Sequence record: NC_054908.1
Length of the DNA: 64,000 nt
Reading direction: 5' to 3' (one strand)
DNA from: Escherichia phage vB_EcoM_DalCa
In this document: positions 1 through 64,000 of the stretch, piece after piece
Layout: the number at the start of each line of letters is the position of its first letter
Position numbering within the stretch: position 1 is the first letter of the stretch
The notes under the pieces: model-generated
Told to the model about the DNA's origin: nothing
Databases searched by the model: none
Seen by the model: only the letters and a program-made list of their open reading frames with translations
Made by a program: the position numbers and the translations under genes

Positions 1-1310
1 TAATGGTTAATCTGCTTATTAAATAATGGAATGTACTTTTTAATAATAGCACCTTTAATACCAGAATCTTTGAGCATATCAGTCAAAATTCCTCGGTGGT
101 ATTTTTCCATTACTAAATTAGTTTTTGTCTTAACAATTTTATCAAGTTCTTCTTGAAGCAGTGCTATTTCATCAGCATGGTCAATAAACTCAGAAGATGC
201 TTTTTCTATAGCCGCTTTAACTTTTTTAGCTTTATCTACCGTCGTGATTAGAGATTGCTTTTTATTGCGAATATCATTTGCCAACGACTGCTGGGTTTTA
301 ATATTATCTCGGTATTCATCAACAAGAACTTTTAAATTATCACGGTGTGTTGAAAGCTGTTCAAATGAATGCGTACATTCAGAAACTTTATCTTTAATTT
401 TAGAAACAACTTTATCACCGGAACTTAATTGTGACAAACAGGTTGGACATAATCCACCTTCATGATACATATTAATGACTTTATTATACGAGTCAATTTT
501 TGATTTAATTAAAAATGCTTCTTGACCGATTTTATTAAATGCATCAGTCGGGTCTTCATCTAAAACAATATTAACTAATCTTTCATTAGCTTCTTCTATT
601 TCCGATTTTAGCGTTCTAGCTTCTTTTGCCAAATCATCATACATATTCTGCAGACGAGTAAGGTTGTCACCAGACAATTTTTTCTGGCGTTCAACGTTAT
701 CATTATATATTTTAATTTGTTGGATAATACTATCTTTTTTAACATCAAGCACTTGGTTCTGCGAATTTAATTCACGTATTAGTGCTTTATTAAGCTTATC
801 CATTTCAGCTAATGTTCCTACCTCAAGCAGGTCTTCCACAAGCTTTCTTCGTGCAGGGGTCGACAAACCCATGAAAGGGGTATACCCTGCTGTACCAAGG
901 ACAACAATCTGCTTGAAACTGGCATATGACATTCCGATAAGCTGTTCAAATTCTGCTTGGAAATCTTTACTGCTGGCAGATTCATTAAGACGTGTACCGT
1001 TAACGGTGATTTCGAAAACGTTTGGTTTTTGTCCTCTTTTGATATAGTACTTTTTCTCATCATATTCCATCCACAGTTCAACTAAAAGTTCTTTCTTATT
1101 TGTGCTGTTTATTAATTGACCTTTCTTTACATCACGAAATGGCTTACCAAAAAGCCCAAATGTGATGGCTTCTAGCATAGTAGACTTACCACCGCCATTT
1201 CGTCCAGTAATAAGAGTTTTTTGAACCTTATCTAATTGAATGTCAATAGGATTTCCACCTACTGACATTATATTTTGATACCTAACTCGGTTTAGTTTAA
1301 AATTCTTCAC
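1..1310 (-). CDS. 46: Recombination/repair nuclease ATPase subunit gp46 (Rad50/SbcC-like); N-terminal ~435 codons, 3' end cut by window edge
   Basis: Minus-strand frame open from ~1310 to the window edge by manual translation; Walker A GRNGGGKST near N-terminus; CxxC zinc-hook-like GGLCPTCLS around nt 430-460; apparent GTG start overlapping stop of upstream ORF; sits next to Mre11-like gp47 as in T4. Confidence 0.8.
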   Translation of the reverse strand, partial: MKNFKLNRVRYQNIMSVGGNPIDIQLDKVQKTLITGRNGGGKSTMLEAITFGLFGKPFRDVKKGQLINSTNKKELLVELWMEYDEKKYYIKRGQKPNVFEITVNGTRLNESASSKDFQAEFEQLIGMSYASFKQIVVLGTAGYTPFMGLSTPARRKLVEDLLEVGTLAEMDKLNKALIRELNSQNQVLDVKKDSIIQQIKIYNDNVERQKKLSGDNLTRLQNMYDDLAKEARTLKSEIEEANERLVNIVLDEDPTDAFNKIGQEAFLIKSKIDSYNKVINMYHEGGLCPTCLSQLSSGDKVVSKIKDKVSECTHSFEQLSTHRDNLKVLVDEYRDNIKTQQSLANDIRNKKQSLITTVDKAKKVKAAIEKASSEFIDHADEIALLQEELDKIVKTKTNLVMEKYHRGILTDMLKDSGIKGAIIKKYIPLFNKQINH

Positions 1311-1570
1311 AAAAGATTCCTTTTAATGTATCTTTTAGACCATTCTATCATATCATCATAATCTAAAAAGTATTCATCAAATTCAGCCATGCAAACAACA
1401 CCTTGTGCTGTTTTTGATGTAATATAAATTATTCCAACATATCTAGAATCTTCTTCGGTATAATCAATATTTGCTATGAATTCATCATTAATGTCAAATG
1501 TCGAAAACTTCACAATATGCATCCTTAATACAAGATACAGCCATATCTCGTAATGATTTAGGTGTGTCAT
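1307..1570 (-). CDS. Hypothetical small early protein (46.1-like position)
   Basis: 87-aa ORF between genes 47 and 46, same strand, tight packing. Confidence 0.45.
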   Translation of the reverse strand: MTHLNHYEIWLYLVLRMHIVKFSTFDINDEFIANIDYTEEDSRYVGIIYITSKTAQGVVCMAEFDEYFLDYDDMIEWSKRYIKRNLL

Positions 1571-1757
1571 TATCTAAAATGTTGAAGTTAAAAGATACAG
1601 CCCAGTCAGTGCAGACCGTAACCTTTTTAATACAATTATCTTCAACCTCTAGCGGTTCAAACCAATATTCAATAATTTCTTTATGACCAATATCATCTTT
1701 TACTTCGCATTCAAAATGCTGACTCATCATAACATTTTTAAATTCATCAAAAGTCAT
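1494..1757 (-). CDS. Hypothetical small early protein (46.2-like position)
   Basis: 87-aa ORF abutting stop of gene 47; overlaps the next ORF so true start may be internal. Confidence 0.45.
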   Translation of the reverse strand: MTFDEFKNVMMSQHFECEVKDDIGHKEIIEYWFEPLEVEDNCIKKVTVCTDWAVSFNFNILDNDTPKSLRDMAVSCIKDAYCEVFDI

Positions 1758-2773
1758 TGTGTTGCCTCTACATATAACTGATTTGCATATTGAATAAGTG
1801 CTTCGCGATCAGAATCAGTGATGTCTGGAATTGCATTAATGTATTCTTCCATCAACGTCTGAAGAGGTTGAACTTCAACTTCTTCACTGTCATCTGACTC
1901 GACAGAGTTATCAATCTTTGACACAACTCGTAATGAATGCACAACTTTTTCTAGTTCAGATTCGAACTTCGTTAGATTTTTGTCTACTTCAGTTACTATA
2001 ACACGTACTGATAGATTTGTAAAATCTTTATAGTCAATTTTTCCTTTAAATGGATAATGAATTCTACGATGCCAGGTAGTATTGTTTGGAATAAATTCCA
2101 TTCGTTCTGTTTCTGTATCAAACATCCAGAACCCACGAGGGTCATTCTCGTCACCTGCAGTTAGTGTCCATGGTGTCCCAATATATCTGACGTTTGCAGC
2201 CTCAGAAATAGTATGGAAGTGACCAGACCACACTTCTTTATAAGTCTTAAGGAAATCAGGTTCAAGACCATGAGATTTCATTCCTTTATAAAAATAAAAT
2301 CCATTCAGTTCCCAGTGACCAACACAAAAAGAAGCAGATGAAGTTTTGATGTGTTCAAGAATTTCACCAGTATTTTCTTCACACATCCAAGGAATTAAAT
2401 CAATTAAACATCCGTCAAAATCTACTGTAGTAGGCTTATCATATACTTTAACATTAGGATATTTAGCCAAAAGCTCAGTAGAGGCATTTGGAGTTAAAGT
2501 ATTTTTAAAGTGCATATCATGGTTTCCTACAATAGTATGTAGGGTAATACCAGCATCATCAAGCATTTGAACTATTTCACGAGCAAACTCCATAGTTTTA
2601 TGCGTGATCGCTTTTCGCACATCAAAAATATCGCCGTATTGAATCCAGGTAGTAATTCCATTTTTCTTAGAATATTCTATTGCTTGTTTAATTCCATCCA
2701 ACTGAATGGATTGAACCCACTCATCATCAGCTTTAACGCCTAAATGCCAATCACCTAAATTTAAAATTTTCAT
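1754..2773 (-). CDS. 47: Recombination/repair nuclease gp47 (Mre11/SbcD-like phosphoesterase)
   Basis: 339 aa; N-terminal LGDWHLG phosphoesterase motif, GNHD motif; length and position match T4 gp47. Confidence 0.9.
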   Translation of the reverse strand: MKILNLGDWHLGVKADDEWVQSIQLDGIKQAIEYSKKNGITTWIQYGDIFDVRKAITHKTMEFAREIVQMLDDAGITLHTIVGNHDMHFKNTLTPNASTELLAKYPNVKVYDKPTTVDFDGCLIDLIPWMCEENTGEILEHIKTSSASFCVGHWELNGFYFYKGMKSHGLEPDFLKTYKEVWSGHFHTISEAANVRYIGTPWTLTAGDENDPRGFWMFDTETERMEFIPNNTTWHRRIHYPFKGKIDYKDFTNLSVRVIVTEVDKNLTKFESELEKVVHSLRVVSKIDNSVESDDSEEVEVQPLQTLMEEYINAIPDITDSDREALIQYANQLYVEATQ

Positions 2774-2933
2774 ATATCAAGAACCGTCATTGAAATGCAA
2801 AATAAAATTATTGAAATAAATCCATCTGGAGTGCTAAAGAACCCAATCCAACATGCTCTAGTGAATAGATAAAATGCAAGAAAAAGTATCACATATCCAA
2901 GAAATATCATTATATCAAACTCCGTATAAAGCT

Positions 2934-2951
2934 AAAGGGCCGAAGCCCTTT
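2934..2951 (-). terminator. GC-rich stem-loop (tetraloop) at 3' end of a-gt, putative terminator/RNA-stabilising hairpin
   Basis: AAAGGGC-CGAA-GCCCTTT palindrome overlapping the a-gt stop; U-rich flank. Confidence 0.45.
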
Positions 2952-4152
2952 ATTTTGTAATAATGTCAAACTGTTCTTTAAAACAGAAGCTTGAATCTTG
3001 GTGCTGATACAAAAATTCATATGCTTTTTCTCGCTCACGGTCATAAAGAGCTCGGTCAGATGACAGTTCTTTAATACGTTCAAATGTTGATTCCATATCA
3101 TTTTCATCAAACCAAATGATACCGCTATCATGCGAGGTCAAAGGAGTATTATCAACACGGAATTTTAAATTTTCGCCAGTAGATTTCCAAAATACCGGAA
3201 TTGTTCCACACGCGCCAAGCTCGAGATGAGTATATTCTAAAGAACGTTGTAGATATTTTTTATCCAACTTACTCAACTGATAACCAAAACCGGATTTACT
3301 CATACGTTCAAGCATTTCGCTATTTACATAACGGTCAAGAATTTGCGTTGGCAAATTAGGAGCAATTTTAATTTGGTCTACTTGATGAAGACGATAATAC
3401 TCGTATGGAATTCCTTTTTCTTTAATAGGAATGAACGCTGGAGAACGTTCCAGACCTTCCATAATAGTACTTAGTCCTGCAGGTTTAAGATGTTTTTCAT
3501 GAAAATCAAACATCTGATAAAAACCTTTCCATGTAGTCGTACGACCAATCCAACGGTTGATATTCATGTTAATTTCAGAAACATCTTTCCAGTAGGTTGA
3601 TCGAACCTTCGCAATATCCATCGGAGGCTGAAAGTTATATACTGTCGGTGCTTCTTCAATATCATCAAACAGAGAAACTGTTTCTGGATACCATTCTTTC
3701 ATCAGAACTTTATTAAAATCGCCATTATCAGAATGGCTAAAAATAACATCAGCTCGACGAACAGTTTCTTCTAATCCCAAATTTCGACGCAAAGAAAGAG
3801 AAGAATGGTCATGTTGATAAACTACAACACGAACCGAAGGTTTAATGTTATCAATAATTTTTTTATAGTTATTAATAGTGTCTTCTTCAACTGAAGTAAC
3901 AGGAACTGAATTGATAATTAGAATATCACAATCATTTACCAGCTTAAGTGTTTTATCGTATTCTTTTGCCAATAAAACCGGAATTGAAAATGATTTATAA
4001 TCATGTGCACAGTTACGAGTAAATGATTTATCTTTAGCATAAACCAAAGTTACTTCATGACCATTTTTAATAAACCAATCACGTTGCTCAAGAGAAAATT
4101 TAGTTACACCACAACCTTCAAGACCTCGAGCCATAAAAATACATACTTTCAT
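2950..4152 (-). CDS. a-gt: DNA alpha-glucosyltransferase (glucosylates hydroxymethylcytosine)
   Basis: 400 aa, same length and position (downstream of 47) as T4 a-gt; recognised N-terminus MKVCIFMARGLEGCGVTKF. Confidence 0.85.
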   Translation of the reverse strand: MKVCIFMARGLEGCGVTKFSLEQRDWFIKNGHEVTLVYAKDKSFTRNCAHDYKSFSIPVLLAKEYDKTLKLVNDCDILIINSVPVTSVEEDTINNYKKIIDNIKPSVRVVVYQHDHSSLSLRRNLGLEETVRRADVIFSHSDNGDFNKVLMKEWYPETVSLFDDIEEAPTVYNFQPPMDIAKVRSTYWKDVSEINMNINRWIGRTTTWKGFYQMFDFHEKHLKPAGLSTIMEGLERSPAFIPIKEKGIPYEYYRLHQVDQIKIAPNLPTQILDRYVNSEMLERMSKSGFGYQLSKLDKKYLQRSLEYTHLELGACGTIPVFWKSTGENLKFRVDNTPLTSHDSGIIWFDENDMESTFERIKELSSDRALYDREREKAYEFLYQHQDSSFCFKEQFDIITK

Positions 4153-4176
4153 TTAATATCCTCTTTGTTTTGGTTT

Positions 4177-4201
4177 ATTTTACCAAAATTTTATAAAGCA
4201 A
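4177..4201 (-). promoter_or_regulatory. Candidate MotA-dependent middle promoter for a-gt
   Basis: On minus strand TTGCTTTAT (MotA-box-like) followed after about 11 nt by TAAAAT, about 25 nt upstream of a-gt ATG. Confidence 0.35.
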
Positions 4202-4202
4202 T

Positions 4203-4222
4203 ATAGGAGCCGAAGCTCCTAT
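4203..4222 (-). terminator. Putative intrinsic terminator upstream of a-gt promoter region
   Basis: ATAGGAGC-CGAA-GCTCCTAT hairpin followed on minus by A/T-rich run. Confidence 0.4.
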
Positions 4223-4395
4223 CCACATAATACGCCATACAGAGGCTCATTAGAACTTTTAAATTTTATGCGCTTATATTTTATAGTTCCTTCTGCTTTA
4301 GCTTTATCATGAGACGCTTTAAAGAGTCTCATCATTTCCTCTTTAGAGGAACGAATTTTATTATAATCTATTTCAGAAGTCTGGGTGTTCATCTT

Positions 4396-4602
4396 TCATA
4401 ACTGCCACCATTTTTTGACTTGATAAGAATCAACCCACACTTTCATATTAGGGTCTGCTCTTACAATAGGAGGATTAACTTCTTTAATTGAACTATCATG
4501 GTATTCTTTTTCAGAAATTTTCACACAAAGATGACCATTCAAAGATTCAGTAAATCCTGCATTAATTTTAAGACGCTTGAATTTTACGTGTGTAAGCATC
4601 AA
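4396..4602 (-). CDS. Hypothetical protein
   Basis: 68-aa ORF in a-gt/55 intergenic block. Confidence 0.4.
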   Translation of the reverse strand: MMLTHVKFKRLKINAGFTESLNGHLCVKISEKEYHDSSIKEVNPPIVRADPNMKVWVDSYQVKKWWQL

Positions 4603-4885
4603 TCATATCCTCAATTTGCGATCTAGTAGTCTTCCAAAGAATACTGATGAGTTCATCGTTATATGGCTGTTTTAGAATATCCCGACTTTTCTTGATAGCA
4701 TATTCGTATTGAGCAAAATTATTATTTTCAGCTGCAATCTGAGCGTGCTTATAAAGACGATTCAGTTCGCGTTTGTTTTTAGACAATAACTTATTTGCTT
4801 TTCTTTCTGCTTCAAGACGGTTCTTTTCTTCAATAGAAGAAATAAGCTTTTCCACTTCATCATTAATTTCGGGTTTATCAGTCAT
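4568..4885 (-). CDS. Hypothetical protein, K/E-rich predicted coiled-coil
   Basis: 105-aa ORF, charged heptad-like sequence. Confidence 0.5.
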   Translation of the reverse strand: MTDKPEINDEVEKLISSIEEKNRLEAERKANKLLSKNKRELNRLYKHAQIAAENNNFAQYEYAIKKSRDILKQPYNDELISILWKTTRSQIEDMIDAYTRKIQAS

Positions 4886-4886
4886 A

Positions 4887-5105
4887 TTATTTCTCTAATA
4901 TAAAATAAAAATCATCATCTGTTAAATGATACCTGTAATTTAATTCTACACCATTAGATTTAAAAGCGGTATCATACGGATTTTCTGGATCAATATCAAT
5001 GTCAAGAGCTAAAACTTCCCTGAGATACATTTTAAGTAAATAGGGAATAGCTTCAACTTCAGGTATTTCTTCCAAGAATCCGGAGAGGTTAATCGTTAGC
5101 CTCAT
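4887..5105 (-). CDS. Hypothetical protein
   Basis: 72-aa ORF immediately downstream of gene 55, 1-nt spacing. Confidence 0.45.
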
Positions 5106-5652
5106 ATAAAAAATCCAAACTAGGAGAATCGTCTACAACACTTTTCTTTTCAGCCCCCGGTGTTCTATAGGTTGATTCTTCGTAATGCGTCATTTTATCA
5201 TAGATGTCTTGAATAAAAGTTTCATCTACTAACGCAACCATATCGTCGTCACGGCTGTCATAGACATTGTGAACGAAGTAACTATATTTCTTTGCAACTT
5301 CCTTACGTTCTTTTTTAATACGTTGGACGAATGCATTAAAACAAGCTTGAGTTATATACGCATGTGGGTTTTTATATTTCGTTTCATCAAAATTATGAAG
5401 CCCCTTAATAGAAGCTTCTATACCATCTGCAATCATTTCTTGTTTCCAAGACTGGGTGTATCCTGAAAAGTTGAAACGTTTAGATAAGCCTTCTGCAATA
5501 AGCATAATGGCTAATCCGATAGTATCATTCTGACGAACTACTTTATTTGGGTCTTTATTATTTGCTAATTCTGTTTTCCAATCAATAATAGCTTGTAAAA
5601 GCTCTTTATTGTTTACGTAATTATATTTAGGCTTAGTTTCTGACATTTTCAC
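5089..5652 (-). CDS. 55: Late-transcription sigma factor gp55
   Basis: 187 aa; recognised T4 gp55 N-terminus [25 protein letters not shown]; conserved position. Confidence 0.9.
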
Positions 5653-5724
5653 CTCTTAGCTCAATTCATAGATCTATTATATCATAATATTTGAAGATCT
5701 ATCTTAAAGCATAGAGGATATCAG

Positions 5725-5994
5725 TTATCTAAGTAAACAGTATGCTTGGAACACTTTATCCATCATCTTTTTAAATTCATGAATATCTATATAATGACTA
5801 GTTAGATCAGCATGATATAAAAAGTCTAAAAACTTTTCATGTGTACTAGCATATTCGCTTTCATTTAATTCAGAAACATGGCTTTCCCAATATCCAACAC
5901 CAGTCTTATTTGGGAAAAATGAAATTTTCATGTATTGGTCAACATAGAAAATGCCATAATTTTCAATAGTAATAGAAATATTAATAAATTTCAT
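5725..5994 (-). CDS. Hypothetical protein
   Basis: 89-aa ORF, 55.x region. Confidence 0.45.
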   Translation of the reverse strand: MKFINISITIENYGIFYVDQYMKISFFPNKTGVGYWESHVSELNESEYASTHEKFLDFLYHADLTSHYIDIHEFKKMMDKVFQAYCLLR

Positions 5995-6206
5995 ACATTC
6001 ATCAACTTAGCCGCTTCAAGAGCTGCATCTAGTGAATCAAATTGGTCAACATATTCAATCAATTCGCCGTAATTAGCGTATAACCACCATTGACTGAATT
6101 CATATTCAAGGATAAATCCATTTCCCTCAATTTGAGTTAAACCAATGCCATTTGTATTTACTTCATATCCGGCAAGACGCAAATCGTTAATAAGAGCTTC
6201 GTTCAT
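5991..6206 (-). CDS. Hypothetical protein
   Basis: 71-aa ORF, start/stop overlap with neighbours. Confidence 0.5.
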   Translation of the reverse strand: MNEALINDLRLAGYEVNTNGIGLTQIEGNGFILEYEFSQWWLYANYGELIEYVDQFDSLDAALEAAKLMNV

Positions 6207-6208
6207 AA

Positions 6209-6535
6209 TTATGCCTTAGTAATTTTCAGGTCAGCAAATTTTTTCTTGCGTTGATTTTTCATGCGACGAATAGTTTTATCGGAAATTTCATGCTTTTGAT
6301 AAGCTTTAGATTCTACACCAAAAGCTTTAACATCAAATTCTGACAAGATATATTGAACCAATAATTCACGGACAGTATTGCGTCCAATCTTCTGATCATT
6401 CTGTTTCATCATTTGATGAAGCTCTTTTTCCCATTTATCCAAAATTTGAGGAGTTACAATATCGCCTTTTTCTAACAAAGAAACTACTTTATCATATGCG
6501 TAAGAATTGATGGCGTTTTTAATTTGAATAGTCAT
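6209..6535 (-). CDS. Hypothetical protein
   Basis: 108-aa ORF, basic C-terminus. Confidence 0.5.
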   Translation of the reverse strand: MTIQIKNAINSYAYDKVVSLLEKGDIVTPQILDKWEKELHQMMKQNDQKIGRNTVRELLVQYILSEFDVKAFGVESKAYQKHEISDKTIRRMKNQRKKKFADLKITKA

Positions 6536-6565
6536 ACATTATCCTCAATTGCATTAAAATTTTAT

Positions 6566-6589
6566 TATCCAAAAAGGGCCGAAGCCCTT
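6566..6589 (-). terminator. Intrinsic terminator
   Basis: On minus strand GGGC-UUCG-GCCC hairpin followed by UUUUUGGAUAAUAAAAUUUU. Confidence 0.6.
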
Positions 6590-6788
6590 AGCTAAACCGT
6601 TTGGCACCCTTCCAGCCTTCGTACATCATTGCAACTGATAATGACAAAGCTCCTTCGCATGCTGCATACTTATTATTCCAGAACCAATTTAGAAAAACTT
6701 CATCCTCAATACCATTGTGTTTCATGTTCTGGAAAAATTTGGCGCGTTCTTCAGCAATTCGCTGCGATAATTTAGATTCAGGATTCAT
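6588..6788 (-). CDS. Hypothetical protein
   Basis: 66-aa ORF followed by a strong hairpin plus U-tract. Confidence 0.45.
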   Translation of the reverse strand: MNPESKLSQRIAEERAKFFQNMKHNGIEDEVFLNWFWNNKYAACEGALSLSVAMMYEGWKGAKRFS

Positions 6789-7004
6789 TTAAATTTCCCA
6801 ATTACCATTTTCATCAATAAATTTAATCCAGTCATTTACTGACCACTTGGTCGTATCGCCTTTTGGAGTAACATTTAAAGTATATAGCCCTTGCTTAAAA
6901 AGCATTCGCTTGATATTCATATTTTCCTCAGCTGTAACGATAGCACTCGTTTGATTTGCGCTTAGCAACTCGTTGAGAAATATTGTAATCAAAATCATCG
7001 TCAA
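6789..7004 (-). CDS. Hypothetical protein
   Basis: 71-aa ORF. Confidence 0.45.
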   Translation of the reverse strand: MTMILITIFLNELLSANQTSAIVTAEENMNIKRMLFKQGLYTLNVTPKGDTTKWSVNDWIKFIDENGNWEI

Positions 7005-7221
7005 TGTAAACTGATTTTTTCAACTTTCTTACTTCGCCGCGTAATTGACGATTCAATTCATTCTTAACCTCTGAATCAACACCCCGCATACGTCGCCATT
7101 TATCTGAGCGAAAAATGTTTTCAACCATATCTTTATGACTTACACCATCAGGAGCTTTACGCTTTCCGAAATAGTCATAATCACGTACTTTTAAATCTTT
7201 ACGACGATACGTTTTACCCAT
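6928..7221 (-). CDS. Hypothetical basic protein
   Basis: ORF 6928..7260 trimmed to internal ATG (MGKTYRRK) preceded by AAGGAAA; highly basic. Confidence 0.4.
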   Translation of the reverse strand: MGKTYRRKDLKVRDYDYFGKRKAPDGVSHKDMVENIFRSDKWRRMRGVDSEVKNELNRQLRGEVRKLKKSVYIDDDFDYNISQRVAKRKSNECYRYS

Positions 7222-7396
7222 GGTGTTTAATTTCCTTAGCAACTGAACTAAATGCAACACGATCGCAAATCATGCGTTTATGTAACTTGAGTATAATATA
7301 GCAAACTTCAAAACTATTTACATGAGTAACACGAACAGCATTACCATTAATGAGATAATACTGTCCCTTTTTAATTTCTTTATCAACCACAACCAT
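7214..7396 (-). CDS. Hypothetical protein
   Basis: 60-aa ORF downstream of an early-type promoter. Confidence 0.35.
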   Translation of the reverse strand: MVVVDKEIKKGQYYLINGNAVRVTHVNSFEVCYIILKLHKRMICDRVAFSSVAKEIKHHG

Positions 7397-7426
7397 ATCA
7401 ATTCCTCAAAGGCAATTCATGTGTTA

Positions 7427-7455
7427 ATAATACCACAGTTTGAACTTGTTGTAAA
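7427..7455 (-). promoter_or_regulatory. T4 early-type promoter (sigma70-like, -35 TTTACA / -10 TATTAT, 17-bp spacer) with A/T-rich upstream element
   Basis: Plus strand ATAATA...17 nt...TGTAAACAACTTTGTGAAAATTATTTTA; reverse complement gives -35 GTTTACA and -10. Confidence 0.55.
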
Positions 7456-7529
7456 CAACTTTGTGAAAATTATTTTAGGGAATGATAAGAAGGGAACGAT
7501 AGCTTAGAATGGTAATATACAGAATGTGA

Positions 7530-7552
7530 GAAAGAAGGGCCCAGAGGGCCCG
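7530..7552 (-). terminator. Putative intrinsic terminator downstream of nrdH
   Basis: GGGCCC...GGGCCC palindromic hairpin followed on minus by UUCUUUCUC. Confidence 0.45.
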
Positions 7553-7554
7553 TC

Positions 7555-7878
7555 TTAGTCTTCTATGATATCTCTATCATATCCAAGTGAAATGAGAGTT
7601 TCTTTGAAGTGTTTAATGTTCTTTTGTCTAGAATCATTAATGAAAATGACAGGATACCGAATATTAAGAGATGTGAATCCGGCGCGTTTGGCAAGAGATA
7701 CAATCAGTGGACGATCATACTCAATCTTACCATTATTAGTAAGAACTTTATAGAAAGTAAAAGGAGCATTGAGCTCCTTTAGAAGTTTTGTAACTGATTG
7801 ACATCCAGGACAACGACCTACTTCATCTGGAATTCCATAGACTTCAATCTTATTCTTTAAGTTCGAGTTTTGTTCCAC
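7555..7878 (-). CDS. nrdH: Glutaredoxin-like protein (NrdH-like), probable GTG start
   Basis: CPGC redox motif in a thioredoxin-fold-sized product; ORF 7555..8007 trimmed to a GTG preceded by AAGGAA, because the ATG-initiated ORF would overlap the upstream gene by about 160 nt. Confidence 0.6.
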   Translation of the reverse strand: MEQNSNLKNKIEVYGIPDEVGRCPGCQSVTKLLKELNAPFTFYKVLTNNGKIEYDRPLIVSLAKRAGFTSLNIRYPVIFINDSRQKNIKHFKETLISLGYDRDIIED

Positions 7879-8161
7879 GAGAAATAATTCCTTGGTAAGC
7901 CCAATAAGGAGGATTAACAGAATCCTCACCAGAGTTTTCTTCAGGAAAATAAACCTGGATAACGAAGCCGGATTCATCAAAGGTAAAATAAACCGTAGGC
8001 AGTTCACCTAACAATTCTGCACGAGCATTAATTTCTTCGAGATCTCGTTCACGTCCAGCCCAAAAACTAGGATTTAGACTACATTCGTAAAAATAATAGT
8101 CATTACCGAACATATCAAACCCCTTCCAACTCTCTACTACATACCGCTCAAAACTAATCAT
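7850..8161 (-). CDS. Hypothetical protein
   Basis: 103-aa ORF between nrdG and nrdH. Confidence 0.5.
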   Translation of the reverse strand: MISFERYVVESWKGFDMFGNDYYFYECSLNPSFWAGRERDLEEINARAELLGELPTVYFTFDESGFVIQVYFPEENSGEDSVNPPYWAYQGIISRGTKLELKE

Positions 8162-8163
8162 AA

Positions 8164-8379
8164 TTAAGCCTTTTTATCAAGAACAGCATTCAGCTTGTTA
8201 GTAATTTTATCCAGACGCTCATTGAACTCACTAGAAGATAAGCCCTTTTCTGGAGAAATTAAACTAATCACGAAAAATATAGCAATAAAAGGAATAAGGA
8301 AAATAGCTCCAACTGCCATAAACAGAAAGAATGTTACAGTTGTAAGAAAATCAGCTAAACCTTTACGAAATTTATACAT
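8164..8379 (-). CDS. Hypothetical small membrane protein
   Basis: 71 aa with a long hydrophobic segment (TVTFFLFMAVGAIFLIPFIAIFFVISLI). Confidence 0.5.
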   Translation of the reverse strand: MYKFRKGLADFLTTVTFFLFMAVGAIFLIPFIAIFFVISLISPEKGLSSSEFNERLDKITNKLNAVLDKKA

Positions 8380-8494
8380 ATTTTACCCTTAATTGATTAA
8401 CCAAGCATTGATAAGCACTAAACTATATTGGGAATAAAATTCTGGACCAAAATGAAAAATCATATCATTTATAGTATCCATAATGTAATTCAAT

Positions 8495-8965
8495 TTAATC
8501 ATGTTTCCACACCCCATCGGTATTTGACCAAAGTCGCTGATTATCTGATCCTCGCCACAGCTTTTTAGTCGGAAGATTTTTCTCATACTTCCCATCAATA
8601 ATAACATCAACATATTTAAGCATTTCTAGTTGTTTAATATCTTCAAACTTATATCCTGTCCACAACCAAATGCTTTTATTGGGATAAAGATTTTTAATAG
8701 TTTGAACCACAGAGTGAATCACGTCTCTGTTATCAGGATAAAGAGGGTCACCTCCGGTTATAGTTAATCCTTCTATATAATCATTATTCAAACATTCAAT
8801 TAATTGTTCTAGTGTTTCACCAGTGAATGGAATACCATTTCTAGCATTCCATGTTGATTTATTATAACACCCTTCGCATTTATGCAAACAACCTGTAACG
8901 AAAAGAACGGTCCTGCAGCCAGGACCATTAACAAAATCGCAAGGATAAAATCTATCATAATTCAT
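8495..8965 (-). CDS. nrdG: Anaerobic ribonucleotide reductase activating protein (radical SAM)
   Basis: 156 aa; Cys cluster CLHKCEGCYN typical of glycyl-radical-activating enzymes; directly downstream of nrdD. Confidence 0.9.
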   Translation of the reverse strand: MNYDRFYPCDFVNGPGCRTVLFVTGCLHKCEGCYNKSTWNARNGIPFTGETLEQLIECLNNDYIEGLTITGGDPLYPDNRDVIHSVVQTIKNLYPNKSIWLWTGYKFEDIKQLEMLKYVDVIIDGKYEKNLPTKKLWRGSDNQRLWSNTDGVWKHD

Positions 8966-10779
8966 TGGTGTTTAACCCTATGCATGATTTCTTTATTTTT
9001 GCCGAGATTAAATCCGCGTTCGTTCGGATTTCCCAAATAACCACATGTTCTTCTTATTGTGTTCATCTTTTTAGGATCAGTTTCTCCACAAATAGAACAA
9101 ACAAATCCGTTTTCAGTAGGAGTCATTTCATGGGTACTTCCACATGTAAAACATTTATCTACTGGCATATTAACACCAAAATAATCTAAATGTTGTGCAG
9201 CATAATCCCATACGGCCTCAAGACCCTTTAAGTTATTTTTCATATCAGGAAGTTCAACATAAGAAATGTGGCCGCCTGTCGCAATGAAATGATATGGTGC
9301 TTCGCGAGAAATCTTTTCAAACGGAGTAATATTTTCTTCTACTGAAACATGGAAACTGTTAGTGTACCAACCTTTATCGGTAACATCCTTTACACTTCCA
9401 TATTTTTCGGTATCAAGTTTACAGAAGCGATAACAAAGGTTTTCAGCAGGAGTAGAATACAAACTAAAAGCAAACCCAGTTCTTTCAGTCCACTGTTTAA
9501 GACGAGCATTCATTTTAGTTAAAATTTCCTGTCCAATATCACGACCGACAAGAATATTCAATTCGTGAATACCAATGTATCCTAGAGACACTGAACTTCT
9601 GCCATTTTTAAATAACTCAATTATATCGTCATCAGGTTTAAGACGAACCCCGAATGCACCTTCTTGGTAAAGAATAGGAGCAACAGTCGCTTTAACTCCT
9701 TTTAAGGAACTAATTCTACACATCAAAGCTTCAAAACATAAATCCATTCGCTCATTGAACAATTCAGTAAATTTCTGTTCATTGAACTGTGTTCCAATAT
9801 AAGAATCTAATGCGATACGAGGAAGATTCAGTGTTACAACACCGAGATTATTACGTCCATCAAGAATTTCATTGCCAGTCGAATCTTTCCATACGCTCAA
9901 GAAACTACGACAACCCATTGGAGAAACAGGAATAGATGAGCCGGTGATAGCTTTATTGTTCTTAGCCGAAATGATGTCAGGATACATTCTTTTGCTTGCG
10001 CACTCTAAAGCAAGCTGCTTAATATCATAGTTCGGGTCGTCTTTATAAAGATTAACACCTTCTTCAACGAACATAACAAGTTTAGGAAAAATAGGAGTTA
10101 TCCCATCACGACCGAGACCTTTAATACGATTTTTCAGAATTGCTTTCTGAATCATTCGTTCAGTCCAGTCAGTTCCCGTACCAAATGTAATTGTTACAAA
10201 AGGAGTCTGTCCGTTTGAACTAAAGAGAGTATTTACTTCATATTCATAAGCTTGGAATGCATCGTATACGTCTTTTTCTGTTTTAGATTGAGCATAATTC
10301 AACGCATCAGCGATTTGCCATTTTTCTGCATCTTCAATATGTTTTGCATAGGTGCGTTTAACATAAGGAGAAAGTACTTCATCTACATTCGCAAAAGTCG
10401 TTCCGCCATATTGATGGGAAGCAACCTGTGCAGTAATTTGTGCCATAATTGCAGTAGCAACACCGATTGATTTAGGAGTTTCAATCTGCGCATTACCGAG
10501 CTTAAATCCGTTCTCAAGCATTCCTTTTAAATCTACTAAACAGCAATTAGTAAATGGAAGAGCAGGGGAATAATCAATATCATGGAAATGAATAATTCCG
10601 CTTTCATGCGCTTTCATAATAAAAGACGGGACCATATTTTTGGCAATGTGCTTAGACACAATACCAGCCATAAGGTCCCGTTGAGTTGGAAAAACACGAG
10701 AATCTTTATTAGCATTCTCGTTTAAAAGGTCTTTATTAGTTTTATGAATCAATCCTTCAATTTCTTTTTCAATTGTCAT
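8962..10779 (-). CDS. nrdD: Anaerobic ribonucleoside-triphosphate reductase (class III), uninterrupted
   Basis: 605 aa continuous ORF; C-terminal glycyl-radical motif RRTCGYLG and Zn-ribbon CFTCGS...CSICG. Confidence 0.95.
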   Translation of the reverse strand: MTIEKEIEGLIHKTNKDLLNENANKDSRVFPTQRDLMAGIVSKHIAKNMVPSFIMKAHESGIIHFHDIDYSPALPFTNCCLVDLKGMLENGFKLGNAQIETPKSIGVATAIMAQITAQVASHQYGGTTFANVDEVLSPYVKRTYAKHIEDAEKWQIADALNYAQSKTEKDVYDAFQAYEYEVNTLFSSNGQTPFVTITFGTGTDWTERMIQKAILKNRIKGLGRDGITPIFPKLVMFVEEGVNLYKDDPNYDIKQLALECASKRMYPDIISAKNNKAITGSSIPVSPMGCRSFLSVWKDSTGNEILDGRNNLGVVTLNLPRIALDSYIGTQFNEQKFTELFNERMDLCFEALMCRISSLKGVKATVAPILYQEGAFGVRLKPDDDIIELFKNGRSSVSLGYIGIHELNILVGRDIGQEILTKMNARLKQWTERTGFAFSLYSTPAENLCYRFCKLDTEKYGSVKDVTDKGWYTNSFHVSVEENITPFEKISREAPYHFIATGGHISYVELPDMKNNLKGLEAVWDYAAQHLDYFGVNMPVDKCFTCGSTHEMTPTENGFVCSICGETDPKKMNTIRRTCGYLGNPNERGFNLGKNKEIMHRVKHQ

Positions 10780-11249
10780 TTTAAACTCTTTCTAAGCTGC
10801 TTCTTGAATGAAGCTATTAATTGTGTTTTGGTGTCAGATTCATTATATTCAAATCCTCTTTGAAGCATCTCAGCCATCATTTCCTCTTTTCCTAAACGAG
10901 AAAATTCCTTTGATTTATCTCCAACGAAGTTAGGGTGAATATTATTTTGGGTGTAATCGGATTTTAAATAAGTAAGTAAATTTTCTAACCATTCAAGATA
11001 ATCAACCCCTTGTCCCTTTAAGCCAGAACGATTAAATTTATGCTTCATTTGACCTTCTGCGGCATTGCAGAGATTACAAAGCAATCCACGTACCTTTCCT
11101 GCTTTTGGTCCATTTAATTCATGGTCATGGTCGAGGTGATTAGCTTGAACGTCAGGATTTAGTTCTCGTTGGCAAATTAAGCATTTACCATTTTGTGCAT
11201 CATAAAATTTCTGTTTTTCTTCTTTATATAATTTGCCAGTCAATAACAT
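10776..11249 (-). CDS. 49: Endonuclease VII (Holliday-junction resolvase)
   Basis: 157 aa; recognised T4 endo VII sequence including CLICQRELNPDVQANHLDHDHE ... CNLCN. Confidence 0.9.
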   Translation of the reverse strand: MLLTGKLYKEEKQKFYDAQNGKCLICQRELNPDVQANHLDHDHELNGPKAGKVRGLLCNLCNAAEGQMKHKFNRSGLKGQGVDYLEWLENLLTYLKSDYTQNNIHPNFVGDKSKEFSRLGKEEMMAEMLQRGFEYNESDTKTQLIASFKKQLRKSLK

Positions 11250-11291
11250 AATAAAACCCTTACCTTAAATAGATAAGGGTATTTATTATTT

Positions 11292-11777
11292 TCAAGTATT
11301 GTAAAACATTTGATGCAATCGCTTATATTGCTGAATCATTCGGTCAGAAAAAGAAATTTGAGTTTCAAGCCATTCAATGTATTCTGCGGCAGCTTGCATC
11401 AGGTTACCTTCATAGCCATCGTTATTTTCTTGCGCAGCTAATTTAGCTAATGCGTATGAAATACGTTCACCTTGAAAATCGGCTTTAGGCTTCTGAACAA
11501 CTTGATTAGTTCGCTCTACAACTTCTTCAATTTCGCCATTTTCAACGGATTCAGTATTCCATAAGCACCAATACGTAATTGGCTTATCATAGATATTAAT
11601 AATCTTTCCGTCGGAAAGTTCAATTTCAATAATTCCAGTATCAGGCTCTATATCATCTTCACATTCTTTTGCAAGTTCACGAACTTTAAAGACAGTACCT
11701 GCACTAAGTTCCGGCCAGTAATTACACAGCCCTGTATCAGCACGATTAATTCTAAACCACTTATCTACTGTAATCAT
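11292..11777 (-). CDS. pin: Probable Pin (host Lon protease inhibitor)-like protein
   Basis: ORF 11292..11795 trimmed to second ATG giving 161 aa, the length I recall for T4 Pin; position downstream of 49; identity rests on synteny and size only. Confidence 0.5.
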   Translation of the reverse strand: MITVDKWFRINRADTGLCNYWPELSAGTVFKVRELAKECEDDIEPDTGIIEIELSDGKIINIYDKPITYWCLWNTESVENGEIEEVVERTNQVVQKPKADFQGERISYALAKLAAQENNDGYEGNLMQAAAEYIEWLETQISFSDRMIQQYKRLHQMFYNT

Positions 11778-11817
11778 GTCCCATCTCCATATCAATTAAG
11801 TCATTTATCGTTGGTTC

Positions 11818-11846
11818 ATTATATACTGTTTCTTCATCAGTGTAAA
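11818..11846 (-). promoter_or_regulatory. T4 early-type promoter upstream of pin-like gene
   Basis: Minus strand -35 TTTACA, 17-bp spacer, -10 TATAAT. Confidence 0.5.
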
Positions 11847-11900
11847 CCGGTTCTTCCGGCTCTGGCTCTACAGTTTCCCATCTAGCCGCCCACCAAGGTT

Positions 11901-12221
11901 TTATAGCGTAATCCATTCTCGTACTATCTGAGTTACTACACGTTCACGGGGCTCGACTAGTTCAACAGTCGGAACTGCATAATACCAGTCAGAATGATAA
12001 GAACCTGACCGAGATTCATTTACCGCTACATGTACATTATGTTTTGGACTAAAGTAAACACACTGACGATATTGGCATTTACCATCTTGCACCCAGTCTT
12101 CTATTTCGATAGGTTTAAGATAGTCGGAAAAATCGAAATCATAGTTTTCCGAAAATGCATCATGGTCTTCAATAATTTCGCTCAGAACTGCATCAACATC
12201 TAATTTATTTTCAATAGTCAT
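11901..12221 (-). CDS. Hypothetical protein
   Basis: 106-aa acidic ORF. Confidence 0.5.
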   Translation of the reverse strand: MTIENKLDVDAVLSEIIEDHDAFSENYDFDFSDYLKPIEIEDWVQDGKCQYRQCVYFSPKHNVHVAVNESRSGSYHSDWYYAVPTVELVEPRERVVTQIVREWITL

Positions 12222-12231
12222 TTTTCACCAA

Positions 12232-12441
12232 TTAATTTCGCAATTTATTAAGTTCTTCATCATCAATCCAGGATTCTAGTCCTGATGGCAGGTCACATTC
12301 AATTTCCCAAAGAAGTTCTTCAATTTTCTGAAGACGATCTAGTTCTTCGGCTGGAATAGTAACCATTGACGGAGCTCGTGATACATTAATATCGTAAATC
12401 ATATTTACCCCAGTTTGACCATACAATCGCCGTATTTCCAC
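12232..12441 (-). CDS. Hypothetical protein
   Basis: 69-aa ORF. Confidence 0.45.
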   Translation of the reverse strand: MEIRRLYGQTGVNMIYDINVSRAPSMVTIPAEELDRLQKIEELLWEIECDLPSGLESWIDDEELNKLRN

Positions 12442-12620
12442 TTAGAAATAGACTTTTCACCATTAGAATAATAAACTTCAAGTTTAGCACGATTATTTTT
12501 AATTTGAATAACCTTTGCTGTCATCAAAGTTCCATACCCATAATAAACTGCAACTTCATCACCTACATATACCGCGATTCCGCGGTAATCGTGAATATAG
12601 TCAGTTCCTTCGAGCATCAT
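12405..12620 (-). CDS. Hypothetical protein
   Basis: 71-aa ORF immediately downstream of nrdC. Confidence 0.45.
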   Translation of the reverse strand: MMLEGTDYIHDYRGIAVYVGDEVAVYYGYGTLMTAKVIQIKNNRAKLEVYYSNGEKSISKWKYGDCMVKLG

Positions 12621-12880
12621 TTAAAATATTCTCGCAGTTGGTCAAATCCACCAATATGACTTCCATCAGGAGCAAATACCTGGGGCATTGTCAAGCCGAT
12701 TTGAGTATCACGACCTAGTTTAGTTAGAAGCTCAGCGATTTTCTCATCATCAAAAACACCTTTTTCCGGCATAATGTTGATAAATTCAAACGGCTGTTTC
12801 TTCACGGTCAAAAGACGTTTTGCATTATCACAATACACACATTTATGGATGTTGCTATCATAACCATATACTTTAAACAT
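12617..12880 (-). CDS. nrdC: Glutaredoxin (phage thioredoxin)
   Basis: 87 aa; CVYC active site; recognised T4 NrdC sequence MFKVYGYDSNIHKCVYCDNAKRLL. Confidence 0.85.
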   Translation of the reverse strand: MFKVYGYDSNIHKCVYCDNAKRLLTVKKQPFEFINIMPEKGVFDDEKIAELLTKLGRDTQIGLTMPQVFAPDGSHIGGFDQLREYFK

Positions 12881-12881
12881 A

Positions 12882-13139
12882 TTATTCCTTAATTCCTAGT
12901 ACTTGTTTAAAAGTCTCGTCGTAATCAAGACTTTGGCCCGTTTGTTCTTTATGTTTGTATATAATATCACTTACTTCTGATAGCATATTTTTATATGAAC
13001 GAGTTAAAGCAGATTTAAGCACGCTGTATCTATCAGGAAATTTACCATGTTCATTATAATAAGCTATTGCTAATTCACGGACTGCCTTTTCAGCAGTCTC
13101 CATATATTCTTTACGCTTGGTCATTTTCTTCTCGGTCAA
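12882..13139 (-). CDS. Hypothetical protein
   Basis: 85-aa ORF, 1 nt from nrdC. Confidence 0.5.
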
Positions 13140-13407
13140 ATCGGTGTTTACAATGGCGACATTTATAACGAAGATTATTAGTCTGCCAATGAACTAATTG
13201 TACCTGTTCAGTACCGCATTCAGGACAATTAGGAACGTTTTTAGAAGCCCTTTCGCGACGCTTAACCATAGCCATAATGGCATCCCATGCTGGAGGTTTA
13301 AAATCTAAATCGTCAGTAACTAGCAGTCCTTTATCAAACCCAGCGCATGGAGTCCATTCAGGAAAATCTGAAGCTTCGGCAATATCTTCTAATAAACGCT
13401 TTTTCAT
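13111..13407 (-). CDS. Hypothetical zinc-ribbon protein
   Basis: 98 aa; CPECG...CRHCKH four-Cys ribbon. Confidence 0.5.
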
Positions 13408-14330
13408 TTCAGTACCTCAATAGCATCACGTAAACCATTTGCTTTGGCGGTTAAAGCCTTAAGAACTTTAGTATGCTCTTCAATCTGTTTTTCAACTTCA
13501 ATCAAACGAGCACTGAGATATTCGCGTTCTTCTTTCATAGTATCATTCCCACGATTGGGCTTTGGTGTAGGTTTAAATTCACTAGGGTCCTTTAATTTAA
13601 TAACAAATTTAGTTTCAAACAGTGAAAGACCATAATTCGTATTATCATCAAAGGATTTGACTACATCCATATCAGATAATAACGTACGAAGATTATAAGT
13701 CAAAGAACGAATCGTTTTATTATGTTTATTAGCTTCACACGGTTTCATATATGGAAGATTTTTATATATCTCATTCGGAGCGCAAACGATAATTGACAAT
13801 TCAAATTGTCCATTCTGGGACGATGGAATGAATTTAGCCGTAACCCAGTCTTTTACATTCACATTAATAGTACGGTTATCACCATGACAAAACAGTCTAC
13901 GAGAATGCTTAAAAAGCATATTCACGTTATTATTGAATTCGTGTGAAAATTCACTAGCAAATTTTTCTTTACTATTTTTAGAAAACCATTCTTCTAAATA
14001 AGTTCTTTTCACGTCATTAATAATATTAAATGTAACAACATTAGCATTTGATACATTAGTCTCAATGTAGCTTGGATACATAAATTTTTTAACATTATTA
14101 ACAGCTATCACAGAAGATAGTAATCGGGAACGTTTAAACCATTCAAGCAAATTGCCTAACGAATGAGAATACGCATTTTGTGTATCTTTACAAATATGGT
14201 TTTCCCATCCAATATAGTCTAAAAAATCACGAAGAATATTATTGATTACTGCTCTGTGTCCTATCTGATAATTACGATGTTTAGTAATAAGACTGTCAAA
14301 ATAATCAATATAATGTTTACGAGTTTTCAT
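13404..14330 (-). CDS. Hypothetical protein with C-terminal coiled-coil (paralog family member)
   Basis: 308 aa; C-terminal ~40 aa heptad-like E/K-rich segment after a Pro-containing linker. Confidence 0.55.
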   Translation of the reverse strand: MKTRKHYIDYFDSLITKHRNYQIGHRAVINNILRDFLDYIGWENHICKDTQNAYSHSLGNLLEWFKRSRLLSSVIAVNNVKKFMYPSYIETNVSNANVVTFNIINDVKRTYLEEWFSKNSKEKFASEFSHEFNNNVNMLFKHSRRLFCHGDNRTINVNVKDWVTAKFIPSSQNGQFELSIIVCAPNEIYKNLPYMKPCEANKHNKTIRSLTYNLRTLLSDMDVVKSFDDNTNYGLSLFETKFVIKLKDPSEFKPTPKPNRGNDTMKEEREYLSARLIEVEKQIEEHTKVLKALTAKANGLRDAIEVLK

Positions 14331-14382
14331 GTTCTTCTCACTTGGTTAATGATTTATACTCCGAGCCATCCTTGGCTTTAAA

Positions 14383-15381
14383 TTACTTAATTAACTGTAA
14401 AGCTTGTTCAAGACGATCCAGGCGATTAACAGATTCTTCCCAAATCCTTTTAGCCTGCTCATATTCTTTCTGCGCTTTATTAGAAATTTCTAGAACTTCT
14501 TTATAAGCTTTTTCTAATGCAATAACTTCTGGACGAATTTCTACCGGTTCAGGTGAATCATCAAGATTATCCATTAGTTCCTCAAGGGTAGTTTCTTCTT
14601 TAGGAGTATTCACAATTTCATCACATTTTTGTTGGTAAATTTCTTTATCAGTAGGTGAATAAGCACATTTCACTTCACGAAGGCTAATTATGAGTTTATA
14701 TCCTTCCCAACCGCATATATTTTTAAAAGGATATGTATGAATATTTTCTACTGTTTCCATACAAAGTAATGCGGTCTCTAACTGACGAGTTATATCACTA
14801 GCAATTGAGAAAAATTTATTAATATTCTTTTGGTTAGCGTTTGGTGTAAAAAATCCATAATTCACAAAAATAGCTACTTTATTTTCATCAAGCTCATATT
14901 CTTTTACGATAATCATATCAGAAGCCAAAGGATGAATTTGACGATAATCGCCATAACATAATTTAGAAGCTGATTTTAGAATTTGTCCTTTGAAAAGTCT
15001 GAAATTACTAATCCAACGACGAGTAAAAATATTCTCAGGGGCTTCTTTATTAAGATGATAAGAATTAACATCACCGAACCAATTATATCCTACTACATCT
15101 TTGGTTCGTTTAATTTCTTTCCCAAAATTACCAAGAATATCCCGATTAACCAAATATGAAAGAAGACGAGATCCTTTAAAGGTTTTCTTAATGGCATCTT
15201 TATTTGTACGACTAGAAATTTCATGAACTTCATGAATAAATTTGCCGGAAGAAACAATACTTGCATCAATATTATTGAGCCATTGATTGATAATAGAAAG
15301 AACACTATTTTGGCCAAACAGCGGTATAACTTTATCATCAATAACGCTATTGAATGATTTGATATATTCGTTACGAGTCAT
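14383..15381 (-). CDS. Hypothetical protein with C-terminal coiled-coil (paralog family member)
   Basis: ORF 14383..15411 trimmed to ATG (MTRNEYI) preceded by GAGGAG; the longer ORF would overlap an early-type promoter. Confidence 0.55.
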   Translation of the reverse strand: MTRNEYIKSFNSVIDDKVIPLFGQNSVLSIINQWLNNIDASIVSSGKFIHEVHEISSRTNKDAIKKTFKGSRLLSYLVNRDILGNFGKEIKRTKDVVGYNWFGDVNSYHLNKEAPENIFTRRWISNFRLFKGQILKSASKLCYGDYRQIHPLASDMIIVKEYELDENKVAIFVNYGFFTPNANQKNINKFFSIASDITRQLETALLCMETVENIHTYPFKNICGWEGYKLIISLREVKCAYSPTDKEIYQQKCDEIVNTPKEETTLEELMDNLDDSPEPVEIRPEVIALEKAYKEVLEISNKAQKEYEQAKRIWEESVNRLDRLEQALQLIK

Positions 15382-15409
15382 ATTAATCTCCTCAGTAGAA
15401 AGTAAGAAC

Positions 15410-15438
15410 ATTATACCACATCCTTGTGGCGAAGTAAA
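15410..15438 (-). promoter_or_regulatory. T4 early-type promoter upstream of 14383..15381
   Basis: Minus strand -35 GTTTACT, 17-bp spacer, TGG-TATAAT extended -10. Confidence 0.5.
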
Positions 15439-16458
15439 CTAGTTCAGTGCATTTAGTGCGTTGTTCAGTTTAGAACGTTGCTTCGTGAGATTTTTGACTT
15501 TTTCTTGAGCTTTTTCTAGCATCTTTTCAGCTTCTAGCACTTCATTGGTCGCTTTAACGAGTTCATCATCTACTGCCTTGATAGACTTCTCAATCGCATC
15601 CGCGTGCCATTTTTCAACAGGTTTAAGACTCGGATTTTCAATAGGAAGAAAATTCACTTTATTGAATTTCCATGCATCTTTATTGCCTGAACTATACATC
15701 CAAAATTTAGGATCGTTTGATGAGTAATTAGATAAATTTAAGTTATCTTGCACTTCTTGCTTTTTCTCTTGCGGGACTTCATCCTTTCTCAAAAAATCGT
15801 ATTTAAATGAAACGATCATATCAAGTTCATATGTTGTTGTATGTTCCCAATTTCGCTCAAAACGAGGTAAAATCTTAGAATGAACAGCGGCAACAACATC
15901 CATATACTTAAATGCTTCTGTCAACTGCGATTTAAGGCATTCGCAAATTGAAAGAGAATTTTTTGTATTAGGTTTAAAGCTAATTCGTGCAGTTCTATTA
16001 TTTTCTTTTAATGGTCTTACTTCCATCTGAAGAGTATAACCATCAAATTTCAGGTTCTTTAAGTTAATGTCAGAACCTTTTAATCGACTAGCCGTCGACA
16101 AAATTTGCTTTAATTGTTTACGGAATAGAGCAATAAATCTCCATTCAAGACGATAATGATTTGGATTAAAAAATCCTGTTGATAAATCAACCTTACTCTG
16201 ACCAACGCCTTGAACAAATAGAGGATTTTTATAATCAATAGTTTTACAGAAATCGGTGAGCTGCTCACGAGCAGTCATTTGTGTAATATATCCCGCTTTA
16301 CTAAAATGACGTAACCATTCACTGCTATTCATATACTTAAAGTGAATATCACGATTAACTTTATCAGGGTCTAAATTATTTTCACACAAAAATGTCATAA
16401 CATCACGAGTATAGCTGGCATTACGAACCATATCTTCAATTTGAGAACGAGTTTTCAT
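15439..16458 (-). CDS. Hypothetical protein with C-terminal coiled-coil (paralog family member)
   Basis: 339 aa; C-terminal coiled-coil-like tail. Confidence 0.55.
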   Translation of the reverse strand: MKTRSQIEDMVRNASYTRDVMTFLCENNLDPDKVNRDIHFKYMNSSEWLRHFSKAGYITQMTAREQLTDFCKTIDYKNPLFVQGVGQSKVDLSTGFFNPNHYRLEWRFIALFRKQLKQILSTASRLKGSDINLKNLKFDGYTLQMEVRPLKENNRTARISFKPNTKNSLSICECLKSQLTEAFKYMDVVAAVHSKILPRFERNWEHTTTYELDMIVSFKYDFLRKDEVPQEKKQEVQDNLNLSNYSSNDPKFWMYSSGNKDAWKFNKVNFLPIENPSLKPVEKWHADAIEKSIKAVDDELVKATNEVLEAEKMLEKAQEKVKNLTKQRSKLNNALNALN

Positions 16459-16466
16459 AGTGTTCC

Positions 16467-17375
16467 TTAAGATTTAAGTAAATCAACAATTTTAATTAAC
16501 TTTTCACGCTCAGATTTAGCTTTACTACTCAATCCAGATAGTCTGAAAATTTCATCGTCATATTGTTGAATAGAAATATTCAGCTCTTCAATTTGCTTAT
16601 TAAAATAATCAATTTGTTCAGAATGTTTTTCATTACTACAAACTGGTACAGGTTTTGTAGGTAATTTAGTTGAACTGGATTCATCCGGGCGATAAATTAA
16701 AATACAACTTGAACCAATAGGACATTTTACACCAGACGAATATTCTAATGTTCCAGATTCTTTTAAAACTTCAAAAGCTAAACAGAGATGATGCCCCATA
16801 TTGACATAATCTGTAGAGTGAGCTCTGATATAATAATCATCGCCGCGAATACTAAATTTAAAGCATTTAAGGTCTTCTGTATTATTGGTCTTAAAAATCA
16901 TTTGTTTATCTAGACCTTTAGCTAATCGAGCGCCTAATGCTAATAATCGTCGTTGATTTTCCCACAAATCCGCAATCATTTGATCGAATGATAATTTCGG
17001 CATTAGTCGACCATAAAGGTCGTATCCTTTATTATAATTGCGAAGGATTTCACTCGCATTAATACGAGACAATGCTCCAATTTTATTAAGGGCTTTCATA
17101 ATGCGATTAGATAAACCCATTCCAGACCCGTTTGTTCGCTGTAAATGTTTTTCTAATCCAAATCCAATATCAACTTTAAACTTATCTAAAATTTCTGCAT
17201 GAACATCTCTGTCAATAACATTCAAATCCAAAGTTGGGTTAAATCTATGAAAAAATTTATCTGGCTCTCCACGACGAAGTACAGTCCATTCATTCAATTT
17301 TTTATTAACTAAAGATTTAATTACTGCATTGACATTATTAATTACTACTGACATATTTTCCTCACTCAATTTCAA
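16467..17375 (-). CDS. Hypothetical protein with C-terminal coiled-coil (paralog family member)
   Basis: 302 aa; C-terminal coiled-coil-like tail. Confidence 0.55.
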   Translation of the reverse strand: MKLSEENMSVVINNVNAVIKSLVNKKLNEWTVLRRGEPDKFFHRFNPTLDLNVIDRDVHAEILDKFKVDIGFGLEKHLQRTNGSGMGLSNRIMKALNKIGALSRINASEILRNYNKGYDLYGRLMPKLSFDQMIADLWENQRRLLALGARLAKGLDKQMIFKTNNTEDLKCFKFSIRGDDYYIRAHSTDYVNMGHHLCLAFEVLKESGTLEYSSGVKCPIGSSCILIYRPDESSSTKLPTKPVPVCSNEKHSEQIDYFNKQIEELNISIQQYDDEIFRLSGLSSKAKSEREKLIKIVDLLKS

Positions 17376-17769
17376 TTTTACTAAATACGCAGAATATGAT
17401 GGAAAAAACTATATAAGCACCGCATACAGATTGAACTAATACCATTCCAAAGAACCAAACAATATTATCAAACAATGTCTGTTTTACGTCGAAAGGACGT
17501 AAACTTACAGTAATATTATCACCTTTTTCTATTGAAGAATACATCTCTGGTGAAATATATTCGCTAAATCTATAACCATCATTCAGCTCATATACAGCAA
17601 TAAACGATAAACTAGACCCCTTTCCTTGTGTTCCTGTAAAGGTATTAACTACAGTAACATCATAATCTTTATAATGCATATAATCATTAATTGCGTAATA
17701 ACCATATGCAATTACTATACATAAACAACATATCAATAAATTCAATCTTTTAATTATCAACTGTTTCAT
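17362..17769 (-). CDS. Hypothetical membrane protein
   Basis: 135 aa; N-terminal and C-terminal hydrophobic helices. Confidence 0.5.
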   Translation of the reverse strand: MKQLIIKRLNLLICCLCIVIAYGYYAINDYMHYKDYDVTVVNTFTGTQGKGSSLSFIAVYELNDGYRFSEYISPEMYSSIEKGDNITVSLRPFDVKQTLFDNIVWFFGMVLVQSVCGAYIVFSIIFCVFSKIEIE

Positions 17770-17824
17770 AATAATCTCAATTAAAAGGGCTTAGAACCAT
17801 TATACCATCCTTGGTATAAAGCGG

Positions 17825-18352
17825 TTATGCGAGTACCGTCTTTAACCGTTCTTCAAACTTCCGAAGAGTATTTTGGCGTTCAGCTCTTTGCTTTTTGTAA
17901 GTTTCAATACGCTCTGAAATGAGAGTGTATCGTTCATTTACTGATTCTTTCATAAAATCAGGAATTTCACGAGAAGCTTTAATCTCATCAAATTTATCAA
18001 TAACAGCTTGCTCTTCAGCAATTAAGTTATCATACATCAAAATATCTTTCTTGATGAACTCAATATCTTCTTGAGTTACACGAGATAACTTAGATGCTTT
18101 ATCCTTTTTGTACTGTTCGTTAGTATCACGAGACCAATGTAATGTACGATTTTTATTCGTATTTTTGTAAATTTCTACAATACCAATCTCATCAATAATA
18201 ACGATCCAATTCCAACGGGATTTGTAAATTTGTCCTCCATCAACCGCGATTTCACCACCGATTGAGACATCATTAAAGAACTTGCTTTGAGCTTCAGATT
18301 TAAATTTACCATCATTGTAGTTTACTAAGTTGAAAATATCTTTAGCATTCAT
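17825..18352 (-). CDS. Hypothetical protein with C-terminal coiled-coil
   Basis: ORF 17825..18412 trimmed to ATG (MNAKDIF) preceded by GGAGG; the upstream 20 codons lie in a conserved promoter module. Confidence 0.5.
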   Translation of the reverse strand: MNAKDIFNLVNYNDGKFKSEAQSKFFNDVSIGGEIAVDGGQIYKSRWNWIVIIDEIGIVEIYKNTNKNRTLHWSRDTNEQYKKDKASKLSRVTQEDIEFIKKDILMYDNLIAEEQAVIDKFDEIKASREIPDFMKESVNERYTLISERIETYKKQRAERQNTLRKFEERLKTVLA

Positions 18353-18380
18353 TTTCTGTTCCTCCGTAGTTGATAGTTGT

Positions 18381-18409
18381 ATAGTATCACAGAGGAACAG
18401 TCTTGTAAA
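18381..18409 (-). promoter_or_regulatory. T4 early-type promoter module upstream of 17825..18352
   Basis: Conserved module TGATAGTTGTATAGTATCAC...TGTAAACAAC on plus; minus -35 GTTTACA, 17-bp spacer, -10 TACTAT. Confidence 0.5.
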
Positions 18410-18412
18410 CAA

Positions 18413-18727
18413 CTAAAAGAAACTTCTTTCACAATTTTTTCCACTAAACCATGCGCTCACTGCTTTCTTAGTCTCAGGAGCAGTGTTATCCATAAACCAT
18501 TCAAAGGCAGCCTTTTTATGATTCTGGAGGGCTTCTCGGGCTTTAATCTGCTCACGGTCTATTAACACTAACATATGAGCCTTTCTTGTCACCAAGGGCT
18601 TCTTATGATTTTTTGAATACTCCCAATCATTTGTCCATCGCATCGTTGTTGCGAACTGAAATACTGCTTCTTTAATTTTAGTTTCGTAAATTTCACGAGC
18701 CTTTGAGTATAACATCATTACCTCCAT
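18413..18727 (-). CDS. Hypothetical protein
   Basis: 104-aa ORF. Confidence 0.5.
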   Translation of the reverse strand: MEVMMLYSKAREIYETKIKEAVFQFATTMRWTNDWEYSKNHKKPLVTRKAHMLVLIDREQIKAREALQNHKKAAFEWFMDNTAPETKKAVSAWFSGKNCERSFF

Positions 18728-18815
18728 TTACCAGTTTAATTCTAGTCATTTTTTGATGGCAGTCCATATAATCTATTTCTGAACTGCCTTTTTATCTTAG
18801 AAGGCCTCTTATGAA

Positions 18816-19796
18816 TTATTTCAGAAGAGTAACCTCAGCGATTTCTTCCCAACCGTTTTTGTCGGTCATAATAAAGTCAGCAAGATAAAGTGCAGTACGC
18901 AGTGAAACATTGCGTAAACGATTAACATTAACTTTCATCCATGATAATGCTTTATAAGTTTCTTCATCAGAAAGACCGCGTTTTTGCATCATGTCAGTTG
19001 AAAGAATAACATCTTCAACCCTGACCATAATTTCTTCATTAGTGTGAACACCCAAATCCAAATAAACTGAGCGGGAAACTAATGCTTGTAAATGTGGAGC
19101 AAGTTTAGTACCACGGTCTAATTCGCGGTCAATGTCAACGTTTGTGATAAAAACAATCGTTCCTTTAAATTCAAACTCACGCTCAATGCCTTTTTCTTCT
19201 AAGTAAGAAGATGCGGTGCTCCAGCAGACTTTACGGGTCTCTCCGGTGTCCAGAGCAGCTTTCAGAAGATTAAGAATGTCCATATCAGAGAAAACATCCA
19301 CATCATCAATCAAAAGGACAGAATTCTCTTCACGATTATTCCAAAGCTGTTCATAAAGACCGATACCAGAGATTTTACCATTAATGCTTTTATATTCGAT
19401 GTATCCAATATCATTTGCTTTATTTAAAGCTTTATCTAAAGAATACGTTTTACCAATACCTGCTGCTCCAGAGATAATTAATGAACGAATGTTTCCGTTA
19501 ATAATACCATTCGTCATCATTCCCATAACATTAAATCTTTTATTAATGCGGGTTTTCATATCTTCATACGATTCTTTAACTTCTTCAACTTTTACACCAT
19601 CATATGAAATGTCTGATTTGTAAACCCAAACACCGCGACGCTTACCGTCAATTTCAACAAAAACTTTACCATCTCCTTGTGCATCTACCGGAGCATTATC
19701 TGGGAACCATTCACCTAAGAGCTCAAAAGTTCCAGAGATTTCTTTACCGAAGTAGATACCCTTATTGATAGTTACAGTTTTCATTTTATTCTCCAA
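18816..19796 (-). CDS. Predicted P-loop NTPase (AAA-like)
   Basis: 326 aa; Walker A GAAGIGKT and Walker B-like VLLIDDVD; early-type promoter upstream. Confidence 0.6.
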   Translation of the reverse strand: MENKMKTVTINKGIYFGKEISGTFELLGEWFPDNAPVDAQGDGKVFVEIDGKRRGVWVYKSDISYDGVKVEEVKESYEDMKTRINKRFNVMGMMTNGIINGNIRSLIISGAAGIGKTYSLDKALNKANDIGYIEYKSINGKISGIGLYEQLWNNREENSVLLIDDVDVFSDMDILNLLKAALDTGETRKVCWSTASSYLEEKGIEREFEFKGTIVFITNVDIDRELDRGTKLAPHLQALVSRSVYLDLGVHTNEEIMVRVEDVILSTDMMQKRGLSDEETYKALSWMKVNVNRLRNVSLRTALYLADFIMTDKNGWEEIAEVTLLK

Positions 19797-19820
19797 TTTT
19801 ACATTTGTTTTGATAGGGTA

Positions 19821-19849
19821 ATAATATCACACTACTACCCTGCTGTAAA
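19821..19849 (-). promoter_or_regulatory. T4 early-type promoter module upstream of P-loop NTPase gene
   Basis: TTGATAGGGTAATAATATCAC...TGTAAACAATTTATTTTA on plus; 17-bp spacing. Confidence 0.5.
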
Positions 19850-19853
19850 CAAT

Positions 19854-20117
19854 TTATTTTAATGTTTGCCAAATTTTTACTGCTTCACGACGAGATACTT
19901 CTACAGCTCCAAGTTCTACAGCTTTTTGGCGTCGCCGAGCGTGTAAGTCATAATGTTTAATGCGTTTATCTTGAAACCAAGAACGTTTCATTCCTATTGC
20001 TTCTGCCATTTCGTGAAGCTCTTCAATATCTCCATCAGTGAACATATGACAATTTTTAGTTGGATGACCGCGAAGTTTCCATCCATGATTCATTAAAACA
20101 TCTACGTAAACTGTCAT
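19854..20117 (-). CDS. Hypothetical protein
   Basis: 87-aa ORF, His/Arg-rich. Confidence 0.5.
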   Translation of the reverse strand: MTVYVDVLMNHGWKLRGHPTKNCHMFTDGDIEELHEMAEAIGMKRSWFQDKRIKHYDLHARRRQKAVELGAVEVSRREAVKIWQTLK

Positions 20118-20299
20118 TGATTCTTCTCCAAATAAGTTTCGATAATTTTCTGGGCGAGATAAACCGCGTTATCTTCAGTTGCGTCTTCCAAGAAACTTTC
20201 AAAACACTCTGAAATTTCTTCTGTATCAATCAACTTTTTTACTTCAATTGGTGTAATTTTCATTTTGTTTTCCGTTTAAGTGTTTGTTTTGATAGTTGT

Positions 20300-20328
20300 A
20301 TAGTACCATAAAGCTTTATGCTTGTAAA
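20300..20328 (-). promoter_or_regulatory. T4 early-type promoter module
   Basis: TTGATAGTTGTATAGTACC...TGTAAACAGTTTTGTGAAAAATTTTT on plus; 17-bp spacing. Confidence 0.5.
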
Positions 20329-20345
20329 CAGTTTTGTGAAAAATT

Positions 20346-20376
20346 TTTGAAATAAAAAGGGAGCCCGAAGGCTCCC
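20346..20376 (-). terminator. Intrinsic terminator downstream of nucleotidyltransferase-like gene
   Basis: On minus strand GGGAGCC-UUCG-GGCUCCC followed by UUUUUAUUUC. Confidence 0.65.
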
Positions 20377-20378
20377 TA

Positions 20379-21392
20379 TCATTTATAATAACTTCGGTGG
20401 TTTTCAAGATAGACCTTCTCAAGGAAGTCATCCCAGAAACTCATGTCTACTGTTTTAGGCATACCGTTCTTAGAAGCTTCAATAGATGCTGCTTCTACTT
20501 GATCGACCACATCTTCCAAAAACTCTTGAACCGTTTTAAATGGATGTTTACCCAACTTCACGTCGAGAATAAATGGAGCATCTTGGAGTGGATAAACCAA
20601 GTCACCAGTTTTGTAAATTTCCAATAGTTGGAGTCCACCACGGCAAGCATGACTCAGAGCTTTCCAGTCAATACCTTCATTGGCTTCGGCCTTACGAGCA
20701 CGTTCACCATATTCAGCATCTAATTTGTTCAGTGACTGCTTAAGCTCAATAAGAGAAAGCGTTGTCTGATATTTACGACCCAACACAGTGTAGAACGTTT
20801 GTGGGCCTGTTTTCTCATGATTATGGAACACCCATTCACAGAATTCGTTTTCTGGAAGACGATGCTTAATATCTTCAACTTTAGTGCGACGCTGCTTAAT
20901 AGAACCATCTTCTTGGTAATCAATCCACTGCTCAGGGATTTGATTAACTACTTTCAATACATCACGTAATGCAGCCAAACGAGAACCCTTGACACCGTAT
21001 TTAGAAGCTTGCTTGCGGACATATCCTAAATAGGATTTCATGTTAGTCGTATAAAAACGAGAACGGTTGTCTTGAATAAACTTCCACACATCAGGCAAAT
21101 CAGATTTAACCACTAGTTCAGGTGGAGTGTGAAGCATATCCAATGCTACAGTTTCACCATCTGCTGCTAATTTAAAGAAATATTTAAGACTGTATAGTTC
21201 ATGGTCAATATCATCTTTAGTGTTTTTAGATGATGTGTTGTTAGTGTTTTTACTCATGTGCTCTTTGACATTTCCGATAAGAATATCACGAGCAGGAGGA
21301 ACAAAAATTTCTTTAAAATCTACATCAGATTCTGGGGTAGAAGTTCCATAAAGATGACTACCAAAATAGCTTTTCATTACTGTTTTCATCAT
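20379..21392 (-). CDS. Predicted nucleotidyltransferase-fold protein (Pol-beta superfamily-like)
   Basis: 337 aa; N-terminal GSHLYGTSTPESDVDF matches the GS...D.D nucleotidyltransferase signature; strong terminator hairpin downstream. Confidence 0.55.
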   Translation of the reverse strand: MMKTVMKSYFGSHLYGTSTPESDVDFKEIFVPPARDILIGNVKEHMSKNTNNTSSKNTKDDIDHELYSLKYFFKLAADGETVALDMLHTPPELVVKSDLPDVWKFIQDNRSRFYTTNMKSYLGYVRKQASKYGVKGSRLAALRDVLKVVNQIPEQWIDYQEDGSIKQRRTKVEDIKHRLPENEFCEWVFHNHEKTGPQTFYTVLGRKYQTTLSLIELKQSLNKLDAEYGERARKAEANEGIDWKALSHACRGGLQLLEIYKTGDLVYPLQDAPFILDVKLGKHPFKTVQEFLEDVVDQVEAASIEASKNGMPKTVDMSFWDDFLEKVYLENHRSYYK

Positions 21393-21856
21393 TCAGCCTT
21401 ATATTCAATAACAGGACATACTTTAGCTTTACGAGCTTTTAAAAATTCAACGATAATCGATTTCTTGGGTTGAATAGGAGGTAAACCTTTATACGCCCTA
21501 TCAATATTTTCTATGTGTAAAGCATAATCCTTTTTCCATTTATAATCTTTATATTTTTCATGCAAATGTGCAGGAATAACAAATGAACCGATAATAAGTA
21601 AAACAACCAAAAGTGCAAGTATAAATGCCGATGGAAGAAGAGTCCATAAACTACCGAAAATAAGCCAACGTTGTAAGCTTTCTGCACAAATAATTGTTAG
21701 CCCTACGAGTATAGCACATCCAAAAATAGAAACGAAAAATGTAGGAATGGCAATAGACCAAAAATATGCGCATAGTGTCTTAGGTCGTTGCCATTCATCG
21801 TTAAACAATTTGAATAATTTATAGTGCCAAGAGTTTTCATTAATAACCATAATCAT
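21389..21856 (-). CDS. Hypothetical polytopic membrane protein
   Basis: 155 aa; three or more hydrophobic helices. Confidence 0.5.
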   Translation of the reverse strand: MIMVINENSWHYKLFKLFNDEWQRPKTLCAYFWSIAIPTFFVSIFGCAILVGLTIICAESLQRWLIFGSLWTLLPSAFILALLVVLLIIGSFVIPAHLHEKYKDYKWKKDYALHIENIDRAYKGLPPIQPKKSIIVEFLKARKAKVCPVIEYKAE

Positions 21857-21858
21857 AA

Positions 21859-22380
21859 TTATCCTTTCATTGAAGGCGTAACGGTTGTTAAATACTTAAT
21901 CATAGCTTCAGCTTCTGATTTTGATAATGAAATTTCTCCATTGTTTTGACGAATAGAAATAAAATCCGGATGACGGTCACCACCAGCTTTTAAAACACAC
22001 ATATAAGTATCAGTTTCACCTTCAATATTTGAAATGATTGAAGCAGTTCCACATGAATGCGGTTTTTGATAAATCAATGCAGCTTTTCTTCCGCCATTTG
22101 ACTGCTCATAGGCTTTTAATACATCAAGCAAATCAGTTCTTTTATCAATAGCTAAAATGTTATTTTCATCTTCAATGTTAAATCCTTCGGATACTTCATA
22201 AAGTGTTACCCATAAATCACCAATGTCAATAACAGCATTTACTTTTCCACGGCTTTCAAGAGTATGACAAATTTTCTTGATTTCGTCATAACTCATTTTA
22301 ATAATATCATCTCCTTGACTAAGGAAGATGTCATTTTTAAATTCAACACGAATTAAACCGCTTCCACTTGAAATAAACAT
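21859..22380 (-). CDS. Hypothetical protein (paralog of 22387..22932)
   Basis: 173 aa; shares FNIEDE and a C-terminal motif with its neighbour. Confidence 0.5.
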   Translation of the reverse strand: MFISSGSGLIRVEFKNDIFLSQGDDIIKMSYDEIKKICHTLESRGKVNAVIDIGDLWVTLYEVSEGFNIEDENNILAIDKRTDLLDVLKAYEQSNGGRKAALIYQKPHSCGTASIISNIEGETDTYMCVLKAGGDRHPDFISIRQNNGEISLSKSEAEAMIKYLTTVTPSMKG

Positions 22381-22386
22381 ATTTCC

Positions 22387-22932
22387 TCACTTTGAAATCA
22401 TAGTTGGAATGACAGAATCAAGATAAGTCTTTAGCGCAATAGCTTCGTCTTTGGTAAATGTGACAATATGTGCTCGAAAATCATCAATTTGACGAATAGT
22501 TAAGACATCTCCATCTTCATAACATTTTGATACGTTTAAAACAGTTTCATCATTCTGATTGCAAGCGTTAGTAATAATAGCATTGCAATTTTTAAACCAT
22601 TTTAAACTATGTTTTCTTTCATTAGAATAATAAAAATATTTAATCTTATCTATAAAACTATCCCAATGGATAACTGATAAGCATATTGACTCGCTTTCAA
22701 TATTAAATCCTGGGCATGAAGAATAAAAATGAATTTTATGCTCATCATTAATGCTTACAATTTTATCAGTATAAGGATTTTCAATTTTGGTTAAATGAAT
22801 GATTTCACTAGGCGTAAAATACAGCATATCGTCTTCTTGTGTCAAACGATACATATTATTTACTTTTTCTATAGCCAATTCACCAAAAAGTGAACTAACT
22901 TCTAATACTAATCGTTTCGCCTCGCTCATCAT
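22387..22932 (-). CDS. Hypothetical protein (paralog of 21859..22380)
   Basis: 181 aa; FNIESE and C-terminal ...LKTYLDSVIPTMISK similar to the neighbour. Confidence 0.5.
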   Translation of the reverse strand: MMSEAKRLVLEVSSLFGELAIEKVNNMYRLTQEDDMLYFTPSEIIHLTKIENPYTDKIVSINDEHKIHFYSSCPGFNIESESICLSVIHWDSFIDKIKYFYYSNERKHSLKWFKNCNAIITNACNQNDETVLNVSKCYEDGDVLTIRQIDDFRAHIVTFTKDEAIALKTYLDSVIPTMISK

Positions 22933-23064
22933 TACATACTCCTCTGAATCATATCAATAATGTTGTTCACCAGATTATAAGTAAACATTGGGTAATTATA
23001 TTGAATCACCACATACACAACAAACAAAACTTTCATTCTCTTCTCCTTGGCAGTTGACAAGATT

Positions 23065-23093
23065 ACTATATCATAACCTTGCCAACTTGTAAA
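23065..23093 (-). promoter_or_regulatory. Candidate T4 early-type promoter upstream of 22387..22932
   Basis: Minus -35 TTTACA, 17-bp spacer, -10 TATAGT. Confidence 0.4.
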
Positions 23094-23259
23094 CCATTAA
23101 ATGACGTTTTCGATAAAATTCTGAAGCTTTGTATGAGCATCAACCATGATTTTCATTTCTTCTTTAGCGAAAGCTGTACCTCTTTCCCGAGAAGAATACT
23201 CATAATCAGAAACTGCATTAGCATATTCTTCAATTAGCTTCATTAAAAACATCTGCTTT

Positions 23260-23454
23260 TCAGTTTTCATTATTCCACCTAATCATTTCAAGATATTGAA
23301 CTAACTTAGCTTTAGATTTATCCAAATCCTTTTTAGCTGATTCTATACCATCGTATGAATATCCTTCACAATGCTCAACTGCTAATTGGTATGAATCTAT
23401 TTCAATATCACGTGCTAATTTAATGATTTTTTCAAACTGTTCGCGTGTTAGCAT
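23260..23454 (-). CDS. Hypothetical protein
   Basis: 64-aa ORF. Confidence 0.4.
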   Translation of the reverse strand: MLTREQFEKIIKLARDIEIDSYQLAVEHCEGYSYDGIESAKKDLDKSKAKLVQYLEMIRWNNEN

Positions 23455-23456
23455 AA

Positions 23457-23696
23457 TTAAACTCTAGTATTATGATCGATAATTTCATCAAGAAACATAT
23501 CTAACGCTTCTAAAGCATTATCAACTTTAGCTTCAAGTTCATCAATGCCTTTATTTGCAATGCCTGACGAAAACCAAGCAAAGTCACTAAGTTCCTCGTC
23601 TGCTTTACGAATTAAAGCTACCAATTCTTTAATCTTATCCGCTTGTTCGATACTAATCATTATTCCACCACATATGAAAGAGAGAATATTGCACAC
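23457..23696 (-). CDS. Hypothetical protein
   Basis: 79-aa ORF. Confidence 0.45.
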
Positions 23697-23848
23697 GCCA
23701 TGTGAGTTGCAACTTCATCACACATATTATAACGTTTCTTAAGAAGTTCTACAAGTTCTTCACTAGTAACTTCATCCATGTTGACGAAAAAATCACCATT
23801 AATGATGACGTAGATATTTCCTTCATGATTAAGTGCTTCAATTTTCAT
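23660..23848 (-). CDS. Hypothetical protein
   Basis: ORF 23660..23893 trimmed to ATG ([10 protein letters not shown]) preceded by GAGGAG; upstream codons overlap a promoter module. Confidence 0.4.
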
Positions 23849-23876
23849 GATGTTCTCCTCTTTATCCGATGGTTGT

Positions 23877-23905
23877 ATAGTACCACAGCTCAAACGGAAA
23901 GTAAA
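23877..23905 (-). promoter_or_regulatory. T4 early-type promoter module upstream of 23660..23848
   Basis: GGTTGTATAGTACCAC...AGTAAAC on plus; 17-bp spacing. Confidence 0.5.
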
Positions 23906-23910
23906 CCGGT

Positions 23911-23939
23911 AAAATGAAAAAAGTCTCCCGAAGGAGACT
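23911..23939 (-). terminator. Intrinsic terminator downstream of 23944..24330
   Basis: On minus strand AGUCUCC-UUCG-GGAGACU followed by UUUUUUCAUUUU. Confidence 0.65.
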
Positions 23940-23943
23940 AATG

Positions 23944-24330
23944 TTATTCGAGGGAAAGAAGATACTTACTTTGGTAAAACATTCCAGTAATATCATCTAT
24001 CGTGCTTTGGATGGCTGGAGGCATTTCTTTATAAATGCTGTTAGATTGGTCTAGTATACGATCAATCATTTTAATTGTGTCGGTAGGAAGTTTACTGGCA
24101 TCTGGAATTGAAGGCGTGTATTTTCTACCAGAATACCCCAAATATTGCTCACCAAATTTATCAATCAAATCTGGTAACTCAGAGAAAATAAAATCGTATG
24201 CTTTGTGTCTAGCATAACTTTTAGTTTCAAAATGTGCAGAATGAAAATAAGCTTGTGCAGCCATTAATAAACCTAAGTATTCATCTGCCTTTGAAGGTTT
24301 TCCACTTTGTGAAAAGTCGCTGAATTTCAT
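23944..24330 (-). CDS. Hypothetical protein
   Basis: 128-aa ORF followed by hairpin plus U-tract. Confidence 0.5.
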
Positions 24331-24620
24331 TCAGTCTCCAATTTAATGTTCATAATTCTAGCGTATGATTGTGCCATCTCCGCGCCTCGTTCTATACATT
24401 CAAAATCAGAAGAGCACGGGTCATTTTTATAGGTCGTTCTCATAAAACTATAGAATTGTTCAGACGATTCTACGCTTTTATTTTCAAAAAGCATATAAAC
24501 GTGCCTAATACCAGATTCCATAAATTTATCAAAATGAGGATCGACATTCGCTTCAATCGATGGAGATAAAACAAATGACAATCCTAGCATGGCAAATAGT
24601 GCCGTTGCTTTTAAGGCCAT
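24327..24620 (-). CDS. rI: Lysis-inhibition regulator rI (secreted antiholin-binding protein)
   Basis: 97 aa with N-terminal signal peptide MALKATALFAMLGLSFVLSPSIEA; length and position next to tk match T4 rI. Confidence 0.75.
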   Translation of the reverse strand: MALKATALFAMLGLSFVLSPSIEANVDPHFDKFMESGIRHVYMLFENKSVESSEQFYSFMRTTYKNDPCSSDFECIERGAEMAQSYARIMNIKLETE

Positions 24621-24888
24621 AAAGGCCTCCTATCATTTTTGTCCTGTATTTACTTTATGCCGATGCACGGCCTTAACTTTATCAAGGTATTTTTTCAAAA
24701 TTTCGCAATCTAGTATAGTCTGCCGGAGATTGGTTGAGTGATACTTCTCGACGCAAAGCTGAAATAACATTTCCAACTTCCCTACGAATTTCATCTAATT
24801 GAAGCACAGTAAGATTGCGAAGTTGCTTTTCAGTTAATTGTAGCATATATACCCCTTTAGTTAGATAAACCTATTTATAACTTTTGCA

Positions 24889-25470
24889 CTAACCGAGCTT
24901 TTTAGTTAATTCGTTCCAGTGTTTTCTACACAAAGAAACATAAATTTCATCACCAATACAGATTTGATTACCTTCTTTAACTGGTGTTCCATCTTCCATT
25001 AATCGAGCTGTCATAATAGCTTTTTTACCACAATGACAAACTGCCTTTAGTTCAATAAGTTTATCTGCAATCGCCAAAAGTTCTTTAGAACCTTCAAATA
25101 ATTTTCCAGCGAAATCAGTCCTTAGCCCATAAGCCATAACAGGAACATTATATGTATCAACAATTCGACTTAATTGATGCACCTGTTCAGTTTTTAAAAA
25201 CTGAGCTTCATCTACAAATACACAATGAATATCTTTTTGTGCTTCAGCCCATTTATAGAACTCAAAAATATCCATATCATCCGTAATAATATTCGCTTCC
25301 TGCTTAATTCCAATGCGAGAAACGACTTCACAGACAGAATCGCGAGTATCAATAGCAGGCTTAAGAACTAATACACCCATTCCGCGTTCTTTATAATTAT
25401 GTGCAGCAGTCAAAAGAGAAGCAGATTTTCCAGCATTCATTGCTGCGTAAGTAAAAATTAAACTCGCCAT
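24889..25470 (-). CDS. tk: Thymidine kinase
   Basis: 193 aa; P-loop AAMNAGKS; C-terminal Zn-binding Cys pairs; recognised T4 tk. Confidence 0.9.
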   Translation of the reverse strand: MASLIFTYAAMNAGKSASLLTAAHNYKERGMGVLVLKPAIDTRDSVCEVVSRIGIKQEANIITDDMDIFEFYKWAEAQKDIHCVFVDEAQFLKTEQVHQLSRIVDTYNVPVMAYGLRTDFAGKLFEGSKELLAIADKLIELKAVCHCGKKAIMTARLMEDGTPVKEGNQICIGDEIYVSLCRKHWNELTKKLG

Positions 25471-25479
25471 ATCACCTTC

Positions 25480-25665
25480 TTAAAGCATATTCACATAAGC
25501 TATTAATTCGTTTTCTTTCTTATCAAACCGATCAGCAAATTCTTCTTGCTGTTCGGGAGATAGCGGGCCGTATTCATCATAAAAGGTGTTTGCTTCTGTA
25601 TGCTCATCTAGAAGTTCATGGATAAGCTCAAACAATTTATCTTTTTGTTCTTTACTCAGACTCAT
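25480..25665 (-). CDS. Hypothetical acidic protein
   Basis: 61-aa ORF. Confidence 0.45.
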   Translation of the reverse strand: MSLSKEQKDKLFELIHELLDEHTEANTFYDEYGPLSPEQQEEFADRFDKKENELIAYVNML

Positions 25666-25831
25666 ATATTAATTTCCAGGAGTTTTAAAATAATTCGCTT
25701 TTGCTTAAATATTTCCATAGTTAAATGACCAGTATCTTTTTGACCGATTCCAATGGCAAAACCTTTATTGACAGCGAGTTCAATTAAATTATCAATCTCA
25801 CGTAACACTTCATACTGTAACTCAAAACTAT

Positions 25832-26044
25832 TCATTTCGGTTTACCTTCTTTAACGAAATCTGGATAAGGATAAAATCCCGAATAAAATCCTTCACCTTT
25901 ATGATTGATGCATCCTTTATTAGAACAATAGCACCAATAATCGAAATCACAAGCCATTTCATCGTTGCATAAAGCAAAAACAACTGGCCATTTACACTTT
26001 TCACAATGGGCATTTTTAAGAATACTAGTTTGGCTCATAACCAT
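25832..26044 (-). CDS. Hypothetical Cys-rich small protein
   Basis: 70 aa with about 10 Cys (CEKCKW, CNDEMAC, CYC, GC). Confidence 0.45.
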   Translation of the reverse strand: MVMSQTSILKNAHCEKCKWPVVFALCNDEMACDFDYWCYCSNKGCINHKGEGFYSGFYPYPDFVKEGKPK

Positions 26045-26262
26045 GTAACCTTTAAGCAGTATTCTTCTACATGCTGTTTACGACCTTTCTTATCAATAAA
26101 GGTATATTCAACGAATGTTCCAATGTAGTCTTTATCTACATCATGCGGACTATTAATTGGACATTTAGTACGGCAAATGCGTTCCCATTGACGAATAATT
26201 ACTGCCTTATTCTTTGGGTCATATGGATGTGGATAATGTATATTCATAATAACGGTTCCCAA
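26035..26262 (-). CDS. Hypothetical protein
   Basis: 75-aa ORF. Confidence 0.45.
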   Translation of the reverse strand: MGTVIMNIHYPHPYDPKNKAVIIRQWERICRTKCPINSPHDVDKDYIGTFVEYTFIDKKGRKQHVEEYCLKVTWL

Positions 26263-26711
26263 TCAACAATCACAATTTCTAATTTAGAGGAATATGTATC
26301 TAAAATCCCCTCAATAATATCCCAGTTCCCTTTACCTATGCCTGCACCAATCCTAGGCATATAGATTGTAGGTTTAATCAGTTTATTTTCACCAAACTCA
26401 TTTAATTCTAACATACAATTCATTAAAGCGGAATACTCAAAATTTGGCCCTGGTTGAAATTGAGTATAAAGGTTGAAGCAATACGCTTTATGAGTCCTAA
26501 AGTATTTTTCATAGACTGAGTAAGAACCGAGTTTAGTTACATCACCCCATTCAGTCTGTAATTTATCAGCTTCCAAAATTTTAGGGAAAGCTTTGGTTAA
26601 TTGACCCGCTACGCCTGAACCCATAGTATGAAAACAATTGCATCCATGCGCAATATTTTTACCTTCAGCGAAAAGGGCGACAATATCGCCCTTGATATAT
26701 TTTACAATCAT
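26244..26711 (-). CDS. Predicted macro-domain (ADP-ribose-binding/processing) protein
   Basis: 155 aa; motifs resembling macro domain (NAHGCNCFHTMGSGVAGQL and IGAGIGKG Gly-rich loop). Confidence 0.55.
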   Translation of the reverse strand: MIVKYIKGDIVALFAEGKNIAHGCNCFHTMGSGVAGQLTKAFPKILEADKLQTEWGDVTKLGSYSVYEKYFRTHKAYCFNLYTQFQPGPNFEYSALMNCMLELNEFGENKLIKPTIYMPRIGAGIGKGNWDIIEGILDTYSSKLEIVIVDWEPLL

Positions 26712-27049
26712 CTAGTACTCAATCCTCGATTATAAGAATCTACTAAACGGTCAACCATTGAATGACAAGCGGCTTTATCTTTCTCCTCCGCAACTGAACA
26801 TTCTAAGGTATTCCACTTTTTAGCATATCGTTTTAACAATGTATCATTTTTGTATCTGCTTGATTTATCTCTTTCTCCGTCTTTATATGCATATATTAAT
26901 TTCTGCGCAAATTCAGCTTGGCATGCTTTATTTTTCCCGCAATAATCCGCTGCAGTACGGTTTACATACTCTCTAATTTCAGTATATGATGTATCTGCTA
27001 ACACAGAAAATGAAATTAATCCTATACATAAAACCAAAATTTTAGTCAT
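26708..27049 (-). CDS. Hypothetical secreted protein
   Basis: 113 aa; N-terminal signal peptide MTKILVLCIGLISFSVLA; four Cys in mature part. Confidence 0.5.
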   Translation of the reverse strand: MTKILVLCIGLISFSVLADTSYTEIREYVNRTAADYCGKNKACQAEFAQKLIYAYKDGERDKSSRYKNDTLLKRYAKKWNTLECSVAEEKDKAACHSMVDRLVDSYNRGLSTR

Positions 27050-27587
27050 TTACTATTTCCAAAAGTTTATTATTTTTAAGGTAATTAGCCTTTTCTAGGA
27101 CTTCAGAAGCATATTTAGAACCTGCTTTAACATTCCATCCCGAATTATAAGATGATATTGCTTTTCTTATATCACCCTTATGTATATTTAACCAATAAGA
27201 AAGTTCAATGTACGCCCAGGAAGCTGAATTGGACCGTTTATTCAACATTCTTTTTATTTCAGCATCGGTCATATTATAACCAAGTTCCTTGACTCTCGCT
27301 CGCATAGTAGGCAAATAATTTTGGAACATTCCATAGGCATGATGCTTTGGTTTAGATTTTAAATTAACTCCGGCAGAGCTTTCTTGCCACAAAATAGCAG
27401 CCATTATATGACCCAATCCGCTCTTATGGATGTTTTTGTGTGTTTTATATTTTCCATCCTTAGAAAATTGTTCCCCGAATTGATACGCGTAACGCATGTT
27501 ATCGAGTTGGACATTACTGAAAGTATGCTCGGAGCTATGTGCCATCATTGAAATGGCCAATAGACCAGCGAGTAGTGCTTTTCTCAT
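27042..27587 (-). CDS. Predicted secreted lytic-transglycosylase/lysozyme-like protein
   Basis: 181 aa; signal peptide MRKALLAGLLAISMMAHS; ...AAILWQESS... motif reminiscent of SLT-domain catalytic region. Confidence 0.55.
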   Translation of the reverse strand: MRKALLAGLLAISMMAHSSEHTFSNVQLDNMRYAYQFGEQFSKDGKYKTHKNIHKSGLGHIMAAILWQESSAGVNLKSKPKHHAYGMFQNYLPTMRARVKELGYNMTDAEIKRMLNKRSNSASWAYIELSYWLNIHKGDIRKAISSYNSGWNVKAGSKYASEVLEKANYLKNNKLLEIVND

Positions 27588-27594
27588 GCTTACC

Positions 27595-28056
27595 TCATTG
27601 AGTTTTAATTACTGCTTTAGAAGCCTTTCCTGGTAAACGACGACTGTTGATAATTGCCATCCTACATTGAAGTGACGGGTCTTTGAACTTCGCGTTAGGT
27701 TTACAAACTGTAAATCCAAGCCAAAGATTTCCATCTGTGATTTCTAAACGTCCAGGACGATATTCAACCCCATCAATAAAATCCTCGTCAATGTCAGGAC
27801 GCGGAGGCATACTCAGGAATTCATTAACTTCTAAAACATGGTCTTTTATTTTATGGAATAATTCAAAAACATATGTCTCATCAATCTCCCGTTGAATTGC
27901 ACGATCAAGAAGATGTTGAGAATATTTTAGATGAAACGATGAGACTCCTGCTGCTTTTGATGCCTCACGAATCTCATTGTTAATTTGACGAAACTCCGAC
28001 TCAAAGTGACGACGAAGCTTATTTCGACGGATAAAAACTTCTGTATTGATAGTCAT
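27595..28056 (-). CDS. regB: Sequence-specific endoribonuclease RegB
   Basis: 153 aa, the length of T4 RegB; position between vs-region and denV; early-type promoter directly upstream. Confidence 0.75.
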   Translation of the reverse strand: MTINTEVFIRRNKLRRHFESEFRQINNEIREASKAAGVSSFHLKYSQHLLDRAIQREIDETYVFELFHKIKDHVLEVNEFLSMPPRPDIDEDFIDGVEYRPGRLEITDGNLWLGFTVCKPNAKFKDPSLQCRMAIINSRRLPGKASKAVIKTQ

Positions 28057-28073
28057 GTTATTCTCCTCTTAAC

Positions 28074-28102
28074 TGATAGAAAAATTATACCACAGTCAAG
28101 AG
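28074..28102 (-). promoter_or_regulatory. T4 early-type promoter upstream of regB
   Basis: Minus -35 GTTTACT, 17-bp spacer, TGG-TATAAT. Confidence 0.55.
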
Positions 28103-28115
28103 GAAAAGTAAACAG

Positions 28116-28436
28116 TTATTCTTTAAATCTAATCAATTTATTCATAGACTTTGAAACTTCTGCACGAACCTCATGTAGATTTTTGAGCTGTTCAAGACGC
28201 TGCTCATAGTAAGCAATTTCATCTTCTTCGAGACAGTCCTGTGAATCTTCTTTAAGATAACGTGCATAGTCCTGGAAAGCGTTACGAACTACTTCCTGGA
28301 AGTCATCAAGACTTTGAATTTTCTTAGGAGCAACAGATACACGACGAGGGGCAGTATAATACTCATAACCAAACCCTGCGCTTAATTGAGCCATTAGTAT
28401 TTTTCCTCTAGTTGGAACACAGCACGACAAGCCCAC
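28116..28436 (-). CDS. Hypothetical protein
   Basis: 106-aa ORF. Confidence 0.45.
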
Positions 28437-28660
28437 ATACTGGCTTCTTTGAGTTTCATTTTAGCAATAGTTAACTGATCGAGGCTTTCGGCGTAATTCT
28501 TCGCGAGTTCATCATCTTCACAGCTATCAAATGCTTCCCAGAATTCATCATATAAAGCATCAAAGATAAGCCCTAAACGAACTTCAGCATCTTTGATAGC
28601 ATTCACTTTACTGATTTTATCGTCAGTATGTGGTTTATAACCTTTAATGTCTTCAATCAT
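28394..28660 (-). CDS. Hypothetical acidic protein
   Basis: 88-aa ORF. Confidence 0.45.
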
Positions 28661-28874
28661 ATTTTACTTCCTCACCTGTTCCCAAATCATATTCAACTAA
28701 ACGAATAGGTTCATGAATGCCATATCCTTGAACAGAAATTTCTGTCGTAGGATAAATTCCATTAATATCACCCATGTTCCATGCTTCGTTAAATTGCTGT
28801 TCGCCTGAATTACTAAACCACTCGGCGAAAGCATTTAGCACATCTTCAGAACCTTCAATAATTATCTTTGCCAT
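28653..28874 (-). CDS. Hypothetical protein
   Basis: 73-aa ORF. Confidence 0.45.
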   Translation of the reverse strand: MAKIIIEGSEDVLNAFAEWFSNSGEQQFNEAWNMGDINGIYPTTEISVQGYGIHEPIRLVEYDLGTGEEVKYD

Positions 28875-29236
28875 TACAAACTCTCGGTGAAGGTACGAGC
28901 GATAACGTCGCGCTGCTGTTCCGGAGTCAGAGAGTTAAAGCGAACTGCATAACCGGATACACGGATGGTCAGCTGCGGATATTTTTCCGGATGCTTAACT
29001 GCATCTTCCAGAGTTTCACGACGCAGAACGTTAACGTTCAGGTGTTGACCACCTTCAATTTTAACTGTAGGCTGTTGCTCAATTTCAATTTCACGGGCAT
29101 GCAAACCATAGAAAATTTCTGGGTCTACAAAAGAGTCCTCTTTAAAGGTTTTAGAGACAATAATTCGTGCTTGAATACCATCTTCAAAATAAATAGTACC
29201 TTTATGTGTGCCTTCAAGAATTTGATATGCTTTCAT
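28874..29236 (-). CDS. Autonomous glycyl-radical cofactor-like protein (GrcA/YfiD-like)
   Basis: 120 aa; C-terminal RVSGYAVRF glycyl-radical fingerprint; T4 is known to encode a YfiD homolog. Confidence 0.7.
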
Positions 29237-29242
29237 ATAACC

Positions 29243-29623
29243 TCAATTAGAAAATAAATTTATCCAAGATTGTTCTTTAATTAAAAATGGCTCAGAATCA
29301 TATGCCATTAAACTCTGTGTGATTAGTCCTTTAAAAGGCCCATCAATAAATTCCATGGTAAAATATGGAATTTTATTCATTAGCCGTGCATTAGGAGCCG
29401 TGCACAAAACTCTGCATCCTTTGAATACGCCTTTTTGTAATTTGTATTGCTTGGGATAAAATTCGCTCAAAATGTTATTTTTTGCCAAAATTTCAAAATG
29501 ATTCACCAATTTATTTTTAATAGTTTTTGGCGAAAAATAAAGATATTCGAAAAGCTGAGTGTCTGTCATCATTGCATTCCGATTACGAAAAACTGTGGAC
29601 GAGTAATACCACCAATGCAACAT
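29243..29623 (-). CDS. Hypothetical protein
   Basis: 126-aa ORF. Confidence 0.45.
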   Translation of the reverse strand: MLHWWYYSSTVFRNRNAMMTDTQLFEYLYFSPKTIKNKLVNHFEILAKNNILSEFYPKQYKLQKGVFKGCRVLCTAPNARLMNKIPYFTMEFIDGPFKGLITQSLMAYDSEPFLIKEQSWINLFSN

Positions 29624-30108
29624 TTAATATTACAGCAGCAGTGTACAGTGTCAATATGGACACTATAAATCTTATCCATATCAGGAGATTTGACAGGCTC
29701 ATCAATTATATACAAAATTCGCGAAAGCGATAAACCTCTGAACTTGCTTCCTTTATTACCAATAAAACTGCGCACAGAATCAGTAAATAAACGAAAACGT
29801 ATATCATCATTAGAATAACGCGAAAATTCCTTTTTAATATTATCTGCGGAAATTTTAGCGTAAGCTGAAGTATTAGAAAGAACAATAACTGTTCCACCGT
29901 CATACAACCAATTAGCGGCAAAATTAGTTACTGCAGTTGATTTACCAGATTGACGCCCACCATCTAGTCGAAGTGTACAATACTGTTTAAGTAAGTCTTC
30001 AAATGGCGGGATATATTCGTTTTTACAAATTTCTTCTACTCTAGCATCAGAATGGTGTGTAAAAGCATTCATCAGGGATAGATAAGGACCAGTTAAAAAT
30101 GTTCTCAT
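29569..30108 (-). CDS. Hypothetical P-loop protein with Cys-rich C-terminus
   Basis: ORF 29569..30156 trimmed to ATG (MRTFLTG); Walker A-like GGRQSGKST; C-terminal HCCCNIKCC; 3' end overlaps next ORF by ~55 nt. Confidence 0.45.
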   Translation of the reverse strand: MRTFLTGPYLSLMNAFTHHSDARVEEICKNEYIPPFEDLLKQYCTLRLDGGRQSGKSTAVTNFAANWLYDGGTVIVLSNTSAYAKISADNIKKEFSRYSNDDIRFRLFTDSVRSFIGNKGSKFRGLSLSRILYIIDEPVKSPDMDKIYSVHIDTVHCCCNIKCCIGGITRPQFFVIGMQ

Positions 30109-30253
30109 TTTGTTCTCTCTAGGTTTGGGCCATTCCATGGCGCATGAATTGTCCATTTCTGTATTTACCCATTACCGCACTTGGGCTCGACCTTATTACA
30201 GGTTGGCGGGAATCCCTCACAGAATCATGAGGTCCAGGTTATTCCCATGTTAT

Positions 30254-30670
30254 TTAAATGTAAATATTTTTGCCGTAATACTTATACCAGTGTGGCTTCA
30301 TTAAAATTTTTTCATCGAGTCGTTGTTGACTCAACTTAATAGCTGATTTGCATGGATTATAATCATTTTTCCATTCTACTGGAATATCGCTGATGTCAGG
30401 AACTTCAGTATCTTTTATACTGAACCCGCGTTTTAAGCATTCCGTTATAATGTCCGATTGACGCTTTCGCAAAAATTCTAACTTATCGTAAAAGAAAGTA
30501 ACATGACCAGAACCTAAAATAAATTTAGAAGATATTTTAAAATCTTTAACGCGCTTACCGTTTGCCACATGCTTACGAACTATACCAAAAACACGCGGCA
30601 ATTCACGGTATTCTGCGATTAAATGTTGATCAGCAAGTTCAGATACTAAAGTCAAATTAATACGAGTCAT
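30254..30670 (-). CDS. denV: Endonuclease V (pyrimidine-dimer DNA glycosylase/AP lyase)
   Basis: 138 aa; recognised T4 endo V sequence [17 protein letters not shown]... Confidence 0.9.
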
Positions 30671-30695
30671 TTTATCCCTCCAAGTAACTGTGAAT

Positions 30696-30724
30696 ATACT
30701 ATCACAATTCTAGGAGAAAGTAAA
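30696..30724 (-). promoter_or_regulatory. T4 early-type promoter upstream of denV
   Basis: Minus -35 GTTTACT, 17-bp spacer, -10 TAGTAT; lies between e and denV. Confidence 0.5.
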
Positions 30725-30729
30725 CAACT

Positions 30730-31260
<531 letters not shown>

Positions 31261-31716
31261 TTAAAAGAGGCTGTTCATTATTCGGTAAAGTGAAGGACCC
31301 ATCACATATTGCCACTGAGTACGAGGAATAAGAGCAAAAGCATCCATCTCTGGAATCATAACGCCATCTTTATTTTCAAAATAAGACTCGCAATGGCAAT
31401 TTCTAAACATCTCATGCTCTACTGGAATCGTATAATAAAATAACTGTAAGTCTTTATTACTAGAATATTTAAATACACCTAAGTCTTCTAGAAGGTCTGG
31501 ATTATAATCGATAAAACCAGTCTCTTCTGAGCATTCTCTTTTTGCAGCTTCCAGTGCATTCAAATCAGAACTTTCTACGCGGCCCTTTGGAATATCCCAG
31601 CGATGTGCCATCATTCCAGGCTTACGAGAACCAGTAACCCGACCCATAAATAAATCTTTATCTTCTGTCATAAAGATAATACCAGCTGATAGTGTTTTCA
31701 TTTTAATTTCCTGCAT
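31261..31716 (-). CDS. nudE: Nudix hydrolase
   Basis: 151 aa; Nudix box GRVESSDLNALEAAKRECSEETGF; position immediately after e as T4 e.1. Confidence 0.75.
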   Translation of the reverse strand: MQEIKMKTLSAGIIFMTEDKDLFMGRVTGSRKPGMMAHRWDIPKGRVESSDLNALEAAKRECSEETGFIDYNPDLLEDLGVFKYSSNKDLQLFYYTIPVEHEMFRNCHCESYFENKDGVMIPEMDAFALIPRTQWQYVMGPSLYRIMNSLF

Positions 31717-32186
31717 TCAGTGATAAAGTTATTTAAATTTTGAGTATATTTCTTTTCATCAAAAATCTTTTGTTGTCTGCGTAAACGCCATGGCATTTCA
31801 ATGAACATACGCCATATTCCTGATAATACTGCTGCTGTAAAAATATTAACAAGTATAGTTAAAAGAACCCAATCTCCTATTCTGTCCATTGGATTTTTTA
31901 TAAAAAAGTAAAATACGAACGATGATATAGGAAGACTAATGATATACCACAGAAGAACCTTCTTATCTGTGAACCAATCAGCATTCGTTAACTTAGCGCG
32001 ACCGTTTTGAATACATACGAACTTATCATCTGTTACAGTAAATGGCTTAGCTGCTTGATATCCCATTCTAAACTCCCTAATCAACAAATTTTTCATATCT
32101 TCGGAACAACCATTCCAGTCAACTCTATCAACTGAAATGCCATCATCCCCATCATCTAAATCATACCAGCGAGTTTTTAAAATCAT
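31698..32186 (-). CDS. Hypothetical membrane protein (paralog group with next two ORFs)
   Basis: 162 aa; central hydrophobic helices; C-terminal ...FITECRKLK. Confidence 0.5.
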   Translation of the reverse strand: MILKTRWYDLDDGDDGISVDRVDWNGCSEDMKNLLIREFRMGYQAAKPFTVTDDKFVCIQNGRAKLTNADWFTDKKVLLWYIISLPISSFVFYFFIKNPMDRIGDWVLLTILVNIFTAAVLSGIWRMFIEMPWRLRRQQKIFDEKKYTQNLNNFITECRKLK

Positions 32187-32545
32187 TTAATTTTCCTACA
32201 ATCACTCACAAACTCTTCCATTGATTCTTTTTCAATATAAGACATATAGCTATTATATTCCTTTAATTGTATTTTGTAATCCTTTTTTCTTTGCCAATTT
32301 ATTTTAAAATTATCATAATGAAAATATAACATGGTACCAAAGAATGAAAATAATGAAATCGCTATAGTAAAACGAAGTTCACTCCAAACCTCTGTTATAA
32401 TTACTGTGCCGTCGATATTTAAAATAAAACAGTCAATTAACAATCCAATAAGACTACCCGCAAGAGCTGTAAATACTGATACAGCAAGAATTAATAGTGC
32501 CTCAGGAAACGAATATTTGACTTTATTTAGTTTTGGCTTTTGCAT
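32183..32545 (-). CDS. Hypothetical membrane protein (paralog group)
   Basis: 120 aa; two TM helices; C-terminal ...FVSDCRKIK. Confidence 0.5.
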   Translation of the reverse strand: MQKPKLNKVKYSFPEALLILAVSVFTALAGSLIGLLIDCFILNIDGTVIITEVWSELRFTIAISLFSFFGTMLYFHYDNFKINWQRKKDYKIQLKEYNSYMSYIEKESMEEFVSDCRKIK

Positions 32546-32940
32546 CGTGATTCCTTAACAAATTTCATAATTTCATCAAATTCATACATATCTAGCTTAA
32601 GCTGGTGTTCCTTTTTAATCTTTTTACACTGAGCTTTCCAATCACGTACACGTTTACGATAATGTCTTCCTTGATACCAGTATCCTACCCAATTTACGGG
32701 TACTAATAAAAGTGGAACTATTAATGGAAGAATTAGCATTAACACAAGTATTTCGCCAGAATCAATATCAGTCATAACATCTAAAACACCTCCAATAATC
32801 AATAGAATTACAAATGATATGAGTATAACAGGACCTATTAACACATCAGTAGAAATTATCTGACGCTTTGGTTCATACTTCACAGGTTTACTTGGAAGGT
32901 ATAGTGATGGTTTTGACATATTCTCTACATTCCTTAACAA
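32527..32940 (-). CDS. Hypothetical membrane protein (paralog group)
   Basis: 137 aa; two TM helices; C-terminal ...FVKESRCKSQN. Confidence 0.5.
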   Translation of the reverse strand: MLRNVENMSKPSLYLPSKPVKYEPKRQIISTDVLIGPVILISFVILLIIGGVLDVMTDIDSGEILVLMLILPLIVPLLLVPVNWVGYWYQGRHYRKRVRDWKAQCKKIKKEHQLKLDMYEFDEIMKFVKESRCKSQN

Positions 32941-33502
32941 ATTTTTCTAGTAATAAATCACTTTCAAAATTGGGATTTTCTACAAATTTATCAAAAAGAT
33001 CATCAACAATAGTTAAGATATTCTTTTTACTAAGAATACGTTTATTTTCATGCTTCGTTTCAGAATCAACTATAAGAGTAAAGAAATATTTCTTGCCCTG
33101 AAATTTTACAGTAGTATCAATATAAAATAAATTTGACTTTTGTAAATTACGTTTAAACCATGCGTCACTTAAACTATAAACACCGAGATAATCAAAATCG
33201 TCGTTTAAATAACAAACCGTCCATTCAGGAGAAATGAAATCAGTAAATTCAACATCAAAATCACACGTCAATGAATGAATTGATTCAATACTGTTAATGA
33301 GTATTCCAGGACGTATTAAAGACTTTTTACCTCTAGAAAATCTTCCGGAAAGGCTTTCATCAGTTTCATATGAAGACCCCCAATAGTAATTACGTCCTTC
33401 TGCCATGCGTTTAAGAGCATTTAGTAATTGGTCTGGAACATCAACCTGTCTTTGGAACTCTTCAAACATTGAATTGAAATCACTTTGCATTTTCATTTTC
33501 AT
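32888..33502 (-). CDS. Hypothetical protein
   Basis: 204-aa ORF. Confidence 0.5.
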   Translation of the reverse strand: MKMKMQSDFNSMFEEFQRQVDVPDQLLNALKRMAEGRNYYWGSSYETDESLSGRFSRGKKSLIRPGILINSIESIHSLTCDFDVEFTDFISPEWTVCYLNDDFDYLGVYSLSDAWFKRNLQKSNLFYIDTTVKFQGKKYFFTLIVDSETKHENKRILSKKNILTIVDDLFDKFVENPNFESDLLLEKFVKECREYVKTITIPSK

Positions 33503-33520
33503 TCCTATTTACTCCAAGTA

Positions 33521-33540
33521 TAAGGGGCCGAAGCCCCTTA
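33521..33540 (-). terminator. Putative terminator hairpin downstream of 33544..34137
   Basis: TAAGGGGC-CGAA-GCCCCTTA palindrome; weak U-tract. Confidence 0.4.
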
Positions 33541-33543
33541 TCA

Positions 33544-34137
33544 TTATTTCAGAGAATTAATGTATTCCTGAACATCGGCAGAGGTAGTTTCAACCCCAGA
33601 AATATTACCGTTAAAGGTTTCAACTCGAGCAAGGGTATCTTCAATATCAACCTTAGTCAGTGCTGCAATTTCAACTACATCATCAGCAGTACTAATTCCA
33701 AGGGCATTTGCTGCACGAGTTTCACGGATATATTCCAATTTAACCGCAAGTTCTTGACGAGCATCATCTAACTCAACTACTTTCTTGGCGATTTCAATTC
33801 GCATTTCAGCATAACCGTCAGCCTTAGTAGTCAACTGCTCAGCTGTTCGACGATATAGTAAACCGAGTTTAGCATGCATTGTTACATCTTGGCCTTCGGA
33901 AAGAAGTTTACGAATTTCACGCTCTTTTGATTCGGCCTGTCGATTCTTTTCGATAACAAGTTCACGAATACGTTTTTCTTCGTTAATAGATTTAACAGAA
34001 GCAGTTTTTAGATCTTTAATTTTATCAAGTAGTTTTGCTGCTGCAGCAGTATACTGTTCTTCGACAGATAGATTTTTAGCCATAGCAGAACCAAGTTTAG
34101 TGCGAATAAACTCAACAATTTTCTTCAGTGTGTTCAT
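33544..34137 (-). CDS. Hypothetical coiled-coil protein (PspA/IM30-like architecture?)
   Basis: 197 aa, almost entirely predicted alpha-helical coiled-coil with E/K/R-rich heptads. Confidence 0.5.
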
Positions 34138-34208
34138 AGTATTTCCTTAGGTTAATTGAGATTTAAAATCCGTAGGAGTATAATACTCTATCGTCAAATT
34201 ATAGGCTC

Positions 34209-34237
34209 ATAATATCTCAATCATGAGCCTGCGTAAA
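34209..34237 (-). promoter_or_regulatory. Candidate T4 early-type promoter upstream of 33544..34137
   Basis: Minus -35 GTTTACG, 17-bp spacer, -10 TATTAT. Confidence 0.4.
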
Positions 34238-34238
34238 C

Positions 34239-34502
34239 TTATTTCATATTATTGAAATATTCTTCTGCGATTTCGTCGTTATCATGGTAAACTTTAGAAG
34301 ACAGTTTAACATAACCTTCTGCTGTGAACATATTAATCACAACTTTTACAGTATACCACTGACCGTCTTCATTACCCATTACTGCGTAAGTTTCAAACAT
34401 CGGATGATCAGGACCGATAACTTTAATATCATTCACTGTACGACCGAAATCTTCTGAAACGCATTTCATAAAGAAGTTGAACAGTTCGCCGTAATTATCC
34501 AT
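34239..34502 (-). CDS. Hypothetical protein
   Basis: ORF 34239..34622 trimmed to ATG (MDNYGELF) preceded by GGAG; upstream 40 codons lie in a conserved promoter module. Confidence 0.45.
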   Translation of the reverse strand: MDNYGELFNFFMKCVSEDFGRTVNDIKVIGPDHPMFETYAVMGNEDGQWYTVKVVINMFTAEGYVKLSSKVYHDNDEIAEEYFNNMK

Positions 34503-34535
34503 TTCATTCTCCAAGTTGTTTTCTGTATCAGTAGT

Positions 34536-34564
34536 TGATAGTTGTATAGTACCATGGAAGAACA
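34536..34564 (-). promoter_or_regulatory. T4 early-type promoter module upstream of 34239..34502
   Basis: TTGATAGTTGTATAGTACC...TGTAAACAGTTTTGTGAAAAAATTTTTAGGG on plus. Confidence 0.5.
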
Positions 34565-34731
34565 GAGATGTAAACAGTTTTGTGAAAAAATTTTTAGGGA
34601 ATTCTAGGGCAGGGATGGGCAATTAAAGGATAGGATAATATATTATAAAGGGTATAAACTAAATGATGCCTAGAGAGGTCCAGAAAGGCCTAGATACCAA
34701 AAAGCCCTATCATTTAGATAGGGATTTAAAA

Positions 34732-35295
34732 TTATTTACCTAGTTTACTTATTATAGCTTCTGCAGCAGCTTTTAGCTTAGATGCAGTGTTAATACGATT
34801 TTTAATTTCAGTATACGCATCGCCAAGAACATCAAGGCTATCAGAATAAACACTTACACTATTGCGTTCGCTATTTGAAATAGAACCTTTAGTTTTGCGG
34901 TCAAAATCGGTGTACACGTCTTGAAGATCGCGGGCTGCCTTCTTTGCATCATCCAATGCATCAAGAGCTTTATTCAAAGCATTAACGTATTTTTTAGTGT
35001 CGAACATATTCTTAGAAATTTTAACAGGTGCGCGTTCAGGAGTAGCTAACACAGATTTAGGAACCTGAGCGCCAGATGCCAATTTCTTAGAAATTTTGAA
35101 AAATGCTTTATTGAATTTATTTTCTTGACTCATTGTAAAAGAACTATTATCGATGTTGTACATTTCAATAGCTTTAGCTTTCCACTTAAGAAAATCGCCG
35201 CGGTCTTTTGGGTCCAATTGGAAGAATACTTTAGTAAGATCTGCTTCAGATGGTAATTTTGCTGCTTCGGTTAAAAATTCGGCATAGGTTTTCAT
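34732..35295 (-). CDS. Internal-protein-like capsid-targeted protein (IP family candidate)
   Basis: 187 aa; N-terminus MKTYAEFLTEA resembles the T4 internal-protein capsid-targeting sequence (MKTYQEFIAE) ending in an L-x-E prohead-protease-type site. Confidence 0.55.
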   Translation of the reverse strand: MKTYAEFLTEAAKLPSEADLTKVFFQLDPKDRGDFLKWKAKAIEMYNIDNSSFTMSQENKFNKAFFKISKKLASGAQVPKSVLATPERAPVKISKNMFDTKKYVNALNKALDALDDAKKAARDLQDVYTDFDRKTKGSISNSERNSVSVYSDSLDVLGDAYTEIKNRINTASKLKAAAEAIISKLGK

Positions 35296-35384
35296 TTAAA
35301 ATCCTTGAAATAATTTATCGGTTGGTTATTAATTATTTATTACTTTGTTACTATCCGTAACAGCGTTATCCGAGTGATTCAAAC

Positions 35385-35413
35385 TAAAAAGCCCCAACCT
35401 TTCGGTCGGGGCT
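35385..35413 (-). terminator. Intrinsic terminator (repeat copy 1) downstream of IP-like gene 35421..35894
   Basis: On minus strand AGCCCCGACC-GAAA-GGUUGGGGCU followed by UUUUU; identical to copy at 35942-35970. Confidence 0.6.
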
Positions 35414-35420
35414 AAGAATG

Positions 35421-35894
35421 TCATTTGATTTGTTTAGCAGACCAAATGCGGTCTTTAATAATTTTTTGGATGTCTTCAACATACTCAAGAGAGTGAACAT
35501 GTGGATTATCTTTGAAACTATAAGCACGGGCTAACTTTTGGCCTTCGGTTTTGATTACTAAAAGCTCTTTAAGGATAGCTTCATATTTAGCGATAATTCC
35601 TTTAACGATATTTTTTTCTTGTGCCGCTTTAGGATCTGCTTTAGGAGCAGGTTTACCCGAAGCCTTTGCAAAAGCAGCGCCAGTAGCAACTAAACTTTTC
35701 CAGGCCATACTAACTGCATTTCCCGTAAATCCTTCCGCTTTCATGTCGCGTGCAAACTGGAATCGCGATTCATCAGAAGCATCTTTATAGGAATATTTAC
35801 CCGCGGCAATGGCAGCTTTTGCAACAGCTTGAATTTCGGTGCTAGATGCTTCATTTAACACCGCTTCATTTAAAAATTGAGTATATGATTTCAT
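35421..35894 (-). CDS. Internal-protein-like capsid-targeted protein (IP family candidate)
   Basis: ORF 35421..36071 trimmed to ATG (MKSYTQFLNEA) preceded by AGGAAA; CTS-like N-terminus; TATAAATA late-promoter motif upstream; terminator hairpin downstream. Confidence 0.55.
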   Translation of the reverse strand: MKSYTQFLNEAVLNEASSTEIQAVAKAAIAAGKYSYKDASDESRFQFARDMKAEGFTGNAVSMAWKSLVATGAAFAKASGKPAPKADPKAAQEKNIVKGIIAKYEAILKELLVIKTEGQKLARAYSFKDNPHVHSLEYVEDIQKIIKDRIWSAKQIK

Positions 35895-35932
35895 CTTATT
35901 TCCTGTTTTAATTTGTAGATTTAATATACTAA

Positions 35933-35940
35933 TATTTATA
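35933..35940 (-). promoter_or_regulatory. T4-type late promoter motif upstream of internal-protein-like gene 35421..35894
   Basis: Plus strand TATTTATA (TATAAATA on minus) about 40 nt upstream of the MKSYTQF start. Confidence 0.5.
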
Positions 35941-35941
35941 C

Positions 35942-35970
35942 CAAAAAGCCCCAACCTTTCGGTCGGGGCT
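35942..35970 (-). terminator. Intrinsic terminator (repeat copy 2) at 3' end of tRNA/small-RNA transcription unit
   Basis: Same 29-nt hairpin plus U5 as copy 1. Confidence 0.6.
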
Positions 35971-36277
35971 AAGCCTTGCGGCAACCTTGTCGGGGTTCCA
36001 CCTGCTAAGGCAAGTGTTTGTACGAAACGCCGGGATTCGAACCCGGTTATTAAGTAGTTGACGCTACTCAATATTTTTAAAAGGCCATATCTCGACCATA
36101 TCCGAACGTTCCGTCAAAAACGCTACTCGGCTTACGGCAAAGATATTTCCTCGAATCGATAATTCGGTGCGCCGTTTCTGCTGTGATAGTAAAGAGCCAG
36201 AACACAGTAAAACTGTGGGAGGAAACTATACTCCAGGGAACATCAGTCCGACGACTTACCGGTAGCGACCCGGTTTC
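35971..36277 (-). ncRNA. Candidate small stable RNA(s), analogous to T4 RNA C/RNA D (species 1 and 2), including a tRNA-like T-arm
   Basis: About 300 nt with no ORF of 60 aa or more between the tRNA-region ORF and a strong terminator; perfect T-arm-like hairpin CCGGG-TTCGAAT-CCCGG near 36030-36046 without a full cloverleaf; exact RNA ends not determinable by eye. Confidence 0.3.
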
Positions 36278-36628
36278 TTAATATTCTTTTAAAGAATCAA
36301 TATATTCACGGCGTTTACGCCACAAATCAATTGCTTCATACGCGGATTCAGCATTTCGAATTAGCCTGCATTTATGTAAAGACTTATGATTTTGATATTG
36401 TGTAGATAACGGAATTGTATCTAAAAGGTCTTTACGATCAAAATATTCGTAACCATCTAAACCAAATGAACGATTTTTGAGAAATTGCCAATGACCATAT
36501 TCGTTTTCGACATAAACATAATCTGCATGCTGATAAAGCAAATTAATTACACGTTCAGAAATAACAGTATCATTATGATTAAAATAGAATGTTAAATCAT
36601 GAACTACTAAATAAACATTACCTTTCAT
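36278..36628 (-). CDS. Hypothetical protein within tRNA region
   Basis: 116-aa ORF immediately downstream of tRNA-Arg. Confidence 0.5.
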   Translation of the reverse strand: MKGNVYLVVHDLTFYFNHNDTVISERVINLLYQHADYVYVENEYGHWQFLKNRSFGLDGYEYFDRKDLLDTIPLSTQYQNHKSLHKCRLIRNAESAYEAIDLWRKRREYIDSLKEY

Positions 36629-36646
36629 ATTTTCCTCACTTATAAT

Positions 36647-36722
36647 TGGTCGAGGCAGTAGGGATCGAACCTACGACCTAGGACTTAGAAGGTCCTTGCT
36701 CTTCCTTCTGAGCTATGCCCCG
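36647..36722 (-). tRNA. tRNA-Arg (anticodon UCU), CCA encoded
   Basis: Manual fold of reverse complement: 7-bp acceptor stem, anticodon arm AGGAC-CUUCUAA-GUCCU, T-arm GTAGG-TTCGATC-CCTAC; 76 nt. Confidence 0.8.
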
Positions 36723-36726
36723 TAAT

Positions 36727-36802
36727 TGGGGTGACCGATGGGAGTCGAACCCATGACTACGAGAATCACAATCTCGAGTTCTACCAACTGAACTACGGCC
36801 AC
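36727..36802 (-). tRNA. tRNA-His (anticodon GUG), CCA encoded
   Basis: Manual fold: D-stem GTTC/GAAC, anticodon arm CGAGA-UUGUGAU-UCUCG, T-arm ATGGG-TTCGACT-CCCAT, discriminator C; not part of the 8-tRNA T4 set. Confidence 0.75.
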
Positions 36803-36916
36803 ATTAATACCTACTCCAACAATCAAGATGTCTTCACACGAAATTAAGAGAAGAGTGATCAGTTCAACCCCTATAATCGCGTCAAGTAGATATTAATGTG
36901 ACAGTTGTCACAAATT

Positions 36917-36991
36917 TGGCGGACGTGATAGGATTCGAACCTATAACCAATCGCTTAACAGGCGATCGCTCTGCCATTGAGCTACACATCC
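36917..36991 (-). tRNA. tRNA-Asn (anticodon GUU), CCA encoded
   Basis: Manual fold: anticodon arm ATCGC-CUGUUAA-GCGAT, T-arm with GGTTCGAATCC; not part of the T4 set. Confidence 0.75.
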
Positions 36992-36995
36992 AAAT

Positions 36996-37082
36996 TGGTG
37001 GGGAGTGGTGGAGTCGAACCACCCGAGTCGCAATGACAATGGATTTACAGTCCACACCGCTACCTCTACGGGATAACTCCCC
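36996..37082 (-). tRNA. tRNA-Tyr (anticodon GUA), class II long variable arm, CCA encoded
   Basis: Manual fold: acceptor GGGGAGT/ACTCCCC, anticodon loop CUGUAAA, long variable arm, T-arm GGTGG-TTCGACT-CCACC; 87 nt; not part of the T4 set. Confidence 0.7.
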
Positions 37083-37091
37083 AAATTAATT

Positions 37092-37166
37092 TGGTGGCCC
37101 TGGGTGGAATTGAACCACCATCTGGCGATTATGAGTCGCTTGCTTGAACCTTCCAGCTACAGGGCC
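37092..37166 (-). tRNA. tRNA with anticodon CAU (Met or lysidine-modified Ile), CCA encoded
   Basis: Manual fold: acceptor GGCCCTG/CAGGGCC, anticodon loop CUCAUAA, T-arm GGTGG-TTCAATT-CCACC; cannot separate Met from Ile(LAU) by eye. Confidence 0.65.
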
Positions 37167-37167
37167 T

Positions 37168-37243
37168 TGGTGCTGATTGACGGAATCGAACCGCCGACCT
37201 TCTCATTACAAGTGAGTTGCTCTACCTACTGAGCTAAATCAGC
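37168..37243 (-). tRNA. tRNA-Thr (anticodon UGU), CCA encoded
   Basis: Manual fold: acceptor GCTGATT/AATCAGC, anticodon loop CUUGUAA, T-loop TTCGATT. Confidence 0.75.
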
Positions 37244-37248
37244 AAAAC

Positions 37249-37338
37249 TGGCGGAGGCGATAGGATTTGAACCTATGAGTCGCCGGAGCGACTGCCGGTT
37301 TTCAAGACCGGTGCATTAAACCACTCTGCCACGCCTCC
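37249..37338 (-). tRNA. tRNA-Ser (anticodon UGA), class II, CCA encoded
   Basis: Manual fold: acceptor GGAGGCG/CGCCTCC, anticodon arm CCGGT-CUUGAAA-ACCGG, long variable arm; 90 nt. Confidence 0.8.
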
Positions 37339-37340
37339 AG

Positions 37341-37414
37341 TCTCCGTGGCAGGATTTGAACCTACGACATTCTACTCCCAAAGCAGACGCTCTACCAAAC
37401 TGAGCTACACGGAG
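37341..37414 (-). tRNA. tRNA-Pro (anticodon UGG), CCA not encoded
   Basis: Manual fold: acceptor CTCCGTG/CACGGAG, anticodon loop UUUGGGA, T-loop TTCAAAT; 3' end abuts tRNA-Ser 5' end, consistent with the T4-type Pro-Ser dimeric precursor. Confidence 0.75.
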
Positions 37415-37424
37415 TAAATTAAAT

Positions 37425-37498
<74 letters not shown>

Positions 37499-37503
37499 AA
37501 ATT

Positions 37504-37590
37504 TGGTGCGAGAAGTGGGACTCGAACCCACAAGGAAATCATTCCGCAGCATTTTAAGTGCTGTGCCTTTACCAATTTGGCCATTCTCGC
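37504..37590 (-). tRNA. tRNA-Leu (anticodon UAA), class II, CCA encoded
   Basis: Manual fold: acceptor GCGAGAA/TTCTCGC, anticodon arm CAGCA-CUUAAAA-UGCUG, long variable arm; 87 nt. Confidence 0.8.
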
Positions 37591-37591
37591 G

Positions 37592-37664
37592 CTGGGAATA
37601 AAGGACTCGAACCTTTGCATCCTGGAATCAAAATCCAGTGCCTTACCAACTTGGCTAATTCCCA
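37592..37664 (-). tRNA. tRNA-Gln (anticodon UUG), CCA not encoded
   Basis: Manual fold: acceptor TGGGAAT/ATTCCCA (U1-A72), anticodon arm CTGGA-UUUUGAU-TCCAG, T-arm AAAGG-TTCGAGT-CCTTT; 3' end abuts tRNA-Leu as in the T4 Gln-Leu dimeric precursor. Confidence 0.75.
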
Positions 37665-37761
37665 ATTATTAACAAAGGCTCTTAAGCAAGAACCCTTGAT
37701 GATAGAGGGTATTAATCAGTGCGATATGAGTTAATAATAACAAATAATTCTTAAAGCATAT

Positions 37762-38049
37762 TTACCATTTATAATAATACATATTTACGATGCATTCAAG
37801 ACCCAAAGGATTCTTGAAAATATCATATTCAAGAGGACCTTTTTCTGTTTCAATAAAGAAATCAAAATTTACTGTATTAAATTTACGTTCTTCCTTCACT
37901 AATTTAACTTGAGAAGATGAACGGTCAATGTAAACCTTTTCAACTTCAAAACATGTTAAAATGCCATAATCATCAATCAAAGCTTTAGCCGCGTCTTGAT
38001 CATATTTATATCCATTTTCAATGGATGATACTTTCGCATAAAGAATCAT
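37762..38049 (-). CDS. Hypothetical protein
   Basis: 95-aa ORF upstream of the tRNA cluster. Confidence 0.5.
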   Translation of the reverse strand: MILYAKVSSIENGYKYDQDAAKALIDDYGILTCFEVEKVYIDRSSSQVKLVKEERKFNTVNFDFFIETEKGPLEYDIFKNPLGLECIVNMYYYKW

Positions 38050-38051
38050 TA

Positions 38052-38450
38052 TCAGCCTTCATCAACAATAGTGTGAGTATTAGCATTTACGATTTGCCAC
38101 CAATCAAAGCGATTAGAATCCATCGGTTTGTTTTCATTTTCTTTGATAATGTCACGGAGTTCATCTTCAGAGAATGCTTTAGCAATTAAATCGGTATACC
38201 CACCACGGGGATAATAATTATCACCTGCAAACAAAAGGAAATTTACCTTCCCGGAAGCAACATATGCTTCCTTAGGATACTTGTTTCCTGCGTGGTCAAC
38301 CACTTCAATATAACGGTAAGGAATATCGGTTCTTTCAACCCATTGCCATGCCGCCGCAGGGGAATCGAAAGCATCTACACCTAAACGATTATCTTCATCT
38401 TTAGACGGATTATTTTCGTAATCCGCATATACATAATATTCAACGTTCAT
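38052..38450 (-). CDS. Hypothetical acidic protein
   Basis: 132-aa ORF. Confidence 0.5.
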   Translation of the reverse strand: MNVEYYVYADYENNPSKDEDNRLGVDAFDSPAAAWQWVERTDIPYRYIEVVDHAGNKYPKEAYVASGKVNFLLFAGDNYYPRGGYTDLIAKAFSEDELRDIIKENENKPMDSNRFDWWQIVNANTHTIVDEG

Positions 38451-38635
38451 TATTCACCTTTAGAAATTTTATCCATAACAATAGCAATTAAACCAATTAA
38501 AAATGCTACTACAAGTGAAAAAACATTTTCTGCCGTAGTCAATAATCCGCATATAAATCCAACAAACATTGAAAAACTGAAAGCGGAAGCAGAAATTGCA
38601 ATAGCAACATTTCGAATTAATTCACAACGTTTCAT
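38450..38635 (-). CDS. Hypothetical small membrane protein
   Basis: 61 aa, two hydrophobic helices; early-type promoter upstream. Confidence 0.45.
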   Translation of the reverse strand: MKRCELIRNVAIAISASAFSFSMFVGFICGLLTTAENVFSLVVAFLIGLIAIVMDKISKGE

Positions 38636-38663
38636 TTTATTCTCCTCAGTAGTAGATAGGGTA

Positions 38664-38692
38664 ATAGTATCACTACCCTATCTAAAAGTAAA
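38664..38692 (-). promoter_or_regulatory. T4 early-type promoter module upstream of 38450..38635
   Basis: GATAGGGTAATAGTATCAC...AGTAAAC on plus; 17-bp spacing. Confidence 0.5.
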
Positions 38693-38693
38693 C

Positions 38694-38939
38694 TTATTTT
38701 TTACGAAAAATTGATTTATTTTCTGCTGCCCATTTTTCAATAACTGCAGCAGGACCAGTAACAACAATTTTATCACCGTAATCTTCTGCGGCGAGTTGAC
38801 CGAAATTATCTAATGCATCACGAAGAACTCCATGAGGCATTTCACCCATTTTATCTTTCTTGCCAGTGTAAATAAACTCAACTTTTACATCAGCAGTTTC
38901 AGCAATAAATTCTTGGTAAGTTTTCATTTTGATTTCCAT
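38694..38939 (-). CDS. Internal-protein-like capsid-targeted protein (IP family candidate)
   Basis: 81-aa ORF; from its fifth codon reads MKTYQEFIAETA, matching the T4 IP capsid-targeting sequence; true start may be that internal ATG. Confidence 0.55.
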   Translation of the reverse strand: MEIKMKTYQEFIAETADVKVEFIYTGKKDKMGEMPHGVLRDALDNFGQLAAEDYGDKIVVTGPAAVIEKWAAENKSIFRKK

Positions 38940-38961
38940 TTGGTTTTGTTTTGATAGGGTA

Positions 38962-38990
38962 ATAGTATCACAACTAAAACCCTATGTAAA
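38962..38990 (-). promoter_or_regulatory. T4 early-type promoter module upstream of IP-like gene 38694..38939
   Basis: TTGATAGGGTAATAGTATCAC...TGTAAACAACTTTGTGAAATTATTTTA on plus. Confidence 0.55.
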
Positions 38991-39003
38991 CAACTTTGTG
39001 AAA

Positions 39004-39261
39004 TTATTTTAAATCTTCTAATCGTTTCTTCATCTTAGAACCATTTTTAGCAATTTCTCCTGCATCGGAGCATAATGCTAAAAGTGCTTTAACTTTAGTT
39101 TGGTCTCCTTTAAAAGATGAAGGATCGACCGCAGCAGCAAGTTCTTTAATACGAGAGAAAAGACGCTCAGCTTCAGCTAAAGCCATTCCAAGCTTTACTT
39201 CCATACCGTGGGAAGATTCAGTGATAGTAGTTTTTGTAGCAAACTCTTTGAAAGTTTTCAT
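39004..39261 (-). CDS. Internal-protein-like capsid-targeted protein (IP family candidate)
   Basis: 85 aa; N-terminus MKTFKEFATKTTITE resembles CTS with L/I-x-E site. Confidence 0.5.
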   Translation of the reverse strand: MKTFKEFATKTTITESSHGMEVKLGMALAEAERLFSRIKELAAAVDPSSFKGDQTKVKALLALCSDAGEIAKNGSKMKKRLEDLK

Positions 39262-39291
39262 TTTTATTTTCCTAATTAATTTTGATGAGGT

Positions 39292-39320
39292 AATAGTATC
39301 ACTACCTCATCAGTATGTAA
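39292..39320 (-). promoter_or_regulatory. T4 early-type promoter module upstream of IP-like gene 39004..39261
   Basis: Near-identical copy of the module at 38962-38990. Confidence 0.55.
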
Positions 39321-39334
39321 ACAACTTTGTGAAA

Positions 39335-40019
<685 letters not shown>

Positions 40020-40020
<1 letters not shown>

Positions 40021-40745
40021 TATAGTACCTTTAGTGTATTTTTAATTTTAGAAAAAAGTTCTTCAAGAGAACCATCGTTTGTAATTACTAAATCGCCATC
40101 ACGAATTGGCAATCCAGCTTCTGTAATATGTGTATCATTGGATTTTTGACCAGGACGAACTACATGAATTACTGTAGCACCCATCGCCCTAGCCGCATCC
40201 ATTTCATGATCTTGGCGGGTATCAGGAACGATATAATAATCATAACCTGAGTTAAATTTATCAAGATAATCTAAAGCAAATAATTTTACCCAGTACATGC
40301 GGTCGAAGTTATTAACAATCAAATCCGTACCTAGGGCTTGCATCAGACGACGGACTGACCATTGATCTTCAATATTATTTATAACGTCAATAATCTTGTT
40401 AAATGCTACGGAATTAACTGATTCTTGTCCTTCGTCATCAAAAACAAACACACCTTTAATTGGGCTTTTACCATTAAGATAGCAAAATGCTTGTTCCATA
40501 ATCGTGATTACTTCTGATTTAGTCAGATTTAAATTAGTCTCACGATCATAGTCAATTCCTTCAAACTCTTTACGAGTTAAGCAAGGATAGTCAGTGTTTG
40601 CTGCAAATACTCCCCATGCATAAGCCAATGCATCCTTAATAGGACCAGCAAGTTGGTATTTAACTGCAGAATAATTGCTCATGATAAAATCAGCAGTAGT
40701 ATCTTTTCCACTACGCTTTACACCGCTTAAAAAGATTAGTTTCAT
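40020..40745 (-). CDS. 1: Deoxynucleoside monophosphate kinase gp1
   Basis: ORF 40020..40784 trimmed to ATG giving 241 aa (MKLIFLSGVKRSGKDTTADF, P-loop) preceded by GAGGAG; matches T4 gp1. Confidence 0.9.
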
Positions 40746-40794
40746 GTGTTTCTCCTCAAATTTAATTAAGATTATAACACACAAAACTGAAGCA

Positions 40795-41325
40795 TTAAAC
40801 TTCCGCTATAATTTTTCCATCTTTTTCTACTTGAAAATACGTATAAGGAATCGTTGCTGTACATACTAAAGCCGGGTCTGAATCTTCTGTGTAGCTAAAT
40901 TCTACTTCAGATAGGTCAGAAACCCAAGGCTTATAAAAATTTATTGACATCACGATTTCAGTTTTGCTATTATCTAAAATGTAAAGCGTAATGTATTCAG
41001 GACCTGTTTTTTGGGCAGTATTTTCACCTGTAAGATAGTTGCTAGTTCCTAGCATCCATTCATACATTCCTATCCATGACTTAAGTTCTTCATCAACTAT
41101 AAATCTCACGATGAGTGGATCGTACTCAAATGTAGCACCTGGACGTTGTGCTCGGCCCAGTCCAAACGGCCCAGTCACGGTATCGGTAACAGGTATCCTA
41201 ATTCCAGGAATAGGAACTGACTGAGCATTTAAAGTAAAAGCAGATGTAGTATTACTATGTGGTATTGATACTACAAAGTTAGTTGTATTTGCTTGGTTAA
41301 AAATTTGTTGCAGTGCTTGCGACAT
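40795..41325 (-). CDS. 3: Tail completion/sheath stabilizer protein gp3
   Basis: ORF 40795..41406 trimmed to ATG (MSQALQQIF) preceded by GAGGAA giving 176 aa; position between genes 1 and 2. Confidence 0.75.
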   Translation of the reverse strand: MSQALQQIFNQANTTNFVVSIPHSNTTSAFTLNAQSVPIPGIRIPVTDTVTGPFGLGRAQRPGATFEYDPLIVRFIVDEELKSWIGMYEWMLGTSNYLTGENTAQKTGPEYITLYILDNSKTEIVMSINFYKPWVSDLSEVEFSYTEDSDPALVCTATIPYTYFQVEKDGKIIAEV

Positions 41326-41431
41326 ATATTCCTCATAATGCTTTATAACTGTTGGTGGTATAATGGGTCTAAGTCCCTTCCATTCAATTCCATTTAGAAC
41401 AAACAACAGAAAAGAATGGAAGATAATAGAA

Positions 41432-42256
41432 TTAGATATTTGACCAGACTTTGTTTGCAGAGAAACGTTTTCCTTTTGAAACGAACTGCTGAAGTGGCAT
41501 TAACACAACGTTCGCCCAGTCTTTCGGGGCGATTTCAACAAGGCTACCCATAATATTACCAGGTATATATGCCTTAATCATTTGGTCTGCACCCCTAAAT
41601 CCTTTCACTTGACTCCAATCAATTTTTAATTTCGTTTTATTAGTAATAGTAGGTGTATTTGCATATTGCTTTAAAAGCTCTTCTAGAAACTGTTGACGAG
41701 CTTTAGGTGGAATATAGTGCAAGTTTAATCCATACATTAAATTATGCTTACCTAAACCAAGGTAAATTATTAAAGGAAATTTATCCCAGTAAGGAAGAGT
41801 TTCCTTGTGTTTAGCATCATAAGCAAAAGCATATATTCGTCCCGGCTGCGGGCGAACAACTTTATGTCCTTTTACTTGCTTAATAGTTTCAGCAAACCAC
41901 TTTCTGGTTTTATTATTAATTGCTGCGCCTTCATTACGAATTTTATCACGCAATGTTTGTCTGAATGAATTTATCATAAGCAGTTGTCTTTCTTGCTTAT
42001 TGAGTTTATTCATTGGTTTTGATTCAAGCTTTTGAATCTTTTCAGCCGTTTTAATTCCTGAAGCATATTTTGACATTGCTGAAGTAAACGTAGAGTATTT
42101 GATTCCTCTTTCTTCAGCAAATTGCTTTCCTGTCATTCCTTTTGCTTTGGCCTTTTTATATTCAAGACCTATTTGAATCCATTTCTTTTCGTTTAATGAT
42201 TGCTTAACCTTTGGAACTTGGGGAGTGCTTTCATTAATTATTTGAAAAATAGCCAT
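41432..42256 (-). CDS. 2: DNA end-protector protein gp2
   Basis: 274 aa; length and position match T4 gp2. Confidence 0.85.
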
Positions 42257-42708
42257 TATGCCCCCTTAAAGCCAAGAGCTCGTAATCCATCTTCTGTTAA
42301 AATTCTAAATTTTATTCCACGCTTTTCAGCTAAAGATTGTGCTGCTTTCCATTTGTCGGTATTAACAGAATATGTATAAATTTCATTCATAAATCTTTTC
42401 TTCGCTGCTGTTGTTAGATGTGCTGGTTTAACTGGTGGTTGTGTTTCTTTTTTAGGTTTTATTTCAATAAAAAATTCTTGTCCAGAAGAATCTTTCATCC
42501 AAATATCCATGAAGTATCTACGTTTTTTCCCTTCTGCATTACAAAAATAAGGAATTACTGCTGTTTCACTACCCCATGCAATAATTTCTGGATTTTTATC
42601 TAACCATTCAAAAAAGAATTTTTCCCAATTTGATCTATACGTAATTTTTTTAGGGTCACCTCTATACTTTGATATATTTTTAGGAACCCATTTTCCAGAA
42701 TATGCCAT
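42256..42708 (-). CDS. 4: Head completion protein gp4
   Basis: 150 aa; length and position match T4 gp4; TATAAATA late motif upstream. Confidence 0.85.
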
Positions 42709-42719
42709 TGGATTCTCCT

Positions 42720-42727
42720 TATAAATA
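42720..42727 (+). promoter_or_regulatory. T4-type late promoter (TATAAATA) for gene 53 operon
   Basis: Exact TATAAATA about 28 nt upstream of gene 53 ATG, followed by GGAGG RBS. Confidence 0.7.
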
Positions 42728-42734
42728 GATAATA

Positions 42735-42742
42735 TATTTATA
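42735..42742 (-). promoter_or_regulatory. T4-type late promoter (TATAAATA) for gene 4-2 transcription, divergent from the gene 53 promoter
   Basis: Plus strand reads TATTTATA, i.e. TATAAATA on minus, about 27 nt upstream of gene 4 ATG. Confidence 0.6.
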
Positions 42743-42755
42743 AACAGGAGGGCCC

Positions 42756-43346
42756 ATGCTCTTTACATTTTTTGATCCGATTGAATATGCGGCCAAAACG
42801 GTGAATAAAAACGCGCCGACTATTCCTATGACAGATATTTTTAGAAACTATAAAGACTATTTTAAACGCGCTCTTGCGGGATACCGCTTACGTACTTATT
42901 ATATCAAAGGTTCACCACGCCCGGAAGAATTAGCAAATACTATATATGGAAATCCACAGTTGTATTGGGTTTTATTGATGTGTAATGATAATTATGACCC
43001 GTATTATGGATGGATTACTTCACAAGAAGCAGCTTATCAAGCATCTATACAAAAATACAAAAATGTAGGTGGAGACCAAATAGTATATCATGTGAATGAG
43101 AACGGCGAAAAATTTTATAATTTAATATCATACGATGATAATCCATATGTTTGGTATGACAAAGGCGATAAAGCTAGAAAATATCCTCAATATGAAGGAG
43201 CACTTGCTGCTGTTAATACGTATGAAGATGCTGTTCTTGAAAATGAAAAACTTCGTCAAATAAAAATAATAGCAAAATCAGACATCAATTCATTTATGAA
43301 CGACCTTATACGTATAATGGAGAAATCTTATGGAAATGATAAGTAA
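42756..43346 (+). CDS. 53: Baseplate wedge protein gp53
   Basis: 196 aa; first plus-strand late gene, TATAAATA motif about 28 nt upstream; T4 synteny. Confidence 0.85.
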   Translation: MLFTFFDPIEYAAKTVNKNAPTIPMTDIFRNYKDYFKRALAGYRLRTYYIKGSPRPEELANTIYGNPQLYWVLLMCNDNYDPYYGWITSQEAAYQASIQKYKNVGGDQIVYHVNENGEKFYNLISYDDNPYVWYDKGDKARKYPQYEGALAAVNTYEDAVLENEKLRQIKIIAKSDINSFMNDLIRIMEKSYGNDK

Positions 43347-45057
43347 TAACCTTAATTGGTTTGTTGGTGTTGTTGAAGATAGAATGGACCCATTAAAATT
43401 AGGTCGTGTTCGTGTTCGTGTGGTTGGTCTGCATCCACCTCAAAGAGCACAAGGCGATGTAATGGGTATTCCAACTGAAAAATTACCATGGATGTCAGTT
43501 ATTCAACCTATAACTTCTGCAGCAATGTCTGGAATTGGAGGTTCTGTTACTGGACCGGTAGAAGGAACTAGAGTTTATGGTCATTTTTTAGACAAATGGA
43601 AAACTAACGGAATTGTCCTTGGCACGTATGGTGGAATAGTTCGCGAAAAACCGAATAGACTTGAAGGATTTTCTGACCCAACTGGGCAATATCCTAGACG
43701 TTTAGGAAATGATACTAATGTATTAAACCAAGGCGGAGAAGTAGGATATGATTCGTCTTCTAATATTATCCAAGATAGCAATCTAGACACTGCGATAAAT
43801 CCTGATGATAGACCGCTATCAGAGATTCCAACTGATGATAATCCAAATATGTCAATGGCTGAAATGCTTCGCCGTGATGAAGGATTAAGACTAAAAGTCT
43901 ATTGGGATACAGAAGGATATCCGACAATTGGTATTGGTCATCTTATCATAAAGCAGCCAGTTCGTGATATGGCTCAAATTAATAAAGTTTTATCGAAACA
44001 AGTTGGTCGTGAAATTACTGGAAACCCAGGTTCTATTACAATGGAAGAAGCGACGACTTTATTTGAACGTGATTTGGCTGATATGCAAAGGGATATTAAA
44101 TCACATTCTAAAGTAGGACCAGTCTGGCAAGCTGTCAACCGTTCTCGTCAAATGGCATTAGAAAATATGGCGTTTCAGATGGGTGTTGGCGGTGTAGCTA
44201 AATTTAACACAATGTTAACTGCTATGTTAGCAGGAGATTGGGAAAAAGCATATAAAGCCGGTCGTGATTCATTGTGGTATCAACAAACAAAAGGCCGTGC
44301 ATCCCGTGTTACCATGATTATTCTTACAGGTAATTTGGAATCATATGGTGTTGAAGTGAAAACCCCAGCTAGGTCTCTATCAGCAATGGCTGCTACTGTA
44401 GCTAAATCTTCTGACCCGGCTGACCCTCCTATTCCAAATGACTCGAGAATTTTATTCAAAGAACCAGTTTCTTCATATAAAGGCGAATATCCTTATGTGC
44501 ATACAATGGAAACTGAAAGCGGACATATCCAAGAATTTGATGATACCCCTGGGCAAGAACGATACAGATTAGTTCATCCGACTGGAACTTATGAAGAAGT
44601 ATCACCGTCAGGAAGAAGAACAAGAAAAACTGTCGATAATTTGTATGATATAACCAACGCTGATGGTAATTTTTTGGTAGCCGGTGATAAAAAGACTAAC
44701 GTCGGTGGATCAGAAATTTATTACAACATGGATAATCGTCTTCACCAAATAGATGGAAGCAATACAATATTTGTACGTGGCGATGAAACTAAGACGGTTG
44801 AAGGTAATGGAACTATCCTAGTTAAAGGTAATGTTACTATTGTAGTTGAAGGTAATGCTGACATCACAGTTAAAGGAGATGCTACCACTTTAGTTGAAGG
44901 TAATCAAACTAATACAGTAAATGGAAATCTTTCTTGGAAAGTTGCTGGGACAGTTGATTGGGACGTTGGCGGTGATTGGACAGAAAAAATGGCATCTATG
45001 AGTTCTATTTCATCCGGTCAATACACAATTGATGGATCGAGGATTGACATTGGCTAA
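43330..45057 (+). CDS. 5: Baseplate hub/tail-associated lysozyme gp5
   Basis: 575 aa; central T4-lysozyme-like domain (MAEMLRRDEGLRLKVYWDTEGYPTIGIGHL) and C-terminal VxGxxxxx beta-helix repeats. Confidence 0.95.
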   Translation: MEMISNNLNWFVGVVEDRMDPLKLGRVRVRVVGLHPPQRAQGDVMGIPTEKLPWMSVIQPITSAAMSGIGGSVTGPVEGTRVYGHFLDKWKTNGIVLGTYGGIVREKPNRLEGFSDPTGQYPRRLGNDTNVLNQGGEVGYDSSSNIIQDSNLDTAINPDDRPLSEIPTDDNPNMSMAEMLRRDEGLRLKVYWDTEGYPTIGIGHLIIKQPVRDMAQINKVLSKQVGREITGNPGSITMEEATTLFERDLADMQRDIKSHSKVGPVWQAVNRSRQMALENMAFQMGVGGVAKFNTMLTAMLAGDWEKAYKAGRDSLWYQQTKGRASRVTMIILTGNLESYGVEVKTPARSLSAMAATVAKSSDPADPPIPNDSRILFKEPVSSYKGEYPYVHTMETESGHIQEFDDTPGQERYRLVHPTGTYEEVSPSGRRTRKTVDNLYDITNADGNFLVAGDKKTNVGGSEIYYNMDNRLHQIDGSNTIFVRGDETKTVEGNGTILVKGNVTIVVEGNADITVKGDATTLVEGNQTNTVNGNLSWKVAGTVDWDVGGDWTEKMASMSSISSGQYTIDGSRIDIG

Positions 45058-45067
45058 TATACTTCCA

Positions 45068-45586
45068 ATGAGCACTGATTTAGGAGAATCCATGGAAGGT
45101 TCTTCTATCGACGTCACCTTTACCGCTCAATTAGAAACAGGTGAAACGTTAGTATCTATAAATATAACTAGTTACGAAGAAACTCCTGGGGTTTTAGTAG
45201 AAGAAAATCGCTTATATGGAACATATGAATCTGTGTTTGGATTTGGAAATGACGCGTTGAAATATCGTTTAGGCGATGAATTTAAAACTGCTGCTTCATG
45301 GGAAGAACTTCCTACTGATTCTGATACTCAGTTGTATTTGTGGAAAGCTCCTCAAAATCTCCAGAAGACATTCACTTACGAAGTAACATTAATATATGAC
45401 TACCAAGAACAAAGTGAATCTGGAGGTTCTGGCAGTAATTCTAGGTCATCTTCTGATACTACTGAACCGACTGATCCTCCTGCTCCAGTAAGAAAAACTC
45501 TAGTTAAAAATTACACAAAAACTATAGTTGGAAATTGGAGTCGTTGGGCTAATAAATTAAGAAGCTATGTATATGAGAGGTCATAA
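45068..45586 (+). CDS. Hypothetical protein gp5.1-like
   Basis: ORF 45029..45586 trimmed to first ATG downstream of gp5 stop; acidic, Ser-rich; position as T4 5.1. Confidence 0.5.
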
Positions 45587-45880
45587 ATGTCAGGATTGAG
45601 TTATGATAAGTGTGTTACTGCTGGCCATGAAGCGTGGCCTCCAACAGTTGTGAATGCTACGCAAAGTAAAGTATTCACTGGAGGAATTGCTGTTCTCGTA
45701 GCAGGCGATCCAATTACAGAACATACAGAAATTAAAAAGCCATATGAAACACATGGCGGAGTGACACAACCTAGAACTTCTAAGGTATATGTCACTGGAA
45801 AGAAAGCTGTTCAAATGGCTGATCCAATATCATGCGGTGATACTGTGGCTCAGGCATCATCTAAAGTATTCATTAAATAG
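45587..45880 (+). CDS. 5.4: PAAR-repeat spike-tip protein gp5.4
   Basis: 97 aa; size and position match T4 gp5.4; Gly/Cys-containing PAAR-like segments. Confidence 0.8.
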
Positions 45881-45888
45881 GATTTAAA

Positions 45889-47871
45889 ATGGCAAATACC
45901 CCTGTAAATTATCAATTAACAAGAACAGCAAATGCTATTCCCGAGATATTCGTCGGTGGTACGTTTGCTGAAATAAAACAAAACCTCATTGAATGGCTTA
46001 ATGGCCAAAATGAATTTTTGGATTATGATTTTGAAGGCTCAAGATTAAACGTTCTGTGTGACCTTTTGGCTTATAATACGCTGTACATTCAGCAGTTTGG
46101 TAATGCTGCTGTATATGAAAGCTTTATGCGTACTGCTAACTTACGAAGCTCAGTTGTTCAAGCTGCACAAGATAACGGATATTTACCTACTTCAAAATCC
46201 GCTGCGCAAACCGAAATTATGTTAACATGCACCGACGCATTGAATAGGAATTACATTACAATTCCTCGCGGAACTCGCTTTTTAGCATATGCAAAAGATA
46301 CTTCTGTTAATCCATATAACTTCGTTTCTACCGAAGACGTTATTGCTATTCGTGATAAAAATAACCAATATTTTCCACGTTTAAAATTGGCCCAGGGACG
46401 TATAGTAAGAACTGAAATCATTTATGATAAATTAACACCTATTATCATTTATGACAAAAATATAGATAGAAACCAGGTTAAATTATACGTTGATGGAGCA
46501 GAATGGATTAACTGGACAAGAAAGTCAATGGTTCATGCTGGTTCTACATCGACAATTTACTACATGCGTGAAACTATTGATGGAAATACTGAATTCTATT
46601 TTGGTGAAGGTGAAATTTCTGTTAATGCTTCTGAAGGAGCTTTGACCGCTAATTATATCGGAGGTCTTAAACCTACTCAGAACTCTACGATTGTTATTGA
46701 GTACATCAGTACTAATGGTGCTGACGCGAACGGAGCAGTCGGATTTTCATACGCAGATACATTAACAAATATAACTGTCATCAATATTAATGAAAATCCA
46801 AACGATGACCCAGATTTTGTTGGGGCAGATGGCGGCGGTGATCCAGAAGATATTGAGCGTATCCGCGAATTGGGTACTATTAAACGCGAAACCCAGCAAC
46901 GCTGCGTAACTGCGACTGACTATGATACATTCGTTTCAGAGAGATTTGGTTCTATTATTCAAGCAGTTCAGACTTTCACTGATTCTACTAAACCTGGTTA
47001 TGCATTTATTGCTGCTAAACCTAAATCAGGTCTGTATTTAACTACTGTACAGCGTGAAGATATTAAAAATTATCTCAAAGACTATAATTTAGCTCCTATT
47101 ACGCCATCAATTATTTCTCCTAATTATCTTTTTATTAAGACTAATTTAAAAGTCACATATGCTTTAAATAAGCTGCAAGAATCCGAACAGTGGCTCGAAG
47201 GTCAAATAATTGATAAAATTGATCGTTATTATACCGAAGACGTAGAAATTTTTAATTCATCTTTCGCTAAATCTAAGATGTTGACATATGTAGATGATGC
47301 AGATCATTCTATCATTGGCTCATCAGCGACAATTCAAATTGTTCGTGAAGTACAAAACTTCTATAAAACGCCTGAAGCAGGTATTAAATACAATAATCAA
47401 ATAAAAGATCGTTCTATGGAATCTAATACGTTTTCATTTAATTCTGGACGAAAGGTTGTAAATCCTGATACTGGTTTAGAAGAAGATGTATTATATGACG
47501 TTCGCATAGTATCAACAGACCGAGATTCTAAAGGAATTGGTAAAGTTATTATTGGTCCATTTGCTTCTGGCGATGTTACAGAAAATGAAAACATTCAGCC
47601 GTATACGGGCAACGATTTTAACAAATTAGCAAATTCTGATGGACGCGACAAATACTATGTTATCGGTGAAATAAATTATCCAGCTGACATGATTTATTGG
47701 AATATCGCTAAAATTAATTTAACATCTGAAAAATTTGAAGTTCAGACTATTGAATTATATTCTGACCCAACCGATGATGTTATCTTTACTCGCGATGGTT
47801 CACTGATTGTATTTGAAAATGACTTACGTCCACAATACTTAACTATCGATTTGGAGCCTATATCACAATGA
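45889..47871 (+). CDS. 6: Baseplate wedge protein gp6
   Basis: 660 aa; T4 synteny and length. Confidence 0.9.
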   Translation: MANTPVNYQLTRTANAIPEIFVGGTFAEIKQNLIEWLNGQNEFLDYDFEGSRLNVLCDLLAYNTLYIQQFGNAAVYESFMRTANLRSSVVQAAQDNGYLPTSKSAAQTEIMLTCTDALNRNYITIPRGTRFLAYAKDTSVNPYNFVSTEDVIAIRDKNNQYFPRLKLAQGRIVRTEIIYDKLTPIIIYDKNIDRNQVKLYVDGAEWINWTRKSMVHAGSTSTIYYMRETIDGNTEFYFGEGEISVNASEGALTANYIGGLKPTQNSTIVIEYISTNGADANGAVGFSYADTLTNITVININENPNDDPDFVGADGGGDPEDIERIRELGTIKRETQQRCVTATDYDTFVSERFGSIIQAVQTFTDSTKPGYAFIAAKPKSGLYLTTVQREDIKNYLKDYNLAPITPSIISPNYLFIKTNLKVTYALNKLQESEQWLEGQIIDKIDRYYTEDVEIFNSSFAKSKMLTYVDDADHSIIGSSATIQIVREVQNFYKTPEAGIKYNNQIKDRSMESNTFSFNSGRKVVNPDTGLEEDVLYDVRIVSTDRDSKGIGKVIIGPFASGDVTENENIQPYTGNDFNKLANSDGRDKYYVIGEINYPADMIYWNIAKINLTSEKFEVQTIELYSDPTDDVIFTRDGSLIVFENDLRPQYLTIDLEPISQ

Positions 47872-50800
47872 CAGTAAAAGCACCTTCAGTCACTAGTCTC
47901 AGAATTTCCAAGTTATCCGCAAATCAGGTGCAAGTACGCTGGGATGACGTTGGTGCTAATTTCTACTATTTTGTAGAAATCGCTGAGACAAAAACAGACT
48001 CGGGGGAAAATCTCCCGAGCGATCAATATCGTTGGATTAACTTAGGATATACTGCAAATAACAGCTTCTTTTTTGATAATGCTAATCCATTGACATCGTA
48101 TATTATTAGAGTAGCTACAGCTGCGCAGGATTTTGAGCAGTCTGATTGGATTTATACCGAAGAGTTTGAAACTTTTGCTACAAACGCTTATACATTTCAA
48201 AACATGATTGAAATGCAATTAGCCAATAAATTCATTCAGGAAAAATTTACTCTTAATAATTCTGATTATGTTAATTTTAATAATGACACAATAATGGCTG
48301 CGTTGATGAATGAATCATTTCAGTTCAGCCCATCGTATGCTGATGTCTCATCAATTAGTAATTTTATTATTGGTGAAAACGAGTATCATGAAATACAAGG
48401 TTCTATTCAGCAAGTATGTAAGGATATTAACCGAGTTTATTTGATGGAATCAGAAGGGATTCTATATCTTTTTGAGCGTTATCAACCCGTAGTTAAAGTA
48501 TCAAATGATAAAGGACAAACTTGGAAAGCTGTAAAGCTCTTCAATGATCGTGTAGGATATCCTTTATCTAAGACTGTATATTACCAATCTGCGAGCACAA
48601 CATACGTTCTAGGATACGACAAGATTTTCTATGGCCGCAAATCTACTGATGTTAGATGGTCAGCTGATGATGTCAGATTTAGTTCGCAGGATATAACATT
48701 CGCTAAACTTGGTGATCAACTTCATTTAGGATTTGATGTTGAAATCTTTGGTACTTATGCTACATTACCTGCAAATGTGTATCGTATAGCTGAAGCTATT
48801 ACTTGCACCGATGATTACATTTACGTTGTCGCCAGAGACAAAGTTAGATACATAAAAACGAGTAATGCACCTATAGATTCTGATCCATTATCTCCAACAT
48901 ATTCGGAAAGACTTTTTGAACCTGATACAATGACTATAACCGGAAATCCTAAAGCAGTATGCTATAAAATGGATTCTATCGGTGATAAAGTTTTTGCTCT
49001 TATTATTGGTGAAGTTGAAACATTAAATGCTAATCCTAGAACGTCAAAAATAATTGATTCTACTGATAAAGGAATATATGTTTTAAATCATGACACAAAA
49101 ACGTGGAAAAGAGTTTTTGGCAACACTGAAGAAGAAAGAAGACGTATTCAACCTGGGTATGCGAATATGTCAACTGATGGTAAATTAGTTTCTCTATCTT
49201 CGAGTAATTTTAAATTTTTAAATGATAACGTTGTTAATGACCCTGAAACTGTAGCAAAATATCAGTTAATCGGTGCCGTTAAATATGAATTTCCTCGTGA
49301 ATGGTTAGCTGATAAGCATTATCATATGATGGCATTTATAGCAGATGAAAAGTCTGATTGGGAAACTTTTACGCCTCAGCCAATGAAATACTACGCAGAA
49401 CCGTTCTTTAATTGGTCTAAAAAATCTAACACACGCTGTTGGATAAACAACTCTAATAGAGCTGTAGTAGTTTATGCTGATTTAAAATACACTAAAGTTA
49501 TAGAAAATATTCCGGAAACATCACCAGATAGATTAGTTCATGAATACTGGGATGATGGTGATTGTACGATAGTAATGCCAAATGTTAAATTCACGGGATT
49601 TAAAAAATATGCGTCTGGGATGCTTTTTTATAAATCTTCTGGTGAAATAATTTCTTATTATGATTTTAACTATCGTGTGAGAGATACAGTAGAAATTATT
49701 TGGAAGCCGACTGGAGTATTTTTAAAAGCATTTTTACAAAACCAAGAGCATGAGACTCCTTGGTCGCCAGAAGAAGAGCATGGATTAGCTGACCCTGATT
49801 TAAGACCATTAATTGGCACAATGATGCCTGATTCTTATTTGTTGCAGGATTCGAATTTTGAGGCATTTTGTGAAGCATATATTCAATATCTTTCTGACGG
49901 ATACGGAACTCAGTATAATAATTTACGAAATTTAATTCGTAATCAGTATCCACGAGAAGAGCATGCGTGGGAATATTTGTGGTCAGAGATATATAAAAGA
50001 AACATTTATTTAAATGCTGACAAACGTGATGCTGTTGCAAGATTTTTTGAATCACGTAGTTATGATTTTTATTCTACTAAAGGAATTGAAGCATCATACA
50101 AGTTTCTTTTTAAAGTTCTTTATAATGAAGAAGTTGAAATTGAAATTGAATCTGGGGCCGGTACTGAATATGACATAATCGTTCAATCTGATTCTTTGAC
50201 TGAAGATTTAGTAGGACAAACGATTTATACGGCAACAGGAAGATGTAATGTTACTTATATAGAAAGAAGTTATTCTAATGGTAAATTGCAATGGACCGTA
50301 ACTATTCATAATCTTTTGGGAAGATTAATTGCTGGTCAAGAAGTTAAAGCAGAAAGACTCCCTAGTTTTGAAGGCGAAATTATTCGTGGAGTTAAAGGAA
50401 AGGATTTGCTTCAAAACAATATAGACTATATTAATAGAAGTAGATCATACTATGTAATGAAAATTAAATCCAATTTACCTTCTTCCCGCTGGAAATCTGA
50501 CGTTATTCGTTTTGTTCATCCAGTAGGATTTGGATTTATAGCAATTACCCTTTTAACGATGTTTATTAATGTTGGTTTAACTCTTAAACACACAGAGACA
50601 ATAATTAATAAATATAAAAACTATAAATGGGATTCTGGATTGCCTACTGAATATGCTGATAGAGTAGCTAAATTAACTCCAACCGGTGAAATTGAGCATG
50701 ATTCAGTAACAGGCGAAGCAATTTATGAGCCTGGCCCAATGGCTGGTGTAGAATATCCTCTTCCTGATGACTATAATGCTGAAAATAATAATTCAATATT

Positions 50801-50966
50801 TCAAGGTCAATTGCCGTCTGAACGACGTAAATTAATGAGTCCCCTATTTGATGCTTCTGGAACAACATTTGCGCAATTTAGGGATTTAGTTAATAAACGT
50901 CTAAAAGATAATATAGGAAATCCAAGAGACCCTGAAAATCCAACACAGGTTAAAATAGATGAATGA
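47868..50966 (+). CDS. 7: Baseplate wedge initiator gp7
   Basis: 1032 aa; T4 synteny and length. Confidence 0.9.
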   Translation: MTVKAPSVTSLRISKLSANQVQVRWDDVGANFYYFVEIAETKTDSGENLPSDQYRWINLGYTANNSFFFDNANPLTSYIIRVATAAQDFEQSDWIYTEEFETFATNAYTFQNMIEMQLANKFIQEKFTLNNSDYVNFNNDTIMAALMNESFQFSPSYADVSSISNFIIGENEYHEIQGSIQQVCKDINRVYLMESEGILYLFERYQPVVKVSNDKGQTWKAVKLFNDRVGYPLSKTVYYQSASTTYVLGYDKIFYGRKSTDVRWSADDVRFSSQDITFAKLGDQLHLGFDVEIFGTYATLPANVYRIAEAITCTDDYIYVVARDKVRYIKTSNAPIDSDPLSPTYSERLFEPDTMTITGNPKAVCYKMDSIGDKVFALIIGEVETLNANPRTSKIIDSTDKGIYVLNHDTKTWKRVFGNTEEERRRIQPGYANMSTDGKLVSLSSSNFKFLNDNVVNDPETVAKYQLIGAVKYEFPREWLADKHYHMMAFIADEKSDWETFTPQPMKYYAEPFFNWSKKSNTRCWINNSNRAVVVYADLKYTKVIENIPETSPDRLVHEYWDDGDCTIVMPNVKFTGFKKYASGMLFYKSSGEIISYYDFNYRVRDTVEIIWKPTGVFLKAFLQNQEHETPWSPEEEHGLADPDLRPLIGTMMPDSYLLQDSNFEAFCEAYIQYLSDGYGTQYNNLRNLIRNQYPREEHAWEYLWSEIYKRNIYLNADKRDAVARFFESRSYDFYSTKGIEASYKFLFKVLYNEEVEIEIESGAGTEYDIIVQSDSLTEDLVGQTIYTATGRCNVTYIERSYSNGKLQWTVTIHNLLGRLIAGQEVKAERLPSFEGEIIRGVKGKDLLQNNIDYINRSRSYYVMKIKSNLPSSRWKSDVIRFVHPVGFGFIAITLLTMFINVGLTLKHTETIINKYKNYKWDSGLPTEYADRVAKLTPTGEIEHDSVTGEAIYEPGPMAGVEYPLPDDYNAENNNSIFQGQLPSERRKLMSPLFDASGTTFAQFRDLVNKRLKDNIGNPRDPENPTQVKIDE

Positions 50967-51963
50967 TTCAAGTGTTATCTATCGTGCGATAGTTACTTCA
51001 AAATTTAGAACAGAAAAAATGTTGAATTTTTATAATTCAATTGGAAGTGGTCCGGATAAAAACACTATCTTTATCACATTTGGAAGATCAGAACCGTGGT
51101 CATCAAATGAAAATGAGGTGGGCTTTGCCCCACCTTATCCAACCGATTCTGTATTAGGCGTAACTGACATGTGGACGCATATGATGGGAACAGTAAAGGT
51201 TCTTCCATCAATGCTTGACGCAGTTATTCCTCGTCGAGATTGGGGAGATACTAGATATCCGGATCCATACACATTTAGAATTAACGATATTGTAGTGTGT
51301 AACTCAGCTCCTTACAACGCTACTGAATCAGGCGCAGGCTGGTTAGTATATCGTTGTTTAGATGTTCCTGATACTGGAATGTGTTCAATTGCATCTTTAA
51401 CTGATAAGGATGAATGCCTTAAATTAGGCGGAAAATGGACTCCTTCTGTTAGGTCAATGACTCCTCCTGAAGGTCGAGGAGATGCGGAAGGAACAATCGA
51501 ACCTGGAGACGGATATGTTTGGGAATATCTTTTTGAGATTCCGCCCGATGTATCTATAAATAGATGCACAAATGAATATATCGTAGTTCCTTGGCCTGAG
51601 GAATTAAAAGAAGATCCAACTAGATGGGGGTATGAAGATAATCTCACTTGGCAGCAAGATGATTTTGGATTAATTTACCGGGTTAAGGCAAATACTATCC
51701 GTTTTAAAGCATATTTAGATTCAGTTTATTTTCCTGATGCTGCATTGCCAGGAAATAAAGGATTTAGACAAATATCAATAATCACGAATCCTCTTGAAGC
51801 TAAAGCTCATCCAAATGACCCAAACGTTAAAGCTGAAAAGGATTATTATGACCCAGAAGATTTAATGAGGCATTCGGGCGAAATGATTTATATGGAAAAT
51901 AGGCCACCTATTATCATGGCAATGGATCAGACAGAAGAAATCAATATTCTGTTTACATTTTAA
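50959..51963 (+). CDS. 8: Baseplate wedge protein gp8
   Basis: 334 aa; T4 synteny and length; plus-strand terminator hairpin follows. Confidence 0.9.
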   Translation: MNDSSVIYRAIVTSKFRTEKMLNFYNSIGSGPDKNTIFITFGRSEPWSSNENEVGFAPPYPTDSVLGVTDMWTHMMGTVKVLPSMLDAVIPRRDWGDTRYPDPYTFRINDIVVCNSAPYNATESGAGWLVYRCLDVPDTGMCSIASLTDKDECLKLGGKWTPSVRSMTPPEGRGDAEGTIEPGDGYVWEYLFEIPPDVSINRCTNEYIVVPWPEELKEDPTRWGYEDNLTWQQDDFGLIYRVKANTIRFKAYLDSVYFPDAALPGNKGFRQISIITNPLEAKAHPNDPNVKAEKDYYDPEDLMRHSGEMIYMENRPPIIMAMDQTEEINILFTF

Positions 51964-51968
51964 ATTAA

Positions 51969-51995
51969 GGGAGCCCATGGGCTCCCTTTTTCTTT
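51969..51995 (+). terminator. Intrinsic terminator downstream of gene 8
   Basis: GGGAGCC-CAUG-GGCUCCC hairpin followed by UUUUUCUUU on plus strand. Confidence 0.65.
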
Positions 51996-52002
51996 ATAAA
52001 TA
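51995..52002 (+). promoter_or_regulatory. T4-type late promoter (TATAAATA) for gene 9
   Basis: Exact TATAAATA about 25 nt upstream of gene 9 ATG, just after the gp8 terminator hairpin. Confidence 0.7.
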
Positions 52003-52026
52003 CTATAAACTCATAAGGAAACCGCT

Positions 52027-52893
52027 ATGTTCATTCAAGAACCAAAGAAATTGATTGATACCGGCGAAATTGGTAACGCTTCTACTGGTGATATCTTATT
52101 CGACGGTGGTAATAAAATTAATAGTGATTTTAACGCAATTTATAATGCGTTTGGCGATCAGCGTAAAATGGCAGTAGCAAATGGCACTGGAGCAGATGGT
52201 CAAATTATCCATGCTACTGGGTATTATCAAAAACACTCTATTACAGAGTACGCAACTCCAGTGAAAGTTGGCACTAGACATGATATTGATACCTCTACTG
52301 TAGGTGTTAAAGTTATTATTGAAAGAGGCGAACTCGGCGATTGTGTTGAATTCATTAACTCTAATGGATCAATATCAGTTACTAATCCTTTAACGATTCA
52401 AGCTATTGATTCAATTAAAGGTGTTTCAGGTAATTTAGTAGTAACTAGCCCATATAGTAAAGTAACTTTACGCTGTATTTCATCTGATAATTCTACATCG
52501 GTTTGGAATTATTCTATTGAAAGTATGTTTGGACAAAAGGAATCACCAGCTGAAGGTACATGGAATATTTCTACATCCGGATCAGTTGATATTCCACTAT
52601 TTCATCGCACTGAATACAATATGGCTAAATTGCTAGTTACGTGCCAATCAGTAGATGGAAGAAAAATTAAAACAGCAGAAATAAATATTCTTGTGGATAC
52701 TGTTAATTCAGAAGTTATTTCTTCTGAGTATGCTGTCATGAGAGTTGGAAATGAAACAGAAGAAGACGAGATTGCTAATATTGCATTTAGTATTAAAACC
52801 AACTATGTAACGGCGACTATAAGTTCTTCTACCGTTGGCATGAGAGCAGCAGTTAAAGTTATCGCTACGCAGAAAATCGGGGTGGCTCAATAA
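52027..52893 (+). CDS. 9: Baseplate wedge protein gp9 (long tail fiber socket)
   Basis: 288 aa; TATAAATA motif about 25 nt upstream; T4 synteny. Confidence 0.9.
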   Translation: MFIQEPKKLIDTGEIGNASTGDILFDGGNKINSDFNAIYNAFGDQRKMAVANGTGADGQIIHATGYYQKHSITEYATPVKVGTRHDIDTSTVGVKVIIERGELGDCVEFINSNGSISVTNPLTIQAIDSIKGVSGNLVVTSPYSKVTLRCISSDNSTSVWNYSIESMFGQKESPAEGTWNISTSGSVDIPLFHRTEYNMAKLLVTCQSVDGRKIKTAEINILVDTVNSEVISSEYAVMRVGNETEEDEIANIAFSIKTNYVTATISSSTVGMRAAVKVIATQKIGVAQ

Positions 52894-54698
52894 TGAAACA
52901 AAATATTAATATCGGTAATGTTGTTGATGATGGTACCGGTGACTACCTGCGTAAAGGTGGTATAAAAATAAATGAAAACTTTGATGAACTTTATTATGAA
53001 CTTGGCGATGGAGATGTTCCATATTCAGCCGGTGCCTGGAAAACTTATAATGCTTCATCCGGTCAAACATTAAAAGCTAAGTGGGGAAAATCATACGCTA
53101 TTAATACCTCTTCTGGAAGAGTAACTTTACAACTTCCTAAAGGAACTGTTAATGATTATAATAAAGTAATTAGAGCTAGGGATGTATTTGCAACATGGAA
53201 CATTAATCCAGTTACTTTAGTAGCTGCTTCTGGGGATACAATTAAAGGGTCGTCATCGTCAGTTGAAATTAATATTCAATTTAGTGATTTAGAGCTCGTT
53301 TATTGCGCTCCAGGACGTTGGGAGTATGTCAAAAACAAACAAATTGATAAAATTATTAGTTCAGATATTAGTAATGTAGCTCGCAAAGAATTTTTAGTAG
53401 AAGTTCAAGGACAAACTGACTTTTTAGATGTTTTCCGCGGAACTAGCTATAATGTTAATAACATCCGAGTAAAACACCGTGGTAATGAATTATATTACGG
53501 CGATGTATTTAGTGAAAACAGTGACTTTGGCTCTCCTGGGGAAAATGAAGGAGAATTGATTCCTCTTGATGGATTTAATATTAGATTAAGACAGCCTTGT
53601 AATATTGGTGACACTGTTCAAATTGAAACATTTATGGATGGTATATCACAATGGAGAAGTTCATATACAAGACGCCAAATAAAAGTATTAGATTCAAAAT
53701 TAACGTCAAAAACTTCTTTAGAAGGAAGTATTTACGTTACTGATTTATCAACAATGAAATCAATTCCATTCTCTGCATTTGGATTAATTCCTGGAGAACC
53801 TATTAATCCTAATTCTCTTGAAGTTCGTTTTAATGGAATTTTACAACAACAAGCTGGAACAGCAGGATATCCTCTGTTTTTGTGTGAAGGTGCTAACTCA
53901 GATACGCAAGCAGGATGTATATCTCTTGGTGGTGAATGGAAAGAATCGAACACAGATTATTCTATAGAATATGAAGATGGAAAACCTGTCAGTCTTTTAT
54001 TTGATAGAAAATTTGAATCAGGTGATATAATCGTTATAACATGGTTTAATAATGATTTAGGAACTCTTTTAGAAAAAGATGACATTATTGAATTAACTGA
54101 TGACCGTTATGTTAGTAAAGGATCATCTACTGAAGTTACTGGGGATGTAGCCTTAACAGATTTTGATAAAATCGGTTGGCCAAATGTTGAAAAAGTTGAT
54201 TCTTATACTAGAACGTATAATTCAATATCATCTATTTTCGACAGCATTTATCCTGTTGGTTCAATTTATGAAAATGCTATAAACCCAAATAATCCGGTGA
54301 CTTATATGGGATTTGGTTCATGGAAATTATTTGGTAAAGGACAAGTTTTAGTAGGATGGAATGATGATGTTACGGATCCAAACTTTGCTTTAAACAATAA
54401 TGATTTAGATTCTAGCGGAAATCCTTCACATACTGCCGGTGGAACAGTTGGTACAACATCAGTAACGCTTGAAAACGCAAATCTTCCTGCGACTAAAACT
54501 GATGAAAGAGTTTTAATTGAAGACGAAAATGGATCAGTTATTATTGGAGGATGTCAATATGACCCAGACGAAACTGGTCCTATATATACAAAATATCGTG
54601 AAGACTACGCAACAACAAACTCTTCACATACTCCTCCTACTAATATTAGTAATATTCAACCGTCTATTACTGTATACCGTTGGATAAGGATTGCATAA
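52893..54698 (+). CDS. 10: Baseplate wedge protein gp10
   Basis: 601 aa; T4 synteny and length. Confidence 0.9.
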
Positions 54699-55357
54699 TG
54701 AGTTTACTTAATAATAAAGCGGGAGTTATTTCCCGCTTAGCAGATTTTCTTGGTTTTAGAACTAAGAAAAATGATATTTCGGTTATGAATAATCAGCCAG
54801 TAGGCGCTGTAACAATTTCACAAATATCAAAAGGTTTTTATGATTCAAATGTAGAATCTGCTATCAATGACGTTAGAAATATGGCAGAGCAACCGGTTGG
54901 AGCTGTATTAGTTAATATAAGCGGCGTATCTCCTACTGGCGTGCAACAGACCGACTATTGGTCATTTGAAGGAACTGTTACTGATACTTCAGTCAAATCA
55001 GGTGACCCAGTTATTGTTAACATGTTTGGTATTCCAGTTAAAGCTACTAATGGAATGACTTCAATTGAATTTACTAGTGCCGTTAGAATAGCTCTACAGG
55101 AAATGGTTGTAAAATTTATTGCAATTGATTCATTTGAAGACCATCCTACCATAGGAAATAAAATACAAGTTAAGTATTTAGATAACCAAGAACATATCTT
55201 AGAACAATACTCTGATAAAGGAATTACTTTCAAACAGGAAATAATTTCTCCTTCTAAACCTGGGTATGGAACTTGGCAATTATTAGGTGCGCAAACTGTT
55301 ACGCTAGATAGTCACACACAACCTACAGTATTTTATTATTTTGAGAGAGTAGCATGA
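54698..55357 (+). CDS. 11: Baseplate wedge protein gp11 (short tail fiber attachment)
   Basis: ORF 54680..55357 trimmed to ATG overlapping gp10 stop (TAATG) giving 219 aa as in T4. Confidence 0.8.
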
Positions 55358-56904
55358 GTAACAATACATATCAGCACGTATCAAATGAATCAAAATATGT
55401 TAAATTCGATCCTACTGGATCGAATTTTCCTGGCACTGTTACGACAGTACAGTCTGCATTATCAAAAATAAGTAATATCGGCGTAAATGGTATTCCTGAT
55501 GCAACTATGGAAGTTAAAGGAATAGCAATGATTGCGTCAGAACAAGAGGTTTTAGATGGAACTAATAATTCTAAAATCGTTACACCAGCTACATTAGCAA
55601 CAAGATTATTGTATCCAAATGCTACTGAAACTAAATATGGTTTAACGCGTTATTCAACAAATGAAGAAACATTAAAAGGCTCAGATAATAATTCATCAAT
55701 AACACCACAAAAACTGAAATACCACACTGACGATGTGTTCAAAAATAGATATTCGTCTGAGTCATCAAACGGGGTTATTAAAATATCATCTACACCTGCA
55801 GCTTTGGCTGGAGTTGATGATACTACTGCGATGACTCCGCTAAAAACCCAAAAACTTGCAATAAAATTAATTTCGCAAATAGCTCCTTCAGAAGACACTG
55901 CAACAGAATCGGTGAGAGGAGTAGTTCAATTATCTACTGTTGCACAAATTCGTCAAGGAACTCTCCGCGAAGGATATGCAATTTCCCCGTATACCTTTAT
56001 GAATTCTGTTGCAACACATGAATATAAGGGTGTTATACGCCTAGGAACGCAGACTGAAATTAATAATAATTTGGGTGGTGTTGCAGTAACAGGTGAAACA
56101 CTAAATGGTCGAGGAGCTACCGGTTCTATGCGTGGAGTAGTTAAATTAACGACGCAAGCCGGTATTGCCCCTGAAGGTGATAGCTCTGGAGCATTAGCAT
56201 GGAACGCAGATGTAATTAATACTCGTGGTGGACAAACTATTAATGGTTCTTTAAATTTAGACCATCTTACAGCAAATGGAATTTGGTCACGCGGTGGAAT
56301 GTGGAAAAATGGCGATCAACCTGTTGCCACTGAAAGATATGCGTCCGAACGAGTTCCGGTTGGAACTATTATGATGTTTGCGGGTGATTCAGCACCTCCA
56401 GGTTGGATTATGTGTCATGGTGGAACCGTGTCAGGTGACCAATTTCCTGATTATAGAAACGTAGTTGGAACAAGATTTGGTGGCGATTGGAATAATCCTG
56501 GCGTTCCTGATATGCGAGGTCTTTTCGTCAGAGGAGCCGGCACAGGCGGTCATATTTTAAATCAACGAGGACAAGATGGTTATGGAAAGGATAGACTTGG
56601 CGTAGGATGTGACGGAATGCATGTTGGTGGTGTTCAAGCACAACAAATGTCATACCATAAACACGCCGGTGGTTGGGGGGAATATAACAGAAGTGAAGGC
56701 CCATTTGGCGCGTCTGTTTATCAAGGATATCTTGGAACTAGAAAATATTCCGACTGGGATAATGCTTCATACTTCACTAATGATGGATTTGAATTAGGCG
56801 GACCGAGAGATGCCCTTGGTACACTTAATCGTGAAGGATTAATTGGTTATGAAACTAGACCATGGAATATATCATTAAACTATATTATTAAAGTTCATTA
56901 CTAA
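55354..56904 (+). CDS. 12: Short tail fiber protein gp12
   Basis: 516 aa; T4 synteny; repetitive Gly/Thr-rich fibrous sequence. Confidence 0.9.
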
Positions 56905-58419
<1,515 letters not shown>

Positions 58420-58423
58420 CATG

Positions 58424-58448
58424 GGGCCGCAAGGCCCCAAAGGATTTT
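58424..58448 (+). terminator. Stem-loop downstream of wac (weak terminator or RNA-stability hairpin)
   Basis: GGGGCC-GCAA-GGCCCC immediately after the wac stop; U-tract is separated by AAAGGA. Confidence 0.4.
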
Positions 58449-58450
58449 AA

Positions 58451-60152
<1,702 letters not shown>

Positions 60153-60193
60153 TAAATATTATAAACTAATTAAAGCCCAGATTAGGAGAAATC

Positions 60194-63334
<3,141 letters not shown>

Positions 63335-63362
63335 TATTAAAGCATATTAAAGAGGATTAAAA

Positions 63363-64000
63363 ATGACTTTATTATCTCCGGGCATTGAGCTCAAAGAAAC
63401 TACGGTTCAAAGCACCGTGGTTAATAACTCTACTGGTACAGCAGCTTTGGCCGGTAAATTCCAGTGGGGTCCTGCTTTTCAGATTAAACAGGTTACAAAC
63501 GAAGTAGATTTAGTTAATACTTTTGGTCAACCAACCGCTGAAACTGCTGACTATTTTATGTCTGCGATGAATTTCTTGCAGTACGGAAATGACTTACGAG
63601 TAGTTCGTGCTGTTGATAGAGATACCGCTAAAAACTCATCGCCAATTGCTGGTAATATTGAATACACAATTTCTACCCCAGGTAGTAACTATGCGGTTGG
63701 AGATAAAATCACGGTCAAATATGTTTCAGATGATATTGAAACTGAAGGTAAAATTACTGAAGTAGACGCAGATGGAAAAATTAAGAAAATTAATATTCCT
63801 ACTGCAAAAATTATCGCTAAAGCAAAAGAAGTCGGTGAATACCCGGAATTAGGTTCTAACTGGACTGCGGAAATTTCTTCATCTTCCTCTGGTTTAGCTG
63901 CAGTAATAACTCTTGGAAAAATTATTACTGATTCTGGTATTTTATTAGCTGAAATTGAAAATGCTGAAGCTGCTATGACAGCGGTTGACTTTCAAGCAAA
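63363..64000 (+). CDS. 18: Tail sheath protein gp18, N-terminal part (3' end beyond window)
   Basis: ATG at 63363 preceded by AGAGGA and a TATAAATA late motif; reads MTLLSPGIELKETTVQSTVVNNSTGT...; open to window end. Confidence 0.9.
   Translation, partial: MTLLSPGIELKETTVQSTVVNNSTGTAALAGKFQWGPAFQIKQVTNEVDLVNTFGQPTAETADYFMSAMNFLQYGNDLRVVRAVDRDTAKNSSPIAGNIEYTISTPGSNYAVGDKITVKYVSDDIETEGKITEVDADGKIKKINIPTAKIIAKAKEVGEYPELGSNWTAEISSSSSGLAAVITLGKIITDSGILLAEIENAEAAMTAVDFQA

Follow-up and report, generated by a model that had tools for sequence, protein, structure and literature searches.

The closest described relatives of the genes reported here are the internal proteins of T4 and the other T-even phages. 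Experiments have shown that residues 4 (aromatic) and 7 (Phe) of the capsid-targeting sequence (CTS) of T4 are important for targeting, and residues 8 (Leu or Ile) and 10 (Glu) for cleavage (Mullaney and Black, summarised in PMC9026906). Ten CTS residues suffice for packaging in T4 (PMC9026906). T4 Ip1, Ip2 and Ip3 each inhibit one distinct GmrSD type IV enzyme (Bair, 2007; Silas, 2025, PMC12373910), and Ip4 to Ip9 as well as further T-even internal proteins have been described by Repoila, Tetart, Bouet and Krisch (1994, EMBO J; GenBank Z35082 and others). The shuffling of modules in T4-type genomes is ascribed to PeSL (promoter-early stem-loop) and terminator cassettes (Arbiol/Comeau/Krisch, PMC2839356, PMC4122927).

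The window, i.e., the whole stretch of 64,000 nucleotides that was analyzed, belongs to a Tequatrovirus and is 99.9% identical to phage Paracelsus (Bas36). Judged from the sequence, four of its small genes carry a signal that would load their products into the phage head for co-injection with the DNA; two of them encode Ip5 and Ip6, and two are unnamed:

34732..35295, minus strand: unnamed CTS-bearing gene for a protein of 187 aa (RB14ORF136 family), recognized by the motif and phrog_2280
35421..35894, minus strand: unnamed CTS-bearing gene for a protein of 157 aa (RB32ORF133c / fD1 g140 family), recognized by the motif and phrog_2280
38694..38927, minus strand: ip6, internal protein Ip6, 77 aa, recognized by phrog_8111 and T6 identity
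39004..39261, minus strand: ip5, internal protein Ip5, 85 aa, recognized by RB15 Ip5 identity and phrog_3499

An earlier note on this DNA had reported four ORFs with CTS-like starts, and this observation is confirmed. All four are present on the minus strand, and the pattern MK[ST][YF].[EQ]F has exactly four matches in the six-frame translation of the whole 64 kb, each of which is the start of one of these ORFs. In 200 shuffles the mean number of matches was 0.01 and the maximum was 1, and the motif is thus 400-fold more frequent than expected. Only their small size would speak for unreal ORFs or a chance likeness of the N-termini, and this explanation is excluded by the motif count, by full-length PHROG matches with E<=1e-49, by the presence in 163 to 510 genomes, and by peptides of the homolog in phage fD1. 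Three of the ORFs have the boundaries given in that note, but the remaining one, listed up to 38939, starts at 38927. The longer version has four surplus codons (MEIK, 12 nt) before the ATG at 38927, which is the annotated start in related genomes, is preceded by GGA 5-9 nt upstream, and yields the leader MKTYQEFIAE.

Ip5 is identical at 85/85 positions to RB15 Ip5 (CAA84462, 1994) and to the T6 protein, the identity in T2 is 98.8%, and it matches phrog_3499, "internal head protein", with an E value of 1e-49. Ip6 is identical to the T6 protein at 76 of 77 positions, is named ip6/ipVI in fFiEco06, GiZh and VR7, and matches phrog_8111, "internal virion protein" (E 1e-52). The likeness of Ip5 to T4 IPI and of Ip6 to T4 IPII is confined to the leader. 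The ip5 gene directly follows 57B, which is the position of ipI in T4. The order 57B-ip5-ip6-trna.4 is that of T6, with which the 57B-trna.4 interval shares 99.1% of its DNA sequence.

The comparison of the N-termini with the T4 CTS, which had been proposed as a check, revealed that residues 4, 7, 8 and 10 agree with the experimentally defined determinants. The leaders are MKTYAEFLTE in the 187-aa protein, MKSYTQFLNE-AVLNE with two L-N-E sites in the 157-aa protein, MKTYQEFIAE in Ip6, which is exactly the leader of T4 IPII/IPIII, and, in contrast to these, MKTFKEFATKTTITE in Ip5, which is of the IPI type (longer, ending I-T-E). The targeting determinants are F4/F7 in Ip5 and Y4/F7 in the three other proteins. 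The leaders of the 157-aa and 187-aa proteins differ from the T4 leader at 3-4 of 10 positions, and residues 4, 7, 8 and 10 are kept. In all four proteins the leader is closed by (L/I)-x-E, the motif at which the T4 prohead protease cleaves, namely L-T-E10 (187-aa protein), L-N-E10 plus L-N-E15 (157-aa protein), I-A-E10 (Ip6), and I-T-E15 (Ip5), the last of which resembles I-T-E19 of T4 IPI. The site at the leader end is the single one in the 187-aa protein, as in T4 IPI, IPII and IPIII; extra internal sites are L-K-E at residue 110 of the 157-aa protein and two in Ip5. The predicted mature proteins comprise 177 aa (19.6 kDa, pI 9.5) for the 187-aa protein, 142-147 aa (about 15.5 kDa, pI 9.6) for the 157-aa protein, 70 aa (7.5 kDa, pI 9.2) for Ip5, and 67 aa for Ip6, the exception with a pI of 6.5. 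By BLASTP the mature parts have no similarity to one another or to the T4 internal proteins, and all matches are confined to the leader; mature parts that are unrelated between proteins are a known hallmark of internal proteins (PMC12373910).

We therefore favor, with a probability of about 0.7, the reading that the products of all four genes are internal head proteins of the T4 type that are packaged, processed and injected and may act against host defence, and the earlier interpretation of the ORFs is supported. The N-terminal 10-15 residues (CTS) would bind the scaffolding core, and the four proteins would thereby become part of the prohead. Cleavage by gp21, the prohead protease, on the C-terminal side of the Glu in (L/I)-x-E would then release the mature proteins inside the head. 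The predicted cuts are at E10 for both the 187-aa protein and Ip6, at E15 for Ip5, and at one or both of E10 and E15 for the 157-aa protein. Gene 21 lies outside the window and is annotated as bas36_0008 in the 99.9% identical relative Paracelsus. The mature proteins, small and except Ip6 basic, would enter the cell with the DNA and, by analogy with T4 Ip1, Ip2 and Ip3, would most likely disable a first-line defence at a time when no phage gene is expressed yet. Packaging and processing are highly probable for Ip5 and Ip6, and we infer that the 157-aa protein very likely, and the 187-aa protein probably, is also packaged and processed, and that both would be injected. The incomplete late promoter of the 187-aa gene (7/8) and the internal sites in the 157-aa protein and Ip5 speak against this reading.

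The arrangement of the genes differs from that in T4, and the surroundings contain the following elements:

30671..30729, minus strand: e-denV junction of 59 bp with one early promoter; this site, classically that of ipII/ipIII, is empty
34705..34723, minus strand: diverged terminator after the 187-aa gene, where T4 homology resumes
35334..35341, minus strand: near-consensus late promoter AATAAATA (7/8), upstream of the 187-aa gene
35390..35413, minus strand: second copy of the AGCCCCGACCGAAAGGTTGGGGCT-TTTT terminator, located between the genes for the 157-aa and 187-aa proteins
35933..35940, minus strand: T4-type late promoter TATAAATA, followed after 46 nt by the 157-aa gene
35947..35970, minus strand: intrinsic terminator (rnaC 3' end), the first of the repeated AGCCCCGACCGAAAGGTTGGGGCT-TTTT hairpins
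38962..38990, minus strand: second copy of the ip5-type early promoter cassette, upstream of ip6
39293..39321, minus strand: early-type sigma-70 promoter (TTTACA-17-TACTAT with TG) in a promoter and stem-loop cassette, upstream of ip5

The claim that denV and e are about 60 bp apart, without ipII and ipIII, was borne out: denV (30254-30670) and e (30730-31224) are separated by 59 bp, compared to 1147 bp in T4, where the gap holds ipIII and ipII. With T4 IPI, IPII and IPIII as queries, tblastn gave no match with E<=0.01 anywhere in the window. The genes for the 157-aa and 187-aa proteins form a 1.2-kb insertion relative to T4, between e.8 and rnaC. The complement of internal proteins has therefore indeed been reshuffled, as had been proposed, with an empty denV/e junction, a T6-like ipI locus, and two genes at a locus that T4 leaves empty. 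While ip5 and ip6 reside inside the recognized loci for internal proteins (57B-trna.4; around denV/e), the two larger genes lie outside; such a position is a habit of the internal protein family and not a functional requirement. Homologs of the 157-aa gene in RB32, IME08, KMB19, K65 and VR20 (four other genera and a Klebsiella phage) have the late promoter TATAAATA in front of them as well, and the AATAAATA variant recurs in G4498, ST2 and O157 typing phage 3. The repeated hairpin bounds inserted cassettes, and the annotation of RB32 reads "flanked by 34 bp imperfect direct repeat". One promoter and hairpin cassette has been copied before each of ip5, ip6 and trna.4.

The two larger genes belong to a widespread family that is called "hypothetical" in every record examined. 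Both proteins cover nearly the whole phrog_2280 profile, with E values of 2e-60 (157-aa protein) and 2e-53 (187-aa protein); members of this PHROG of unknown function are RB32ORF133c, RB14ORF136, fD1 g140 and IME08 orf129. The family of the 157-aa protein comprises 510 phage records and that of the 187-aa protein 163, with "hypothetical" in all rows among the matches listed, and the cluster names of the former are all hypothetical or uncharacterized. None of the records examined uses an internal protein name, including RB32, where the annotators labelled Ip4, Ip5, Ip7 and Ip9. The two subfamilies are distant paralogs (hhalign probability 96.5%, E 7e-10), of which BLASTP detects only the leader.

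Leader and ribosome-binding-site DNA form a repeat (family D3) common to three of the four genes, and module shuffling at promoter/terminator cassettes is described for T-even genomes (PMC2839356, PMC4122927). The CTS-like starts of the two larger ORFs could be passengers of recombination, i.e., a 5' gene-start cassette with ribosome-binding site and first codons, copied from gene to gene, in front of ordinary cytoplasmic accessory proteins that are not packaged. Several observations make this very improbable. In the superfamily of the 187-aa protein, the leader identity is 56%, compared to 31% for the remainder, and homologs with 24-30% identity from other genera (Karamvirus, Dhakavirus, Klebsiella phage), in which the DNA is no longer similar, have kept residues 4, 7, 8 and 10 and the (L/I)xE, with one leader ending in L-F-E instead. 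The CTS-like leader is also retained in Yersinia and Klebsiella phage homologs of the 157-aa protein, and nearly every family member has (L/I)xE at the leader end. Both genes are preceded by late or near-consensus late promoters, and, since ten CTS residues suffice in T4, any expressed protein with a CTS should be packaged. In addition, g140 of phage fD1, which is identical to the 157-aa protein at 154/157 positions (98%), was detected in virions by LC-MS/MS; it passed the strict threshold for particle-associated proteins alongside Ip4 (g129) and IPI (g146), in a dataset of low specificity with unmapped N-termini, in which 113/277 phage and 672 host proteins are listed, with DenV, lysozyme and NudE among them.

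The earlier note called the four proteins candidates for injected anti-restriction effectors of unknown specificity, which agrees with what is now known about T4 Ip1-3 and GmrSD. The best candidate target would be a type IV nuclease of the GmrSD family that cleaves DNA with glucosyl-hmC, and the window contains a gene for the respective modification:

2950..4152, minus strand: hmC alpha-glucosyltransferase (Pfam AGT PF11440, E 8e-237)

Therefore, the phage DNA should contain glucosyl-hmC and be a substrate of GmrSD-type restriction; the annotation of the relative Paracelsus includes a beta-alpha-glucosyltransferase and a dCMP hydroxymethylase. However, GmrSD-ECOR17 and GmrSD-ECOR21 still restrict T2 and T6, which carry Ip5 (T6 also Ip6), and ten further ip genes did not inhibit five more GmrSD variants (PMC12373910), so that the GmrSD hypothesis is without positive support beyond Ip1-3. 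BLASTP and tblastn revealed no similarity of the four proteins to IPI*, Ip2 and Ip3 beyond the leader, and phmmer found no related solved structure for any of them. Because Ip1, Ip2 and Ip3 are mutually unrelated, the lack of similarity is no argument against an inhibitor function. By analogy, for each of the four proteins the chance of being an anti-defence effector would be slightly less than even, and a role against GmrSD-type enzymes is conceivable.

The PHROG 2280 proteins, syntenic in several genera, look more like a semi-conserved head component than like a fast-turnover anti-defence gene. They might be packaged mainly for head assembly or DNA condensation, like T4 IPIII, and not as defence inhibitors; as basic, DNA- or core-associated proteins they would supply the basic internal protein bulk in phages that lack IPII/IPIII. 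The mature 187-aa protein is near T4 IPIII* (183 aa, 20.4 kDa, pI 9.65) in size and charge, with a ratio of K+R to D+E of 32/23 versus 33/23, and T4 IPIII mutants assemble heads more slowly and have a burst of about 40% of normal (PMC9026906). Homologs from at least three additional genera share this locus, and the combination of the locus with a late promoter extends to at least six genera. In the predicted architecture a linker rich in Pro, Ala and Lys connects a small helical domain with a long helical hairpin, without an enzyme-like or known inhibitor fold, and Foldseek found no match for the model of the 157-aa protein. We nevertheless regard a role mainly as head components as unlikely. 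The family is entirely absent from T4, T2 and T6, the last of which has only Ip5 and Ip6, and is thus dispensable, and its copy number of 0, 1 or 2 among near-identical Tequatroviruses is typical of accessory genes. Moreover, T4 IPIII itself is now known as a GmrSD inhibitor, and therefore a head role and an inhibitor role are not mutually exclusive.

Taken as T4-type internal proteins, the four proteins share with T4 IPI, IPII and IPIII the CTS, the (L/I)-x-E site, small and mostly basic mature forms, and a phage with glucosyl-hmC DNA, and in both cases the genes lie in variable regions beside promoter/terminator cassettes. In contrast, the mature parts have no detectable likeness to IPI*, IPII* and IPIII*, and the two larger genes occupy a locus that is empty in T4. 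The ip5, ip6 and trna.4 cassettes and the terminator hairpins resemble the described PeSL and terminator cassettes by sequence pattern only. With other PHROG 2280 genes both larger ORFs share the full-length family match, the locus (tRNA-Arg/rnaC to e.8) and the late promoter, while the divergent tandem paralogs found here differ from the mostly single copy (RB32, fD1, IME08) or none (T4, T2, T6) among the genomes examined. The two other ORFs are the same proteins as the Ip5 and Ip6 named by Repoila et al. (1994), with nothing different.

Four open reading frames of the window start with an N-terminal capsid-targeting sequence (CTS, or leader) like that of the T4 internal proteins (IPs):

39004-39261, minus strand: Ip5 (85 aa)
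38694-38927, minus strand: Ip6 (77 aa)
35421-35894, minus strand: gene for a 157-aa protein
34732-35295, minus strand: gene for a 187-aa protein

All four frames exist, as had been claimed in the earlier note: the 187-aa protein starts with MKTYAEFLTE, the 157-aa protein with MKSYTQFLNE, Ip6 with MKTYQEFIAE and Ip5 with MKTFKEFATKTTITE. The start of the Ip6 frame is at 38927 and not at 38939. The pattern MK[ST][YF].[EQ]F has four matches in the six-frame translation of the 64 kb, each at one of the four starts, compared to a mean of 0.01 after shuffling. In the T4 genome, the leaders are MKTYQEFIAE for IPII and IPIII and MKTFKEFTSTTTPVSTITE for IPI. The proposed alignment with these sequences holds: three of the frames share Y4, F7, L/I8 and E10, while Ip5 has F4 and F7 and a longer leader of the IPI type, which closes in I-T-E. 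Mutations of IPIII have assigned targeting to residues 4 and 7 and processing to residues 8 and 10, and the first ten residues of IPIII are enough for packaging in T4 (PMC9026906). The prohead protease gp21 cuts after the Glu of (L/I)-x-E. In the 187-aa protein the sole such motif closes the leader, as in T4 IPI, IPII and IPIII, and the expected mature N-terminus, predicted from the sequence, is AAKLPSEADLTK.

Half of this finding, namely Ip5 and Ip6, was already described in 1994. Ip5 of RB15 (GenBank Z35082, reportedly from a survey of the ip loci of T-even phages in 1994) and Ip5 of T6 match the 85-aa protein with 100% identity, and that of T2 with 98.8%. The 77-aa protein is Ip6 (76/77 residues identical to T6), several genomes annotate it as ip6 or ipVI, and T6 matches the entire interval 38636-39334 with 99.1% identity. 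Upstream of each of ip5, ip6 and trna.4 lies a copy of one cassette, in which a hairpin overlaps an early sigma-70 promoter (TTTACA-17-TACTAT, extended -10). Copies of this promoter with TG are located at 39280-39350, 38949-39019, 38651-38721, 34546-34574 and 30696-30731, upstream of ip5, ip6, trna.4, e.8 and denV, several with an overlapping hairpin. They resemble promoter plus stem-loop cassettes that have been proposed as agents of module shuffling in T4-type phages.

The 157-aa and 187-aa genes are located at a different site. Many Tequatrovirus genomes, among them those of the Escherichia phages Paracelsus/Bas36, U115, HP3 and YUEEL01, match the 6 kb around the four frames at 99.8-99.9% identity, and the gene order is T4-like, on the minus strand throughout: denV, e, nudE, e.2-e.8, small RNAs, tRNA cluster, trna.2-.4, ip locus, 57B, 57A and 1. 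The flanking T4 proteins were all found by tblastn, with 64-100% identity. In T4, 626 bp with rnaC and rnaD separate e.8 from tRNA-Arg. T4 positions 1-231 align with 34503-34723 of the window and T4 positions 202-545 with 35938-36278, and the 1.2 kb between these blocks hold the 157-aa gene and the 187-aa gene. The insertion breaks at the rnaC terminator hairpin, which is present three times:

35947-35970: rnaC-type terminator hairpin
35390-35413: rnaC-type terminator hairpin
34705-34723: rnaC-type terminator hairpin, diverged

The annotation of RB32 describes its own copy as 'flanked by 34 bp imperfect direct repeat' and leaves it hypothetical, although in that genome it does label Ip4, Ip5, Ip7 and Ip9. 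In GenBank, 163 phage records have the 187-aa protein and 510 have a member of the 157-aa family. All matches listed are named 'hypothetical' or 'phage protein'; the 90% clusters carry source names of this kind too, save one spurious JGI label. For the e.8-rnaC interval there are 769 matching records, about 126 of which have both genes; others have the 157-aa gene alone or the 187-aa gene alone. T4 and T6 have neither gene there.

Several observations concern the neighborhood of the insertion. Eleven tRNA genes are present at 36647-37664, compared to eight in T4 (the extra ones are His, Asn and Tyr), and segB, a homing endonuclease gene of T4, is missing. The tRNA read as Met(CAT) by ARAGORN is tRNA-Ile in T4 and in the Paracelsus annotation, and the 114 bp from tRNA-His to tRNA-Asn (36803-36916) have no tRNA call. 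The Rfam search of 34-40 kb retrieved tRNAs and no other family; the homologs of T4 rnaC (36021-36159, minus strand, 99% identity) and rnaD (36166-36278, minus strand, 79% identity), both small stable RNAs, have no Rfam match, and in related genome records they are unannotated or overlaid with short ORF calls. The rnaD-like RNA and tRNA-Arg are separated by a 116-aa ORF (phrog_3355; 36278-36628, minus strand), which T2, ST2 and G4498 share, while T4 has no gene at this site; the stop of the ORF adjoins the end of the rnaD-like segment. T4 e.7, between e.6 and e.8, is missing at 34138-34238, and alignment to its region in T4 is limited to the final 39 bp.

The 157-aa and 187-aa proteins both match PHROG 2280, a family of unassigned function, over their full length. 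In BLASTP against each other the leader alone aligns, and hhalign, run first on two shallow alignments, reached no significance. When the 187-aa protein was used in an exhaustive HMMER search, it yielded a relative with 31% identity, which has tblastn matches in 349 phage records. Significance was reached only once distant HMMER homologs had been added: the enlarged 187-aa profile, built with aligned homologs from Karamvirus, Dhakavirus and a Klebsiella phage, matched the 157-aa family over 148 columns (hhalign probability 96.5%, E 7e-10). As judged from these profiles, the two genes are distant paralogs in one widespread family. A diverged IPIII was also considered for the 187-aa protein because of its size and charge; BLASTP similarity is confined to the leader, and therefore this homology is unsupported. 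AlphaFold2 predicted a common plan for both proteins, with a leader helix, a small helical domain, a low-confidence Pro/Ala/Lys linker and a long helical hairpin (pLDDT moderate, 75, for the 157-aa model and poor, 60, for the 187-aa model). Foldseek with the 157-aa model against PDB and BFVD retrieved the protein itself and noise, and the fold of the two models yields no functional reading. For all four proteins, Pfam and NCBIfam gave no match above threshold and the PDB sequence search no relatives.

Leader, position and promoter of the family bear on its packaging. Relatives with 24-30% identity begin with MITFNEFLNE-SEMINE, MLNFKEFIAE-SDSDMITE, MKTYNEFLNE-SVLTE or MKFKDFLTE-EELFE, and 157-aa family members of Yersinia and Klebsiella phages with MLEYSEFLKE and MKFKEFLAE; in the 187-aa superfamily, the leader is 56% identical versus 31% elsewhere in the protein. 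The homologs of O157 typing phage 3 (Mosigvirus) and IME08 (Dhakavirus) are flanked by tRNA-Arg/rnaC on one side and e.8 on the other. In Karamvirus and the Klebsiella phage, the records of which have no tRNA or e.8 labels, an RNA-like region and a terminator likewise precede the homolog. A late promoter, TATAAATA, is situated 35-46 nt upstream of the window's 157-aa gene and of the genes in RB32, IME08, KMB19, K65 and VR20, and its variant AATAAATA precedes the 187-aa gene and those of G4498, ST2 and TP3. VR20 (Gaprivervirus) contains a different 127-aa ORF (3086-3469 of its stretch, L010) with the CTS-like start MLTYAEFLNRNTITE-SVLTE directly downstream of tRNA-Arg, which corresponds in position to the e.8-rnaC locus of the window; e.8 is unlabelled there. 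This ORF suggests that the proposed third locus, like other ip loci, swaps its cargo behind a constant leader. The VR20 ORF has a late promoter, and by informal comparison its mature part is unlike PHROG 2280.

The virion proteome of phage fD1 (PXD026812) includes g140, which is identical to the window's 157-aa protein at 154/157 residues, as particle-associated at a strict threshold, together with Ip4 (g129) and IPI (g146) at the same threshold. With 113 of 277 phage proteins and 672 host proteins on the same list, among them DenV, lysozyme and NudE, the detection of g140 lends weak support to packaging of the 157-aa protein. After the gp21 cut, g140 peptides would be predicted to start at A11 (AVLNEASSTEIQAVAK) or A16 (ASSTEIQAVAK). 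The fPS-65 paper contains no proteomics.

The earlier note had put denV and e about 60 bp apart, without the ipII and ipIII that lie between them in T4. The gap between denV (30254-30670) and e (30730-31224) is indeed 59 bp and holds one early-type promoter, ipII and ipIII are missing from it, and tblastn of T4 IPI, IPII, IPIII, e.7 and SegB against the whole window gave no match. Ip4 (157 aa, MKTYQEFITE...) is found in fD1 (g129; L012, 851-1324) between vs.8 and denV; in RB32 (L015, 2506-2979) and T2 (L013, 18031-18504) it adjoins e, and denV is unannotated in the stretches examined. Because Ip4 differs in its side of denV, the 'denV/e' ip locus is better regarded as a movable set of slots.

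CTS-bearing ORFs found by scanning the retrieved loci of six phages (denV/e; e.8-rnaC; 57B-trna.4)
T4: IPII + IPIII; none; IPI
T2: Ip4; none; Ip5 + Ip7
T6: none; none; Ip5 + Ip6
RB32: Ip4; 157-aa; Ip5 + Ip9 + Ip7
fD1: Ip4; 157-aa; IPI
Window: none; 157-aa + 187-aa; Ip5 + Ip6

The IP repertoire is reshuffled, as claimed; the original finding is real and its interpretation sound. A mutual substitution of ipII/ipIII and the PHROG 2280 genes was rejected: strict complementarity is absent, because T2 and T6 carry neither set. A further CTS-like leader with an I-K-E site, MKTYKEFIKE, starts the 54-aa gp61.1 homolog beside the primase gene (L006 41627-41791, minus strand; Paracelsus 91627-91791, outside the window). 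Members of this family are present in 1227 phage records, T4-like phages of Acinetobacter and Aeromonas among them, and nearly all matches listed are named hypothetical or gp61.1, while two overlap a 'major capsid protein' label. Judged by its leader, gp61.1 is possibly a peptide that is packaged and conserved; the likeness could also be coincidental.

T4 Ip1, Ip2 and Ip3 each inhibit one enzyme of the GmrSD family of type IV restriction enzymes, which cut glucosyl-hmC DNA, without cross-protection (PMC12373910). The window encodes an alpha-glucosyltransferase and a close relative also a T2/T6-type beta-alpha-glucosyltransferase, and therefore a GmrSD-class enemy is relevant to this phage. However, T2 and T6 are restricted by GmrSD-ECOR17 and GmrSD-ECOR21 despite Ip5 (and, in T6, Ip6), and ten other ip genes, the names of which are absent from the supplements, did not inhibit five more GmrSD variants (PMC12373910). 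No positive result links the four window proteins to GmrSD. A structural, IPIII-like role of the two larger proteins is a fair alternative: the size and charge of the mature 187-aa protein match those of IPIII*, and head assembly is slowed in IPIII mutants (PMC9026906).

The paper that gives the targets of Ip2 and Ip3 counts 'the two Ip loci' (PMC12373910), and the e.8-rnaC locus is absent from the recognised ip loci in the accessible literature. An unannotated, CTS-bearing, late-expressed family, present here as two tandem paralogs, is a modest addition. A more far-reaching reading, to which we give a probability of about 0.3, is that PHROG 2280 forms a third ip locus, late-promoted, between rnaC/tRNA-Arg and e.8, common to many Tevenvirinae genera and overlooked because T4, T2 and T6 lack it, and that its members are abundant injected proteins directed against a defence new to IPs. 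The target could be a GmrSD cluster without an inhibitor in Silas et al. (2025), or another system active at DNA entry.

If the reading as a third locus is true, the known 'first-strike' effector set of phages would grow, and this could be tested directly in the BASEL phage Bas36. Injected IPs work ahead of any phage gene expression. They have recently been found to be decisive for T-even infection of wild E. coli with type IV restriction enzymes. Of the more than ten IPs that have been named, only three have been assigned a target. Two widely spread 'hypothetical' genes with a packaging signal, the wider superfamily of which reaches several genera, are new candidates for the published GmrSD panel, and naming the family would mend the annotation of hundreds of therapeutic-phage genomes. 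The IP concept itself (1994-2007) is unchanged; what is new is a further family of a well-known type, which is readily testable.

Follow-up and report, generated by a model that had tools for sequence, protein, structure and literature searches.

The 64,000-nt stretch of the genome of Escherichia phage vB_EcoM_DalCa analyzed here (NC_054908.1; referred to throughout as the window) carries two identical terminator hairpins on either side of a small accessory gene. The hairpins are likely to be two copies of the terminator of the tRNA/rnaD/rnaC operon placed around a self-contained late cassette, which would be gained and lost through homologous recombination between the copies. This interpretation is built on the observed repeat and its predicted fold, on the anatomy of the cassette, and on four allelic states in related phages whose breakpoints lie at the hairpin. 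The locus and both of the proteins it encodes are unannotated, with the two genes, designated here ipA and ipB for their internal-protein-like products, entered as hypothetical in every record in which they occur.

The hairpins are contained within a 31-nt perfect direct repeat, AAAAAGCCCCAACCTTTCGGTCGGGGCTAAG, whose two copies in the window lie 557 bp apart (Table) and which corresponds to family D4 in a repeat analysis of the window. Within this repeat, a 28-nt string, AAAAAGCCCCAACCTTTCGGTCGGGGCT, has just two exact occurrences in the window (35386-35413 and 35943-35970); a search tolerating three or fewer mismatches added none across the 64 kb, with the 3' half searched a second time, and 100 shuffles of the sequence returned zero matches. 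The sequence-only reading of this DNA had described an identical 29-nt hairpin duplicated around an internal-protein-like gene. The duplication itself stands, but the positions given for it were one base off, and its length should be given as 28 nt if the string is meant and as 31 nt if the full repeat is meant.

Read on the minus strand, each copy has the sequence AGCCCCGACC-GAAA-GGTTGGGGCT and runs into a U-tract (TTTT or TTTTT). A terminator scan called both, reporting a 10-bp stem with 7 GC pairs closed by the GAAA loop. The predicted fold of each copy reaches -20.3 kcal/mol, far below shuffled controls (z-scores of -5.1 and -3.7), so that the earlier description of a gene cassette bounded by identical terminators is borne out by both the scan and the folding. 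The positions of the hairpins at gene ends are equally consistent with this description, as copy 1 starts 7 nt past the ipA stop codon and copy 2 lies approximately 50 nt downstream of the rnaC-like RNA, each on the same strand as the gene it follows. Both copies are also annotated as predicted terminators in the record of the nearly identical phage D5505. Both hairpins are thus predicted to act in vivo as intrinsic (rho-independent) terminators, and to do so in one direction only because the plus strand has no T-run.

Conservation of the hairpin was assessed by folding 18 variants from the fetched loci and aligning 14 distinct copies drawn from four genera. Within the alignment, 88.6% of the cells are paired, versus at most 68% when the partners are slid, and compensatory changes are present at two stem pairs, which in a small and related sample constitutes moderate evidence that the sense-strand stem has been preserved. 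In 15 of the 18 listed variants, the sense strand folds more stably than the antisense strand, with the distal copy of phiC120 providing a clear example (-14.3 for the sense fold versus -6.1 for the antisense), and several C-to-U changes convert stem pairs to G-U pairs such that only the fold of the sense strand is preserved. The exact 31-mer was found at 512 places in 418 phage records, corresponding to one or two occurrences per genome, and no match was detected in 5,426 complete E. coli genomes. Its absence from these genomes argues that the hairpin was not borrowed from the host and, together with its occurrence once or twice per phage genome, shows that the element is duplicated at one locus rather than dispersed. 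On one contig (L006) the hairpin stands in another context, and no relative of that contig was present in the phage set. An Rfam scan of positions 33000-40000 (E<=1) returned tRNAs only, with nothing for the hairpin or for the rnaC and rnaD RNAs.

Table. Features of the ipA/ipB locus, listed from its upstream end (positions in the window)
Feature	Position	Strand	Remarks
tRNA genes (n=11)	37664 to 36647	-	upstream end of the locus order
116-aa ORF		-	between the tRNA genes and the rnaD-like RNA
rnaD-like stable RNA	36166..36281	-	divergent internal segment; alignment to T4
rnaC-like stable RNA (species 1 RNA homolog)	36021..36159	-	last gene before copy 2; alignment, annotated T4 rnaC
repeat copy 2	35943..35973	-	terminator of the tRNA/rnaD-like/rnaC-like unit; stem-loop 35947-35970, U-tract to 35943
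late promoter motif TATAAATA	35933..35940	-	2 nt past the U-tract, 38 nt before the ipA ATG
ipA Shine-Dalgarno, AGGAAA	35899-35904	-	
ipA, internal-protein-like gene (157 aa)	35421..35894	-	N-terminus MKSYTQFLNE-A
repeat copy 1	35386..35416	-	terminator of the ipA transcript; stem-loop 35390-35413
late-promoter-like AATAAATA	35334..35341	-	38 nt to the ipB ATG; function predicted from sequence
ipB, internal-protein-like gene (187 aa)	34732..35295	-	N-terminus MKTYAEFLTE-A
post-ipB terminator, CCCTATC-TAAAT-GATAGGG + U-tract	34699..34723	-	-10.5 kcal/mol (34723 to 34705)
e.8 homolog	34239..34502	-	conserved downstream flank; phrog_2678; early-type promoter in 34503-34690

The window derives from a Tequatrovirus, and this region is 99.9-100% identical to those of D5505, ZN18, HP3, and other phages. 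All genes at the locus are oriented on the minus strand. The 48 nt that separate copy 2 from the ipA start codon contain TATAAATA and the Shine-Dalgarno sequence, and no promoter-like site was called within them. The same placement of TATAAATA is observed in RB33, IME339, GRNsp7, and Dhakavirus IME08, with AATAAATA taking this position in Mosigvirus. As the number of TATAAATA occurrences in the window is not above chance, the call of a late promoter is based on its position and conservation, and late transcription of ipA from this motif is a prediction. The view that repeats bracket a late-promoter-driven internal-protein-like gene nonetheless agrees with the anatomy, given the MKSYTQFLNEA start of the encoded protein and the location of the motif upstream of its start codon. 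The spacer of 90 nt between copy 1 and ipB contains AATAAATA, which is conserved upstream of ipB in ESh36, RB14, and phiC120, and the distance from promoter to ATG is the same for both genes (38 nt). The terminator that follows ipB differs from the T4-type hairpin and is weaker, and the downstream flank, GGGCTTTTTGGTATCTAGGCC, is common to both.

The organization of the locus in T4 provides a reference point for these features. In T4, a single hairpin lies approximately 50 nt downstream of rnaC and is followed directly by the e.8 upstream region, with neither ipA nor ipB present. The sequence of the T4 stem-loop and its position relative to rnaC are identical to those of copy 2, which is its ortholog and was aligned with the hairpins of T4, ESh36, and RB33; the difference is that T4 passes from its one copy into the e.8 promoter region, while the window has a second copy and two genes interposed. 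Relative to T4, the window contains an added 557-bp unit consisting of the late promoter motif TATAAATA, ipA, and the second hairpin copy, after which ipB follows.

Four allelic states were recognized among related phages. Neither gene is present in T4, T6, RB3, and PST; ipA alone is present in RB33 and IME339, where it lies between two hairpin copies; ipB alone is present in RB14 and ESh36, each with one hairpin; and both genes are present in phages of the window type. A multiple alignment of T4, RB33, IME339, RB14, ESh36, and the window placed every junction at the terminator, with a left flank, GATACCAAAAAGCCC, and a right flank, CTAAGCCTTGCGG, common to all six genomes. The e.8-side flank, with GATACC-AAAAAGCCC, and the rnaC-side flank, with GGGGCTAAG-CCTTGCGG, are likewise shared by all four states. 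Comparison with related phages for presence or absence of the cassette had been suggested by the sequence-only reading, and it reveals that the cassette is not universal: T4, RB14, and ESh36 have one hairpin and no ipA, and RB33 and IME339 hold ipA between two copies.

The frequency of each state was surveyed using coverage classes in the INPHARED phage set because pattern scans of IMG/VR yielded only a handful of T-even loci. Obtained by subtraction and with GenBank/RefSeq duplicates included, the counts are approximately 126 records with both genes, approximately 259 with ipA only (385 minus 126), and approximately 37 with ipB only (163 minus 126), with a further 80-90 or so estimated from evenly spaced rows to have neither. 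The two-copy arrangement is found in more than 100 independently sequenced genomes.

[quoted passage not shown] JK08, which carries both genes, and ESh36, which carries only ipB, agree at 1462 of 1479 aligned positions (98.9%), and the sole gap in the alignment, of 555 nt, is bounded by a 34-nt repeat, ACT-AAAAAGCCCCAACCTTTCGGTCGGGGCTAAG. Zero mismatches are present across ipB, right up to the repeat. Judged from the aligned sequences, such a gap is the signature of exchange between direct repeats, from which we infer that the crossover occurred inside the repeat. A second sign is provided by a two-base variant of the hairpin, GGCT in place of GGTC, in which the stem is retained (-20.6 kcal/mol). 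This variant occupies the ipA-distal copy in RB33 and the rnaC-proximal copy in a separate contig (L007). Taken together, the repeat-bounded gap and the swapped variant lend support to the earlier suggestion of modular gain and loss by recombination between the repeats.

The similarity between the two copies also differs among states and genera. In seven of the eight loci with both genes that were examined, the two copies are identical, across a background divergence of approximately 5%; in the ipA-only genomes they differ by 1-3 nt; and in Mosigvirus AV113 and SHSML-52-1 both copies carry a different stem variant, GGAAGGGGC. The flanks have been reassorted among genomes, with the window matching JK08 at 100% on the left (e.8 side) and at 89% on the right (rnaC side), and with the rnaC side of JK08 matching ESh36 and RB14 at 98-99%.

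Mosaic flanks of this kind fit an explanation in which the hairpins have no part in the exchange. According to this alternative, the insertions were ancient and rare, the hairpins were retained only as needed terminators, and the present pattern of presence and absence arose from homologous recombination in the long e.8-side and rnaC-side flanks; the four states could indeed also persist by such ordinary recombination. The identities of the flanks are reassorted independently of cassette content, the 1-3 nt of divergence between copies in the ipA-only genomes is as would be expected of old duplicates, and the presence of ipA with two hairpins in both Tequatrovirus and Mosigvirus indicates that the arrangement predates the split between the genera. 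We nevertheless consider this explanation unlikely. JK08 and ESh36 are nearly identical on both sides of the locus, their only difference being the 555-nt unit bounded by the repeat, and the combination of a window-like left flank with ipB in the absence of ipA requires a crossover at copy 1 and not in the flank. The change in position of the variant hairpin between RB33 and L007 is similarly difficult to reconcile with exchange in the flanks, and T4 is able to recombine at far shorter homologies than the repeat provides (PMC9391042).

The anatomy of the locus suggests how the cassette might be expressed and, if it is indeed exchanged through its bounding terminators, how it might be mobilized. 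Copy 2 would stop the early and middle transcripts of the tRNA operon before they reach ipA, and the adjoining late promoter would then direct expression of ipA while heads are being built. Copy 1 would end the late ipA transcript before ipB, thereby insulating ipB, which has a late-type promoter of its own. Perfect repeats of 31 bp positioned 557 bp apart should offer an ample substrate for phage homologous recombination, and an intramolecular exchange between them would delete the ipA cassette and leave one hairpin behind, at a junction that would read TTCAAACT-hairpin-CCTTGCGG. The excised DNA could take the form of a 557-bp circle comprising the hairpin (terminator), promoter, and gene, and would thus be a complete unit. 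Gain of the cassette could occur either by unequal exchange between co-infecting genomes, a process that would be capable of interconverting all four states, or by reintegration of the circle at any single hairpin. Since ipA with two hairpins is also found in Mosigvirus, the duplication appears to be old, and most of the differences among genomes may be losses. The persistence of the cassette between perfect repeats in hundreds of genomes further indicates that excision is infrequent or counter-selected.

The proteins encoded at the locus have the hallmark of internal proteins, a capsid-targeting sequence with an (L/I)-x-E prohead-protease site (PMC9391042, PMC12373910). The N-termini of ipA (MKSYTQFLNE-A) and ipB (MKTYAEFLTE-A), in which the hyphen denotes the cleavage site, resemble that of T4 IPII and IPIII (MKTYQEFIAE-A), and both conform to the capsid-targeting pattern MK(T/S)(Y/F)xEFxxE with its (L/I)-x-E cleavage site. 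On the strength of this sequence, the ipA product probably enters the head, is cut after Glu10, and accompanies the DNA on injection. Both proteins are small and, as the four allelic states attest, non-essential and variably present among close relatives. Past the targeting sequence, neither shows any detectable similarity to T4 IPI, IPII, or IPIII, and inspection revealed no similarity to Ip4 of RB33. Pfam searches assigned no family to ipA and gave only sub-threshold noise for ipB. An AlphaFold model of ipA (pLDDT 72.6) is all-helical apart from its disordered N-terminus and linker, with the linker, which is rich in Ala, Pro, and Lys, lying between a small helical domain and a helical hairpin. 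Foldseek comparison of this model returned nothing with E<=0.001 from the PDB and only members of its own family among viral models, such that no function could be assigned. A search of the proteomics literature found no virion data for either protein.

The relationship between ipA and ipB bears on whether the locus is instead the relic of a tandem duplication, in which an ancestral internal-protein gene and its terminator were doubled by unequal crossing-over and the two genes subsequently diverged beyond recognition. Both proteins belong to the same PHROG, phrog_2280 (function unknown; E-values of 2e-60 for ipA and 2e-53 for ipB), and inspection suggests a common plan of targeting sequence, helical domain, Ala/Pro/Lys-rich linker, and helical C-terminus. 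The identical promoter-to-ATG spacing of the two genes also favors a duplication. However, similarity between ipA and ipB by BLASTP is limited to the 11-residue targeting sequence, and a homology search with ipA returned no ipB-like protein. The terminator of ipB is different, and in relatives either gene can be present without the other. A duplication of this type is therefore less probable still than exchange confined to the flanks and, while it may explain the origin of the locus, it does not explain the current four-state polymorphism.

Exchange between repeated terminators follows a principle that has already been published for T4-type phages, to which the present locus adds an example and no new principle. 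In PeSL (promoter-early stem-loop) cassettes, repeated promoter/stem-loop elements flank variable ORFs and mediate modular shuffling (Arbiol et al. 2010, PMC2839356; Comeau et al. 2014, PMC4122927), and recombination between repeated promoter/terminator cassettes, including the formation of mini-circles, has been demonstrated in RB49/phi1 (PMC2839356). As in those cassettes, a small accessory ORF has a copy of a composite terminator and promoter element on either side, and close relatives differ by exactly the ORF and one element. Only 2 nt separate the U-tract from the late promoter motif, a juxtaposition retained in RB33, IME339, GRNsp7, and IME08. The route proposed for this locus would also be the same, with recombination between elements, a mini-circle carrying its own signals, and reintegration. 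In contrast, the promoter here is the late motif TATAAATA while that of PeSL elements is a sigma-70-like early promoter (-35/-10), and the hairpin here is a canonical GC-rich terminator with a GNRA loop. PeSL elements are further distinguished by their many copies dispersed through the hyperplastic regions, relative to the two exact copies at most per genome, at one locus, described here.

A second point of comparison is offered by the internal-protein loci of T-even phages. As related in PMC2839356 and PMC4122927, Repoila et al. (1994) described analogous repeated elements at two such loci, and Arbiol et al. (2010) reported that internal-protein genes are absent outside the two loci in T-even genomes (PMC2839356). 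In those accounts, as here, the cargo is variable, is recognized by its N-terminal targeting sequence, and is shuffled within a small, confined locus. The established loci are denV-e and trna.4-57B and, as they are described in these accounts, contain T4 early promoters and weak AT-rich stems; ipA and ipB in contrast lie downstream of rnaC, where the promoter is of the late type and the terminator has a predicted fold of -20 kcal/mol. Their site, between e.8 and rnaC, is outside both the denV/vs.8-e and the trna.4-57B loci. In the window, nothing occupies the denV-e site and two other internal-protein genes are found at the ipI site, the ipI locus also containing classical 71-nt elements at 38651-39350. 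No trade-off was apparent with the canonical ipII/ipIII locus in RB33, RB14, and ESh36, as Ip4 is present there in all three phages irrespective of the state at the rnaC site, arguing against a simple complementarity between the loci. As the locus lacks two PeSL features and falls outside the two internal-protein loci, it is described here as an internal-protein-like cassette, bounded by a terminator and a late promoter, at what may be a third internal-protein locus.

Two further systems share parts of this behavior. In laboratory evolution of T4, deletions and tandem amplifications arose at homologies of 6-10 bp within a few infection generations and included the loss of ipIII (Srikant et al. 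2022, PMC9391042). There, as at the present locus, accessory DNA is lost or gained between short direct repeats such that one copy remains; the difference is that the homologies in the laboratory were chance matches of 6-10 bp, while the repeat here is a 31-bp functional element conserved in nature. The attC cassettes of integrons are comparable by analogy only, with single-gene cassettes bounded by imperfect palindromes, arranged in tandem at one locus, and circularizable in principle. The ipA/ipB locus is not a member of the integrons: no integrase is involved, each cassette has its own promoter and terminator, and the repeat is a transcription signal and not a recombinase site.

In one further mechanism, the hairpin would serve as the target of a nuclease, such as a cruciform-cutting enzyme of the endonuclease VII kind or one of the Seg-type homing endonucleases belonging to the tRNA region, and exchange would be induced by a site-specific break. 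Inverted repeats of the form GCCC...GGGC are present in both kinds of terminator at the cassette junctions, and Mosig, as recounted in PMC2839356, found the same motif at roughly half of the T4 deletion endpoints in one set. T4 also has segB inside the adjacent tRNA cluster. Yet neither segB nor any other endonuclease gene was found adjoining the locus in the window, and a perfect homology of 31 bp is sufficient by itself, with no need for a nuclease, making break-induced exchange highly improbable. That two strong terminators arose by convergence, or that the repeat is an assembly artefact, can be dismissed: strong terminators can resemble each other, and nothing more speaks for it, while the identity of 31 of 31 positions, which takes in the loop and extends three bases past the stem, the zero matches in shuffles, and the two-copy layout in over 100 independently sequenced genomes rule it out.

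The preferred reading, of a late cassette exchanged between terminator copies, describes an ordinary event for phages of this type, in which accessory genes are swapped at copies of a terminator, in a form that is here very clean. The repeat-bounded cassette accordingly offers a simple and testable case, and a tidy natural example, of accessory gene gain and loss. The cargo may carry a broader interest. The T4 proteins Ip1, Ip2, and Ip3 have each been shown to inhibit a GmrSD restriction enzyme, a different one in each case (PMC12373910), and the host range becomes narrower when ipIII is lost (PMC9391042). The ipA/ipB locus, a variable site encoding two unannotated proteins with the same targeting sequence, is therefore a sensible target in the search for new injected anti-defence factors. 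Most sequenced Tequatrovirus genomes encode these proteins, and many of the phages concerned are candidates for therapy. With respect to annotation, the ipA and ipB hypothetical proteins deserve to be flagged as candidate internal proteins, and both hairpins as terminators.

The same site is occupied in other genera. In Mosigvirus, ipA is present at 72-81% identity between two hairpins. In Dhakavirus IME08, the phage's own variant of the hairpin is followed by GTATAAATA and then by a 206-aa gene starting MKTYNEFLNE. In Tequatrovirus GRNsp7, ipA precedes an unrelated, membrane-like gene with a Dhakavirus-type hairpin at its end, and in Jiaodavirus, a Klebsiella phage, a protein with the N-terminal domain of ipA is encoded in the equivalent place beyond the tRNA genes. 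The recurrence of late genes with targeting sequences at this position in other genera indicates that a slot for such genes has been conserved immediately after the rnaC terminator. This leads to a broader proposal, possible but put forward tentatively, that the post-rnaC site is a third, previously undescribed internal-protein locus of the Tevenvirinae, that the hairpin serves as the site of capture and excision in what would amount to an integrase-free, promoter-carrying mini-integron, and that the cargo consists of new injected inhibitors of defences such as GmrSD-type restriction enzymes. Viewed in this way, the cargo of the locus would comprise ipA, ipB, orf129 of IME08, and the chimeras of Klebsiella phages, and would extend across Tequatrovirus, Mosigvirus, Dhakavirus, and Jiaodavirus.

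The terminator hairpin that brackets ipA, the internal-protein-like gene, also occurs on a viral contig (L006). A megablast comparison with 50,697 phage records gave this contig no relative; the same terminator is therefore present in an unrelated context. Downstream of ipA in the Tequatrovirus GRNsp7, a membrane-like gene without the capsid-targeting sequence of T-even internal proteins is flanked by a third terminator type and a Dhakavirus-type hairpin (AGGCCCTTCCGAAAGGTTGGGCC). These two boundaries suggest import of a cassette across genera.

Proteins that share part of ipA (P0039, P0038, P0041 and P0042) comprise Klebsiella and Yersinia phage proteins and metagenomic fragments. In the Klebsiella and Yersinia phages, unrelated C-terminal domains are attached to ipA's helical N-terminal domain (approximately residues 15-75), while one metagenomic protein carries a trna.3-like N-terminus fused to the C-terminal 30 residues of ipA. 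These architectures point to domain-level shuffling or else to assembly chimeras.

Of the canonical internal-protein loci of the window, that of ipII/ipIII is empty, with denV and e separated by only 59 nt containing one early-promoter-like element, whereas the same site is filled by Ip4 in RB33, RB14 and ESh36 and by ipII and ipIII in T4. The ipI locus holds two genes with the targeting sequence, separated by three copies of a promoter/stem-loop element (61-86% identity), which is the classical layout described for T-even internal-protein loci.

Features of the window and of related loci
Feature	Location	Strand	Remarks
Exact 28-nt hairpin, then variant AAAAAACCCCAACCTTTCGGTTGGGGTT 44 nt later	L006 (IMGVR_UViG_3300032282_001984) 5-76		5.2-kb viral contig
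Stretch downstream of ipA	L014 (Salmonella phage GRNsp7) 1853-2482		184-aa membrane-like gene
ipII/ipIII locus	30254-31224		empty
denV	30254-30670
e	30730-31224
rnaD-like RNA	36166-36281
Divergent internal segment, ~50 nt	approx 36183-36235	-	within rnaD-like RNA
116-aa ORF	36278-36628	-	phrog_3355, function unknown
Eleven tRNA genes	36647-37664		Arg, His, Asn, Tyr, Met, Thr, Ser, Pro, Gly, Leu, Gln
ipI locus	38651-39350
Targeting-sequence gene	38694-38927		MKTYQEFIAE...
Targeting-sequence gene	39004-39261		MKTFKEFATK...
71-nt early-promoter/stem-loop element	38651-38721, 38949-39019, 39280-39350		separates ipI-locus genes

The tRNA cluster comprises eleven genes compared with eight in T4, and its composition varies between the related loci fetched. 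Inside this tRNA/stable-RNA transcription unit, the 116-aa ORF lies between tRNA-Arg and the rnaD-like RNA, a position at which T4 has no gene, segB of T4 being on the opposite side of tRNA-Arg; ORFs of similar size occupy this position in IME339, GRNsp7 and the Mosigvirus SHSML-52-1. Neither the rnaD-like nor the rnaC-like RNA has a family in Rfam. Both ends of the rnaD homolog and the whole of rnaC are conserved, while the internal segment of the former differs from its counterparts in T4, RB33 and ESh36.

Follow-up and report, generated by a model that had tools for sequence, protein, structure and literature searches.

What is encoded by the roughly 300 nucleotides that separate an open reading frame from a strong terminator downstream of the tRNA genes of Escherichia phage vB_EcoM_DalCa? 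The window, by which we mean the whole stretch of 64,000 nt analysed here (NC_054908.1), is from a Tequatrovirus; over positions 35900-36700, its identity to the Escherichia phages Pinarejo and YUEEL01 is 99.9%, and this region also matches several hundred T-even-like records. The original prediction, made from the sequence alone, had drawn attention to a tRNA-like T-arm lacking a complete cloverleaf in 35971-36277, and had proposed either the counterpart of the species 1 and species 2 RNAs (C and D) of phage T4 or a degenerate tRNA. The two small stable RNAs of T4 have been known since the 1970s, and their function is among the oldest open questions on this phage. It was called unknown in a 2010 review (PMC3014915), in a 2022 omics study (PMC9697503), and again in a 2025 evolution study (PMC12685909). 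In the 2022 study, both T4 RNAs were classed as late RNAs, and accumulation of RNAC was validated by Northern blot, using a probe for RNAC only (PMC9697503). The tRNA region is dispensable for growth of T4 in laboratory hosts (PMC2330249).

Eleven tRNA genes were located by ARAGORN on the minus strand of the window. In minus-strand order, they are followed by a 116-aa ORF (36628-36278), by homologues of T4 rnaD and rnaC, by a trailer and by the terminator:

38003-38010, minus strand: T4 late-promoter motif TATAAATA, upstream of the tRNA cluster, about 340 nt before the first tRNA
36647-37664, minus strand: eleven tRNA genes
36278-36628, minus strand: 116-aa ORF (351 nt), PHROG 3355, no Pfam match; T4 has nothing at this place
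36166-36281, minus strand: rnaD (species 2 RNA homologue, T2-type), about 116 nt, aligning with T4 rnaD (NC_000866, 71053-71171)
36160-36165, minus strand: spacer GAAUUA between rnaD and rnaC; an equivalent AAUUA or AAUAA spacer occurs elsewhere
36021-36159, minus strand: rnaC (species 1 RNA homologue), 139 nt, 138 of 139 bases identical to T4 rnaC over the full length
35971-36020, minus strand: conserved trailer CAAACACUUGCCUUAGCAGGUGGAACCCCGACAAGGUUGCCGCAAGGCUU, 50 nt with small hairpins, between rnaC and the terminator
35947-35970, minus strand: intrinsic terminator AGCCCCGACC-GAAA-GGUUGGGGCU followed by UUUUU, present in all aligned phages
35933-35940, minus strand: T4 late-promoter motif TATAAATA, directly after the terminator

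The minus strand from 36281 to 35947 aligns with T4 rnaD, with rnaC, and then with the conserved trailer and the intrinsic terminator. On the same strand of T4 (NC_000866), tRNA-Arg is followed by the misc_RNA rnaD ("species 2 RNA", 119 nt) and then by the misc_RNA rnaC ("species 1 RNA", 139 nt); base-for-base alignment with these two features bore out the proposed correspondence, and the stretch occupies the corresponding position, with the tRNA cluster upstream and the terminator downstream. Order, strand and terminator of rnaD and rnaC in T4 are those of the window, whereas the centre of the T4-type rnaD differs from the T2/BW-1-type centre of the window, and T4 lacks the 116-aa ORF between tRNA-Arg and rnaD. 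While the first ~45 nt and the last ~30 nt of rnaD are near-identical to T4, the centre is replaced by a T2/BW-1-type module, with indels that are non-triplet. The layout of phage T2L, whose RNAs were termed "RNA species I and II", with tRNA-Met, Tyr, Asn and Arg and extra ORFs, matches that of the window (PMC2330249). Both RNAs share their strand with the eleven upstream tRNA genes, with a single intrinsic terminator downstream, which proved to be as strong as had been stated (10-bp stem, GAAA loop and T-run at 35970-35947). The RNA ends given for DalCa are presumptive, being taken over from the T4 annotation. With these ends, one boundary of the non-coding stretch had to be shifted: the RNA region starts at about 36281 instead of 36277, its first bases overlapping the TAA stop codon (36278-36280) of the PHROG 3355 ORF that sits between tRNA-Arg and rnaD.

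Identity, structure and processing logic, considered jointly, make it highly probable that the stretch comprises the rnaD and rnaC of a T2/T4-type phage, followed by a conserved trailer and by the terminator that closes the tRNA operon. Both genes are already known, and their occurrence in a T4-like window is ordinary; new here are the structure of rnaC, the pairing of its loops, its 3' end (UCCA versus UACA), the structure and spread of rnaD, and the mapping of the BW-1 SNP. Rfam 15 holds no family for rnaC or rnaD, as judged from the window and seven homologous loci, where both stayed below all gathering thresholds; the searches of the seven loci returned tRNAs and noise only. The earlier statement that 35971-36277 is free of credible ORFs also stands, since the longest frames are a 42-aa GTG frame (36077-36205), which straddles the two separately annotated RNAs, and a TTG extension of the downstream gene. 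Protein coding was rejected on the grounds that ORFs in the stretch do not exceed 42 aa and are not conserved. The late-promoter motif at 35933-35940 would serve the downstream gene.

The 139 nt of rnaC fold with a minimum free energy of -50.2 kcal/mol (z = -4.56; none of 200 shuffled sequences folded equally well), and the minimum-energy fold is a four-way junction of acceptor-like stem, long hairpin, third arm and T-arm:

36023-36029 and 36152-36158, minus strand: acceptor-like stem, 7 bp, 3' strand CGUUUCG and 5' strand CGAUUCG, then U-ACA
36082-36151 (rnaC 9-78), minus strand: long hairpin, 70 nt, with apical hexaloop UUGACG at 36112-36117; its stems covary
36048-36073 (rnaC 87-112), minus strand: third arm, 10-bp stem, with hexaloop CGUCAA at 36058-36063
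36030-36046 (rnaC 114-130), minus strand: T-arm CCGGG-UUCGAAU-CCCGG, abutting the acceptor stem as in tRNA

The T-arm, from which the original prediction had started, is the sole match in the window at up to three mismatches, as compared to 0.02 matches expected by chance. An alignment of 23 rnaC sequences (alignment A5; 19 distinct) was compiled from the genera Tequatrovirus, Karamvirus, Gelderlandvirus, Kanagawavirus, Moonvirus and Marfavirus, from an unclassified straboviral Citrobacter phage, and from IMG/VR and metagenome contigs. The 42 pairs of the model are 97.6% paired in this alignment, versus 86.6% in shuffled and 36-49% in slid controls; 21 pairs show changes on both sides, and the observed values were reached in 0 of 500 shuffles. 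Covariation in the aligned sequences is evidence for a four-way junction whose acceptor stem and T-arm resemble those of tRNA. This structure is kept across genera, so that a lack of conserved structure among related phages, which had been named among the observations that would count against stable RNAs, was not encountered.

In the acceptor-like stem, C2-G8 pairs with C131-G137; the third pair is A-U in ten sequences and G-C in nine, and U5.U134 and U6.U133 form a tandem mismatch of which both positions are invariant in all sequences. The middle pair of the T-stem also covaries, being G-C in ten sequences and U-A in eight. All 23 homologues have a long hairpin of 70-71 nt, although the T4-type and the Melville-type hairpins are unalignable. 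Besides, a segment GAUUCGA near the 5' end of rnaC (36152-36158 region) is perfectly complementary to UCGAAUC in the T-loop (36034-36040). Of the seven bases in the 5' strand of the acceptor stem, this segment includes six, and alternative pairing of the two segments might be the reason for the invariant U.U mismatch in the acceptor stem.

Does this fold make rnaC a tRNA? In line with the incomplete cloverleaf noted in the original prediction, no tRNA can be called at 35971-36277, where ARAGORN reports neither tRNA nor tmRNA, and the Rfam tRNA model stays below threshold on the stretch, the only match being to tRNA-Sec with 17 bits and E = 2.2. Like a tRNA, rnaC has a 7-bp acceptor stem stacked on a 5-bp T-stem with a GUUCGAAUC loop, and the Marfavirus sequences have N-CCA; the T-arm loop conforms to GTTCRANYC. 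Unlike a tRNA, it is 139 nt long and has neither a D-arm nor a 5-bp anticodon stem with a 7-nt loop; in the consensus structure, these two arms give way to a hairpin of 70 nt and to an arm of 10 bp that ends in a 6-nt loop. Following the acceptor stem, Marfavirus encodes U-CCA, and T4 and the window encode U-ACA; most rnaC lineages have ACA in place of CCA. The Karamvirus phages PG7, fGh-Ecl04 and Pet-CM3-4 and the Gelderlandvirus Melville carry the gene within the tRNA array, flanked by tRNA-Trp and tRNA-Gly; in phage Ursula, it comes directly after tRNA-Trp. The spacers of rnaC in these arrays resemble inter-tRNA spacers, and in Karamvirus and Gelderlandvirus the AAUUA/AAUAA spacer also parts the CCA end of tRNA-Trp from rnaC, which in these genera behaves like one more tRNA gene. 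Given its position in the array, the tRNA-like spacers and the UCCA or UACA after the acceptor stem, rnaC looks like a tRNA gene with its decoding half replaced. Both its nature as a tRNA derivative and the replacement of the D and anticodon arms by the 70-nt hairpin and the 10-bp arm are well supported. The "degenerate tRNA" of the original prediction is thus apt as a description of origin, in view of the tRNA-like acceptor stem and T-arm, but not of decay, in view of the 21 pairs with compensatory changes.

In the tRNA-like domain of tmRNA and in the bacterial Y-RNA-like YrlA, the acceptor/T-arm top half is kept and the decoding half is replaced by other helices. rnaC resembles these RNAs in both respects, but differs from them in that there is no sequence or covariance-model match; YrlA gave no match on rnaC, and a Ro-binding stem was not identified. 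A tmRNA was rejected, as neither ARAGORN nor Rfam reports one and rnaC has no mRNA-like region. In GenBank, part of rnaC is annotated as a 95-nt "tRNA-Met" in PG7 (L002, 1554-1648), and a "tRNA-Lys" is annotated over part of rnaC in vB_EcoM_G4507 (our matches H37 and H186 concern such annotations). In most other records, rnaC is unannotated or lies under hypothetical proteins.

The two hexaloops of rnaC, UUGACG and CGUCAA, are exact reverse complements, and the six loop-loop pairs are 100% paired in the 19 distinct sequences. The apical loop UUGACG is kept even in long hairpins of unalignable type. In the Marfavirus clade (P545, HMGUkp2 and the metagenome sequence L032), the loops read UUGGCG and CGCCAA, a double change from A-U to G-C. 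This loop-loop covariation amounts to one event in one clade of three sequences, both loops being invariant in the other genera, and such invariance is neither proof nor disproof of pairing. Pattern scans of IMG/VR and metagenome data yielded no more than 11 and 10 loci, respectively, and those scans in which neither loop was specified brought up only sequences with both loops. When further loop covariation was sought in four more GenBank genera, all were found to keep UUGACG/CGUCAA, leaving Marfavirus as the sole covarying clade. The one covariation event, the joint invariance and the fixed arm length make a 6-bp kissing helix between the hexaloops likely. It could form within one molecule or between molecules, as both arrangements are compatible with the evidence; we think that a head-to-tail dimer would be less strained than the folding back of a hairpin of about 30 bp.

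TAR-TAR* and ColE1 RNA I/II are fully paired hexaloop kissing complexes. rnaC likewise has two perfectly complementary six-nucleotide hairpin loops, but, in contrast to these systems, it carries both loops in one molecule. A reading of TTGACG as the -35 element of a promoter was rejected, because inspection of the sequence revealed no properly spaced -10 element.

Twelve sequences were aligned for rnaD (alignment A4). The consensus consists of a 5' hairpin and, after it, a variable centre enclosed by a long, interrupted helix; the latter comprises the pairing of GUCGUCG with CGGCGC and then two more helices. The 22 pairs are 92.8% paired, versus 32-48% in slid controls, and 14 of them show changes on both sides, so the comparative evidence supports the rnaD fold by covariation. 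The features referred to below are:

36258-36274, minus strand: rnaD 5' hairpin ACCGG-GUCGCUA-CCGGU, helix 1 of the alignment
36203-36217, minus strand: rnaD apical hairpin CACAGU-UUU-ACUGUG, with G 36205 at the position of the BW-1 SNP
L003, 1497-1612 (phage PsgM04F), and L004, 1493-1597: rnaD homologues in other phage groups

The 5' hairpin covaries, with UCGGG/CCCGA in W70 and CAGGG/CCCUG in PsgM04F. A segment pair CUGAUG ... GAAAC in rnaD suggested a hammerhead ribozyme or a k-turn, and both were rejected on topology, core mismatches and loss of the motifs. There is no stem I, only 3 nt lie between the would-be cleavage site and CUGA, A9 of the hammerhead core is replaced by U or G, and no Rfam hammerhead match was obtained at E <= 10; in PS49 and KpV477 the motifs are absent and the segments covary as a plain helix.

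The centre of rnaD occurs in at least four interchangeable types. In two other phage groups, rnaD directly follows a tRNA 3' end, namely in Vequintavirinae (W70, A73) and in a minority of Phapecoctavirus (PsgM04F, BI-EHEC), whereas Phapecoctavirus relatives such as phAPEC8 do not have it. The interchangeable centres and this patchy occurrence suggest that rnaD has been transferred horizontally among the tRNA arrays of unrelated coliphages. Dhakavirus JS10 possesses rnaD but not rnaC, and the two RNAs are therefore separate modules. Just upstream of rnaD in PsgM04F (L003, about 1420-1497), we noted an unannotated tRNA-like sequence with a T-arm (GGACUUG...GAGUCCCA), on which the Rfam tRNA model makes no call; about 59 nt of the region upstream of rnaD are common to many Phapecoctavirus genomes.

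Across the region, phage BW-1 and the window share 98% identity. The sole SNP common to three lines of BW-1 evolved on the semi-permissive host ECOR34 is T>C at OR125554.1:164264 (PMC12685909). On the RNA strand, this is an A>G change in the apical hairpin of rnaD (L034, position 315), which converts the ancestral C.A mismatch to the C-G pair already present in the window and lowers the predicted hairpin energy from -0.7 to -6.0 kcal/mol. The restoration of a pair is a point not made in the passages of that study consulted here. The SNP is a hint that the apical hairpin of rnaD contributes to fitness; its repair was selected three times on a semi-permissive host.

Ten phages, among them JS10, which has no rnaC, show a near-invariant trailer (ACUUGCC..GCAGGUGGAACCCCGACAAGG) ahead of the terminator. 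The first hairpin of this trailer shows one compensatory swap, from G-C to A-U, in L033, and trailer and terminator fold with z = -3.9. Together, they could constitute a third, terminator-bearing small RNA.

How the RNAs arise can be proposed from their setting. rnaD and rnaC would be excised from the tRNA precursor by host tRNA-processing enzymes; the acceptor/T-arm minihelix of rnaC would be the substrate of RNase P, and an endonuclease would cut in the AAUUA spacers, after which the 3' end would be trimmed. The compact folds would then render both RNAs stable, so that they accumulate. The 5' end of rnaD in T4 may stem from tRNA 3' processing; in the window, it cannot, because a 351-nt ORF lies between tRNA-Arg and rnaD.

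As to function, we tentatively favor the possibility that rnaC imitates the top half of a tRNA, as a mimic or decoy directed at a host factor by which tRNA acceptor ends are recognized. Without an anticodon, rnaC cannot decode, and it keeps the part that end-directed enzymes recognize; processing enzymes, repair enzymes and tRNA-targeting defence toxins would be candidate targets. It is solely the shape of rnaC that suggests such a decoy. rnaD, as a module in its own right, would influence growth on certain hosts. An elaborate version, to which we give little credence, has rnaC as a self-associating top-half mimic: the loops would pair intermolecularly, head to tail, to give a closed dimer of two rigid coaxial rods that displays an acceptor/T-arm minihelix at each end and titrates a host factor directed at tRNA ends, such as a tRNA-targeting defence toxin. 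As for rnaD, this version sees in it a host-range module of phage tRNA arrays that is independent and moves horizontally. RNAduplex, applied to the whole molecules of rnaD, rnaC and the trailer, returned only forced duplexes, which were uninformative.

The main rival, which we regard as rather unlikely, is that rnaC and rnaD act only in cis, as processing or stability modules of the tRNA operon whose accumulation is a by-product; they would provide entry sites for RNase P and RNase E, and structured 3' ends that shield the tRNA precursor from exonucleases. Such a role agrees with the fact that the RNAs are always found within or at the end of tRNA arrays, with the AAUUA spacers, similar to inter-tRNA ones, that flank both, and with their location in the window and in T4, past the last tRNA but ahead of the terminator. 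It is weakened by the mid-array position of rnaC in Karamvirus, Gelderlandvirus and Ursula, where a 3' cap is needless, and by the elaborate invariant features of rnaC, since a cap requires neither invariant complementary hexaloops nor a hairpin fixed at 70-71 nt nor an invariant U.U tandem; moreover, in the window the 116-aa ORF parts rnaD from the tRNAs.

That the RNAs are trans-acting regulators, using conserved unpaired segments to base-pair with mRNAs of host or phage, appears improbable. The RNAs of T4 are abundant late RNAs (PMC9697503), invariant unpaired segments do exist (e.g. UCCCUG in rnaD and the A-rich linker of rnaC), and trailer plus terminator resembles a terminator-bearing small RNA. 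However, the best-conserved rnaC loops have their complement in one another and not in an outside target, and no trans-acting small RNA had been characterized in T4 (PMC3014915). BLAST searches of 5,426 E. coli genomes, which are blind to seeds of 7-12 nt, found no match at E <= 1, and a host homologue or long antisense target was rejected on this basis.

Covariation contradicts the remaining explanations, which we consider scarcely tenable. That the RNAs are decaying, functionless tRNA pseudogenes would account for a T-arm and acceptor stem without a cloverleaf and for ACA where CCA would be in most lineages, but 21 compensatory pairs and 97.6% pairing across at least six genera reveal selection for RNA structure, too strong for rnaC to be a decaying pseudogene, and rnaC is identical at 138 of 139 positions between T4 and the window while the adjoining rnaD centre has been replaced. 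A short protein gene, for which the 42-aa GTG frame would be the candidate, or a DNA-only role such as that of a homing-endonuclease target, conceivable as SegB cuts T-arm DNA in tRNA genes (PMC2330249), is equally far-fetched, because the substitutions follow compensatory RNA pairing and not codons, the indels in the rnaD centre are non-triplet, the frame runs across two RNAs, and selection at the DNA level would not keep G.U pairs on one strand only.

If, as we tentatively propose, the RNAs are decoys for tRNA-directed host factors, rnaC and rnaD would join the phage tRNA genes in the contest over the host tRNA pool. What interest is left resides in the structural model and in the mapping of the SNP, both of which render an old T4 question more amenable to experiment; the comparative model provides features that can be mutated, namely the top half with its U.U tandem, the complementary hexaloops, the fixed-length hairpin and the apical hairpin of rnaD. 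Within the tRNA array of the window, the 114-nt spacer between tRNA-Asn and tRNA-His (36803-36916, minus strand) has a predicted folding energy of -32.7 kcal/mol (z = -4.4 versus shuffled sequence) and might be another structured RNA of the array.
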